Below are positions 1 to 44,301 of a stretch of DNA of 44,301 nt, one piece after another. Under the pieces are notes generated by a model. That model saw nothing but the letters and a program-made list of their open reading frames with translations, did no database searches and was not told the origin of the DNA. The stretch's first letter is position 1. Each line of letters starts with the position of its first letter. A program made the position numbers and the translations under genes. The stretch is from IMG/VR virus record IMGVR_UViG_3300029224_000129, positions 1 through 44,301 of that record. One strand, given 5' to 3'. Source of the DNA: a virus (lineage: Duplodnaviria > Caudoviricetes).

Positions 1-654
1 TTAGTGCTCTTTTAAATGCCAGTTAGAAATTATTCTTTGAAATGTCCTGCTGCTTGGTAACTCAACCTCTTTCTGGGCGCTTTTTTCGGCTACTTTTTTT
101 CGTAAATTTGTAGCGGTTATATTTGAGTTTTTAGATAGTATTTGATCGATCAGTATTGCCTGCTCTGGGTGGCAAGATACATAAGAATTTGTGCATCCTT
201 TATACTGGGGAATTAAACCATCTCGACCAGCCTCCTTGTAAGCTTTTTTCCAACTCCAAAGTGTCGATTTATTACACTTTGCAATTATGTCATACACCCA
301 ATCAGGAACGCCTTCGATCGTCTTCATCGGGAATTTCTCGGCAATAGATTCAACTACCAACCTTACCCCACCACCATTTTGGTTCTTATAGTGTTCGATG
401 GCCCCTAAAATGAGCATACGAGCATCGGCAACTGCCTGCTGTTTGGACTGATTATTTTGTTTTGAGTGATTCTGGACTGATTTAAATCTGTCTGTTCTAG
501 ACTTTTTCGCCAGTTCAGAATTATGTTTAGTCACGCTTGAAAGGACTAAATCATAGCTTTCGCGAGCAGATTGAAGCTCTGCAGATGCACGATCAAAGGT
601 CGTTTGAGCCTCTTCAAGAAACGCCCTGGCTTCTTCGATATCATCCGTCTGCAT
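1..654 (-). CDS. Coiled-coil N-terminus plus Mu-transposase-like DNA-binding (I-beta/gamma) domains, no catalytic core
   Basis: GGAG 9 nt before ATG 654; motifs KSTLWSWKKAY..GLIPQYKG and ELPSSRTFQRII resemble SSTVYNWLKA..ALAPRYAG and KLPSVKTLQRRI of the resident MuA; TAA at 1-3. Confidence 0.7.
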   Translation of the reverse strand: MQTDDIEEARAFLEEAQTTFDRASAELQSARESYDLVLSSVTKHNSELAKKSRTDRFKSVQNHSKQNNQSKQQAVADARMLILGAIEHYKNQNGGGVRLVVESIAEKFPMKTIEGVPDWVYDIIAKCNKSTLWSWKKAYKEAGRDGLIPQYKGCTNSYVSCHPEQAILIDQILSKNSNITATNLRKKVAEKSAQKEVELPSSRTFQRIISNWHLKEH

Positions 655-856
655 GGCCAACATCTCCATTTTGTTCCATCCGCCGCGACAACAATATATG
701 TCGCATAGCAACAGATGCGAGGCCCTCTATGACCGAAATTAATTGCTCACGGGAAAATCCTTTGAGACGATCTTCATTTAAAGTCTGCGTTAAAGGTGGC
801 CTTGGGTTATAAAAATTGACGACGACAACGTTGTTGTTTTGAGTATCTGAAGACAT
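641..856 (-). CDS. Small hypothetical protein directly downstream of the c4-like RNA (icd-like position)
   Basis: GGAG-AAAAAAAC-ATG at 856; RBS overlaps the c4 target site; stop overlaps the next gene's start region. Confidence 0.6.
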   Translation of the reverse strand: MSSDTQNNNVVVVNFYNPRPPLTQTLNEDRLKGFSREQLISVIEGLASVAMRHILLSRRMEQNGDVGHADG

Positions 857-864
857 GTTTTTTT

Positions 865-884
865 CTCCAATGGCAGCTTTTGAA
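865..884 (-). promoter_or_regulatory. Downstream c4 target site overlapping the RBS
   Basis: Minus strand TTCAAAAGCTGCCATTGGAG is complementary to UCCAGUGGCAG-UUUUGAA in the RNA. Confidence 0.75.
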
Positions 885-913
885 GGCTGGGTCGTTGGCA
901 ATCGGAGCCAACA

Positions 914-992
914 TCCGGGAGTTCAAAACTGCCACTGGACAGCCCTGCGACCTTTAGGCTTTCGCCCTGTACATACGTCGCAAGCTCCCGGA
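914..992 (-). ncRNA. c4-type (c4-2-like) antisense RNA
   Basis: Terminal stem UCCGGGAG/CUCCCGGA, inner stem UGCGAC/GUCGCA, GGGC-GAAA-GCCU tetraloop hairpin, antisense tract CCAGUGGCAGUUUUGAA with two cognate targets nearby. Confidence 0.8.
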
Positions 993-1066
993 CTAAACCA
1001 AATTATGAAGACAAACGCTTTTAAGTGCTTGTCAGAAATAAGGCTATCAGTTGACATGTCCGAATT

Positions 1067-1083
1067 CAGTGGTGGGTTTTGAA
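1067..1083 (-). promoter_or_regulatory. Upstream c4 target site
   Basis: Minus strand TTCAAAACCCACCACTG complementary to the antisense tract; lies just downstream of a putative -10 TATAAG (1094-1099). Confidence 0.7.
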
Positions 1084-1094
1084 GCCCAACACAC

Positions 1095-1330
1095 TTATAC
1101 ACCTGAAATAATCACCTCGCCAGCCTTCATTGATTTCTTGCCCCCACCCACGCTATAGGTCGTCTCCACGGCCTTTATATTGGCCCAGATGAACAGTTCT
1201 CTGACCTCTGGGACGTCATTTAAAGACACTATAAAAAACGGCCTTTAAGGCCCTTTAAAAGGGTTGCTAAATCTTCGCGTTTGCCGCCGATGTACGGCGC
1301 GATGGGGTTTATTTTAGGGATGGTATGCAT
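1095..1330 (-). pseudogene. Dam-like (D12 class) N6-adenine methyltransferase relic with internal deletion and frameshift
   Basis: MHTIPKINPIAPYIGGKR fused to EDLATLLKGLKGRF; after a T6 run, the other frame reads IVSLNDVPEVRELF..VETTYSVGGG..AGEVIISGV*; central motifs absent. Confidence 0.85.
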
Positions 1331-1488
1331 TAGAGAATCCGATAATACTAAGCCCGCCTGTGGCTACAGGTGGCGGGTCGGCCAGAGCTAGGCCAGTTCT
1401 GATCGAGGGCGTTATCCGCGCCCGGTTTGAGGTGTTAGAGCACCTCATCCCCCGCCCGGCCACTATGGCCGAACGGAGAGGGTTTTTG

Positions 1489-1683
1489 CTATTTTTTTGG
1501 TAGCTTTTTTGCGGCTTTAATACGGCCTGAAACCTTGATGTATTTCGGCGCATCCTTAAACCCCGGCGATAGTTTTTTTAAAGCCGCTGTCAAGGCATCG
1601 AGCTGATCTTGCAAGGCCTCATTTTGTTCGTGAACCGTAACTTCGGCGATAATTTTTTTCCGTTTTTCACTGTTGATACTCAT
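1489..1683 (-). CDS. Small hypothetical protein after the tail fibre
   Basis: TAATG stop/start coupling with the fibre gene at 1683. Confidence 0.6.
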   Translation of the reverse strand: MSINSEKRKKIIAEVTVHEQNEALQDQLDALTAALKKLSPGFKDAPKYIKVSGRIKAAKKLPKK

Positions 1684-2900
1684 TAGTCTGTCCATCCCCA
1701 TACATGTGGTTTAATACGTTGTTCTTTGCCATTGAGTGTTTTGATTTCGATGATCGGGGTTGTTCCGGTCCCCATGGCAGAAGACGCCACGGCTTCGATC
1801 CAGCGGTAAGTGCCATCAAAGTCACCCAAATCCGTAAGCGTAGCCACCTCTTTGGTCACGTTGTTGTCGTTGGAAAGGGTCACCGTTAAGTCAGTGCCTA
1901 AAACGGCGGTGCCGCTTACGTCTTTCCATAAAAATATCATGGTTTGTTCGACGGGCTGTATGTCGGGGGCGGGAATGTTCGGAGAAACAAGGGTCATGTC
2001 GGCGGGTACATCGGTCGTATAAAAAACACATTCAGAACAAGACCATGGGTTTCCTGAGGCCCCCGACATCTTAACCCAGATGTATCGGTACGGCGTGGTG
2101 GTTACAAACCCTGATAGCTTCTCGAAAATGACTTGAGAGCTGCTGCTATCAACAATCGATCCAGACCCAAGATTTGTGGCGGTGGCGGGGTCGTTTATAT
2201 TACTGCCCAACAAGCTAAATGTAATGGCGGCACCGTTCACGTTGGAAAATCCAGCATTAGTTGACGACCACAACTTTATCCCTGTAACCGTCTTGGCACC
2301 CCCCAAGCCCAGATCTTGCCCAATATGGGCGGCGGCCGCCCCGCCCAATAGAACCGCCGACGTGGCGGTGGTATATGCTGTTACGCCATCAAAAGCCGCC
2401 CCTACGCCGCCCGCATCTATCATGTCACCAATCGCCGCAGCAGGCGTGTAGATTGTTTGAGGCCCCGCATTTGTGTAAAAGTTGTCGGTCGCATCATATG
2501 TTTCGTTGGTGGATGTTGCCCCCCATTCATCGGTCAACAATTCCCATAATTGACCATTCACCCAAGCCCCGCTTGATTTTGAAGTGGAAAGCAGCATTTG
2601 CATGGTGTTCCAAGCAATCCTGCGCTTTTGTAAATCCGTTGCCCCAAGAACGACACTGGCATCAATCATGAATTGGATGGCTTGGTTAACCTGTGTGTCG
2701 TCGGCTCCATCAAGTGACATTCCACTGGCGTGGATAATATTCACAAGCTCTTCTTGAACCCGATTGCACCATTCATAACCGGGTTGTGTAGCTTGTAGGC
2801 CTATTGCCGGATCTCCTTTAGTGAAAAATCCACCCGGTCCTTCAGCAGCAGGCAGGGCGGGTTTGTCGGCAACATTTGTTGCTCTTGTGACACGTTGCAT
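1683..2900 (-). CDS. Tail fibre / receptor-binding protein with discoidin (F5/8-type)-like domain
   Basis: N-terminal Mu/P2-type fibre anchor (GFFTKGDP..AT...EWCNRVQEELVNII..SG.SLD); C-terminal AAFDG..IGQDLG..LLGSN..PYRYIWV pattern; follows gp48. Confidence 0.8.
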   Translation of the reverse strand: MQRVTRATNVADKPALPAAEGPGGFFTKGDPAIGLQATQPGYEWCNRVQEELVNIIHASGMSLDGADDTQVNQAIQFMIDASVVLGATDLQKRRIAWNTMQMLLSTSKSSGAWVNGQLWELLTDEWGATSTNETYDATDNFYTNAGPQTIYTPAAAIGDMIDAGGVGAAFDGVTAYTTATSAVLLGGAAAAHIGQDLGLGGAKTVTGIKLWSSTNAGFSNVNGAAITFSLLGSNINDPATATNLGSGSIVDSSSSQVIFEKLSGFVTTTPYRYIWVKMSGASGNPWSCSECVFYTTDVPADMTLVSPNIPAPDIQPVEQTMIFLWKDVSGTAVLGTDLTVTLSNDNNVTKEVATLTDLGDFDGTYRWIEAVASSAMGTGTTPIIEIKTLNGKEQRIKPHVWGWTD

Positions 2901-2903
2901 AAG

Positions 2904-3485
2904 TTAATCTCCTGAATATGTAAAAATGACTTGCGTATGAGCGGGTTTATCTTCGGTGATGACACATTCCAAAATTGTATTTCCCCAATCCCTCAAAGGG
3001 TCCTCACAGCTGCTTTCGCAGGTGGAATTTATGATGGTCGTAGCCGCCGCATTGGTCTGCCATACAAAAACCCAGCCTTCGTCTGTCACGGCATCTTCAC
3101 AGGTGTCTTCGCATGTAAATGGCGTGAATTCGGTGATGGTGATGACGTAACCAAGGGCCTTGGCTAGATTGATAAAATATGGTCTGGATTGACCGCCGCG
3201 TGATATCCACTTTGCATGCACCATGGCTTGACGTTCACGGATGGTATCGGCACTGGCTGAACACTTGCCGGGCAGGCCGACTTCTTTTTCCCATTCTGGC
3301 AACAGTTCAAACGCGGTGCGGGGATCTGCTTCATCAAGCAAATCCGTTGCCCGACGATGCACATCGGCCAGCATTTCTGCCCCAGCGTGGAGCAAGCCCC
3401 TTAAAACCGATCCGGTTTCCGCCACCCAAGCCGAACCGGAAGGCAAAAGCTGTATAAGTTGGGATAAATAGGCAACGGCATTCAT
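2904..3485 (-). CDS. Baseplate protein, Mu gp48 / YmfQ (DUF2313) family
   Basis: LLPSGSAW, EADPRTA.ELLPEWE, KPAHT motifs; position after baseplate J. Confidence 0.9.
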   Translation of the reverse strand: MNAVAYLSQLIQLLPSGSAWVAETGSVLRGLLHAGAEMLADVHRRATDLLDEADPRTAFELLPEWEKEVGLPGKCSASADTIRERQAMVHAKWISRGGQSRPYFINLAKALGYVITITEFTPFTCEDTCEDAVTDEGWVFVWQTNAAATTIINSTCESSCEDPLRDWGNTILECVITEDKPAHTQVIFTYSGD

Positions 3486-3495
3486 AGCTTAGCTC

Positions 3496-4557
3496 CTAAA
3501 CCCAAGTGATCGCGCCCATGGTGGCGATCTGTCCGGTTGTGTGGGTGACATCGGCTGCGGGAACGGTCAACGCATGATCGGATTCCCCGGCCGCAATCGA
3601 AATGGCTTCGCGAATATGGCTGATCAAGATGGGGCCACCGGGTACGGCTTCACGTTTAATCAAGTCGGTGAGTTCAGATTCGATGGCGTCCTTGACGGCC
3701 CCGGTTGCCGGGTTAAGGCCAGTGATAGTCAGGTTCAAGGGAACGGCAACTGGGGCCACCACATACAGGCCTTTAACGGTGACCGGGCGCACGGCATCAA
3801 TATAATCTTGAACGGTGGTTACATCGCCAGCCAAAGGGATGCCATCGGCGTAAGTATCATCCATCATAAACCGCACGGTGACGGTGCCGATTCCAAGTTC
3901 TAGGGGGTAAGCCCACGCCCGTGTAACGCCAAGGTTTTCTTTTGCCCATGTCTCATAATCAAAATCAGCACCCCCATGCGGTGGTTCTTGAATGCGTTGT
4001 TTAAGACGTGTCCGCAAACCTTCAACGGATTCTTGATCCACACCACCGACCAGCCCACCCGCCGCAACGGTGGCGGCGGAATTCACACCCGCAATCGGGC
4101 TCACCAAATTAACGGCCAGACCCGCATCGGCTAATCCGGCCGTGCCTGCCAAAATGGCCTTAACGGGCGCTGTGGCCACGCCTGCATTGATGGTGACTTC
4201 GGCGGTGGTCAGATATTCAATTCCATCGGCGCGGCGAAGCTTGGTATCTTTGGCAATGAGGGTTGTATCGGTGCCTGTAAAATCGACATTACCCGCCGCA
4301 TATCCGCCCGCTTTCGTCAATATATTCCAAATGCCAGCCCTGCGGATTAAGCCATCTTCTTCGACTGTGTCGGTGAACAATTGCAAAGCCAGCCATGCCA
4401 AAAACCCATAAAGGCCATGAACAGCGCCAGCGAACACCCGCACCAACACACCCAAAACGGTGCGGCGCAAAGAGGCATCGGCACCGGGCAGGCTGGCTTC
4501 GATTTCGGCTTCCCCCTGGGCAATTAAGTCTGGGAGTGTGGGGCGTTGAAAAGGCAT
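3496..4557 (-). CDS. Baseplate J-like wedge protein (Mu gp47)
   Basis: MPFQRPTL start, GG.DQES.E.LR.R, PPHGGA..DYE.WA, G.GTV motifs. Confidence 0.93.
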   Translation of the reverse strand: MPFQRPTLPDLIAQGEAEIEASLPGADASLRRTVLGVLVRVFAGAVHGLYGFLAWLALQLFTDTVEEDGLIRRAGIWNILTKAGGYAAGNVDFTGTDTTLIAKDTKLRRADGIEYLTTAEVTINAGVATAPVKAILAGTAGLADAGLAVNLVSPIAGVNSAATVAAGGLVGGVDQESVEGLRTRLKQRIQEPPHGGADFDYETWAKENLGVTRAWAYPLELGIGTVTVRFMMDDTYADGIPLAGDVTTVQDYIDAVRPVTVKGLYVVAPVAVPLNLTITGLNPATGAVKDAIESELTDLIKREAVPGGPILISHIREAISIAAGESDHALTVPAADVTHTTGQIATMGAITWV

Positions 4558-5033
4558 TAAACGAGGCTCCCTTGTTGTGCGTCCCAGAGATAATCAAAAC
4601 GTTGATCTGTGTCGTCTGGACGGTGGATGATAATTTCGAAAGCAAGAATGCTTTGGTGTTGGGCTTCTACGGTGATATCGATGCGGGCCGCGATGCCATC
4701 ATCGATCAACCATTGCAAAGCTTCCTGAATATAAGTGCGGGCGCGTTTGATGGTTTCGGGGATGATCTTTTCCCGCGATAACAACCACAGCCGTGATCCA
4801 ATGTGATCGTCTTGGGCGGGTGTGCCGTCGACCGTGGGCGGTACGGCATCGCCCCACCAACCGCGCCGATCCGCGCCACCATCGGGCAAGATGTCATCGG
4901 GCAAGGCACGGGCATCGGTGAACAAGGAAATGACCACGGCGGTTTCTAAACCGTCATCAATGGCCAACCCGGCACCGTCCATCACCAAATCGCCGCTAAG
5001 CGTTTCACCATTCAGGAAAAGAAGAGCGTCCAT
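4557..5033 (-). CDS. Baseplate protein Mu gp46
   Basis: LETAVVISLFTDARA, RRGWWGD, IGSRLWLL.REK, EAL.WLIDDG. Confidence 0.93.
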   Translation of the reverse strand: MDALLFLNGETLSGDLVMDGAGLAIDDGLETAVVISLFTDARALPDDILPDGGADRRGWWGDAVPPTVDGTPAQDDHIGSRLWLLSREKIIPETIKRARTYIQEALQWLIDDGIAARIDITVEAQHQSILAFEIIIHRPDDTDQRFDYLWDAQQGSLV

Positions 5034-5581
5034 CAGCTGGCCCTCACTTTTGCAGAACCGGAAACAATTTTATGAAGTCCGGCACTGGACCCACCAACGA
5101 CTTCGACTTCATCGCCAATACGGGCAACTTTTGCGCCACCTTCACCGCCCAAATTAATATCATCTGAATTAACAATGACTTTTAGGGCGTTGACGGTGAT
5201 TGGCTTGCTTGTTGTGATTTCCATGCCATCCCGCGCCAGTTTAATGACTTGGCCTTGATCGTCATGAAGGGCGACTTCACCCGCCGCTAATCCGGTCAAA
5301 CGATAACGACGATCCCCAGCCGCGATCACAACGCCGTTTGCGCGGTTTCCACCGACCGCCAAAAGAACGGCTTCGGCACCGGGATGAGGATGCGAGGTAA
5401 AACCATATTCTGTGACCCGTTCGACACCATCCAAAACCTCGCCTTTGAGCGCGGTGATTTGAACGGTCTGACATTTGGAGGAATCATCAACGGCCACCAA
5501 AACGGCGCGGCCAACCATCAACTGCACACGACGGCGCAACGGGGCTGTAAGTTTTGAAACGATGCTGGCGATATTTACCAT
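5033..5581 (-). CDS. Baseplate spike protein Mu gp45
   Basis: YGFTSHP.PGAEAV, DRRYRL.GL..GEVAL.DDQGQ motifs. Confidence 0.92.
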   Translation of the reverse strand: MVNIASIVSKLTAPLRRRVQLMVGRAVLVAVDDSSKCQTVQITALKGEVLDGVERVTEYGFTSHPHPGAEAVLLAVGGNRANGVVIAAGDRRYRLTGLAAGEVALHDDQGQVIKLARDGMEITTSKPITVNALKVIVNSDDINLGGEGGAKVARIGDEVEVVGGSSAGLHKIVSGSAKVRAS

Positions 5582-6618
5582 CCCAAATCCTCCGATGCGT
5601 CTGGTTCGGCCAAAACATCGAACGCGCCGGGCAGGCTGAGTTCGATGGACGTCAACGTGCCGTTTTCATTTAAGGTGTGGCGCACGGCGGTGATCAGCAT
5701 TTGCCCTTTAAACCGGGGGAATTCACACGGCACCAAATCACCCGGCCGCCACGGTTTGCCCGCTTGATCCAGCCAACCTTGAACTGTGGCCGTGATCCGT
5801 TTGGCCCGACTGGCCCGCACCCGTTGTTCCCACCGGGCGCGTTCTTTAAATGTTGGGCCATCGCCGGGTTCTTCGGCCAAAATAATCAACGGGCGGTGCC
5901 GTTTGACGGTGCCATCTTGAACCTTACCTTCGTCACCAGCGATATCTTCGGCGGCCATAAACCCGCCACCGGAATTTGAGCCTTTGACGATATAGTGAGA
6001 AAAGCGTTCACGAGCTGAGGCCGCTGTACTGAGTCTTTTGACGTTTCCATTTTCGCCCACTTTTAAGGCACCGGCGCTGTTTTCATTTTCCTTGGCCGTT
6101 CCGATAACCAAACCGCCGAGGCCATCCGATTGAATCAACACGGCCCGTTGACGACAGGCCCGTTCCAAACATTCAAAAACGGTTTCGCCTTCTTGGATGC
6201 GAAAGCTTTCAAACGGCTTGCCCGTGGATGAGCTGGCCGTGACGGAAATGCCAAAGGGCTTGCAAAGGTCGGTGGCGATATCTTCCAGCTTGGCCGCTTT
6301 CCATTCACCGGATTTATAGATCGCAGAACAATCCACCAAATCACCCGCCGCATCCCGGCCGCGCGCGCTCAAATCGTGATTGGTAGAGCCATAATTTTCA
6401 TCAACATCGTCAATATAGCCCGTGATGATCGGATGATCCGCCACGATAAGCTGACACGCCGCTCCGGATTCAATCGGACGTTTTGCGCCGCCACCGGGCC
6501 AGACGTCTGTGAGTTTTAAATCGAACGTGCTGGACGCCTGTTCAAGCGACCGGGTGATCGAGACTTCTTCCCAGCCTTTCCATTCGTCAGCACCGATTAA
6601 GAGGATGGCATTAGACAT
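5575..6618 (-). CDS. Baseplate hub protein Mu gpP (gp44)
   Basis: GW..VSITRSLE, GRD..GDLVDCSA, GETVFE.LER, RFS.Y.VKG. Confidence 0.92.
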   Translation of the reverse strand: MSNAILLIGADEWKGWEEVSITRSLEQASSTFDLKLTDVWPGGGAKRPIESGAACQLIVADHPIITGYIDDVDENYGSTNHDLSARGRDAAGDLVDCSAIYKSGEWKAAKLEDIATDLCKPFGISVTASSSTGKPFESFRIQEGETVFECLERACRQRAVLIQSDGLGGLVIGTAKENENSAGALKVGENGNVKRLSTAASARERFSHYIVKGSNSGGGFMAAEDIAGDEGKVQDGTVKRHRPLIILAEEPGDGPTFKERARWEQRVRASRAKRITATVQGWLDQAGKPWRPGDLVPCEFPRFKGQMLITAVRHTLNENGTLTSIELSLPGAFDVLAEPDASEDLGW

Positions 6619-7813
6619 TGACCGTCACCTCCAACGTATCGCCACCGGGAACAAAACCGGGATGTCTTACACCGTTGCGCGCCACCAAATCATCGGACAT
6701 GGTCAAGGAAAGGACGGGATCATCACCGTACAATTCATGAGCCAAAGCCAAGGCAGGGCGGGTGATGATCGGCGTGAAGGTTTTCAGGCGTGGTAATTGG
6801 GCGGCGCGGGCGTCGATGCCCTTGACGACTTCGGCGCGCAACTGGACTAAGGCCCGATAAGATGTATCCGGCGCGGTCATCATTTCGGTTTCAATGACAT
6901 CGGCGATTTCATCACGGCGTTGCAAGGCCGATGTGCGATTGGGAAAGTCTTCGCGTGCACTGACACGAGCAGATTGAATAACCGCAGTTTGCCGGATCAA
7001 GGCTGAAAAGGCATCCCGGTTGGCTTGTTGGGCAACGCGTGTGGCGGTGAGTGGGGCAATGGATATGCTGTCGTTGCCATAATCAAATAAACGATTTAAG
7101 GACCGCGCCAACTGTGTTCCTGGCAACGTCAGCGGCAAGCCAATCATATCGGCAAGTTCCGTGGCCAAAAGCATCGGATCTCGGACAATGGCCAAGGCGC
7201 GTGATTGAACATCGGCAGCCTGACTGACCCACCCGGCCAGCTTTTGTTCATCTTGGCGCAAATCGGAAAAGGCCCCTTTGATTGAATCGATGGAACTGGT
7301 GACTTGGTCGGCCCCATCATCGGCGACAAATTGCGGCAATCCATCAACATTAAAAGCCTCTTCGAAGGCCTTTTGAACAGCGTTTAAAGACGTATCGGAA
7401 GCCGCGTCGATGCGCGCCGTGGTCGCCACAGAAACGCGAGGTTCGCGCGCCTTGCCCGTTTCTTCGAAGGTCAGGTTAAAGGAAACATAGCCGCCTTCGC
7501 GGGTGGTGGTGCGGACCCTAGACGATACGCACATCACAAACATTTCGCCCTTAGTCGGATGAACCAAAGTGCCGGGGCCTTTGGCGTTGATTGCGGCTTC
7601 TAAATTCTCCGCCAAAACATCCGCATTTTCACCCCAAACATAAGCGGTGATGGTGTGCACGCGGGTCTTAAGACCTAAGTCTTCGTGATAGGCTTTATCC
7701 TGAAACGGGTATTCATGACGTTGAGACCGCCGCCCAATTTCGGCGCTGGTATCATCATAGAAAAAAGGAACGCCGCGAAACGAAGCCTCGCGAAGGTTGT
7801 CACGCCAACTCAT
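6611..7813 (-). CDS. DNA circularisation protein Mu gpN (gp43)
   Basis: MSWRDNLREASFRGVPF, GRR...HEYP..D..Y.EDLG, GPGTLVHP, RNGVRHPGFVP. Confidence 0.93.
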   Translation of the reverse strand: MSWRDNLREASFRGVPFFYDDTSAEIGRRSQRHEYPFQDKAYHEDLGLKTRVHTITAYVWGENADVLAENLEAAINAKGPGTLVHPTKGEMFVMCVSSRVRTTTREGGYVSFNLTFEETGKAREPRVSVATTARIDAASDTSLNAVQKAFEEAFNVDGLPQFVADDGADQVTSSIDSIKGAFSDLRQDEQKLAGWVSQAADVQSRALAIVRDPMLLATELADMIGLPLTLPGTQLARSLNRLFDYGNDSISIAPLTATRVAQQANRDAFSALIRQTAVIQSARVSAREDFPNRTSALQRRDEIADVIETEMMTAPDTSYRALVQLRAEVVKGIDARAAQLPRLKTFTPIITRPALALAHELYGDDPVLSLTMSDDLVARNGVRHPGFVPGGDTLEVTVNV

Positions 7814-7854
7814 TGTGCTACCCTCCAAGCTTGAGAATTGAAAGGATCGTCCTG

Positions 7855-8295
7855 ATGAGGCATTTTGCTGTTATTCTGGTTTTGCTGGTTTTGACCGCTT
7901 GCGGTGATGATTCCATCGAACTTGAATGGGGCGTGCGTGGGCAAAACGTAACCGATCAAGACCTTAAAGATGTTGGCAAAGCCGTAAACACCCTTCGCCG
8001 CGTTTGCCCCAGCCTTTTTGACCATACCGATGACATCGTCGAAGCCACGGCCACCGTTTGGCAAGCCGTTGGTTACCGTGCCGATCTGTACGGTTGGGAC
8101 CGCGAGGTGACTTTGACGCCCAGACTTTCCGAAAATGCTCAACTGCCTGTAGAGTGGTATGCGGGAGGACACACGCTGTATTATCACATTGGCATTGGTG
8201 GTCGTGCAGGCGTGGTGATGAGCAAAGATGTTTCCATGCTGATTTGCGGTCAACCCGGACAAAGTTCCGATCTTTTTGTTGCGGCTAAAGACTAA
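7855..8295 (+). CDS. Putative lipoprotein moron on the opposite strand
   Basis: AAGGA RBS; MRHFAVILVLLVLTA-C lipobox; inserted between TMP and gpN. Confidence 0.75.
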   Translation: MRHFAVILVLLVLTACGDDSIELEWGVRGQNVTDQDLKDVGKAVNTLRRVCPSLFDHTDDIVEATATVWQAVGYRADLYGWDREVTLTPRLSENAQLPVEWYAGGHTLYYHIGIGGRAGVVMSKDVSMLICGQPGQSSDLFVAAKD

Positions 8296-8297
8296 CA

Positions 8298-10184
8298 TCA
8301 TCCAGCCCCCATCATTATCTGACCAGCGTCAACGTCGATGGCCATGTTTTTATTTTTGGATTCCAGACGTTTCACCTTCACGGGTGTGTCGCCTGTAATT
8401 TCAATTTCCAACTTTCCGCCGATGAGTTCGCCAAGGCTTTCACCGCCAAGGCTTCCCATAATTCCGCCGACGATGCCGCCAATCAAAGTGCCGATGCCAG
8501 GAACAACGGAACCGATGGCCGCTCCGACCGCAGCGCCACCCAAACCACCGCCCAACCCGCCAGCGGCCCGCCCTGCACCTTTGCCGTCACCATCGGCCAA
8601 CGCACCAATCAAATCAGGGCCGTACATCAAAGCCGCCAAGGGAGCAAAGGCCCGACCGCCTAATTTGCCAAGCATACGACCGCCTTTTGCAAACATGGCT
8701 GAACCGGGAATTTTAGAGCCGAAACGAGAAAACATTTTCCCCATTCTTGCCAATCGACCAAGTTTGCCGCCGCCTTTACCACCACCCATCGCACCACGGC
8801 CAACGGAACCCCGAGAACGGACTTTGCGGCCTTCGCCGTATTGACCATTGCTACCAACACCACCGCCCGGCCAATTCATCACCATAACAGGCATCGGCCC
8901 TCCGGCCACACCGCCCAACATTGCCCCAGCCCCCTTTTTGCCGCGGCCACCGAAAAGGCTTTTGGCGGCGGAGGCTGTGCGGAGTGCTTTTGAAGCCACA
9001 ATCAGACCGCCAACGGCCAAAGCACCGTAGCCAATCGCTTTCATGGTTTTATCAAGTTTTTCTGGGTCTAAATCAGTGATGGCCTTGGCAAGATCATCAA
9101 TAGGGCCTGATAGTTTGGCATCACCAAATTTACCCCAAGCATTGGATAATGAATTTAATGCCCCTGACATTGTTTCCGCCTGTGTTTTGGCATCTTTGAC
9201 CAAAGCTTCGCGTTTGCCTTTTACGGCCAGTAATTTGTCGAGCATTTCAAAATTTCCCGTTGATTTAAAATCACGGGCAAGAGCATTGATAATTGGCGCG
9301 GCTTCTTGGCTGGTAAACAACTTGCGAAGTTTGACGGCATCACCCTTAGCTTTGGCGACAACTTCTTTCAAGATGCTTGGAACGGCTCGCATTCGTTTAG
9401 GGTCATCTGGATCCATAATTTGAATACCAAGGCCTTTGATTTTTTTACGCACGGAGGAATCCAAAAGCTGATCCATGATGGCCTTGACGGCCGTAGCGCT
9501 TTCTTCAGCAGATTGAACGTTGCTTCTGGCAACTTGAGCCAATGCCATTGCTTCTTTACCAGCCTGAGCACCAGCCCGGCCTGTAATGGAATATGCCCCC
9601 GTGATACGAGGCGCTACCGAGGCAATTTCCTCAAGACGAAGTTTTCCAATTTTCCCCTGTTCGGATAGGGCTGCAAGAAAAGTCATCATTTCATTGTTGG
9701 TATTGATGCCAAGATTTGATTTAGCGTTGGCCACCAGTTGGCCCATAACGGTCGCATTGCCACCAGTTGCGCGCATGGCGATGCCAAGGGTTTCAATTTC
9801 TTCCCGCGTCTGAACAAGAACACCGCTACGATCTTGAACCTCCTTAATGGCTCCCAAAAGCTGGGTTACAGGAAGTCTGACCGTTGGCAGGTTTGCCACA
9901 TCGTACATTGTTCTTTTTAGGTTTTCTGCACCCTCAGCTGATAAATTTGCCGCAACCCGCAGACCCGCAAGTTGATCTTGAAGTTGGGCAATTTTCCGGG
10001 CGGTTCCAAGACCTACGGCACCTGTCGCCAACGCCGTATAGCGATTGCCCAGACGATCAAACCCCTTACTCGCCAAACCTGCGGCACGCCCTAAACCGCG
10101 AAGGTTTCTTGAGCCTGTTCGACCTAGTTTTTTCAGACCGGATGAGAGATTTCCTCTCAGGTTTAAAATGAGGGAGGCTTCCAA
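8298..10184 (-). CDS. Tail tape measure protein
   Basis: 628 aa Ala/Gly-rich helical protein after the chaperone; PVMVMNWP and GAAVGAAIGSVVPGIGT segments. Confidence 0.9.
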   Translation of the reverse strand: MEASLILNLRGNLSSGLKKLGRTGSRNLRGLGRAAGLASKGFDRLGNRYTALATGAVGLGTARKIAQLQDQLAGLRVAANLSAEGAENLKRTMYDVANLPTVRLPVTQLLGAIKEVQDRSGVLVQTREEIETLGIAMRATGGNATVMGQLVANAKSNLGINTNNEMMTFLAALSEQGKIGKLRLEEIASVAPRITGAYSITGRAGAQAGKEAMALAQVARSNVQSAEESATAVKAIMDQLLDSSVRKKIKGLGIQIMDPDDPKRMRAVPSILKEVVAKAKGDAVKLRKLFTSQEAAPIINALARDFKSTGNFEMLDKLLAVKGKREALVKDAKTQAETMSGALNSLSNAWGKFGDAKLSGPIDDLAKAITDLDPEKLDKTMKAIGYGALAVGGLIVASKALRTASAAKSLFGGRGKKGAGAMLGGVAGGPMPVMVMNWPGGGVGSNGQYGEGRKVRSRGSVGRGAMGGGKGGGKLGRLARMGKMFSRFGSKIPGSAMFAKGGRMLGKLGGRAFAPLAALMYGPDLIGALADGDGKGAGRAAGGLGGGLGGAAVGAAIGSVVPGIGTLIGGIVGGIMGSLGGESLGELIGGKLEIEITGDTPVKVKRLESKNKNMAIDVDAGQIMMGAG

Positions 10185-10185
10185 T

Positions 10186-10332
10186 TTAATTCTCCGCAGA
10201 AAGTCGCTTTAAAATTATGTAAACACGCGTCAAGGGCAGAGCCTTGATTTCCGTTAAGGTCCATCCCAGCCGGACAGAAAGAGCGATAACCGCGTCACTG
10301 ATATCACTCAGGTGACGCTGGAGTTCGCCCCC
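10186..10332 (-). CDS. Frameshift extension of the tail assembly chaperone (GpE'/Mu gp41.5-like), not in the ORF track
   Basis: -2 frame from slippery GGGGGCGA (10325-10332): GELQRHLSDISDAVIALSVRLGWTLTEIKALPLTRVYIILKRLSAEN*. Confidence 0.8.
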   Translation of the reverse strand, partial: GGELQRHLSDISDAVIALSVRLGWTLTEIKALPLTRVYIILKRLSAEN

Positions 10333-10666
10333 GCTCTGTGACCGCTTCGGTTGTGGCTTCGTCTAACCCTTCGGAGGCGTTGATGAGCAAGTTCATATCG
10401 GCGGTGCTCAGCATCCTCATTTCTTCCATCGTCAAGGGGCCGGGGTAATCCCCGATTTTAGAAATCTGGCGCCGTAAGCTTTCCAACGTCAAAAGGGCCG
10501 GGCTGGAAATCAGAACGTAATTGCCACTGGGAACCAAAACAGCCCGTTCAGAGGCCGTTTCAGCATCCAGCATATCGCCAACACTCATGCCCCGAAGAAC
10601 GGCGAGTTTGTGAGTGGTTTCGCCAATCTTCAAACCATTTTCAAGTGAGATTTCAATATCAGCCAC
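10304..10666 (-). CDS. Tail assembly chaperone (Mu gp41-like)
   Basis: Between tube and TMP; L..GL.IG, LR...GD.LDA, L...D..L patterns; slippery site near the 3' end. Confidence 0.85.
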   Translation of the reverse strand: MADIEISLENGLKIGETTHKLAVLRGMSVGDMLDAETASERAVLVPSGNYVLISSPALLTLESLRRQISKIGDYPGPLTMEEMRMLSTADMNLLINASEGLDEATTEAVTERGRTPASPE

Positions 10667-11033
10667 TGGTCATTTCCTCCATCTCGGGGCCATAGAATTC
10701 AAGCTCAATTTGATCTGAGCCGAGAGGCGGTACTTTGGTCACTGTGTAATGTGAACCGACATAAGATTGGCCAGTGTCTAACTCAGCAAGAATCGTGACA
10801 TCGCGCCAAGTCTTAATCACCTCGGTGCTATCGCCAACACCCCAGTCAATTTTGCACTTCACACGGCCGGGGTTTTGTTTTTCGGACCAATGTCCCGGAT
10901 GATTGCCATTATCTTTTTCATTAATTTCAAAGCCACCGGTATCGATTTCAGCATCGGGATAGCTTTCAATAACATCGCCATCAACCTTGATGGTAATTAT
11001 GCCAGTCTTTTGGTTTGGGTTTCCGGTACTCAT
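10659..11033 (-). CDS. Tail tube protein (Mu gpM)
   Basis: 124 aa after the sheath; G...IKVDG, ELDTG..Y, LEF.G motifs. Confidence 0.88.
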   Translation of the reverse strand: MSTGNPNQKTGIITIKVDGDVIESYPDAEIDTGGFEINEKDNGNHPGHWSEKQNPGRVKCKIDWGVGDSTEVIKTWRDVTILAELDTGQSYVGSHYTVTKVPPLGSDQIELEFYGPEMEEMTSG

Positions 11034-11047
11034 AATTCATAGTCTCC

Positions 11048-12517
11048 TTAAGAACGGTATTGCAATTTGCCCGCAAAAATGCGGAAGCCGTCAACGGGGT
11101 TTGGCGGAATAATGGCGTTGGCACGTTCGGTATCGTTTTGATCGCGTTCAAGCAACAAGTCGCGTTTAAATTTCGGAAAGTCTTCTGCCAAGCCTGCCAA
11201 TTCCCAATCTTTGAACAAACTAATTAACTCGGCGCGAAGAACGCTGGGGGTCACGATGGCTTGGCCCTTACCGTACTGGGTGCCGTCATTGGCTAACTTA
11301 TGCCGTGGATATTTGGATAGGATGCGGGCTTGGGTTGAATAACGAAAGTATATGAGTGTCGCTAAGCGTTCGACATCCAAATAAGACGGATCATCAACAC
11401 CGTTCACATTGGTTTCATAAGTTGTGATGGCGCGTTCAATCAGAACCCGGCCACCATCATCAACTCTGAAGGTTGCAATGCCGTCATACAGCAACAGATT
11501 GCGTTCTTCCAAAGTGAAGCGATCAGCATCGGTCGGGGGCAACACACCCAAGGGCAAAGTTTGCAAAGGCCGTGCGGGATCAATATGCAGATTGTATTCC
11601 GCAACCCCCGCATAAGCCGCCGCCCATGCCCAAGGCGTCGATGGGCTGCCCGTGGAACACATGATGGATAGGAGTGGTGAATTGCGGGAATTGCCCAAGG
11701 TGGTCAATGTTGCATGAGAACCTGTGGCGGCGGTATAAGCCTGACCGTCCATCATCATCATGGGACCAAAACGTTCGGTCAGTTCGGCTTCTAACAAATC
11801 CAAATTCGCCGCGTCGGTATAAGGCATGGCGATAGAGGTGTACCAAGTATCCCCAAAAGCCGCGATGGCATCGGTCAAATCTGGATTGGCCGTACCGCCT
11901 GTCATGGCGACGAAAGTGGCCGTCAAACCCGCTGGCAAAGCTTCGCCAAAATTATAGTTCACACGCAGATCGATATCGTTGCCGGCAACGCCTTTGTTGC
12001 GTGCCGTGATATTGACTTTTTCTGGCGTTACACCATCAACGGCGGCGGTCACCTCTAAGTCTGTTGTGGCGGTAATTGCGGCGACAGTGGCGGTTGCAAT
12101 TGCGGCGGGTGCATCCCCCACAGCCACGCCCACGCGGATCCGCTCGCCCGCAAGATGAAGGTTGATTGTACCAGCACTGGTAACCGCACCGCCAAAAGTG
12201 ACAGAACCAGAGGCGGCATTGGCCGCGCCATCATCATCAAGGGCGATGGCGTAAGTTTCGGTCCATTTGTTCTTGGCCTTTAGGGCCTTGAACATCAAAT
12301 GCAACATTGAGCCGCGACCGAAGGCCGTTTCCGCCGCCGCCTCATCAAGAATTTTGACGGGCGTATTGGCTACCACCATACCCGTGGGCAATTTTTGGCC
12401 CAAGACCAAAATACGAGACGGCTTGCCGGGCAGGCCCCGGTTGGCCATGGTGTTATCCATTTCAATGTATGCACCCGGCACACGAAGATTAATGGGGATC
12501 TCGTTAAAGCTGATCAT
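11048..12517 (-). CDS. Tail sheath protein (Mu gpL)
   Basis: MISFNEIP.NLRVPG.YIE.DN, FGRGSML, DPARPLQTL, ERN.LL.DGI, YPRHKLA.DG. Confidence 0.96.
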   Translation of the reverse strand: MISFNEIPINLRVPGAYIEMDNTMANRGLPGKPSRILVLGQKLPTGMVVANTPVKILDEAAAETAFGRGSMLHLMFKALKAKNKWTETYAIALDDDGAANAASGSVTFGGAVTSAGTINLHLAGERIRVGVAVGDAPAAIATATVAAITATTDLEVTAAVDGVTPEKVNITARNKGVAGNDIDLRVNYNFGEALPAGLTATFVAMTGGTANPDLTDAIAAFGDTWYTSIAMPYTDAANLDLLEAELTERFGPMMMMDGQAYTAATGSHATLTTLGNSRNSPLLSIMCSTGSPSTPWAWAAAYAGVAEYNLHIDPARPLQTLPLGVLPPTDADRFTLEERNLLLYDGIATFRVDDGGRVLIERAITTYETNVNGVDDPSYLDVERLATLIYFRYSTQARILSKYPRHKLANDGTQYGKGQAIVTPSVLRAELISLFKDWELAGLAEDFPKFKRDLLLERDQNDTERANAIIPPNPVDGFRIFAGKLQYRS

Positions 12518-12520
12518 GGC

Positions 12521-12787
12521 TTAAGATTCCTTCTTTTTTGATTTAGGCTTGGGTTTTGCATCACCAGAAGTCTGCACGTCTTCAGATTTAGGCGGCTCTA
12601 TTTGTGCAACATCGTCACCCTGTACTTTTTCAGTTTTAGGTGCCGTGGCCTTAACGACATCACCATCTTTCAGGCGACGTGTCCAAAATGGACTCATGGG
12701 AACGTTGGCTCCCTCTTCGGGTAAATATCCGCCCTTTGGATTGCGGACCTTTAGACCCGCTTTAGGCTTTAAATATTGTTTGTTCAT
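12521..12787 (-). CDS. DUF2635 family protein (Mu gp38-like)
   Basis: KP..GLKVR.P, LP.EG..V, FW.RRL.DGDV. Confidence 0.88.
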   Translation of the reverse strand: MNKQYLKPKAGLKVRNPKGGYLPEEGANVPMSPFWTRRLKDGDVVKATAPKTEKVQGDDVAQIEPPKSEDVQTSGDAKPKPKSKKKES

Positions 12788-13356
12788 GGGGCAGTCTCCA
12801 AGGTTAGGTCGTTGGTGGCATCAATGGTGCCGTGCGGTGGGATATCCCACTCTGAATGAAACTTTGAAAAGTTATCAAGGCCGCTGGCCGCGACATAGTG
12901 TTCGGCTTCATCAAATGTGGTGTGAAGTTCCAAGGCATAGATGCTGGCACTGGACGTTTGCACCATGGATCGAACGGCACCCGGTTTGATTTTTGAGATC
13001 TCAAGGCCAAAGGTTTCGCGAACACATAGACCACTCACATCTTTGAGCATTTGCAAAGTGCCAACTTTTCCCGCAACGCCTTTTTTAGATGTCTCTCCGT
13101 TGCGGCGGTTTTGTTGACAGACAAAGACCGTAAATGTTGGGCTGTGGCGATACTTTCCCCCACCGACCTGTTCGGGCTTTGGTTTCCCCGCAAAGGTCAC
13201 CAGCACGGCCGGGAATGTTTTAACGACACGTCGATAGTCATCGTTTCCGAGCTGGCCGCTATAAACTTCAAGCGACTTCGGTTTCCAAGCGATCGCGCCG
13301 CTTTCCGCTGCGGCTTTGATGCGGGCGAGGATGGCGTCTTCGATCAGGCTGATCAT
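12784..13356 (-). CDS. Tail terminator-like protein (Mu gp37, DUF1834)
   Basis: MIS.IEDAI.ARI, FPAVLV.F.G; synteny. Confidence 0.85.
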   Translation of the reverse strand: MISLIEDAILARIKAAAESGAIAWKPKSLEVYSGQLGNDDYRRVVKTFPAVLVTFAGKPKPEQVGGGKYRHSPTFTVFVCQQNRRNGETSKKGVAGKVGTLQMLKDVSGLCVRETFGLEISKIKPGAVRSMVQTSSASIYALELHTTFDEAEHYVAASGLDNFSKFHSEWDIPPHGTIDATNDLTLETAP

Positions 13357-13805
13357 TGAAAGAGCCCTCCGTAAAAATCATCTACGATGTGGCCGATTTC
13401 GGTTTTGTCATCGGTGGAAAGACCAAGAAACGGCCGGGCGGGAATGGTGACGGCCCTTCCACGCCCGGCCTGACCACCGTTTTGGTGGATGGCGGCGTAG
13501 ATCATATTGGTGCCGACTTCGACGCTGTCGGGGTGGGGTTCATGATGAACAGAGCTCAGCAACAAGCCGCTATCGACCAAAGTCTGGGCGTTACCTTGGG
13601 CCTTGGCCACACGGCCGGAGACTTTCCAAGTTTTGCCTTCGGGATCGACGCCCTTTTCAAAGCGGTCTTGCGTAGACGCCACCAGCATCGCGCCAATATC
13701 ATCCATCAACGGCGTCAGGTCGGTCACCCGAGCGGCATAGCGATCAAGCTTGACACCAATTTTGCCAAGTTCAGAACTATCTACCTGAAGGATGGAGCCG
13801 GTCAT
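13353..13805 (-). CDS. Virion morphogenesis / tail completion protein (Mu gpG-like)
   Basis: RFE...DP.G..W, L.DSG.L..S, VGTN..YAAIHQ.GG, IPARPFLG. Confidence 0.9.
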   Translation of the reverse strand: MTGSILQVDSSELGKIGVKLDRYAARVTDLTPLMDDIGAMLVASTQDRFEKGVDPEGKTWKVSGRVAKAQGNAQTLVDSGLLLSSVHHEPHPDSVEVGTNMIYAAIHQNGGQAGRGRAVTIPARPFLGLSTDDKTEIGHIVDDFYGGLFQ

Positions 13806-13806
13806 A

Positions 13807-14232
13807 TTAAAAGCCCCCCATCGTATCTTTATTGAAAACTTGAGCGCCGCTGTTGAGCACTGGAGCACCCGTGGTATCGGCAGCGGATTCAACACCCGCA
13901 ACTTCGAGCTTGGCCGTGCCGTTGGAAATATCGCGAAGCATACGCATCGCGTCTTTATCGTCGTTGATCACTTCATCCAGTGGGGCATCGGCATAGAGTT
14001 TTTTGCGGGCAATGGTACAAGAAATGCCGACTAGAATTTCAGGTACGCTCGAAAGCGGAAGTTTGTAACGTGCACCAAGATAGCTGTCGATAATGGCATC
14101 CGCATCGGCAATACGCTTTGAGACCACGGTCGCATCGATCGCGCCCGTTGGCGGATCCGCGCGATCGGTCAGTTCGATGAGTTCTTGCTCACCGTACCGG
14201 TCAATCAAATCTTGTTGGGTTGCGTAGCTCAT
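13807..14232 (-). CDS. Head-tail connector Mu gp36 (DUF1320)
   Basis: MSYAT.QDL..RYG..EL..LTD, IDSYL..RY.LPL. Confidence 0.92.
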   Translation of the reverse strand: MSYATQQDLIDRYGEQELIELTDRADPPTGAIDATVVSKRIADADAIIDSYLGARYKLPLSSVPEILVGISCTIARKKLYADAPLDEVINDDKDAMRMLRDISNGTAKLEVAGVESAADTTGAPVLNSGAQVFNKDTMGGF

Positions 14233-14255
14233 AAACGGATCCTTGAAAAATGAAG

Positions 14256-14291
14256 CCCTCAAAGGCGGCTGGAACGAGGCCGCCCCGAGGG
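14256..14291 (-). terminator. Putative intrinsic terminator/attenuator after the head operon
   Basis: CCCTC..GGCGGC / GCCGCC..GAGGG inverted repeat followed on the minus strand by TTCATTTTT. Confidence 0.5.
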
Positions 14292-14358
14292 ACTTAAAGT
14301 TTATGCCTTAGATAGATTTGCTTCACCGTCCTGAAACAAACCCGGCAATCGCTGTGGT

Positions 14359-14817
14359 TTACGTCTTCGCGGCGGCTTTCTTGTGGGCCGCTTTGAGTTC
14401 TTTGTTAAGCGTGGCAATTGCCTTGTCGGCCGCCGTCACTTTGGCTTCAGCAGCGGTCGCCCGCTTTTCAGCATCAGCAACTTTAGCCTCGGCATCCGTT
14501 GCCCGTTTTTCAGCATCAGCAACTTTATCTTCGGCATCCGTTGCACGCCGTTCAGCATGAGCGGTTTTTGCTTCGGCATCCGTTGCCCGCTTTTCAGCAG
14601 CAGTTACCTTTTGAACAGAAGCATCGGCGGTGGCCTCTGCATCAGCCGTTGCATTTTCGTCAACGAAGACGACGATCAGGTTGGGCTCAGCTTCGAGCTC
14701 TTTCATTTGATCAGCGTCGAAATCATCAAGGTCATAGTCTGTCGCCTCAGCTGGGTGAGCCACGCCACAACGGCGGAACCCATCAACCTTGGAAACGATG
14801 CGAATTTTCTTAGCCAT
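14359..14817 (-). CDS. HI1506/FluMu gp35-like protein with coiled-coil repeats
   Basis: GFRRCG.AH, F...Q...L.AEP.L.V N-terminal domain after the capsid gene. Confidence 0.82.
   Translation of the reverse strand: MAKKIRIVSKVDGFRRCGVAHPAEATDYDLDDFDADQMKELEAEPNLIVVFVDENATADAEATADASVQKVTAAEKRATDAEAKTAHAERRATDAEDKVADAEKRATDAEAKVADAEKRATAAEAKVTAADKAIATLNKELKAAHKKAAAKT
14422..14610 (-). repeat. About 4.5 tandem 42-bp (14-aa) repeats
   Basis: KVTAAEKRATDAEA/KTAHAERRATDAED/KVADAEKRATDAEA/KVADAEKRATAAEA/KVTAADK. Confidence 0.9.
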
Positions 14818-14866
14818 GATTTAGGTGTTCTTTCAAACTTGAGGTTAGGTCAGGGTTTAGCCAGGC

Positions 14867-15913
14867 TTAAGCAAGCCAAGGAACAACGACGACTTCGGCG
14901 GTGCCATACCAAGGGTTATCACCGCCACCAGCGAGTTCTTTTGCACCGATAATTTTACGGGCGGCTTCTTCGTTGGTAGGCCCAACAACCAATTTGCGCG
15001 GCATCAAGCCAAGAGGACGACCGTGATCACCCTTCATGCCAATCAATGATGTGCGGGCTGTGGCATAATGAGCAGCATCCAAGGTTTGCTTGGAACCCCA
15101 AGAGAACTGCCACAAACCAAAGCCGACATTGCACCGACTATCGACGCCGTAAATGAATTCTTTCTTTTTGAAGACTTCTGTATCATCTGGGCTGTCCAAG
15201 GCCACAAATTCAACGGCTTGCCGAGATTGGAAAATGATGGGTTTAAGCGCCCGGCTATCGTCAATCAGGAACCAAGGTTCATTGGCACCGCCATCTGTGT
15301 TGGCCACCGAGATTTCGTCGCCATTTTCATCAAGCACCACATGATCAGTGTCGAAAAAATACTGGCCATCATAACAAGTTTCCGAGAAACCCTGCTTGAG
15401 CAAAGCCCAGACCAATTCATCGGGGTGCGCGGCAGCGGACTGACCAAGATGTGTAAACATTGGCGAATAAATGCCAAGATTATCATCTTGAATGTCGTTT
15501 TTGCCGACCGTAACGGTGAGTTCAAAGTCTTTGTTCTTGATGGAATAGCCATGCGTTTTCAAACCATGAATAACGCGATCGCCCAGCCATTCTCGCATGC
15601 CGGGGAAATTGCCAAGCCAGCCATATTCTTCGGCACTGTTGGTACTGGTCACCACGGTGGCGACTTGTGTGTACATGGGCTTGGCCTGCCCAAAGGCAGA
15701 TTTGAATAAAGCTTTGAAGCCTGTACCCAAAGTCACAAGGTTGGCACGATTAACGATCACACCAGCCCCGACAAACAAAGCGACGGCATCTTGGGAAAAA
15801 TTGAGCCCATTAAACGCGGTGTGGGCGGCGGCGGGTGCGGAGCCGATCACCGCCATGCCCATTGAGGCGAGGGCGACTAAGGCGACCGAGGATAGAATGT
15901 GAAACTTCTTCAT
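14867..15913 (-). CDS. Major capsid protein (Mu gpT family) with a 51-aa N-terminal extension
   Basis: YGWLG.FP.MREWLGDR, Y.IKNK.FE.TV, CYDGQ.FFDTDH, KP.IFQ.R, YGVD.R.N.GFG.WQ. Confidence 0.95.
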   Translation of the reverse strand: MKKFHILSSVALVALASMGMAVIGSAPAAAHTAFNGLNFSQDAVALFVGAGVIVNRANLVTLGTGFKALFKSAFGQAKPMYTQVATVVTSTNSAEEYGWLGNFPGMREWLGDRVIHGLKTHGYSIKNKDFELTVTVGKNDIQDDNLGIYSPMFTHLGQSAAAHPDELVWALLKQGFSETCYDGQYFFDTDHVVLDENGDEISVANTDGGANEPWFLIDDSRALKPIIFQSRQAVEFVALDSPDDTEVFKKKEFIYGVDSRCNVGFGLWQFSWGSKQTLDAAHYATARTSLIGMKGDHGRPLGLMPRKLVVGPTNEEAARKIIGAKELAGGGDNPWYGTAEVVVVPWLA

Positions 15914-15960
15914 AATGAAATATCTCTCTTTAAGAGGTTGTTGATTAAGCCGATCTGGGC

Positions 15961-16371
15961 CTATCCGATTGTCACCCAGACGCCTTGGGCATCCACTTCA
16001 AACACTTTGCCCGCGATGGAACGCGTGCCTGTGCCGTCAGTTTTGGCGACCGTTTGGTCATCGACGATGTAGCAATCATTGCCAGTGTCAGCGGCGGCGA
16101 TCAGGTCACCCGCTGCGGAATTGGCAAAACGGAATGTGCCTTTTTTGGTGCGCACGGTTAGGTCGTCGTCGGCACCAGATGAATTGTCGACGGATTCCTC
16201 GGCGCGGCCGATAGCTGTCAATGTGGTGGAAACGGCACCGGGTGTGGCCTTGCCTGTAGCACTAAGGCATACAAGGCTTCCTGCATGAATGACCTTAGCG
16301 GCGGCAACGCCGGGGTCACGGGTAACGCCTTCTTTTTCCGGCGTAGCGCGATCTTGTGTAAGAGCGGTCAT
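15961..16371 (-). CDS. Putative capsid decoration/cement protein
   Basis: MTALTQDR.TP, G.F.FANS, CYIVDDQTVAKT.G...RS.AG; between protease and capsid. Confidence 0.75.
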   Translation of the reverse strand: MTALTQDRATPEKEGVTRDPGVAAAKVIHAGSLVCLSATGKATPGAVSTTLTAIGRAEESVDNSSGADDDLTVRTKKGTFRFANSAAGDLIAAADTGNDCYIVDDQTVAKTDGTGTRSIAGKVFEVDAQGVWVTIG

Positions 16372-17453
16372 TATTGAGCTCCTTCATTTTTGGTTGCGAG
16401 GAAGTCTTCTTCGCTGACGTTCAAAGCCGACGCCATGGCTTTTTCGTCATCGGTCAACTTGGTGGCCAAGGTTTTCGTGTCACCTTGGTTTGCACTTGCG
16501 GCTGGATCAACGATTTGCGGGGCGATTTCAACGAAGTCGTTAAACGCCTTCAAGTCTTTGGTGGCGTAAGCAATAGCCCAATCTTTTTGAGCGGGGGTAA
16601 CCTTGCCGCTGGCCATGGCTTTTTCAACAGCATCATCGGCTTTATCAACAGCCGTTGAGTCTTGCAGAGTTTTAAAGTCTTTTGCCAAAGCTTGATGAGT
16701 TGCCATATCGACAAATTCATCGGCAGCGGGTTTTTTGACGGCTTGCAAACCAGTGATGGCCGAGCTGATATCATCAGCCGAGGCATTGCCTGCTAAGTCC
16801 AAGGCAGAACAAGTGACGGCATTTAAGGCCGTTGCTTCTTCGGCGGTTGCGGCAGCGGCGGCTTGTTTTGTCGCCATCGCCATGATTTGCTCGACTGTTG
16901 CGTCCTCGGACAAGCCGAGTTGCTTCGCCAGAGCCTTCCGTTCTTCTTCTGTCATGGTTAGATTTCCTGTTTCTTGGGTTTTCGCCAGAGCGGGAAGCTC
17001 GTGGATCGCGGGATTGTTGGTGAGGGCAGCGCGCATGATGCGAACAACTTCACCAGCTTTGTTGTGCATAAATGTGGGGCTGAGGTAGCGATATTCTTTG
17101 GCCTTCAAATAGGCAGAGGCTTTGGCCGTCCATTCAACGAGGCCATAAATGCCATCGGTGCGGACTTCCATTTTCTTAATCCAACCCGCAGCGGGTGCAG
17201 GGCGACCGTTGGTTTTGGCTAAATCGGTCTGGTGCTCATAATCAACAACGTGGTCAATGATGTCCTGACTGGCTTTAACAACTTGCTCTGGATTTGCGTT
17301 GCTCCATGAACGCCCATCTCCAGCAACGATGTTGCCAAGCGGCATCAGTTTCACCCATTTAGGTGCCCCGTCTGGAATTTCGCTGGCACAAATCGCCATC
17401 TCTTGATCAGAGATATCGTCGGCACTGGCAGTGGCAAGGAAAAGTCGTTCCAT
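16371..17453 (-). CDS. Prohead protease/scaffold (Mu gpI)
   Basis: VDYEHQT, PAPAAGWI, VEWT..A...L...EYRYLSP.F, ALTN.PA; Ala-rich scaffold C-terminus. Confidence 0.94.
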   Translation of the reverse strand: MERLFLATASADDISDQEMAICASEIPDGAPKWVKLMPLGNIVAGDGRSWSNANPEQVVKASQDIIDHVVDYEHQTDLAKTNGRPAPAAGWIKKMEVRTDGIYGLVEWTAKASAYLKAKEYRYLSPTFMHNKAGEVVRIMRAALTNNPAIHELPALAKTQETGNLTMTEEERKALAKQLGLSEDATVEQIMAMATKQAAAAATAEEATALNAVTCSALDLAGNASADDISSAITGLQAVKKPAADEFVDMATHQALAKDFKTLQDSTAVDKADDAVEKAMASGKVTPAQKDWAIAYATKDLKAFNDFVEIAPQIVDPAASANQGDTKTLATKLTDDEKAMASALNVSEEDFLATKNEGAQ

Positions 17454-17504
17454 AAAAACTCCAAAGGCAAAAATGCAGAAACCTTGTTCATCGCTAAGGT
17501 CTGC

Positions 17505-17552
17505 ATCATGACAATTGGAGGATATGGAAATAAGGGCGCAACGTTGCGCCCG
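17505..17552 (-). promoter_or_regulatory. Late promoter of the head operon: palindromic activator box plus -10
   Basis: GGGCGCAACGTTGCGCCC at 17534-17551, 23 nt gap, CATGAT at 17510-17505; same layout at 24837-24884. Confidence 0.8.
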
Positions 17553-17794
17553 GTGACGCGAACATTCGAATTCGCGTGCCTACACCCATAGCGCAGAAAA
17601 ATGAATTTCACAACGTCAACCGTACGCAAAGACGAATTTCGTTTAAAATCACGGTTTAGATAACGTTTAAATGGCGCGTAAAAGGGGCTTCTAAAGGGGT
17701 GCCTAAAAGCCTCTCCTATGATGGTCGCTAAAAAGGTGAGGATTGGCCTCTATGGGGCTGTGTGAGCGATGTGGCTATTTGCACGAAATGGCGC

Positions 17795-17800
17795 TATAAT
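17795..17800 (+). promoter_or_regulatory. Consensus -10 (TATAAT) for the putative ncRNA
   Basis: TGGCTA-17 nt-TATAAT, 5 nt upstream of the RNA's 5' stem. Confidence 0.55.
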
Positions 17801-17805
17801 GATTA

Positions 17806-17909
17806 GACACGCGGGCGACACGGTGAATATGCACCTCCCGGCCGTAGCACGATCTTTGGATCGGAGCGCCATGTAAGGGAACCACTTGGGAGGCCTTACC
17901 CCGCGTGTC
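17806..17909 (+). ncRNA. Putative structured ncRNA (four-way junction with kissing loops), convergent with MuF
   Basis: 10-bp closing stem GACACGCGGG/CCCGCGTGTC; arms ACGGT/GCCGT, CGATC-TTTG-GATCG, GTAAGG/CCTTAC; loop-loop CCTCCC/GGGAGG. Confidence 0.7.
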
Positions 17910-19083
17910 ACTTCTTCACCCAATCTCGAATAATTTCGCCGCGCCGTTCAATGCGTGCCAGATCGGTTTTGTCCGCACGACGCAAACTCGACAGAAACAT
18001 CGCCTTGCCCGAACCCGTGGATTTAATCACAGCGTAATATAATCGACCATCCAAATAATGCATGGCCAGATGGTTTGTTCCGTCTTGCACCACGCGCCCA
18101 TAGGCCATGATATCGGGAAGGATGCGATATTCGGCGGCTGTCAATTCCGGGTGCTTGCGCATTTGTTTTTGCACGGTGTCGCGGCTGATATCCACGCGGC
18201 GGACACTGGCCCCGATTGCCTTAGCAAGATTAGCTTCAACATAGCCCACCGGGAATGTGCCATTGACCGTTCCGCCCAGGAACGTTTCAAAGTCAGGTTG
18301 CGCCACGGCCAAGCGCGCGGATTCATGGCCAAGGGCTGGCATGGTGTAGCGGGCCGGATCGATGGGGGATTGCATAGCAGACAAACCGACGTTGTTTGCA
18401 AAGCCCGGATCAATGCCTTTGGGGACATCAAGGATTTCGCCCGTGCGTTTGTTGACGTATTCACGCGTTTCGATCAGCGGCTCGTTTGAAAGCTCATAGC
18501 CATAACGTTTTAAGTCCCGATCAGAAAGTTGTTGGCCCGTGCATCGGCAATAGAAACCGTTGGGTGGAAAATGGGTAACCCAAAATTGGTGATCTATGGG
18601 TAAAACCGTGCCGTGCCAAGATTGGTGCTGGGGACGGCTTTTACCATCTTGAACCGCCACGTACCGTAAATACGGGCGGCTGGCTTTGGTGCGTTGCATG
18701 CGCTCCCACTTTCCGGCCGCGTGGGATGTTCGCATGTTAGTGTCAAAGATAGTTTTCAGGCGACGGTGCGAACCCAGTTGCACATTCTTAAACTCGCCCG
18801 TCAACGGGTCCATCATTTCTTTGCGGCCCCACCATCCCTTGGCTTTCAAGATTGGGGCTAGGTTATTTTTGAATTGCTGGGGCGTTAGGCCGTTCTTGAT
18901 GGCATCGTCCATGGCTGATTGAATGTCTTGTAAAATATCCAATCGCGTGACCTTGGCCACGGTGAAAGCATGGGCATGGGTTTGAGCCGATACATCGCGC
19001 CAATCAAAGCCGAAGGTATAGCCCTTGGACGTGAAATATTTAATGGCTTCCTTGTCGGGAAGGTTTTTAAATTCAATCGGCAT
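17908..19083 (-). CDS. MuF (gp30) minor head protein with a C-terminal PBECR2-like (BECR fold) RNase domain
   Basis: AFTVAK, KGWWG, RRLKTIF.TN, PYLRY..V.D..R..H..W.G, PPNG..CRC; tail KHPEL...EY..LP....G.V..D...YYAVIK.T..G...FLSSLRR. Confidence 0.88.
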   Translation of the reverse strand: MPIEFKNLPDKEAIKYFTSKGYTFGFDWRDVSAQTHAHAFTVAKVTRLDILQDIQSAMDDAIKNGLTPQQFKNNLAPILKAKGWWGRKEMMDPLTGEFKNVQLGSHRRLKTIFDTNMRTSHAAGKWERMQRTKASRPYLRYVAVQDGKSRPQHQSWHGTVLPIDHQFWVTHFPPNGFYCRCTGQQLSDRDLKRYGYELSNEPLIETREYVNKRTGEILDVPKGIDPGFANNVGLSAMQSPIDPARYTMPALGHESARLAVAQPDFETFLGGTVNGTFPVGYVEANLAKAIGASVRRVDISRDTVQKQMRKHPELTAAEYRILPDIMAYGRVVQDGTNHLAMHYLDGRLYYAVIKSTGSGKAMFLSSLRRADKTDLARIERRGEIIRDWVKK

Positions 19084-20644
19084 CTTGCGGATCCGCGCCA
19101 GCGTCACCTTCTATATGTGACTGGAACATGCCGCGCGCCAAAAGCTCAGCAAGTTTGGTTGTGTCCATATCATCCATAGCCGTTGCCAGAACCGCTTGCA
19201 TTTCTTCGAAGGTTTCAGCCCCATTTAAGGCCTCTTCAAGGGGCTTTAAAAGCGGCTCGAATGCATCGTCAAAATCACCACCTGAGGCCAACGCCGCTAT
19301 AAACTGTTCGACCTTATCAGCCTCTGCGGCATCAACCGCCGCCGCCATGGCCTTGGCTTCTTGTTGGATATCTTTGGGTGGTGGCGGTGTTGCGGCTGTG
19401 GGCATTTGCAAAACATCGTCTTCATCCTCTGGCTCACGCGCACCAATTTTATCACGATAATCTTTGGCCGAAACTTTAAGGCCCATTTTGGCCCCGGCTT
19501 CGACGCCCGTGATCATTAACGCAACATTGGTTTCATCCGGGCGGCCCACGCGGATCTTCGGATAGCGTTTGCGCGGACCTTTGTTCAAAGAAATGATGGG
19601 AATGACAAGATCGCGATTTAGCGTGGCCGATACAGATTTTGCATCGGCGCGTTCGATGTCGTCTTTAACGCCTTCATGAACTTTAGCCCCGGCCAGACTT
19701 CCGCCTTTGATTTCGGTGGTCAGGGTTTGTCCCAAAACCGCCTTGGATACTTGACGATCAATCCAATCGGCATGGCGTTCGAACAAATCTAGGTTGCCGC
19801 TCAGCTTGGCTTCGATGAATTCAATTTCCATGCCTTCGGGAATAATGGCGGCAGCATCCGAAGCGATATCGGAAACGGCGCTGAGCAAGATATCTTTCTC
19901 TTCTTGTGTCGCACCGCTTCTGAATTTACCAACCCGCAACGGATGGCCATAACGTTCGGCAAAGATCACCCAGTCGCGCACAGTAAAGTTCTTAAACAAA
20001 TATGCCCACGCCGCCACACGCGCCAAACCGCCGCGAATAGGCGACCCGGATTTGGCCTTGGTCTGGTGTTGGATATATTTGTAAGGGGCCATCGGCAACA
20101 ATTCACCGCTTTCGCCAATCAGGCGCAAAGTGGTACCATCGGCCGGATCAAACCGGAAAAAGCGTGGGTCGCGGTACAGCAATTGTCGAGGCATCCACAT
20201 GCCATCATCCGTCGACCACATGATTTCGCAAACCGAATAGCCCTTGCCGATCGCGTCCAAAATATCAAATAGCTCATCTTCGATATCATCACGACGCAGC
20301 CAATCGCGGATCATTTGGGCATCTTCTTCATCGGCCTGATCGGTGCTGGCCGCTTCGACGGTGATTTCCAATTGCGATACCTGACGTTTGCGGCTTCCTA
20401 AAACGCCGTGATAATGGAGGTCTTTTTCTTCCATTTCTTCGGCAAGCTCAAGATACCGTGTCCCATCCCCTGCCTCAGCTTCACGCAAGATCGTGGCTAA
20501 GCGCTGCGGTGTTAAACCTTGGGCCGGGTGGCCTGATTGGTGCTGACGCACACCCGTCACAGTCGGCGCGGCTAGTTCTTGAGTTAAAACCTTGCGCTGT
20601 ATGGGAAGGCCTCTGTGATCGAGCAAAACTTTCTTCGTGTCCAT
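19073..20644 (-). CDS. Portal protein (Mu gp29, DUF935)
   Basis: GLTPQRL..IL..AE.GD, EEKD.H, F.E.YG.P.RVGK, SKA.LGQTLT; TAATG coupling with terminase. Confidence 0.95.
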   Translation of the reverse strand: MDTKKVLLDHRGLPIQRKVLTQELAAPTVTGVRQHQSGHPAQGLTPQRLATILREAEAGDGTRYLELAEEMEEKDLHYHGVLGSRKRQVSQLEITVEAASTDQADEEDAQMIRDWLRRDDIEDELFDILDAIGKGYSVCEIMWSTDDGMWMPRQLLYRDPRFFRFDPADGTTLRLIGESGELLPMAPYKYIQHQTKAKSGSPIRGGLARVAAWAYLFKNFTVRDWVIFAERYGHPLRVGKFRSGATQEEKDILLSAVSDIASDAAAIIPEGMEIEFIEAKLSGNLDLFERHADWIDRQVSKAVLGQTLTTEIKGGSLAGAKVHEGVKDDIERADAKSVSATLNRDLVIPIISLNKGPRKRYPKIRVGRPDETNVALMITGVEAGAKMGLKVSAKDYRDKIGAREPEDEDDVLQMPTAATPPPPKDIQQEAKAMAAAVDAAEADKVEQFIAALASGGDFDDAFEPLLKPLEEALNGAETFEEMQAVLATAMDDMDTTKLAELLARGMFQSHIEGDAGADPQDAD

Positions 20645-22173
20645 TACCAAGCACCTTTTCCACTAAATCGCGCGCGCCCAACGCCTGTCGGCCTGTCGCG
20701 GCGGTTATCTTTATTATCTTTGACGGGGATGTAATCGTATTCGCCGACATCCATGTTGCTGGCGAACCAAGCCATGGCTCCGGCAATGGCGGAATCGCCG
20801 TGGCGTTGTTTGTTGTCGGTGCCTTTTTTAGGGGCTGCGTCTGAAAGTTTGGCCACACCTTTGATGACAACCAAAGCCCGGTGATCAGCCAACACATCGG
20901 CGTCTTGGCCCAAGGTGATCATGGCGTCTTCGAAAGCGGCTTTATAAGGGGGCATGTTTTCCCGGTACCAAGATTCCGTCAACATCACCTGTGCAATGCG
21001 TTCGGACCCGTAACGTTGCATGGCACGTTCAGCCAGGTATTCACCATTGCCGCGCGCATCAAACGCTGCCGCCATGAAACGTGGAAGACGGTCAAGGATA
21101 TAATATAAAATCTGTTCTTGTTGCTGGAATGGGATGTTGCGCAGTTCAAGTAAGAACGGCATGCGACGAACTAAGTCCTGACAAATGGCCATCGGCCACA
21201 TCACGGTCAAGTCACCGGACCGCCCAAAATCTTCGCCTAAGCAATGGCGCAAATTGGGATCAAGCTTTTCCAACAACGGCAAAAGCTCGCGTTCACAGAA
21301 ATCCAAGCAATCGGCTTGACGTAAATGATCGGCCAACATCGCATAGCCGGATGTTTGTTCCCAACGCACAATCGGGATATCGGATTCCATACGGGCCTCG
21401 ACCAAAGCACCCGGCAAATATGTGCCTGATCCTTCGGATGGAATACACAACAATTCCTCATCCGCCGCATCGCCATAAAAGTCGAGCAATTCATCACGCC
21501 ATTTGGCTTCGCCTTCTTCGGTCCATTTTTGACCAAGAACCTCACAGATACGTTTATAAAGGTTAGCTGCCAGACCATCATCAATATCGGTGCGCATGAG
21601 ATGATATTTTTTGCGACCGGCACGGATATCGTTGACCAGCTCATTGAAATAATTTGTATCGCCGTTGTGGGTGGAAACAACGATGACCTTGCCGCCCCAC
21701 ATGATCAGAGCAAAAGCGGCTTTGAGGACTTCTTTCAAATCATCATGGAAAGCGGCTTCGTCAATAATGACCATGCCTTGCATGCCACGGAGGCTCCGTG
21801 GATTGGATGGCAGAGCAATAATTTCAAAGCCACTGTCAAACTTAATGCGAAAGGCTTTGATGCTGGTCTCTTTGTCTTCCTCAAGTAAAATCTCTTCGAC
21901 TTCGGCAGCCGCCTGACTAAATGACTTTGCCCAATCGGCGCACACGTCAATAAACTCGCGGGCCATTTCTAGGTTATAGCCCATATAGAAGACGTTCATG
22001 CCGCCTTCGTCTTTAGCCTTTGCGGCATCCAAAACGGCAATAGCACCCAGCGCCCAAGTGATGCCGATGCGCCGTGATTTTTCATACACCGTCACCGCAT
22101 ATTGAGATACGGACGACATAAGTTCTTGTTGATAACTGAGGAAAACTTTATCAGATGGGGCCACAGCGTTCAT
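20644..22173 (-). CDS. Terminase large subunit (Mu gp28)
   Basis: KSRRIGITW (Walker A), LRGMQG.VIIDEAAF (Walker B), G.DFGR.GD and RHGDSAIA nuclease motifs. Confidence 0.95.
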   Translation of the reverse strand: MNAVAPSDKVFLSYQQELMSSVSQYAVTVYEKSRRIGITWALGAIAVLDAAKAKDEGGMNVFYMGYNLEMAREFIDVCADWAKSFSQAAAEVEEILLEEDKETSIKAFRIKFDSGFEIIALPSNPRSLRGMQGMVIIDEAAFHDDLKEVLKAAFALIMWGGKVIVVSTHNGDTNYFNELVNDIRAGRKKYHLMRTDIDDGLAANLYKRICEVLGQKWTEEGEAKWRDELLDFYGDAADEELLCIPSEGSGTYLPGALVEARMESDIPIVRWEQTSGYAMLADHLRQADCLDFCERELLPLLEKLDPNLRHCLGEDFGRSGDLTVMWPMAICQDLVRRMPFLLELRNIPFQQQEQILYYILDRLPRFMAAAFDARGNGEYLAERAMQRYGSERIAQVMLTESWYRENMPPYKAAFEDAMITLGQDADVLADHRALVVIKGVAKLSDAAPKKGTDNKQRHGDSAIAGAMAWFASNMDVGEYDYIPVKDNKDNRRDRPTGVGRARFSGKGAW

Positions 22174-22739
22174 CAGGACCTCCCAAGAATACCGTCGATA
22201 ATTGCGTTTTTCGTTTCTTCGGTGATGCCTTTACCTTTTTGGCCTTTGATCACCTCTTTGACCCGAGCGGCGGCTTCGACCTTGGCTTTCTTTTCGGCTT
22301 CTTCGCGGATTTTCAACTCGCGATCAAAATCGATCTTGTTGGCGCTGGCCAAATCTTTGAGGGCCTTGGCAAGGTTCGCGACATCCTTGGTATCAAATTC
22401 ATCCGTATCGCTGTCGTCACTCATTCTGCCAGACATCAAATCAAACGTTAATGTGCGCAATACTTCGACCAAGACGCGGCCTTGTTTGCCTTCTGAGATA
22501 TCGGGGCCAAGTTCGGTGACTAACGCTTCTGTCATGACGCGGGACTGGCGTAGCTTTGCACCAACGCTTTCGACTTTCTTGGCATGGCGACCCACGGCGG
22601 ATCTGGAAATGCCATAACCCTTTTCATCCAGCCATTTCACAATACGATCAAGGGTCAGCTTGCCGTCCATGATCAACTGATCAAGGGCTTTGCGATCATC
22701 ATCTTCTAATTCGGTTTCAATGCTGCTTTTAACGCCCAT
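22173..22739 (-). CDS. Terminase small subunit-like (Mu gp27, DUF3486)
   Basis: KSSI..L, ISRSAVGRH HTH; directly upstream of terL. Confidence 0.88.
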   Translation of the reverse strand: MGVKSSIETELEDDDRKALDQLIMDGKLTLDRIVKWLDEKGYGISRSAVGRHAKKVESVGAKLRQSRVMTEALVTELGPDISEGKQGRVLVEVLRTLTFDLMSGRMSDDSDTDEFDTKDVANLAKALKDLASANKIDFDRELKIREEAEKKAKVEAAARVKEVIKGQKGKGITEETKNAIIDGILGRS

Positions 22740-22750
22740 TTAAGCCCCCT

Positions 22751-23050
22751 TTACCCGAGGCTAGGACGGGCGATGCCGTCGATGATCTCTTGACGTGTCA
22801 AATGCTGTTCGCCGCGCCTTATAAGGTACGCAACCCAAATGGCCCCATCAGAAATTTTCTCAATCTTAATGGCCAGCTCTTTTTCCAAGAACTGTAAGGC
22901 TTCGCGTATTTCGGTATCGTTGAGGTTGAAGCTGTATTCAGCCAGTGCCATTTGTAACAACCGTTCGTTAAGCGATCCGGCGCGATCCTCAGTCAGCAAC
23001 TGGAGGATACGAAGGTACATATTTTCAGTGGCAAATTCTTTGTAGCTCAT
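22751..23050 (-). CDS. Mu gp26-like winged-helix protein
   Basis: LRILQLL, SLNE.LL, L.FLE, RG.......I.GIARP. Confidence 0.75.
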   Translation of the reverse strand: MSYKEFATENMYLRILQLLTEDRAGSLNERLLQMALAEYSFNLNDTEIREALQFLEKELAIKIEKISDGAIWVAYLIRRGEQHLTRQEIIDGIARPSLG

Positions 23051-23391
23051 TTGTTGGCCCTCAAAAATTGATCCATCATTTCAGTTTGACTGCGCATAAT
23101 GCTTTGAAGATCCCTGACGCCTTGAAGTTCGGCACCAATCTTTTTAAAATCGCCGTGAAGACCTTCGAATTGGAGGGCTAGATTGTTAAAGGATTGAGAG
23201 CTTGGGATATGCTTTAAGTCTGTTTCAAGCGCCGTAAGTCGAAGCTTTAGAGCCACAGCACGCTCATCCATCTTTTCGATTTGTTCGCGGGTGGCCTTGT
23301 GCTTATTGGACGTCCACACATATAAAACACCAATGGCCATGAATACCCACTGTGCTACATCCAGCCAGAACTTTGCGTCCATTCCAGTCAC
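23047..23391 (-). CDS. DUF2730-like protein (Mu gp25-like), N-terminal TM plus coiled coil
   Basis: TM segment then RL..LE..LKH.P motif; synteny. Confidence 0.75.
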   Translation of the reverse strand: MTGMDAKFWLDVAQWVFMAIGVLYVWTSNKHKATREQIEKMDERAVALKLRLTALETDLKHIPSSQSFNNLALQFEGLHGDFKKIGAELQGVRDLQSIMRSQTEMMDQFLRANK

Positions 23392-23393
23392 GT

Positions 23394-24029
23394 CTAATTC
23401 CCCTTAAAGGCTTTGATGATGTTGGCAAGGTTACTGCCTGCGGCGGCAACTGTAGCGGCGGCGCTTTCGAGCGGGCGGCCGTGTTGCATTTCAAATTGTT
23501 GGGCCTTGTCGCGTTCACGAACGCCCATGTATTTTTTGATAATATCGGCGCACACCCAGAAACTGGCGAGCAGTGGTGGCCAGATCATTGCGGTGACAGG
23601 CTCGGCTTTGGCGATGAGCGCCCACAAGGACACATCAGGATACGGCATGTTCAATGCAGACAAGCCCAAGCGGGTCATCCATTCCGCAACGGTGATGATC
23701 ATCAGCATTTTAAAGATTTGTGAAAACAACTCGATCACGGCCATGGCGCGAAGGGCAATTTGCGGCCGGGCGGTTTCGCGGATCTTCTCCGCGCTGCCTT
23801 CGTTCATGGATTCAAAACGTTGCGTGTCCAGTGTTTGAAGTTTCACCTTAGCCTCAGAGAGAACTTGCATGGCTTCAAAACGTTTATCATCTGGCAAGCC
23901 TTCAAGTTGTTCGGCAACGGTTTCGGCGGTTACGTCTTCGGACAAGGTTTCTCCGGTGAAGCTTTCCACCAGCGATTTACCAACGCCCAAAATTGCCGGA
24001 GCCAGTTTAAGGAGAGCTAAAAAACCCAT
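23394..24029 (-). CDS. Putative holin (resembles the gene-transfer-release 3TM holin family)
   Basis: Amphipathic N-terminus, coiled coil, ARP motif, two hydrophobic helices, Y.G.R..DK motif; lysis position. Confidence 0.55.
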   Translation of the reverse strand: MGFLALLKLAPAILGVGKSLVESFTGETLSEDVTAETVAEQLEGLPDDKRFEAMQVLSEAKVKLQTLDTQRFESMNEGSAEKIRETARPQIALRAMAVIELFSQIFKMLMIITVAEWMTRLGLSALNMPYPDVSLWALIAKAEPVTAMIWPPLLASFWVCADIIKKYMGVRERDKAQQFEMQHGRPLESAAATVAAAGSNLANIIKAFKGN

Positions 24030-24314
24030 CTAGCCACGCTCCTTATAAGCATCCAACATAGTCATGCCTTCAGCACTTCGACGGCCTGTTAACTCATAAT
24101 CAATGAGTATGTAAAGGCCGAATAGGTCGATCAGGACACCAACGCCAAGTCCCCATTTCCAACCAACATATGTCGCCCAGAAAAATCCGCTCACACCAAA
24201 ACCAAGCAGAGCGCAAAGAATAAGGACGCCCGCAAACAAAGAGCCCACAATCCAAAGATTGTAGTTGTGGGATACCTTGCGGATGGCTAACCAAATCAAA
24301 CGAAACATATTCAT
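24030..24314 (-). CDS. Small two-TM membrane protein (holin/antiholin candidate)
   Basis: Two hydrophobic segments in 94 aa; lysis cassette. Confidence 0.55.
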   Translation of the reverse strand: MNMFRLIWLAIRKVSHNYNLWIVGSLFAGVLILCALLGFGVSGFFWATYVGWKWGLGVGVLIDLFGLYILIDYELTGRRSAEGMTMLDAYKERG

Positions 24315-24829
24315 TCTCCATCAATGCCCAAAGGCCAGTTGTCGATTTCAAACACGGTCACCACCACCGACGCATCGCCGATGGTTTTGGACAAAATTTC
24401 CATGTCGCGTTCAAAGACACGGATACATCCATATGTGGCCATGAGCTTGATATTGCCGCGATTGCCGTGAATGGCTAAGCCCGTGCGTCCGCCTTCTTTG
24501 GCTTCAAGGGCTTGTCCGCTTTGGCCTTCCAATCGAATAGCCCAGCGCCCGAATGTTTTGCGGGGTGGATTAAAACGCGAAATGCGACTGGGCAGAAAAT
24601 TACCGGATGGCGCATCGCCAAAAGGCTTGGTTGGATCACGGTCTGGGTTTTCTGCCTTTATCGCGCGGCCATTGTCGGCCTTGCCCCGGCACGGAATGTC
24701 ATAGGGCACAACCAGTTCGCAGGTGACCAATTGCTTGCCGACTTTGTCCGGACCATAGACACGCAAAAATCCCGGCAACTCGCGGTTGGCCGGAAGAAAC
24801 ACTAGTATGGTGAAAGGTTGTTTTATCAT
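24311..24829 (-). CDS. L,D-transpeptidase (YkuD/Tlde1-like) fold protein, putative endolysin
   Basis: GD.P.G, RTGLAIHG...ATYGCIRV catalytic His/Cys motif; first late gene; ATG 24829 sits near the predicted TSS. Confidence 0.72.
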   Translation of the reverse strand: MIKQPFTILVFLPANRELPGFLRVYGPDKVGKQLVTCELVVPYDIPCRGKADNGRAIKAENPDRDPTKPFGDAPSGNFLPSRISRFNPPRKTFGRWAIRLEGQSGQALEAKEGGRTGLAIHGNRGNIKLMATYGCIRVFERDMEILSKTIGDASVVVTVFEIDNWPLGIDGE

Positions 24830-24836
24830 ACCCGTG

Positions 24837-24884
24837 ATCATGCGGGTAATTGATAAAAAGGGTCAGGGCGCAACGTTGCGCCCG
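24837..24884 (-). promoter_or_regulatory. Late promoter of the lysis/packaging operon: palindromic activator box plus -10
   Basis: GGGCGCAACGTTGCGCCC at 24866-24883, 23 nt gap, CATGAT at 24842-24837; immediately after mor. Confidence 0.8.
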
Positions 24885-24885
24885 C

Positions 24886-25251
24886 TTAGGCGCAATCGTC
24901 GAACATGTCTTTTTGTTGGGAAGGTGTGTTGTCGCCAAGCCAATACTGAATCGTGCGGCGTGACGTTTTCAAACAAACGGCAATTTTTTCCTGAGACCAT
25001 CCGTCTTGTTCATAAAGCCAAAAAGCCAAGGCTTTTTTTGCCAGTGGGATCATGGGCCGTTCGTTGGCTAAATCCTTCACTATCTTTTGCGCCGCGTCAA
25101 TACCTACGATTTTTGCCAAGAGCGAACCTTCGGCTTTTTGTGGAATTTGGAACCGTGAACCGCCGCGTTCCATCGCAAGAATCAACGCGGCTTCAAGCCC
25201 TGCGGCATCGGCGATGATCTTTAATCCATGGGGAAGCGACGGCTTTTTCAT
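24886..25251 (-). CDS. mor: Mor/C family transcription activator
   Basis: LP..L..IA..AG.EAAL.L...RGG...IP, C-terminal HTH (SQEKIA..L..SRRTIQYW); after gemA. Confidence 0.85.
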   Translation of the reverse strand: MKKPSLPHGLKIIADAAGLEAALILAMERGGSRFQIPQKAEGSLLAKIVGIDAAQKIVKDLANERPMIPLAKKALAFWLYEQDGWSQEKIAVCLKTSRRTIQYWLGDNTPSQQKDMFDDCA

Positions 25252-25988
25252 TTCTGATCAGCCTTCCAAGATGGATAATCTTTGCATCCGGCGTTGCTGA
25301 GCGCATTGCGGATCCGCGCGCCCAAGGCTTCAATCACGGGATCGAGTAAATCTTCTTTTAGTCGGTCAAGTCCACCAACAATTTTCACCGCATAATCACG
25401 GACATCGTCTGTCTCATCAACAACGCCCAGATCGATAAGAGTTCTCCATTGCGCCTCAATGACACGTTGACGGGGAACGTGTAATGGCGGTTTGTCGATG
25501 CGAAGGACTGGCTCCCAACTCACATCAGCATCCCGCACGGCCATGGCTTTCAGGGCTTCGATAACTTTAACCGTGTCTTCGCCCGTCAACCATTGCAGGG
25601 CCGCTTTGCCTTTGTTACGGCCACCGGAAACACGCTTAGCAAAATTGACCAAAGCTTGCTCTGCCGGATCGCGCACCACGCCAAGGTGATATAGCGATAT
25701 CCACAACGCCCGTATTTTGTTGATTTCAGCACCACCGGCCAACGGACGCTTTCCGGCACGTTGGGGCGGACGCTTTGTGAACTTGGCTCCATCGGCTTTC
25801 AATTGCCGGACAAAATCTTCCAACTCAAAAACGCTCATCTGGGTGATCGATGTCTTGCCATCGTACAACCCCGCAATCTTGGCCCGATAAACATCATCAT
25901 CCAGCCCAAGCTGTTTTTGAGCAATCTTCACCTTGGCGTAGAAGTCCTGGCGAACGGGTGTGATTTTATATTTACGTGCGGCGGACAT
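25248..25988 (-). CDS. gemA: GemA / Mu gp16 (DUF1018) regulatory protein
   Basis: IAQKQLGLDDD.YR, KIRALW..L...G.V....E.AL..F.KR, VIEALK.M..R. Confidence 0.9.
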   Translation of the reverse strand: MSAARKYKITPVRQDFYAKVKIAQKQLGLDDDVYRAKIAGLYDGKTSITQMSVFELEDFVRQLKADGAKFTKRPPQRAGKRPLAGGAEINKIRALWISLYHLGVVRDPAEQALVNFAKRVSGGRNKGKAALQWLTGEDTVKVIEALKAMAVRDADVSWEPVLRIDKPPLHVPRQRVIEAQWRTLIDLGVVDETDDVRDYAVKIVGGLDRLKEDLLDPVIEALGARIRNALSNAGCKDYPSWKADQK

Positions 25989-25998
25989 ATCGTTTTCC

Positions 25999-26220
25999 TT
26001 AATGAGACCGCATCAACGCGGTTTTTTGTGGGTCCTTGATTTGGATAATATCGGTGGGCTCACATCCCAAGCCTTCCGGCGTTAAGGTTGTAAATGCCCA
26101 ACCACGACGAATGTGTTCATCACAAAACGCTTGCATCGTCATACGCCCGCCCGCATCAGCAATAATCTTGAGCTGGCGAAATTTGAGAACCTCTAGCTTC
26201 ATTCCAGTTGGTTGCGTCAT
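25999..26220 (-). CDS. Hypothetical protein
   Basis: Short ORF in the co-oriented semi-essential region. Confidence 0.5.
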   Translation of the reverse strand: MTQPTGMKLEVLKFRQLKIIADAGGRMTMQAFCDEHIRRGWAFTTLTPEGLGCEPTDIIQIKDPQKTALMRSH

Positions 26221-26609
26221 AATGCATCCCATTCAATGACCACGCCTTCAAACGGCAAACCGTGGGCTTTTTGAAACCAATCTGACATAGCTTCAAAACT
26301 GTCAAAGCCATCGGCCTCGGCAAATTCATTGTCCGTTTGTTCAAGTTGGTCACGGTGAAAGATGGAGTTTGGCAAAAGGTTGCCATCCAAAAACATACTG
26401 GTCTGGGTGATTTTGACAGACCGAACAGCCGTAACTTTGACCTCATCCAGAAGACGACAAGATTTGTGCATCATCCCCGTGTAAAGCTTAAGCGTATCGC
26501 CAACTTTACAATGCGGACGATTGTCTTTGCGATGAGCGCGAACCGTCTGTTTCTTTTCCCCACTCTCAACAGCTTCAACAAATTGTTTCATAAAATTTAG
26601 AGCTGGCAT
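26217..26609 (-). CDS. ASCH domain protein
   Basis: F...V.SGEKKQTVR, KVGD.L.LYTG, FA.ADGF motifs. Confidence 0.85.
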   Translation of the reverse strand: MPALNFMKQFVEAVESGEKKQTVRAHRKDNRPHCKVGDTLKLYTGMMHKSCRLLDEVKVTAVRSVKITQTSMFLDGNLLPNSIFHRDQLEQTDNEFAEADGFDSFEAMSDWFQKAHGLPFEGVVIEWDAL

Positions 26610-26622
26610 CGTTCAAATCCTC

Positions 26623-26808
26623 TTAATCGTCACATGGTAATGCGCGAAGATTACCGTGTGATTTATCCAGTTTTAAAGCGACGATGTTGATGGCGTCTTT
26701 TCTTGTTTCAGCTTCGACTTCATCGAGTTTGTTGCAATGAGGGCGCATTTTAATTCCGCCCACTAATGGTCTAAATTCGACCTCGTAAACTGTGAAAAGC
26801 ATGTTCAA
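26623..26808 (-). CDS. Hypothetical protein
   Basis: Short ORF with AGGA upstream, co-oriented. Confidence 0.5.
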   Translation of the reverse strand: MNMLFTVYEVEFRPLVGGIKMRPHCNKLDEVEAETRKDAINIVALKLDKSHGNLRALPCDD

Positions 26809-26818
26809 ATCCTAAGGA

Positions 26819-27058
26819 TCATTTCTTTGTTGGCGGTGGCGGCGGTGTTTTTCCGGAGCATTCTGCCTTTGTGGGGTTTACCTGATAACGTCCTGTTTTT
26901 GCGCCGTCACTAACGAACGCTGGTAAGGCCAGTGCGGCCTTAATGTCTGGGTCGTTCTCGCGGGCATTTCTAGATAAGAGCGCTTTGGACTTGAGGCTGT
27001 TCTTCGCACCCGACCGCGCCGCGTGGTAGCCTGTTGTTATGCTTTCATGCGTTTTCAT
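26819..27058 (-). CDS. Hypothetical protein
   Basis: Short ORF with GAGG upstream, co-oriented. Confidence 0.5.
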   Translation of the reverse strand: MKTHESITTGYHAARSGAKNSLKSKALLSRNARENDPDIKAALALPAFVSDGAKTGRYQVNPTKAECSGKTPPPPPTKK

Positions 27059-27085
27059 TTGCTCAAATCCTCGTTATCGCGCCGC

Positions 27086-27706
27086 CTATTTGCGGTCGCT
27101 CAATTTCTGTTCCAGTTTTGCCACTGCCATGATTGTTGGTTTAATCTCAGGCTGGGCGGTGTCGTAATTGCGGCCCCAACGGTTATTCAGGCGCGGCAAC
27201 ATCGATCGCGATATGAGTTCCCAATTTGATAGGGCGGTGTTGGTTTTGTCGCCATCAAGGCACTTCAGGCACATGCCATCGGGAATGGGCCCGTTTTCTT
27301 TTTCCCAAATATGGCGGTGTTTATGAACATATCGACGACCATAACCCGTGTGCGGATTGGTTTCATTTACGCTGATTTCAACATACCCACCCTTTGTTAT
27401 GTTTTCGTGGCCAGCGTGTTTTGTATTGTGTGGGCTTTGGCCCTTTTTAAATTGCGTGGCGGCTGAATTGGCGTTGAAGGGCATTTTCTTTCCCTTGTTG
27501 TCCGGCACATGTCCTGACGAGAAGCATCCAGTACGCCCCGTTTTCCAGCCTTTTCGCTTGCACAGAGCGCGGTAATTTGTAAACGACACGTCTTGACGAT
27601 TAAACTTGTCCAGGAACAGGTCGTAAGCTTTTCTTTGTGGAAGTGATTTATGCTTTTCAATCCACGCAAGTTCATCGGCGCCGTAATTTATCTTAAGGCC
27701 TTTCAT
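27086..27706 (-). CDS. HNH endonuclease (HNH_3-type)
   Basis: P.NKGKK, QFKKG..PHN, HRHIWE..NGPIP, DGDKTN...SNW motifs; ATGA coupling. Confidence 0.85.
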   Translation of the reverse strand: MKGLKINYGADELAWIEKHKSLPQRKAYDLFLDKFNRQDVSFTNYRALCKRKGWKTGRTGCFSSGHVPDNKGKKMPFNANSAATQFKKGQSPHNTKHAGHENITKGGYVEISVNETNPHTGYGRRYVHKHRHIWEKENGPIPDGMCLKCLDGDKTNTALSNWELISRSMLPRLNNRWGRNYDTAQPEIKPTIMAVAKLEQKLSDRK

Positions 27707-27981
27707 GGCGTCTTCTTCCCCGCATAGTCCTCTTTCTCGTATCCGGTGGGCGGGGCTTCCAACATGGGCAAGTTCGGAATGAGGTGATTGCCATGTTCGG
27801 CTATAACCTTGCACGCTGATAAGGCAAGGTTGCCGTTGCTGATAACTTTATCAGCAACCTTTACGATGGCTTCGGTGCGAGCGACTTCTTTTTCGATCTC
27901 TTCCGCTGATAAATCCTCTTTGGAAAGCCGGTTCATCTGCGCAAACAGATGATCGTTAAGTTCGGCGAATTTGTTTGACAT
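27703..27981 (-). CDS. Phage protein coupled to the HNH gene
   Basis: N...LNDHLF.Q..RL....L.....E..R..A...A..I.N pattern. Confidence 0.7.
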   Translation of the reverse strand: MSNKFAELNDHLFAQMNRLSKEDLSAEEIEKEVARTEAIVKVADKVISNGNLALSACKVIAEHGNHLIPNLPMLEAPPTGYEKEDYAGKKTP

Positions 27982-28040
27982 CTTCGTTTCTCCATCCGTT
28001 TACAGCCCTGCCATAAGTTGGCGTCATAGGGGCATGTTGA

Positions 28041-28484
28041 TTATCCAAGGTCTGTGATCGACCCCGGATGTGAATTGTCGTCTTTGTCCGTTTGTGCGGT
28101 TTGGGACGTATTCGCACGTCCGGGGCATTCCCCAAGGATCATGTCAGCACGGGCGATGTAGCCTTGATAAATCTTTGGCTGGTTTGCTTTGGCATCTTCC
28201 CAAAGACGGTTGCTTTCAGGCATTCGGGCCGGGCGTTCCTGCGCGATATGACACTGAAATTGCCACTTGGCGAACTCTTCAGTTGTTGGTTCGTCAACAT
28301 CATTAAAACAATCAATCACACTTGCCAGATGTCCGAGTGAGGCCAGTTGATTTCCGTCGCGATGTGCTTCGAAAAGGGCAATTTGGAGGGGCCCCGGTAT
28401 GTCTTTAAAACACGTCGGGCAAGCGGCCTCTTGGTTAGAAATGATTTCGGTGCAATCGGGCATAATGCATGCATTCACGGACAT
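28041..28484 (-). CDS. Hypothetical protein with N-terminal Cys cluster
   Basis: CIMPDC...CPTC; AAGGAG RBS. Confidence 0.6.
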   Translation of the reverse strand: MSVNACIMPDCTEIISNQEAACPTCFKDIPGPLQIALFEAHRDGNQLASLGHLASVIDCFNDVDEPTTEEFAKWQFQCHIAQERPARMPESNRLWEDAKANQPKIYQGYIARADMILGECPGRANTSQTAQTDKDDNSHPGSITDLG

Positions 28485-28500
28485 GATTTTTCTCCTTATT

Positions 28501-29130
28501 TTAGGTGTTTTGGGCGGACGTAACCGTGCCGTGTCCTAAGCATTCACTACAAATGCCCGGTGCGGCTTCGTTTGGGTTTTCTGGAAAGTCACCCTCAAAA
28601 CCTCCGGCACCGTTGCAATTGGTGCATTCAATTTCTTGGGGTTGTGGCTTCATAAAAACAAGCCAGTGTGTAAGGCTCTTGCGCCCGGATAAATGTCCGA
28701 ACAGTGGCCGCATGGGTGCTAAGTCCAGAACCTCCCGGACCTTGATTTGTGTTTCGTTCCATTTGAAAACCAGAGTTCCGTCTGGGTGTAGGACCCGGAA
28801 GCATTCTTTGAACCCTTGGCGCAGATCGTCTCGCCAGTCGTCTGAAAGCTTTCCGTACTTGGCGGCTAACCAGCTTTTTGGGCCAGCCCTGACAAGGTGC
28901 GGTGGGTCAAATGCAACCAGATTAAAGACGCCATCATCAAAGGGAAGGTTGCGAAAATCCATCTCCATATCAGGCTCAATATTTAGGGTGCGTGTACCCT
29001 TGGTATTGCCGTGCGAACGGTCCGTAACGGTGATGGTTTCGGTTCTGATATCCCCAAAAATCACGTCAGGATTGGCCTTATCATCCCACATCATACGGGT
29101 GCCAGAAGCTGGATCTAAAACACGCCTCAT
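28501..29130 (-). CDS. Class I SAM-dependent (probably DNA amino-) methyltransferase with C-terminal CxxCxGxG zinc finger
   Basis: VLDPASGTRMMW, FDPPH, ECFRVL..GTL.FKW; CTNCNGAGG...CSECLGHG. Confidence 0.85.
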   Translation of the reverse strand: MRRVLDPASGTRMMWDDKANPDVIFGDIRTETITVTDRSHGNTKGTRTLNIEPDMEMDFRNLPFDDGVFNLVAFDPPHLVRAGPKSWLAAKYGKLSDDWRDDLRQGFKECFRVLHPDGTLVFKWNETQIKVREVLDLAPMRPLFGHLSGRKSLTHWLVFMKPQPQEIECTNCNGAGGFEGDFPENPNEAAPGICSECLGHGTVTSAQNT

Positions 29131-29318
29131 TTGTCGGATACCTCCGGGGACGTTTTCGAACTAGAAACTGCTCCACCGCCTGAAGTCCGAAAACTTCCTT
29201 TGACTAATTTTGAGCTTCTCAACACGGCGGCCGTGCGTCGAAGTGCGCGCCGAACAATGGGATCGGTTTCTTCGTCCGCGCGGATTTGTAATTCAGCGGC
29301 GGTTTTGGGGTCTGTCAT
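29127..29318 (-). CDS. Hypothetical protein
   Basis: Stop/start overlaps on both sides. Confidence 0.6.
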   Translation of the reverse strand: MTDPKTAAELQIRADEETDPIVRRALRRTAAVLRSSKLVKGSFRTSGGGAVSSSKTSPEVSDK

Positions 29319-29983
29319 GATGCGGCCCTCACTTCGAATTTATCGACTTCGTTGCCCCATACGGTCCAGCGGGGATAGCGTTGGCGGGCGAACAGTTCGA
29401 CATAGGGGCCTTCGAACATGGTCTCCATGCACTCGTACTGTTCATCGGGTTTTCTTGAATGGGTATCGCGTGGGGCCCGAAGACAACTCAATGGCATGAC
29501 TTCAATGAAATCACGAACCGAGCGCACGCCTTTGGGGGCTTCGATGCCCAACAAAGGCAAGTCAGCATTGGGCCTCATTTTGGGATTGCCGCGTGTGCAT
29601 AACAAACAAGGTTCAAGATTCTTGCGGGTGCCAAACCCTGTGCCGAAAGCATATTTTTTGGTCTCTGGATTGTATTTGATCCATTCCCACGCCAACCCGG
29701 CATACTTAAAGCCCATAGCCTCAACAATTGAATTCCAATGCGGCATCAAGGGCCATGTCACCCACAGAAACATCACGGCATTTTTGGCGGCTAAATGATC
29801 GACAGGGATTTGTTTGATTTCGTCGATAGACATGGTGTCATATTGGGCAGATGGGGCTTTGGTCTGGCCTTTTTCTGACCGGGTTTCAAAATCCCAAGGC
29901 GGATCAACAGACAACACCCGAAATCCTCCAGCCGGGCGGATCGCGGCGAAGTCCTTGAGTTGCTGGGTACGGAGATCGGACAT
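29315..29983 (-). CDS. MT-A70 family N6-adenine methyltransferase
   Basis: DPPW, Y.TMS...I, FLWVT, TRKN.E..L...RG, HSRKP, ELFAR...W..WGNE. Confidence 0.92.
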   Translation of the reverse strand: MSDLRTQQLKDFAAIRPAGGFRVLSVDPPWDFETRSEKGQTKAPSAQYDTMSIDEIKQIPVDHLAAKNAVMFLWVTWPLMPHWNSIVEAMGFKYAGLAWEWIKYNPETKKYAFGTGFGTRKNLEPCLLCTRGNPKMRPNADLPLLGIEAPKGVRSVRDFIEVMPLSCLRAPRDTHSRKPDEQYECMETMFEGPYVELFARQRYPRWTVWGNEVDKFEVRAAS

Positions 29984-30180
29984 CAGATTTCCGCTTCCGT
30001 AGAGCTTTTCTGAGGACGCTCAACACTTTGAAATGTCGGGTCCAAGAGCATGGTGGCGAGCTGTCGACGTTCCCAAGCCCTGAGGTCAATACTTACCGGA
30101 GTACCACCATGCTTAATGGTGATGGTCACCCCACAGTCAGCGTGATGGTCAATGTGAAAAGTCGCTTTTTCTAATTTCAT
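29983..30180 (-). CDS. Hypothetical protein
   Basis: Coupled to flanking genes. Confidence 0.55.
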   Translation of the reverse strand: MKLEKATFHIDHHADCGVTITIKHGGTPVSIDLRAWERRQLATMLLDPTFQSVERPQKSSTEAEI

Positions 30181-30296
30181 ATCTTTAAAATTCCTGTACT
30201 AAAACCGATCATAACGAATAGAAAAACAATAAATATCGCGCCAAATCCCACACAACAGGCCCCCAGCGAAATGCGTTTAAGGATTGCTCTGTTCAT
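30177..30296 (-). CDS. 39-aa single-TM protein (not in the ORF track)
   Basis: MNRAILKRISLGACCVGFGAIFIVFLFVMIGFSTGILKI*; GAGGG upstream; ATGA overlap at 30177-30180. Confidence 0.6.
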   Translation of the reverse strand: MNRAILKRISLGACCVGFGAIFIVFLFVMIGFSTGILKI

Positions 30297-30299
30297 CAC

Positions 30300-30584
30300 T
30301 TATCCCTCTTCTTCATGCCCGGCACCAAGGCCAGCGTTGGCGCGTTGGTGGGCGTTAATCAGATCAGATACTTCGCCGAGTGGGACGCCGCTTTCGCCAC
30401 AATTTGCTAAGGCCAATTTAAGGAGGTCGCGCGCATTGCCATCGGTTTGGCCCAGCTGAATACAGACCGCCGCGTGACGAACACTCCCCACGGCTTTCTT
30501 CACATCAGCGCCAAGCGCGCGACAAGGTTGGTTCACAATTACAGTCAATCCTAAAATGGCATCATTGATATTTTGGGTTGGCAT
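30300..30584 (-). CDS. Hypothetical protein
   Basis: AAGGAG RBS before ATG 30584. Confidence 0.6.
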   Translation of the reverse strand: MPTQNINDAILGLTVIVNQPCRALGADVKKAVGSVRHAAVCIQLGQTDGNARDLLKLALANCGESGVPLGEVSDLINAHQRANAGLGAGHEEEG

Positions 30585-30702
30585 AATGTGGTCTCCTTTT
30601 GACCGGGGTTGAAGCCCCAAGAACAACCGTCCAAATCGTTCTTGGGGCAATCTGCGGGGGCACCTTGGTTACTTGAGGGAGGGGCCTCTCCGCTGATATC
30701 GT

Positions 30703-31353
30703 CTAAACGTTTTTCTCTTCTTGAGTTGAAACAGGTTGTGCACTGGCGAGATCAATCGTGATGGCGGTCCATTTGTCGCGCGGGCTGGGGCGTTTGTAAA
30801 ACCGCACATATTCACGGGAGCCTTGAACCCGAATGGAGTCATTAAGGGCAGAGATCGCCGCAAGCCATTTTTCATCGTCGATGTTCACACGCCGCAAACC
30901 AAACAGGGCCGAGCGGTTGATCAGGCCTTTTTTGTCGACCTGAAAGGCATGGTCGACCAGAGCATGGATGTTATCGTCCGCCCCTTTCGACCATTCTCTA
31001 ATACATTCATCAAACAGTGATTTCGCAATTTGTAATTCGGGACCAAAGTCCAGATAGTCTTGAACTTGAACCACCACTTTTTGACATCCATCATATGATG
31101 TTAGGGTGACATTGCCCTTTGCCCCGCCTTTTTTGGCATCGTATTTTTCTGCCAAAATATCCATGAATGTGTCTACATCGTTAGAGGTATACCCCCGAAA
31201 CCGTGCAATCTGTTTATGCAAATCTTCGGCATGTGCAACCAAGCCTTTCACGGTCTGATCTTCAAGAAAGTCTTTCTCTTTCACGTGACTGATACGAACC
31301 AAACGGTCCTTGCTGTCTTTCATGTAACCTTCGGGTACGTCATTCATCGTCAT
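30703..31353 (-). CDS. DUF3164 family protein (Gam-like position)
   Basis: Y..D.K.RLV, GG.KGNVTL.SYDG, FGPELQ.AK.L.DEC, AF.VDK.G, YVRFY.R. Confidence 0.9.
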   Translation of the reverse strand: MTMNDVPEGYMKDSKDRLVRISHVKEKDFLEDQTVKGLVAHAEDLHKQIARFRGYTSNDVDTFMDILAEKYDAKKGGAKGNVTLTSYDGCQKVVVQVQDYLDFGPELQIAKSLFDECIREWSKGADDNIHALVDHAFQVDKKGLINRSALFGLRRVNIDDEKWLAAISALNDSIRVQGSREYVRFYKRPSPRDKWTAITIDLASAQPVSTQEEKNV

Positions 31354-31360
31354 CGTCCTT

Positions 31361-31684
31361 TTAATGTTGGGGTGTGGGTATTTCACGGATCAACGTCCGC
31401 ACATAAATCAAGCGTTTTACGCAGTCTTCTGGGATTAGGTCTTTGGTGTTATACGCAGACCAATCCGCCCTGCTGATCAGGCTTGCGACAATCAACCTTG
31501 CGATTGATCGATTGGTCAAACTTGGAAAGAATTCATCACCCGTGGCACAGTGAGCGATTGCATAACCTTCCAATCCATTGTCGGTGATAATGAATGGGCC
31601 CATTAATTCGATATTTCTCATTTGCCGACCATCTTCGGTCGTGACCTCGACCCGAGCTTGGAGTGGGATAGCTAAGTCGTTCAT
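31361..31684 (-). CDS. Hypothetical protein
   Basis: GGAGG RBS, ATGA coupling. Confidence 0.6.
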   Translation of the reverse strand: MNDLAIPLQARVEVTTEDGRQMRNIELMGPFIITDNGLEGYAIAHCATGDEFFPSLTNRSIARLIVASLISRADWSAYNTKDLIPEDCVKRLIYVRTLIREIPTPQH

Positions 31685-31806
31685 TTCAGGCCCTCCGACC
31701 GATGGCTTCTAAACAGGTTTTGAAGGGCCTTAAAAGGGCATTCAAACAGGCTTAAAAGTGGTCTGATAACGCGGTTGATAAAACGTGTGCGGGTAAGGTG
31801 TTTCAT
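31681..31806 (-). CDS. Small hypothetical protein
   Basis: ATGA overlaps at both ends (MKHLTR..). Confidence 0.5.
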   Translation of the reverse strand: MKHLTRTRFINRVIRPLLSLFECPFKALQNLFRSHRSEGLK

Positions 31807-32039
31807 ATTTTGCGCCCCACATTGATCACACGGCATTCGACATAAATGGCTTGTAGCGCATCTTCCCAAGTTGGCTCTGGCATGCCACCACAGAAACCAT
31901 GATGTTGAAGGATGGCGGCGCGAGGCGTAACACCAGCCCTTGCCAGTTCCATGGCTTTAGAAACGGCCTGCGCACAACTGCTGTTGTTGATTTGCTCAAG
32001 GGCTGTGAAATCATGAGGCTTCAAAAGGGTAATGCTCAT
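31803..32039 (-). CDS. Hypothetical protein
   Basis: ATGA coupling in the early operon. Confidence 0.55.
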   Translation of the reverse strand: MSITLLKPHDFTALEQINNSSCAQAVSKAMELARAGVTPRAAILQHHGFCGGMPEPTWEDALQAIYVECRVINVGRKI

Positions 32040-32299
32040 GCCGCATCCCCCCCACCGGGCTTGCCATAAGTTGCCCCAATTTGACGGGATTTTATTTTTA
32101 TGCGGACAACATTCTTGGGCAGATCATCTGTCCGTTGATTGGCCAACGGCAAGGTCATAGCCTCCAACGCTTTCGCATCAGCAGCTGCTGTTTCAATGAT
32201 TGCGCAAATTCTAAAGACAGCTATGGCCTCCATCTTCACCCCCGTTTCGCTGTATTGACCAAGACGATCCGCAAGGGCTTGTAAGTTTTCTGACAACAT
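32036..32299 (-). CDS. Hypothetical protein
   Basis: GGAGG RBS; co-oriented. Confidence 0.65.
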   Translation of the reverse strand: MLSENLQALADRLGQYSETGVKMEAIAVFRICAIIETAAADAKALEAMTLPLANQRTDDLPKNVVRIKIKSRQIGATYGKPGGGDAA

Positions 32300-32302
32300 G
32301 AC

Positions 32303-32683
32303 TTATCCTCCGATCCGTGAAATTGAACATTTTCGGCAAGCACTTTCCATACGAACGCGATGGCTATTTGTGCGGTTTTTGTTTTTGGCGTGGGCTTGAT
32401 GTTCAAGGCAGGCCGCCAAAGGGATGTCGTCGTTGACGGGGCAACGAACTGTCGCGGCCATAAACTCACCCTCAACCCGTTTTTGAAGCAGTTCCATATC
32501 GCCGCTGTACTTGTTCGCAAGCGCTGTGCTGACCACAGACCCACTGGTAAAACCCAAACGCTCGCCGACAATCCGCTGTGAAGTGGCATCGCATTCTTGA
32601 GCTAAGACCAAAACCCATGAAGGGCAGTCGTCGGCCCACGCGGCTGTGGCTTTTTCAACATTTGTGCGTTCATCATTGCTCAT
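32303..32683 (-). CDS. HTH regulator-like protein with C-terminal Cys motifs (Mu-like early gene)
   Basis: AW....P.WV..LA..C..TSQ..V..RLG...VS......Y.GD, V.CP, C..C. Confidence 0.75.
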   Translation of the reverse strand: MSNDERTNVEKATAAWADDCPSWVLVLAQECDATSQRIVGERLGFTSGSVVSTALANKYSGDMELLQKRVEGEFMAATVRCPVNDDIPLAACLEHQAHAKNKNRTNSHRVRMESACRKCSISRIGG

Positions 32684-33285
32684 TCGACACCGCCTTTCGG
32701 CCACACAACGGTTTGAGTGTTCGGGTCAAAAACTTGATGGGTACGTTGAATTTGTGGAGCCAAAGGCCCCGGATTTTGGGAATTTACAAAACTATAACTT
32801 CTGGGCTTTTGTTTTTTGTTTTCACGCACGTATCCGGCCTTGACCAAATACTGCACATAAGTTTGCGCTGTGGTTTCTCTGATAGGTGCTTTTTCAGTCC
32901 CCGCAACCAACACAAGATCACCAATTGTAAACGGGCTTAAGTTTTTGATTGTGCGCCACATCGCCTCGGTGCCAAGGCCTTTGGTTATTAAGCTACCATC
33001 ACGGCGAACGCGCGGGGTCTCGGCACCGTGGCCTTTGTAAAGACAATACACAGATGCATTGAATTTTTTCGTCGGAGCACACAAGCCTAAGATTTTGGCC
33101 GCAACAAGGCTGGCCATATAATCTTTGATCGTTTCAATATTGATTTCATGTTTGCATTCGTCATACACCTCGCGGGTCGTAAAGCGAGCATCACGTTTGC
33201 CAAGTTTGCGGATCGCCTTCCAAATATCGTCGCGACCATACGGTTTTTTCGATTTAGCGATTTCTTCGACTGATTTCCTTCCCAT
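32680..33285 (-). CDS. Tandem winged-helix protein downstream of MuB
   Basis: IW..IR, Y...L..AG, PRVR.DG, MW......F, GP.APQIQR...VFDPN. Confidence 0.8.
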   Translation of the reverse strand: MGRKSVEEIAKSKKPYGRDDIWKAIRKLGKRDARFTTREVYDECKHEINIETIKDYMASLVAAKILGLCAPTKKFNASVYCLYKGHGAETPRVRRDGSLITKGLGTEAMWRTIKNLSPFTIGDLVLVAGTEKAPIRETTAQTYVQYLVKAGYVRENKKQKPRSYSFVNSQNPGPLAPQIQRTHQVFDPNTQTVVWPKGGVE

Positions 33286-34019
33286 CACACGTCCTCCGCA
33301 GGATTCCAAACATCCAGCGTGATGTTAGTTTCCCCCGCCAACGCGGCGACTTCGCGCAACTCGTACAGCTTTACAGACACACGTCTGGCGCTACCGTTTG
33401 TGTTGGTACTTAATCGTTTAATGACGTCTGAATTTAATTTCAGGTCTGGGCAAATGATCTCGACCAATGCCTTGACATCGTCAATGTCGGGGGCTTGTGC
33501 CTTAACAAAACTCAATATACGGCTGGCAATGCGTTCATGTTTATTTAAGGCGGTGAATAAATTTAACTCGCCAATAAAGATGATGCTGGTCCCAGCCGCA
33601 GCGCATCCTTTGGAAATATCACGCACGATTTCGATCATGCCTTTCTTTTCCAAAAAATCAGCTTCATCAATAAACAAAGGCCGACCTGGATGATCCGCTA
33701 AGAAATCACCAATCTCATCTACGGCCTCTGAAATTGTCTTCTTCATGCTGGTCCGTGGTGCCAATAGGCCAAGCTCAACCATGATGGCTTCGCAAAATGC
33801 CTTCCTTGCCCAAACGGATTTACATTCAACGTAATACGCCCGAAAGACATTTGCTGCATGGGTTGCCGCGATGCTTTTACCTAATCCGGCCTGACCATAA
33901 AAAAGGCCAAAAGGTGGTAATTCCGGTTCTCGGTTTTGTAATTTTTCAACCAATTCAAGGAAGAGCGCCACGTTTTTCAATGGTGCAATGGTCTTGACGG
34001 GTGGCGGTGATAGTGTCAT
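33285..34019 (-). CDS. MuB-like AAA+ ATPase
   Basis: Walker A GQAGLGKS, Walker B LFIDEAD; follows MuA. Confidence 0.93.
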   Translation of the reverse strand: MTLSPPPVKTIAPLKNVALFLELVEKLQNREPELPPFGLFYGQAGLGKSIAATHAANVFRAYYVECKSVWARKAFCEAIMVELGLLAPRTSMKKTISEAVDEIGDFLADHPGRPLFIDEADFLEKKGMIEIVRDISKGCAAAGTSIIFIGELNLFTALNKHERIASRILSFVKAQAPDIDDVKALVEIICPDLKLNSDVIKRLSTNTNGSARRVSVKLYELREVAALAGETNITLDVWNPAEDV

Positions 34020-34039
34020 TTTATCCTCACTTAGTTTTG

Positions 34040-34077
34040 AAAACGTCCGTCCTTGCTCAACACTTGGCGGGCGTTTT
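34040..34077. terminator. Hairpin between A and B
   Basis: AAAACGTCCGTC...GGCGGGCGTTTT inverted repeat with T/A tracts. Confidence 0.45.
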
Positions 34078-34082
34078 TCTTT

Positions 34083-36188
34083 TTAGGCGGATGTTGCCGC
34101 CTCTCCAAAATTCTGCATACGCTTGAACGTTTTGTACTCAGCTGTATTCTGATATCCCTGTAGCCAGTTCCGATCTGCATCACTCACGGTATCTCCGGCA
34201 TCCAGAACCACCTCAAGATCACAAGCCCGCGCAAAGCGTGTTTCTCGTGTCTCTGCGATTTTGCGGTGATCTTCGATTTGCTCAACAACACGACTTTTGA
34301 CAACCTTCTGGGCGTCATTAAGCGGCGTGGTTTTGGGTTGGGGCCGCTTCATCAATTGATCTGTATTGAAAACCGGACGGGCAAGCGTGTTTTCCATAGG
34401 TGGCATGTTTGGTGGCGTAGGGAGCTGGTCCGCGATCTCTTGACCTGTAAGGGTCTTATGAAGAGCAAGATTCGCTTTATTGTTATTCATAAATTGCTTG
34501 CGTTTACGCCCATGATCACGCGCCGCGTCAGCATCACTAAAGCCGACCGCTTCAACCACATTGGCTTTGTCCAAATACGAACCATCCAAGCGATAAACGT
34601 GTATCCCGGCGTGGAGGTTGTCAGGATCAAAACGGATCACTAATTTTTGACCCATGTGGGCATGAAGGAAATCCGCCCAGTACCGATTGCCCATCAATTT
34701 AATCGAGCCATCAATGCGCGCGGCCTGTACGCCTTCCGCTGCCAACAACCATAATCTTTGCTGTTCTTCTGTGGCTCGATTTATGATTGATTTTTCATAG
34801 GACTCTTTAAAGGTTTGGTAAAATGAGCGACCTTTACAAACCTTGGCGCGGCGATCAGGGCGTTTATTGTGGGCATGAATGCCTTCATTAATGACCCGGA
34901 CAAAATCTTCTAAAGGAACGGCTCTTGAACCATAATTTTCAGGTTTGTTTAACGGGTTGTTGCCCGTCCATGCGCCTTCGAATTCAGAGTGTTTGGCAAT
35001 GTCATTACAGAAATCTCTAAAGGCCCTTTCAATGGGTTTTGATTGGCCGCTGTAAGGTAGGGTCCAATGAACCTCAACACCCAACTGGGTCAAAATACCG
35101 ACAGGTTCATCGTCCTTGATTTTAAACCGGAACCGATTGGCAATACCGCCTGTCAACCATTTGCTGGCAAAGCTTCGACCATTATCCAGATAGATATGAT
35201 CGGGAATGCCGAATTTTTCTACCATATCGCCGATGGCTAAACGTACTGCAACCTGATTTTCTGATTTGGCAATACGCCAGCCCACAAACATGCCGGAATA
35301 CAAATCCTGAATGGCGATCAGCATGGCGCGGATGGGCTTTGGTTCGTCTGGCCATTGCACCCACACATCAAACTTGTGACCATCGGCATTTACAGCTTCC
35401 AGAGCATGAAACACGCTACGGTCTCTTTCTTGTGCCGGGTACAATGCTTTCAAGGCATCCACGCCTTTGCGGGCTAGAATTTGAACGGGAACGGCGACTT
35501 CGCGATCTATGCGGCGCTGTAATGTTTTAACGCTGGGAAGTTTTAAGCCCTGAGCATCCGCGATCTGCTTGCCAAGCCGATAACAGCTTTCAAAGGTCCG
35601 TCGTTCAGCGCGCAAAAAATCACTTTTAATGCTTTCCCAAATTTCGTCTGGGCAATCGACCGTTTTCGTCCGTCCGGCATAACGCGGGGCCAAGGCTGGA
35701 AGCCGATCCGCTTTGGCCACACCCGCAATTGCCTTGAGCCAATTGTAGACTGTGGACGATGCTACGCCTTCATTGGCGGCGACGGTTTCAACGGCGAGAT
35801 TCTTTGTCAGGCCTCCACGCTGGAAAAGTTCAACGGAATTGATCACATGCAATTTCTTTTTCGCATCAGCTTTGCGTTTGTCAGAAAGGCCTTCAAAATG
35901 TGTCCATAATTCTGAGGCTGTGTGTTCGTCATGAACGATCTCTTTTGGCTCTTTCGCTGGGGCATGGTCCAAAACAATCTTGGCCTGCGTGGCGGAAGGT
36001 AAAAGCGTGTAATGATATTCAACACCACCGCCCCGACCTTCACGTTTGCGGGTGAGCTTGCCACCCGCGACATTGGTGCGACCTGCCCAGTTCTCTTTTT
36101 TGGCGCGCAGTTGAATGCCACGCTCGCCTCCAGGGATGCCGGGCAAAGCAAGGGCGGCCAACTCGGCGGCTGAATACCACTCGATCAT
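34083..36188 (-). CDS. MuA DDE transposase
   Basis: N-terminal Mu HTH (W.SA.ELA...LP), NADGHKFD, YLDNGRSF, KPIERAF (D-D-E), Mu C-terminal beta-barrel (RFDP.NL). Confidence 0.96.
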   Translation of the reverse strand: MIEWYSAAELAALALPGIPGGERGIQLRAKKENWAGRTNVAGGKLTRKREGRGGGVEYHYTLLPSATQAKIVLDHAPAKEPKEIVHDEHTASELWTHFEGLSDKRKADAKKKLHVINSVELFQRGGLTKNLAVETVAANEGVASSTVYNWLKAIAGVAKADRLPALAPRYAGRTKTVDCPDEIWESIKSDFLRAERRTFESCYRLGKQIADAQGLKLPSVKTLQRRIDREVAVPVQILARKGVDALKALYPAQERDRSVFHALEAVNADGHKFDVWVQWPDEPKPIRAMLIAIQDLYSGMFVGWRIAKSENQVAVRLAIGDMVEKFGIPDHIYLDNGRSFASKWLTGGIANRFRFKIKDDEPVGILTQLGVEVHWTLPYSGQSKPIERAFRDFCNDIAKHSEFEGAWTGNNPLNKPENYGSRAVPLEDFVRVINEGIHAHNKRPDRRAKVCKGRSFYQTFKESYEKSIINRATEEQQRLWLLAAEGVQAARIDGSIKLMGNRYWADFLHAHMGQKLVIRFDPDNLHAGIHVYRLDGSYLDKANVVEAVGFSDADAARDHGRKRKQFMNNNKANLALHKTLTGQEIADQLPTPPNMPPMENTLARPVFNTDQLMKRPQPKTTPLNDAQKVVKSRVVEQIEDHRKIAETRETRFARACDLEVVLDAGDTVSDADRNWLQGYQNTAEYKTFKRMQNFGEAATSA

Positions 36189-36649
36189 GAGCCACCCCTT
36201 TGCCATTTTTTACGAGCAATTTTCTTGCTGATATTTAGGCTTTCAATTTTTTCAGAAAGCATGGCTTCTTCGACAGCGGCCGTGAACTTTTCAGGAATAA
36301 CAGCATGTTCAAAAAGTTCGGCTCCGACATTCAACATTCGGACATCGCCCGTAACGTGGATCAGAGCAAGAACACGTACAAAACTTATGGTGTGTGTTTC
36401 TTTGGCTTCACTGGCGAAAGCATCCAACATATTGACGCTAACGTCTTCGCCAAGCCACGCGCTCATTTCTTCGGCGATCTTTTCTCTGGTTAGCCCTGAG
36501 GTTTTCATGGTCTCCGCTATCGCGTGAGCGATCCGGGCGCGTAGCGTCACTGTTTGAACCACCTTTGGGTCATACCGTTTGACAATCTCTGGAGGTTTCC
36601 AGTCGTTCAGCAAATCCAAGGTATCTGTGTCGCCTCGCTTCTGGACCAT
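36185..36649 (-). CDS. Conserved Mu-like early protein (HTH-like)
   Basis: DLL.W.P, R..IA.EMS..LG..VS..ML.A.ASE...H.I. Confidence 0.75.
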   Translation of the reverse strand: MVQKRGDTDTLDLLNDWKPPEIVKRYDPKVVQTVTLRARIAHAIAETMKTSGLTREKIAEEMSAWLGEDVSVNMLDAFASEAKETHTISFVRVLALIHVTGDVRMLNVGAELFEHAVIPEKFTAAVEEAMLSEKIESLNISKKIARKKWQRGGS

Positions 36650-37464
36650 TACTTAAGCCCCCCATCTGAAATCCAGTCATCATCAACCAGCTGTTCCAAA
36701 AAGCGCTTTTTGGCCTTGGGATTTCCGGTACGGTTCCAAGTATCCAAAAGCTTCATGTACTGCTTGTCTTCTGGGGAAATATCCTCGGCCTTGGCATGGC
36801 CATTGATGACCTTTACGGCTTGAGCAACCGTCCCGTTATTGCCAGCGATATATTCAGCAACGGTGAGTTGGGCAACCGCGTCTAAACGAGATAAGGCTTC
36901 AAGCTCTTTTTGATTGTCTTCATAATCCGTGCCTCGAATTGTGTCAGCGGCGGCCTGAGTTAAACGTTCGCCGATTGAGGCCTCTCGTTCAATTGTACGG
37001 ATCGCGCGGTCTGATCTGCTGGCAACTTCTGCATACCAATCTTTCAAGCCGCCATCGTTGGCAGACTGAAAATCATTACTTCGACGATCTCCACCATTTG
37101 TCGCTTGTGGGTTTTCTTCCTGATAAAGCCGTTTCAGTTCGGCTAAAAATTGCGCCCGTTCCAGCTTGTTGAGCTCATTTCGTGCGATGTTTTCAAGAAT
37201 TTCATGACGACGAAGGTCGGCCTCGCTTCCTGAAATTAAAAAGGCTGAAATTTCTGTAAACCCAGCCTGCTGACATGCGGCAAGACGATGCCCCCCAGCG
37301 ATTAAACGATATGCCTTTTCCCCTTTTGTTTTAGCAACCTCAATAGGCTGACATAAACCGCGCGATTTAATATCATGCGTCAGTGTAATTACGACCTCGG
37401 GGTTAACAGGGCGAAGTCGACCAGAAGTGTCAATATCTTCAATTTTTATGGAAATAACGTCCAT
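36649..37464 (-). CDS. ParB-like N-terminal domain protein
   Basis: RLR.V, GL.QPI.V, Y.LIAG.HRL.A, EN..R.EL..LER, GGDRRS. Confidence 0.88.
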   Translation of the reverse strand: MDVISIKIEDIDTSGRLRPVNPEVVITLTHDIKSRGLCQPIEVAKTKGEKAYRLIAGGHRLAACQQAGFTEISAFLISGSEADLRRHEILENIARNELNKLERAQFLAELKRLYQEENPQATNGGDRRSNDFQSANDGGLKDWYAEVASRSDRAIRTIEREASIGERLTQAAADTIRGTDYEDNQKELEALSRLDAVAQLTVAEYIAGNNGTVAQAVKVINGHAKAEDISPEDKQYMKLLDTWNRTGNPKAKKRFLEQLVDDDWISDGGLK

Positions 37465-37465
37465 G

Positions 37466-37768
37466 TCAGGCAGCCTTTCTATTTTTGACAAGCAAACCGA
37501 GTTTGGCTCTGCTATTCTTTCTTCTCCAATCGGCGGCGGGAATCGCAGGCCCATTGGGGTGGTGATATCGAGATGGCCAAAGGACGCTGGGTTTTGTACT
37601 TAGCTCCTTGGCAATTTCGGTCTGAATTCGTGGACGTACCTTGTCTCTAACAATGGCAACTGCCTGCGGACTGATCTTTAGTCGGCGAGCGATCATGGAA
37701 AGGCTTGAACCTTTCTTTTCAAGCCTTGCTTTCACATCGCTCCAGTGCTTGTCTTTACGTCTCTTCAT
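37466..37768 (-). CDS. ner: Ner-like transcriptional regulator
   Basis: VKA.L..KG.SL..IAR, IA..L...P..LWPSRY; divergent from the repressor. Confidence 0.9.
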   Translation of the reverse strand: MKRRKDKHWSDVKARLEKKGSSLSMIARRLKISPQAVAIVRDKVRPRIQTEIAKELSTKPSVLWPSRYHHPNGPAIPAADWRRKNSRAKLGLLVKNRKAA

Positions 37769-37828
37769 TGGTGCTCACGAATACGGTTTAGGCCGTTTTT
37801 TTTGTGGGTTTAATTGGTTGTAGTTTCA

Positions 37829-37903
37829 ACCTATTTTGGTCAAATATGGTTCTTTGTAAAGACCATTTTTAGTTTTCGGTGTTTATATTTTGCCAAAACT
37901 GGT
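37829..37903. promoter_or_regulatory. Putative operator repeats in the c/ner switch
   Basis: Four ACC(A/T)N(T/A)TTT-like copies: 37829 (+), 37850 (-), 37862 (+), 37903 (-). Confidence 0.4.
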
Positions 37904-37933
37904 CTTTTAATAGGTTATTTCTGGTGTTTTCAA

Positions 37934-38455
37934 ATGGTTAGCGCAACTTCGAAGCAACAAAAAAAAGACGCCGATAACTTCGGTGTTGAGGCTCTTAAGT
38001 CCGAAATATCGGTGCGAATTCGCGAATCGATTCGCGAATCGGGTGGCAATGCCTTTGTTGCGGAAAAAAGTGGTCTTCCTCTACGAACCATCAGCAATTA
38101 CGTTAGGGGCTTATCTGAACCTAAAATTATCTCACTGAGCAAAATTGCTGAGGTTTGTGGGGTTTCTCTGGATTGGCTTGCAACTGGCAAAAATCACAAG
38201 TTTTCATCCGAACCGCAACCGGCATTAGATAAGGAAGCCCTAGAAGAAGGCCCTGCACAAACAATCGCTGATATAGGGCAACGCTTGCGCCACTCGCGTG
38301 AAGTTTGCGAAGAGGCCGTTCAGGCTGTAGGCTGGGAACCACCGGCTGTTGTGTGGGAAGCTCTTCGTACAATGGCTTTCGGATATGACATGAAGGTTGA
38401 AGACGCCGCCCTTTTTTTAGAATCTATTAAATGTGCGATTGAAATCAAAAAGTGA
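37934..38455 (+). CDS. Prophage repressor (XRE HTH), no S24 peptidase domain
   Basis: AEKSGLP.RTISNY.RG.SEP....L.KIA..CGVSLDWLATG; between ner and the left end. Confidence 0.85.
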   Translation: MVSATSKQQKKDADNFGVEALKSEISVRIRESIRESGGNAFVAEKSGLPLRTISNYVRGLSEPKIISLSKIAEVCGVSLDWLATGKNHKFSSEPQPALDKEALEEGPAQTIADIGQRLRHSREVCEEAVQAVGWEPPAVVWEALRTMAFGYDMKVEDAALFLESIKCAIEIKK

Positions 38456-38488
38456 GGGTTTAAAGGCTCATTAACGGCATTTAAAAGC

Positions 38489-38662
38489 ACTCTAAATCCA
38501 AGTGTCTAAATCACCAAAATGGCCCGTACTCCAAAACCCAAACGTTTTTGATAAATAGCCCATTAAAGGCCCATTAAAAGGCTGAACTCCGGGGTTTGTC
38601 CCACGTTATCCCGCCCAGTCCCACGATATCCCGGATACTCTAATACCTAGTGTCCCCTAACA
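38489..38662 (-). repeat. Prophage left end (attL) with L1/L2/L3-like transposase sites
   Basis: ACTCTAATACCTAGTGTC (38637-54) vs ACTCTAAATCCAAGTGTC (38489-506), 15/18 identical; weaker copy at 38528; GTCCCACG(T/A)TATCCCG twice at 38598 and 38618; terminal CA at 38661-62. Confidence 0.8.
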
Positions 38663-39639
38663 TTGGCGAGCGAAACGGTCAGCTCTTTCAAGTAATCCGG
38701 CGAATATTTTCGATAAATTCGGCGCACCGTACCGGGGCTTGTTGCTGTCAAATCGCTTATCTGATCCACGGAATATCCATCCTCTGCCAGCCATGAAATA
38801 ACCGAGTGTTTCAGAGTGTGAGGGGTGGCCCATGAAAGCTCTGCTTCTTTGGCCGCATCGTTGAAGGCGTGTTTTATGTTTTTGATAGGCTTGCCAAAAT
38901 ATTCGATCACATAGTTGGAGCTCGCTTCTTTCTTCATTAATGTCAAAGCTTCGATCACATCCTTCCCAACGGGAACGACTGTCCTGCGTTTTTTCGTTAT
39001 CGCCAGCTCTGGGTCTCTGAAGTCCAGTCGCCCACGTTTTAGGTTCACGCGATCCCACGTCAAACCGAGGATTGCACCCTTTCGCGCTCCCGTGTTCATG
39101 GCGATCAAAATATATAGGCGCAAGTGCATCGACTTTGCTTTGTCGAATATCGCACTGGCTTGCTCTCGCGTTAAAAACCGTTCTCTGGGTGGACGTTTTG
39201 CCGGAACTTCTATGAACGGAGCCTTTTCTATCCATCCCGCTTGCAGAGCCATTTTTAACGTGGTGCGAAGCTCGAATAATTCTTCTCGCAAAGCTCCCGG
39301 TGCTGATTTTCTTTTTAACCAATACTCTTTTACAAATTGTGGAGTTATTCGGTCCGGTCTGATTGGTCCGAAATGTTTTTTCAACCCACTGTGAAAGAAC
39401 GGCGTCCTTTTGGCCCTGTCTTTCCCCGAAGCCTCCAAGTCTGCCAGACGAATGTCTAGCAGAGCTGAAACCGTTGGTGACTTTGGTGTGTTTTTTGCCG
39501 CAAGGTATTCGCTTAGGAAGCATTGAGCCGCTCCCTCATCCGAAGTTCCCGTGCTGTAGACTTCCCGTCCATCTCGGATGTACCAATTGTCTTTCCGGGT
39601 AATTCTGACAATGCGTGCAGGTTTTCTTGGGCGTGACAT
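38647..39639 (-). CDS. int: Tyrosine recombinase/integrase; 3' end supplied by the Mu terminus
   Basis: TGARKGAILGL.W, TKKRR.VVP, PHTLKHS, RIYRKYSPDYL. Confidence 0.92.
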   Translation of the reverse strand: MSRPRKPARIVRITRKDNWYIRDGREVYSTGTSDEGAAQCFLSEYLAAKNTPKSPTVSALLDIRLADLEASGKDRAKRTPFFHSGLKKHFGPIRPDRITPQFVKEYWLKRKSAPGALREELFELRTTLKMALQAGWIEKAPFIEVPAKRPPRERFLTREQASAIFDKAKSMHLRLYILIAMNTGARKGAILGLTWDRVNLKRGRLDFRDPELAITKKRRTVVPVGKDVIEALTLMKKEASSNYVIEYFGKPIKNIKHAFNDAAKEAELSWATPHTLKHSVISWLAEDGYSVDQISDLTATSPGTVRRIYRKYSPDYLKELTVSLANVRGH

Positions 39640-39815
39640 GAAATGCGCTCCAAATATTCACTCAGAAATTCTTGGGAAATGCGGATCGCATACCCGGGCA
39701 TATCTTGATATGACCTGATTTTTCCTTTGTGAACAAGTTGGCGAACAGTCTCATACGAACATCCGAGAAGAGTTGCGACCTGTCGAAGAGTGAAGTATGG
39801 CCCCTTATTTTTCAC
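39513..39815 (-). CDS. xis: Excisionase-like HTH_17 protein overlapping the int start
   Basis: FTLRQVA.LLGCSYETVR.LV..GKI, IRI; GAGG before GTG 39815. Confidence 0.8.
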   Translation of the reverse strand: MKNKGPYFTLRQVATLLGCSYETVRQLVHKGKIRSYQDMPGYAIRISQEFLSEYLERISCHAQENLHALSELPGKTIGTSEMDGKSTARELRMRERLNAS

Positions 39816-39906
39816 TGTGGCTTCCTCATGGTGAGAAAGCATCAAGTGATCATCCGTAGTTTTATGGGCTTGAGGATGGAGGGGTGGGTGTGTATTATGT
39901 TGATCA

Positions 39907-40500
39907 TCAAACGGCCTCATCGGTCTTTCCTTTCGTTAGATTGGTGGAAACTGCTTCAACAGTTTCAGCGTTGTTTTTTGGTTTAGTGGAGCGGCTCAGG
40001 TCTTTTTGATCTGAGCCGTTTTTCTGTGCGGTTGTGTCGCGACCGAAGAAGAACCTATCTATTATGGTGCGCTTGTAATTACGTTCTCCGGGAAATGTTT
40101 CAATAAGATCTTGTTGAAGCTGTTCTCTGTTCGAGCGATTAGGAAGCGCAGATTTTAGCTCGCGCCTAGCCTCATCAAGATTTATTTCAATGTCTCCCAT
40201 CACATTTTCAAGATAATGGATGCCTTGGATTAAAGGAGCTAATGTTCTGAGAGGAGCTGTTTTAAAATGTTGCTTGTCTTCATCATCTTCACAGACTACT
40301 GAGAAAACTTCACTAGGTGATAGGTTTAAGACACTCACAATTTTTGCCAGCATGGGAAGCGGAGGAAATTGACCATTAACCTCACCAGCTTGTTCATACT
40401 TAGCAATCGAATTGATATTTGCCCCAACAAGCGCAGACAACTGCTTACGGGTTAAACCCTCTGCAGCTCTGCCATTCTTGAGTAGTTTTCCTAAGCTCAT
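39907..40500 (-). CDS. XRE family HTH regulator
   Basis: LG.LLK..R...GLTR.QL..L.G....I.KYE. Confidence 0.88.
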   Translation of the reverse strand: MSLGKLLKNGRAAEGLTRKQLSALVGANINSIAKYEQAGEVNGQFPPLPMLAKIVSVLNLSPSEVFSVVCEDDEDKQHFKTAPLRTLAPLIQGIHYLENVMGDIEINLDEARRELKSALPNRSNREQLQQDLIETFPGERNYKRTIIDRFFFGRDTTAQKNGSDQKDLSRSTKPKNNAETVEAVSTNLTKGKTDEAV

Positions 40501-40610
40501 TTTGTACCAATAATATCAAAAGTTTCTAAAATATAACTCAAACTAATATTATTAATATCTCCATATTTAGTGAATGTCAACTCCACTACTATATACAGAC
40601 ATAAAATTAA

Positions 40611-40644
40611 AAAGAGGCCCAAGATATGTTATCTGGGCCTCTTT
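40611..40644 (-). terminator. Intrinsic terminator after the 312-aa XRE gene
   Basis: AAAGAGGCCC(A)AGATA-TGT-TATCTGGGCCTCTTT hairpin with a T-tract on the minus strand. Confidence 0.75.
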
Positions 40645-40671
40645 ATGTTTTGCGTAAAATCACGGGCATGG

Positions 40672-41610
40672 TTAGAGGAAGTCACCGCTCAAAAAGCTTT
40701 TCTTTTCGCTGGGCTCTTCACGCTTTGGAAATTCGTCAACATCCTCGAAATCATAACCATTATTATTGATCGTGAGCGTTCTAAGGTGAGGACGGATCAG
40801 TGGCATAAAGTTTTCATGCTCTCCCCAACTGGCACCATTTCCAAGGAATTCTCCTCGAATTGGTCGTTCGATGCCATATTCTTTTCTAAGCTCATTGGCA
40901 ACAGTGATTAGGGCTTTGCTGTCGAGGGCATATAGATCAATCCCAAACATAGCGGTGTCAATGATACGCTCCTCAATGTTTCCGCAATATGCCTGAGCTT
41001 CGTCTGAGCTCTTACGGAACATATCGAGGATGCTGTCAGCCGTTTTACAATCGCCTTGATACAGTTCGCGCTCAACAGCCAAGGCTAGGAGCTCTTCTGG
41101 TTCACAGTACTTGAGAACCGAACGAATTTCTTCGATCAATGCAATAGCGCCACGCTGGGCACCTTCAAATTCATGAATGCGCATGTTGTCTAGGACAGTA
41201 AGCAGTCCATTAAAAGAATTCATTTGATCATTTTCGTTGGCTGGCTCGGAGGATTCCGCAATATCGGAATTGACGTTTAAAACATCCTCCGCGAAAGTCT
41301 CGGCGTCATTCGCGGAGGCCTGTGGTTCTGCGCTTTCTGTGGTTTCCGTGACTTTCGCGGAGGCTTCTTGAACGTCTTCACCGTTCAGCACCCAATTAAT
41401 CGAAACGTCCAAGTGCTCGCAGATGGTTTGAAGGCGTGTTGTGTTCGGGTCCATGTCGCCACGTTCATACTTTTCGATTGTGCTGGCGGGAATGCCAGTA
41501 GCTTCGGCAAGTGCCTTGCGAGTGAAGTCGGCATCCGTGCGAGCCGCCTTAAGACGGTCGGCAATTGTCATGCCTTCATGTGTTGGAATGTCGCGTGTTG
41601 ATTTAGTCAT
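40672..41610 (-). CDS. XRE family HTH regulator with acidic linker and unknown C-terminal domain
   Basis: IADRLKAAR...TR.ALA..TGI..STI.KYERG..P....L..I...L.VS..W. Confidence 0.88.
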   Translation of the reverse strand: MTKSTRDIPTHEGMTIADRLKAARTDADFTRKALAEATGIPASTIEKYERGDMDPNTTRLQTICEHLDVSINWVLNGEDVQEASAKVTETTESAEPQASANDAETFAEDVLNVNSDIAESSEPANENDQMNSFNGLLTVLDNMRIHEFEGAQRGAIALIEEIRSVLKYCEPEELLALAVERELYQGDCKTADSILDMFRKSSDEAQAYCGNIEERIIDTAMFGIDLYALDSKALITVANELRKEYGIERPIRGEFLGNGASWGEHENFMPLIRPHLRTLTINNNGYDFEDVDEFPKREEPSEKKSFLSGDFL

Positions 41611-41709
41611 GATTTAAGTTCCTTTTGCCCTGCGAAAAAGTCAGGCGACATTCAGGGCAGGGGGAACCTGTTGTGCCTGTTTTGTAAAATTCTGGGGTGT
41701 GGTTTCTGG

Positions 41710-43212
41710 TCATTGGAGCGTTTCTCCATTCGAAGCATGACCAGAAGGGGGGGGAGGTCGATATCGTGACCTCGAATTCGTGTCCTGTTTCGGGACAGTT
41801 GTCGTTGTAGTGTGCTTCATAGGGGCGCTTCGCTTGAGAGAGGTATCAGAGCAGGCCTCAAGGGACTCCGTAGCGGCCCTCAGGGCATCGGCATCAATCC
41901 GGTCACGGTGGATGCGCCGGGCAAAGCCCACGGCCTCCTCAAGGCTATTTTCGCGGACTAAGGTGGTAAAATCACCTGTATATCCTTCAACAATGACACA
42001 AGGTTCCATGCGCGGATTGAAGTTAGGCATTGGTCGCGTAATGGCGACAACTACATTTTCAGTGCGTGAACCGTCACTGTCAGGCCGTTCTTCACGGGTC
42101 TTTTTCTCCGTAACTCGCCAAATCAATCGTCCATCAATAGTTTGAATGAGCATCAGCTTTTGCCCATTAGCCTTTAATTCAGAACGGAAGCGGCGCATTT
42201 CACCGAGTGGATGGAAAAACTTGAGCGGACCTTCTAGAACTTCAACCAGTTCGCCGTTCTCATCTTCGCGTGTTTTGACCTCTCCGGTTTCAGGGTCAAA
42301 TTGTGCACGCCCACCTGATACTTGATGAAACAATTCGGCAAATTCTTCATCCGTTAAAAGATTAAATTCAGTGGGCTTGAAGACATATTTAACAACTTCA
42401 TTGGGTTTCTTAATTTTGCTGTCATTCACATAACCTTTTGGAAAAAAGCCTTTGGAAAATTCTAGGAATTCTGCCCACTTCTTTTTGCCAAGGTAACGAT
42501 TGCACCGGAACAAAACATGACTGTGCATATTCATCATGGCCGTGTTGTTATCATTACGATGAATGGTGTTTTCAACGTTGTAATATTCAATGGAAATGCC
42601 CAAGCGTTTCAGCTTTGGGTGAGCCGCAAATTTAGACATACGCCGGGTATGAGTTTTGTGGTTTTTTCGATAGTCAAACAGGGGACACCAGCCACCTGAA
42701 ATGACAAGCATACGGAGCCGCCCGGGTCGGGTTACATCAAACATAAACCGCACATGTGACAGCATGCCGTGAACATTCTTAGATTGCTGTATTGGAATTA
42801 GATTGCAATTACGATAGTCCGGTAGTGCTTCAACTTCACCAGAAACAAGGCCAACTATTGCAAGGTCTCGGCCTGTGCGTCCACGAATGCCCATACGCTC
42901 TAATCGCAAAACAACATCTTCCGATTGTTCGCGAAGTCTTCGTTTGTTAATTTGGCTGTCTATATGGTGGTCTCTGGAAACTTCAGAGCCAACCAATTGT
43001 TCCCATATTTCTTTTGATGAAATTTCATTCTTCCCAGCATTCCATCCAAAGAAATCTTTAGCCGTGTTTTCGCGGGGCATTGGAAATTTGCGTTTTGCTT
43101 TAGGCTTGTCGTTCTTAGTACCTATTTTTTTCCAATACGTGGCTTTACGCTCTTCAGTCTCGGCCCTCTTATCAGCTTCAAACGCGGCCCAATTCATGTT
43201 GTTGTTGATCAT
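41710..43212 (-). CDS. rep: HUH rolling-circle replication initiator (Rep)
   Basis: HUH motif MNMHSHVLF and YxxK motif EVVKYVFKP; preceding CNLIP and hydrophobic motif LRMLVIS. Confidence 0.72.
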   Translation of the reverse strand: MINNNMNWAAFEADKRAETEERKATYWKKIGTKNDKPKAKRKFPMPRENTAKDFFGWNAGKNEISSKEIWEQLVGSEVSRDHHIDSQINKRRLREQSEDVVLRLERMGIRGRTGRDLAIVGLVSGEVEALPDYRNCNLIPIQQSKNVHGMLSHVRFMFDVTRPGRLRMLVISGGWCPLFDYRKNHKTHTRRMSKFAAHPKLKRLGISIEYYNVENTIHRNDNNTAMMNMHSHVLFRCNRYLGKKKWAEFLEFSKGFFPKGYVNDSKIKKPNEVVKYVFKPTEFNLLTDEEFAELFHQVSGGRAQFDPETGEVKTREDENGELVEVLEGPLKFFHPLGEMRRFRSELKANGQKLMLIQTIDGRLIWRVTEKKTREERPDSDGSRTENVVVAITRPMPNFNPRMEPCVIVEGYTGDFTTLVRENSLEEAVGFARRIHRDRIDADALRAATESLEACSDTSLKRSAPMKHTTTTTVPKQDTNSRSRYRPPPPSGHASNGETLQ

Positions 43213-43567
43213 TGGCTGGCCCTCTTATTGGCCCGGGCAATGGCAATGTCAGAAATTAACTTTGCGGCAACGCTTCCAATATGCTGGCAAGTTTCAAGGT
43301 GTCGCGAAACATCAACGCACGGAGCACTTTGAGACACCCGGGGCGCGGCCCCGGACCCCGGGATATTTGAAACAACAAAGCAAGTTTCTTGGAGGGAGCG
43401 AACGTCACAGATCGAGCTGGTGGAAAGATCGAAAGAGAATGCTTTGCGCCGAGTCCTTGTCTTGCTATAATCGCGACACGGAACAGCCGGGGACGGCGAT
43501 GGCCGTACAACGAAGCAAGCGGCGGGCAGAAATGTTCCGCCGTTTCTCGTTTGTGTAAGGATGCTTT

Positions 43568-43801
43568 TCAATGCATTGCCCCCCGGTCAATTTGGGACAA
43601 CAGCTCAGACATTCTTGTTTTTTCTTGGGTGTATTCCTCTCCGTAAACTTCGGTCCAAATCAGGTCAATTCGGTTCAGCACATAGAGTAATTGTTGGGCA
43701 TGGCCTTTGCATTCAGCGAATGCCAGTTGCTCCATAACCACATCGGCTTGAAGCCTCCATAAAGCGTAAATGGTTGCCATTTTTGACAAAGAGGTGCTCA
43801 T
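43568..43801 (-). CDS. Hypothetical protein
   Basis: GGAGG RBS, ATGA coupling with the upstream gene. Confidence 0.6.
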   Translation of the reverse strand: MSTSLSKMATIYALWRLQADVVMEQLAFAECKGHAQQLLYVLNRIDLIWTEVYGEEYTQEKTRMSELLSQIDRGAMH

Positions 43802-44301
43802 GCGCGCCTCCCGGCCAATTTAATGACTTCTCGAATATATTTTGAAACGGTATGTGGGTGGATGTTTTGCTGTCTGGCAATTTGCTTATTGCTTTGACCC
43901 GCCCAATAAAGTCTGCCGATTTCACGAATACGGCGTTGACGACGTTTGGCGTCAATCAAGCGTTTAAATCGTGTGACAGCGAATTCTAAATTTTGCCAAG
44001 GCACACCAAGGCTGTCCGCAACGGTTTTTAAAGCTTCACGGTTCTTTACAAAATTATTGGTGACACCATCACGGCGGAGCTTGCGATAACCAACACGGCC
44101 AAGAATATGAAATTCAGCTTTGTGCTTTTCACTACGTTCATGCTCTCGTTGTTTATTCGCATCAGAATTGCGATGTGCCTTGGCGGCGGCGATCCGTGCG
44201 ATTTGCTCAAACTTGGAACCATTGGCACCAAACCATTCAGCAACCTCAATCGGCATTTCAATTGTGAGTGAAACATAACCGCGGCGTGGATGATCAGACA
44301 T
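43798..44301 (-). CDS. Protein with C-terminal HTH (LuxR/sigma-r4-like); may start beyond the window
   Basis: IGRLY..GQSNKQIARQ.NIH..TVSKYI. Confidence 0.7.
   Translation of the reverse strand: MSDHPRRGYVSLTIEMPIEVAEWFGANGSKFEQIARIAAAKAHRNSDANKQREHERSEKHKAEFHILGRVGYRKLRRDGVTNNFVKNREALKTVADSLGVPWQNLEFAVTRFKRLIDAKRRQRRIREIGRLYWAGQSNKQIARQQNIHPHTVSKYIREVIKLAGRRA

Follow-up and report, generated by a model that had tools for sequence, protein, structure and literature searches.

A stand-alone, catalysis-free module derived from Mu-type transposases at the right end of Mu-like prophages

Genes and features of the window

The window, that is, the whole stretch of DNA analyzed here, is an entire virus record of 44,301 bases, which begins at the stop codon of a 217-aa gene and ends at the start codon of another gene. 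Most of it is a minus-strand Mu-like prophage with genes for a repressor, Ner, MuA and the head and tail proteins. In the following list and in the text, RC1/HS6-type and Mu-type are labels of this analysis, assigned by the motif at the first catalytic Asp. The features discussed below, all on the minus strand, are:

1..654, minus strand: 217-aa ORF (ATG at 654, TAA at 1-3), a long N-terminal helix followed by a transposase-derived bipartite helix-turn-helix (HTH), with no catalytic domain; probably the last prophage gene, judging from its position in relatives G001, G002 and G066
4..456, minus strand: residues 67-217, an I-beta-like and an I-gamma-like domain joined by a linker, as in RC1/HS6-type Mu-like transposases (hhalign 99.7%, E 3.7e-27; profile scores)
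457..654, minus strand: residues 1-66, predicted amphipathic helix and putative coiled coil, in which 14 residues, absent from all other family members, are inserted in frame; not alignable to transposases (alignment)
664..667, minus strand: ribosome-binding site GGAG, 9 nt before the ATG (sequence)
641..856, minus strand: 71-aa leader ORF, family unassigned, whose stop lies within the first codons of the 217-aa gene (ORF list)
867..884, minus strand: predicted antisense target on the downstream side, which could pair with the RNA's 3' arm and overlaps the leader ORF's GGAG (865-868); 0 of 2000 shuffles, 1 of 500 in a second test, loop-target covariation
905..993, minus strand: sRNA-Xcc1-like (c4-type) structured RNA; score 27.2 bits (cut-off 53), E 0.032, full model 1-87 covered, fold z -2.86
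1067..1084, minus strand: weaker upstream copy of the antisense target; 74 of 2000 shuffles, 22 of 500 in the second test
1095..1330, minus strand: remnant of a D12-class adenine methylase gene with an internal deletion of ~560 bp; the intact G001 gene (PF02086) matches it at both ends with 76-79% DNA identity
34083..36206, minus strand: the phage's own intact MuA, Mu/DDE_2 type, 707 aa; matches to DDE_2, HTH_Tnp_Mu_1 and HTH_Tnp_Mu_2, 67% identity to the MuA of G001
38490..38662, minus strand: attL, with TG as its terminus at 38662; transposase sites are predicted at 38638-38654 and 38490-38506 (alignment with the left end of the complete relative G001)

Using a matrix derived from 12 right ends, we found that window positions 38490-38506 gave the top match in the window (20.3 bits), and that nothing notable, and no end-like site, was present upstream of the 217-aa gene. 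Because the 5-mer of the left flank plus TG was absent from positions 1-3000, attR must lie outside that interval; the window's own attR probably falls outside the record, one contig running 252 bases beyond position 1. The 217-aa protein is encoded on a contig of 258,688 bp. A seawater metagenome, possibly the source, is the one sequencing run listed with this DNA, and no RNA run is listed with it.

Several other observations concern the rest of the window. A tyrosine-integrase element extends from 38647 on, and the left end of the prophage lies inside the final codons of the tyrosine integrase, whose stop codon is now in phage DNA (38647-39639 and beyond). Positions 38663-44301 belong to a separate integrative element, which carries several HTH genes as well as a 500-aa ORF that had no Pfam or PHROG match. 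Finally, three to four copies of a 42-bp repeat occupy 14423-14590, within a 152-aa ORF (14359-14817).

A transposase-derived protein without a catalytic domain

A sequence-only reading of this DNA had described the gene as an intact ORF with a good ribosome-binding site, which holds, and the start codon at 654 is also backed by the family alignment. The same reading placed motifs of the MuA end-binding domains in the C-terminal ~130 aa. The motifs are indeed there (STLWSWKK, LIPQYKG and LPSSRTFQRII, on invariant family columns), and the extent of the homology proved slightly longer, ~150 aa. When a profile of six short members was compared with a profile of 14 full-length transposases by hhalign, the match was restricted to residues 67-217 and nothing aligned before residue 67. 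Residues 67-217 align to Mu-type transposases without large gaps, and the protein stops directly after the last helix. The invariant family columns (T131, W135, G143, L147, P149, P200, S201, T204 and R207) were found in both recognition helices, whereas the inter-domain linker of the window protein carries a Cys where five of the seven aligned members carry Arg. A match to PHROG 310 (transposase) was also obtained (E 9.4e-12); Pfam returned only sub-threshold HTH families for this protein and no match to PF02316, the N-terminal I-alpha domain. In line with the proposal that an unrelated coiled coil replaces the N-terminal HTH, residues 1-66 did not align to transposases and the predicted helix spans residues 3-93 (DSSP). 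The divergence from the phage's own MuA was borne out as well, the best BLASTP match to it having an E value of 0.003.

The I-beta-gamma domains of Mu bind the phage ends and I-alpha binds the enhancer (passages of PMC3562280), on which basis the matching part corresponds to the end-binding region. Compared with active Mu-type DDE transposases, the protein possesses the I-beta/I-gamma end-binding domains and lacks both I-alpha and the DDE core.

The predicted structure (pLDDT 82, pTM 0.50) consists of the long helix and two small helical domains. The top structural matches over residues 69-217, the Pax5/6 paired domain (Pax6, Z 7.3) and the N-terminal domains of CAST TnsB (residues 35-168, VIA; Z 6.7), were middling, and at E 0.05 and Z 6.7-7.3 they indicate a common two-HTH layout and not membership in either group. 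Foldseek gave no PDB match at E 0.001, and a sequence search of the PDB gave nothing below E 0.29. A homodimer prediction scored 0.02, which counts neither for nor against oligomerization. In a separate comparison, Campylobacterota clusters of 258 and 346 aa, which belong to no family, resembled the 217-aa model (TM 0.50); on these models they may be further stand-alone transposase fragments.

The paired-like fold and the fast divergence from all transposases (22-36% identity) would suit a neofunctionalized transcription regulator, whose bipartite HTH binds a new phage or host operator in a role unrelated to transposition. Against such a regulator, the domain boundaries coincide with the end-binding region, with the protein ending right after the last helix, and no candidate operator was found in a scan for end-like sites only. 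We regard a regulator of this kind as credible but somewhat unlikely.

A family of stand-alone relatives next to attR

An exhaustive search returned 24 matches: the query, seven proteins of 199-233 aa and 16 of 476-785 aa. Among the 23 non-self matches, the seven short stand-alone clusters ranked above or among the 16 long transposases. Truncated homologs, whose absence the sequence-only reading had named as refuting its proposal, thus exist, and neither of its two other refuting outcomes was seen in relatives. Word-based searches retrieved the query alone, or nothing among longer proteins. No stand-alone relative was found in cultured phages or plasmids, and no viral loci were found for P0003-P0006. 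The relatives belong to Alphaproteobacteria. Genomic context covers the relatives G001, G002 and G066 (the last for P0007, via a cluster mate) and leaves out P0004, P0005, P0006 and P0010; the contigs of P0005 and P0010 measure 841 bp and no more than 1998 bp, respectively.

In all three relatives with downstream DNA, the gene is the last gene and attR follows 92-107 bp after its stop codon. In G001 the homolog lies behind an intact D12 methylase gene (PF02086), 92 bp from attR, and the 5-bp duplication matches the left flank. In G002, where the distance is 96 bp, the left end that fits the 5-bp duplication belongs to a Mu-type prophage and lies on a different contig. The G066 gene (L031:1390-2103), which encodes a 237-aa variant, overlaps the stop of the methylase gene and ends 107 bp before attR; the 5-bp duplication there matches a left end preceding an RC1-type transposase. 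This variant is without the long N-terminal helix but contains an additional I-gamma-like repeat (PF09039 at 198-225). Because attR comes so soon after the stop, there is no room for a DDE core in any of the three relatives. A DDE-encoding continuation just beyond position 1, which would have made the gene a simple nonsense pseudogene, is therefore not what these relatives show, the window's own flank being outside the record. The 217-aa protein is a real, catalysis-free, transposase-derived module conserved in frame and position.

The conserved slot is the one between methylase and attR, and not the antirepressor slot by which the gene had been defined before: both relatives with upstream DNA (G001 and G066) have no such leader, and the gene lies directly behind the D12 methylase gene. 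Overall, the sequence-only reading was right on the anatomy of the protein and largely right on the RNA discussed below, and its antirepressor slot is not the conserved position of the family.

The gene was found in 2 of 401 genomes and in 3 of 14 mapped prophages; being this rare, it must be dispensable. In other prophages the methylase-attR slot carries varied cargo. The GC content of the gene was 41, 48 and 51%, compared with 51, 58 and 64% for the respective phages, that is, 9-13 points lower in all three genomes. Both the varied cargo and the low GC content, as of accessory cargo, also fit the transcription regulator considered above.

Selection was examined as the sequence-only reading had suggested. 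The G001/G002 pair gave dN 0.50, dS 1.78 and a dN/dS of ~0.28, with an excess of third-position changes; it was the only usable pair, as dS was saturated in the two of three pairs that include the window gene. For MuA of G001 and G002, dN was 0.26 and dS 1.53. With dN of 0.48-0.63, versus 0.26-0.36 for MuA, the gene shows roughly double the evolutionary rate of the transposase. These data bear on the possibility that the gene is a slowly decaying, functionless transposase remnant carried next to attR. Its rare and patchy distribution, and the decay of the adjoining methylase gene in the window, are what such a relic would predict; on the other hand, the frames are open at 26-42% identity across the seven short clusters, the core members share a non-transposase N-terminus, and there are the third-position excess and the dN/dS of 0.28. 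We consider a relic quite improbable.

Mapped prophages and tRNA neighbors

Of 22 prophage candidates screened, eight were dropped because the methylase landmark was missing from the piece examined. With G001 and G002-C70 added, 16 prophages were available, 14 of which gave a left end, a right end and a duplication (chosen by eye among candidates), while G215 and G220c gave none that was settled. In these mapped prophages both transposase types share similar ends, roughly YCAAAAYCAWGTGGCGCGCTACA at the right.

Eleven of the 14 mapped Mu-like prophages, with transposases of both types, lie 39-245 bp from the 3' end of a tRNA gene (one of them a T-arm remnant): those of G001, G002 (C70/C60 and C171/C19), G066, G151 (two), G111, G018, G309, G196 and G199. 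The prophages of G273, G281 and G120 are not adjacent to tRNA genes. All three prophages with the gene are within this group, at 39-105 bp, as might be expected if the protein selected targets and directed the phage to tRNA genes. Nevertheless, eight of the 11 mapped prophages without the gene are also near tRNA genes, by which a selector acting in cis is largely refuted; we rejected this role, which is hardly credible.

A predicted antisense leader upstream of the gene in the window

No Rfam model matched at its gathering score anywhere in the window. Between 600 and 1800, sRNA-Xcc1 (RF02221) was the best of six Rfam matches, below its gathering score, and Rfam C4 (RF01695) gave no match at E values up to 10. 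Xcc1 is a relative of c4, and Rfam lists no clan for sRNA-Xcc1. The antisense targets were judged by shuffle tests on the RNA boundaries defined by Rfam; a free-energy scan of the RNA arm was unconvincing, as 10 sites in the genome were better than the local ones. The description of the locus as a c4 cassette thus holds for the antisense architecture, with a target over the ribosome-binding site (0 of 2000 shuffles) and covariation, and not for the RNA family, given the missing RF01695 match and a score below the Xcc1 cut-off. On the strength of the complementary targets, the RNA is predicted to be an sRNA-Xcc1-like antisense leader, and it is not Rfam C4.

The RNA pattern matched nine viral loci, seven of which match Xcc1, six of them over the cut-off; none was found in the 401 genomes. 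In 10 rows including the window, compared by eye, the loop TTTTGA(A/G) pairs with a downstream (T/C)TCAAA, through A-U in three rows and G-C in seven, and L091 has both forms. RNAalifold showed two-sided changes in eight of 16 pairs, the outer stem being fixed by the search pattern itself. Neither Pfam and PHROGs (86-aa form and residues 6-71) nor the Atlas (residues 6-71) matched the 71-aa leader ORF to Icd or to other proteins; its identification as Icd found no support. No sigma-70 promoter was found in 1-1700. In G002, the 35 bases seen upstream of the gene are similar to the final part of the leader ORF in the window (0 of 2000 shuffles), and the rest of the upstream piece was not found in that genome; from this similarity, G002 may share the leader of the window.

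Two additional observations were made on this region and this RNA. The non-coding stretch upstream of the methylase (window 1277-1471 versus L001:8970-9110 of G001) is 76% identical and has a hairpin-like core of 31 identical bases, though the methylase gene of the window is broken. At L092 (G404), in a Mu-like phage, the same RNA subtype is flanked by genes for head morphogenesis and a protease and precedes two ORFs that belong to no known family.

Behind the RNA at the nine loci we found genes for Rha (one), Bro-N (two), KilA-N (two), HNH (one), a weak match to Mu gp27 (one) and a protein with no match (one), plus the derivative at L096 described below. Antirepressor-type genes (Rha, Bro-N, KilA-N) thus follow the leader at five of nine loci, and in P1 the C4 RNA and Icd regulate Ant (excerpts of PMC8201110), which together recommend the earlier idea of a novel antirepressor, released by the c4-type leader and inactivating or displacing the repressor. 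However, the protein had no match to an antirepressor family in Pfam or PHROGs, and G001 and G066 carry the gene without the leader. In Mu the enhancer overlaps operators. The enhancer-binding domain, I-alpha (passages of PMC3562280), is the one that this protein does not have. We conclude that the 217-aa protein is probably not an antirepressor, a role that appears very unlikely.

The sequence-only reading had suggested looking for homologs with the same truncated architecture behind c4 RNAs. Among the loci with this leader, one carries a further DDE-less transposase derivative, which is differently built. At L096:383-925 (minus strand; provirus G403), the same RNA subtype is followed by a 154-aa ORF and then by a 181-aa protein composed of I-alpha-like and I-gamma-like pieces, most like the RC1-type transposase of that phage itself (65.7 bits). 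The gene ends in a stop with no DDE sequence after it, it is not beside a methylase gene, and no attR was found at L096. This derivative, a single case, may be a deletion remnant.

Origin of the module

The family profile scored RC1 at 40.7, MuM16-1 at 37.4, HS6 at 32.4 and G002-C171 at 31.5 bits, compared with 22.5 for the phage's own MuA, 13.7 for G002-C70, 10.4 for MP22, 8.8 for G001, 3.1 for ThpS-P1, 2.3 for SfMu and 2.2 for Vibrio 1.156.O. By these scores the family is more like RC1/HS6-type transposases than like the phage's own MuA. It should be noted that the long matches of the exhaustive search score higher than RC1, but they had been chosen by the query itself. In the 401 unselected genomes, the profile was found at 15 places in 14 genomes: two stand-alone genes, 12 RC1/HS6-type frames (11 assigned by a visible W..D[SA][TS] motif and one judged by an upstream NPDxW motif) and one Mu-type frame, whereas DDE_2 gave 33 Mu-type matches in 29 of the same genomes. 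The I-beta domain is ~15 residues longer, as in the RC1 type; by hand count, the distance from the conserved Arg to Trp is 56 residues here, 55 in RC1 and P0012, and ~40 in the own MuA. In a tree of 36 rows, the seven core members grouped together (92/90), the deeper split (65/62) left the donor unsettled, and P0010 was placed elsewhere. Among the carriers of the gene, G066 alone has it beside an RC1-type enzyme, and G002 contains prophages of both transposase types.

We infer from these comparisons that the module arose in an RC1-type phage and then spread with the methylase-attR module. A copy of the I-beta-gamma region of an RC1/HS6-type transposase would have been the source, with loss of the I-alpha and DDE parts; an N-terminal helix, which may oligomerize the protein, would have been gained; and the module would have spread together with the methylase-attR module into phages with a Mu-type MuA.

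A possible inhibitor of Mu-type transposition

Taking all of this together, our tentative interpretation, held at a little under even odds, sees in the gene a conserved derivative of a Mu-type transposase's end-binding region, devoid of catalysis, and in its product a competitive end-binding inhibitor of Mu-type transposition. The precedents for this interpretation are the IS1 InsA, IS3 OrfA and P-element KP and 66-kDa repressors described below. The protein would occupy Mu-type end sites and block assembly of the transpososome, so that replicative transposition of its own phage would be damped, as would that of co-resident Mu-like prophages. Own and foreign Mu-like phages are both possible targets because both transposase types use similar end motifs. 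Made from behind the methylase gene, the inhibitor would likely appear late and could help halt replication before packaging. Behind the antisense leader of the window it would, on the model of P1, stay off by default and be produced for a short time; a default-off leader fits poorly with a role in lysogen maintenance. The Cys in the linker, the rarity of the gene, the unsettled donor and the lack of an end-like site upstream of the gene likewise count against the inhibitor. The 14-aa insertion in the window keeps the frame, which is consistent with an inhibitor, whereas the fast evolution of the gene fits changed specificity or relaxed selection as well.

An oligomerization helix, as predicted here, joined to an end-binding module could also make a helper, one that brings together or shields the two prophage ends or promotes assembly, with no inhibition, and the ends of a Mu prophage have been reported to lie close together (excerpts of PMC3820752). 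Such a helper would hardly be expected to be absent from 11 of 14 mapped prophages, or, in G000, G001 and G002, to resemble the resident MuA less than it does the other transposase type; we consider it very improbable indeed. A broader form of the inhibitor interpretation, which includes L096, is that on more than one occasion Mu-like phages have turned catalysis-free DNA-binding parts of Mu-type transposases into separate domesticated genes, two of them under c4-type antisense control, to serve as anti-transposition weapons against rival transposable phages. This generalization seems unlikely; if true, it would represent phage-versus-phage interference acting on transpososome assembly.

Relation to known systems and significance

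The closest known counterparts of residues 67-217 are the I-beta/I-gamma domains of MuA, above all those of the RC1/HS6/MuM16-1 type (Rhodobacter phage RC1, Pseudoalteromonas phage HS6), which align throughout and have the same longer I-beta domain. Compared with MuA, the 217-aa protein lacks I-alpha, the DDE core and the C-terminal domains, has a new N-terminal helix, and is encoded by a separate gene at the opposite end of the genome. The leader region resembles P1/P7 immI (c4-icd-ant) and sRNA-Xcc1 (RF02221) in having a structured RNA, a loop with complementary sites both upstream and across the following ribosome-binding site, a small ORF and an overlapping gene. Unlike P1/P7 immI, it has no Rfam C4 match, its small ORF is not recognizably Icd, and its second gene is outside the antirepressor families.

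Truncated-transposase repressors are already known from insertion sequences and P elements. InsA, OrfA, KP and the 66-kDa protein come from the element's own transposase gene, through frameshift-free translation, splicing or internal deletion. IS1 InsA and IS3 OrfA bind the element ends and inhibit transposition (excerpts of PMC13181058), and the P-element KP (207 aa) and 66-kDa proteins are likewise repressors of transposition (excerpts of PMC7776569). The 217-aa protein resembles them in that the DNA-binding part is kept and catalysis is lost, and also in its similar size and putative oligomerization helix. It differs from them in being an independent gene, probably not derived from the transposase gene of its own element (own MuA 22.5 bits versus RC1 40.7), since it resembles the resident transposase less than the other type; inhibition is here a proposal. 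In open-access full text, as distinct from subscription papers and supplements, we found no report of a stand-alone truncated-transposase repressor in a transposable phage, and passages of PMC12724379 contain nothing on this gene. The family could be present, unnamed, in the supplementary gene tables of surveys of Mu-like prophages such as PMC8705779.

The rarity of the gene and the inferred nature of its function limit the weight of the finding. If the protein does block the assembly of phage ends, Mu-type replication would gain a new point of control, through which co-resident transposable phages might compete.
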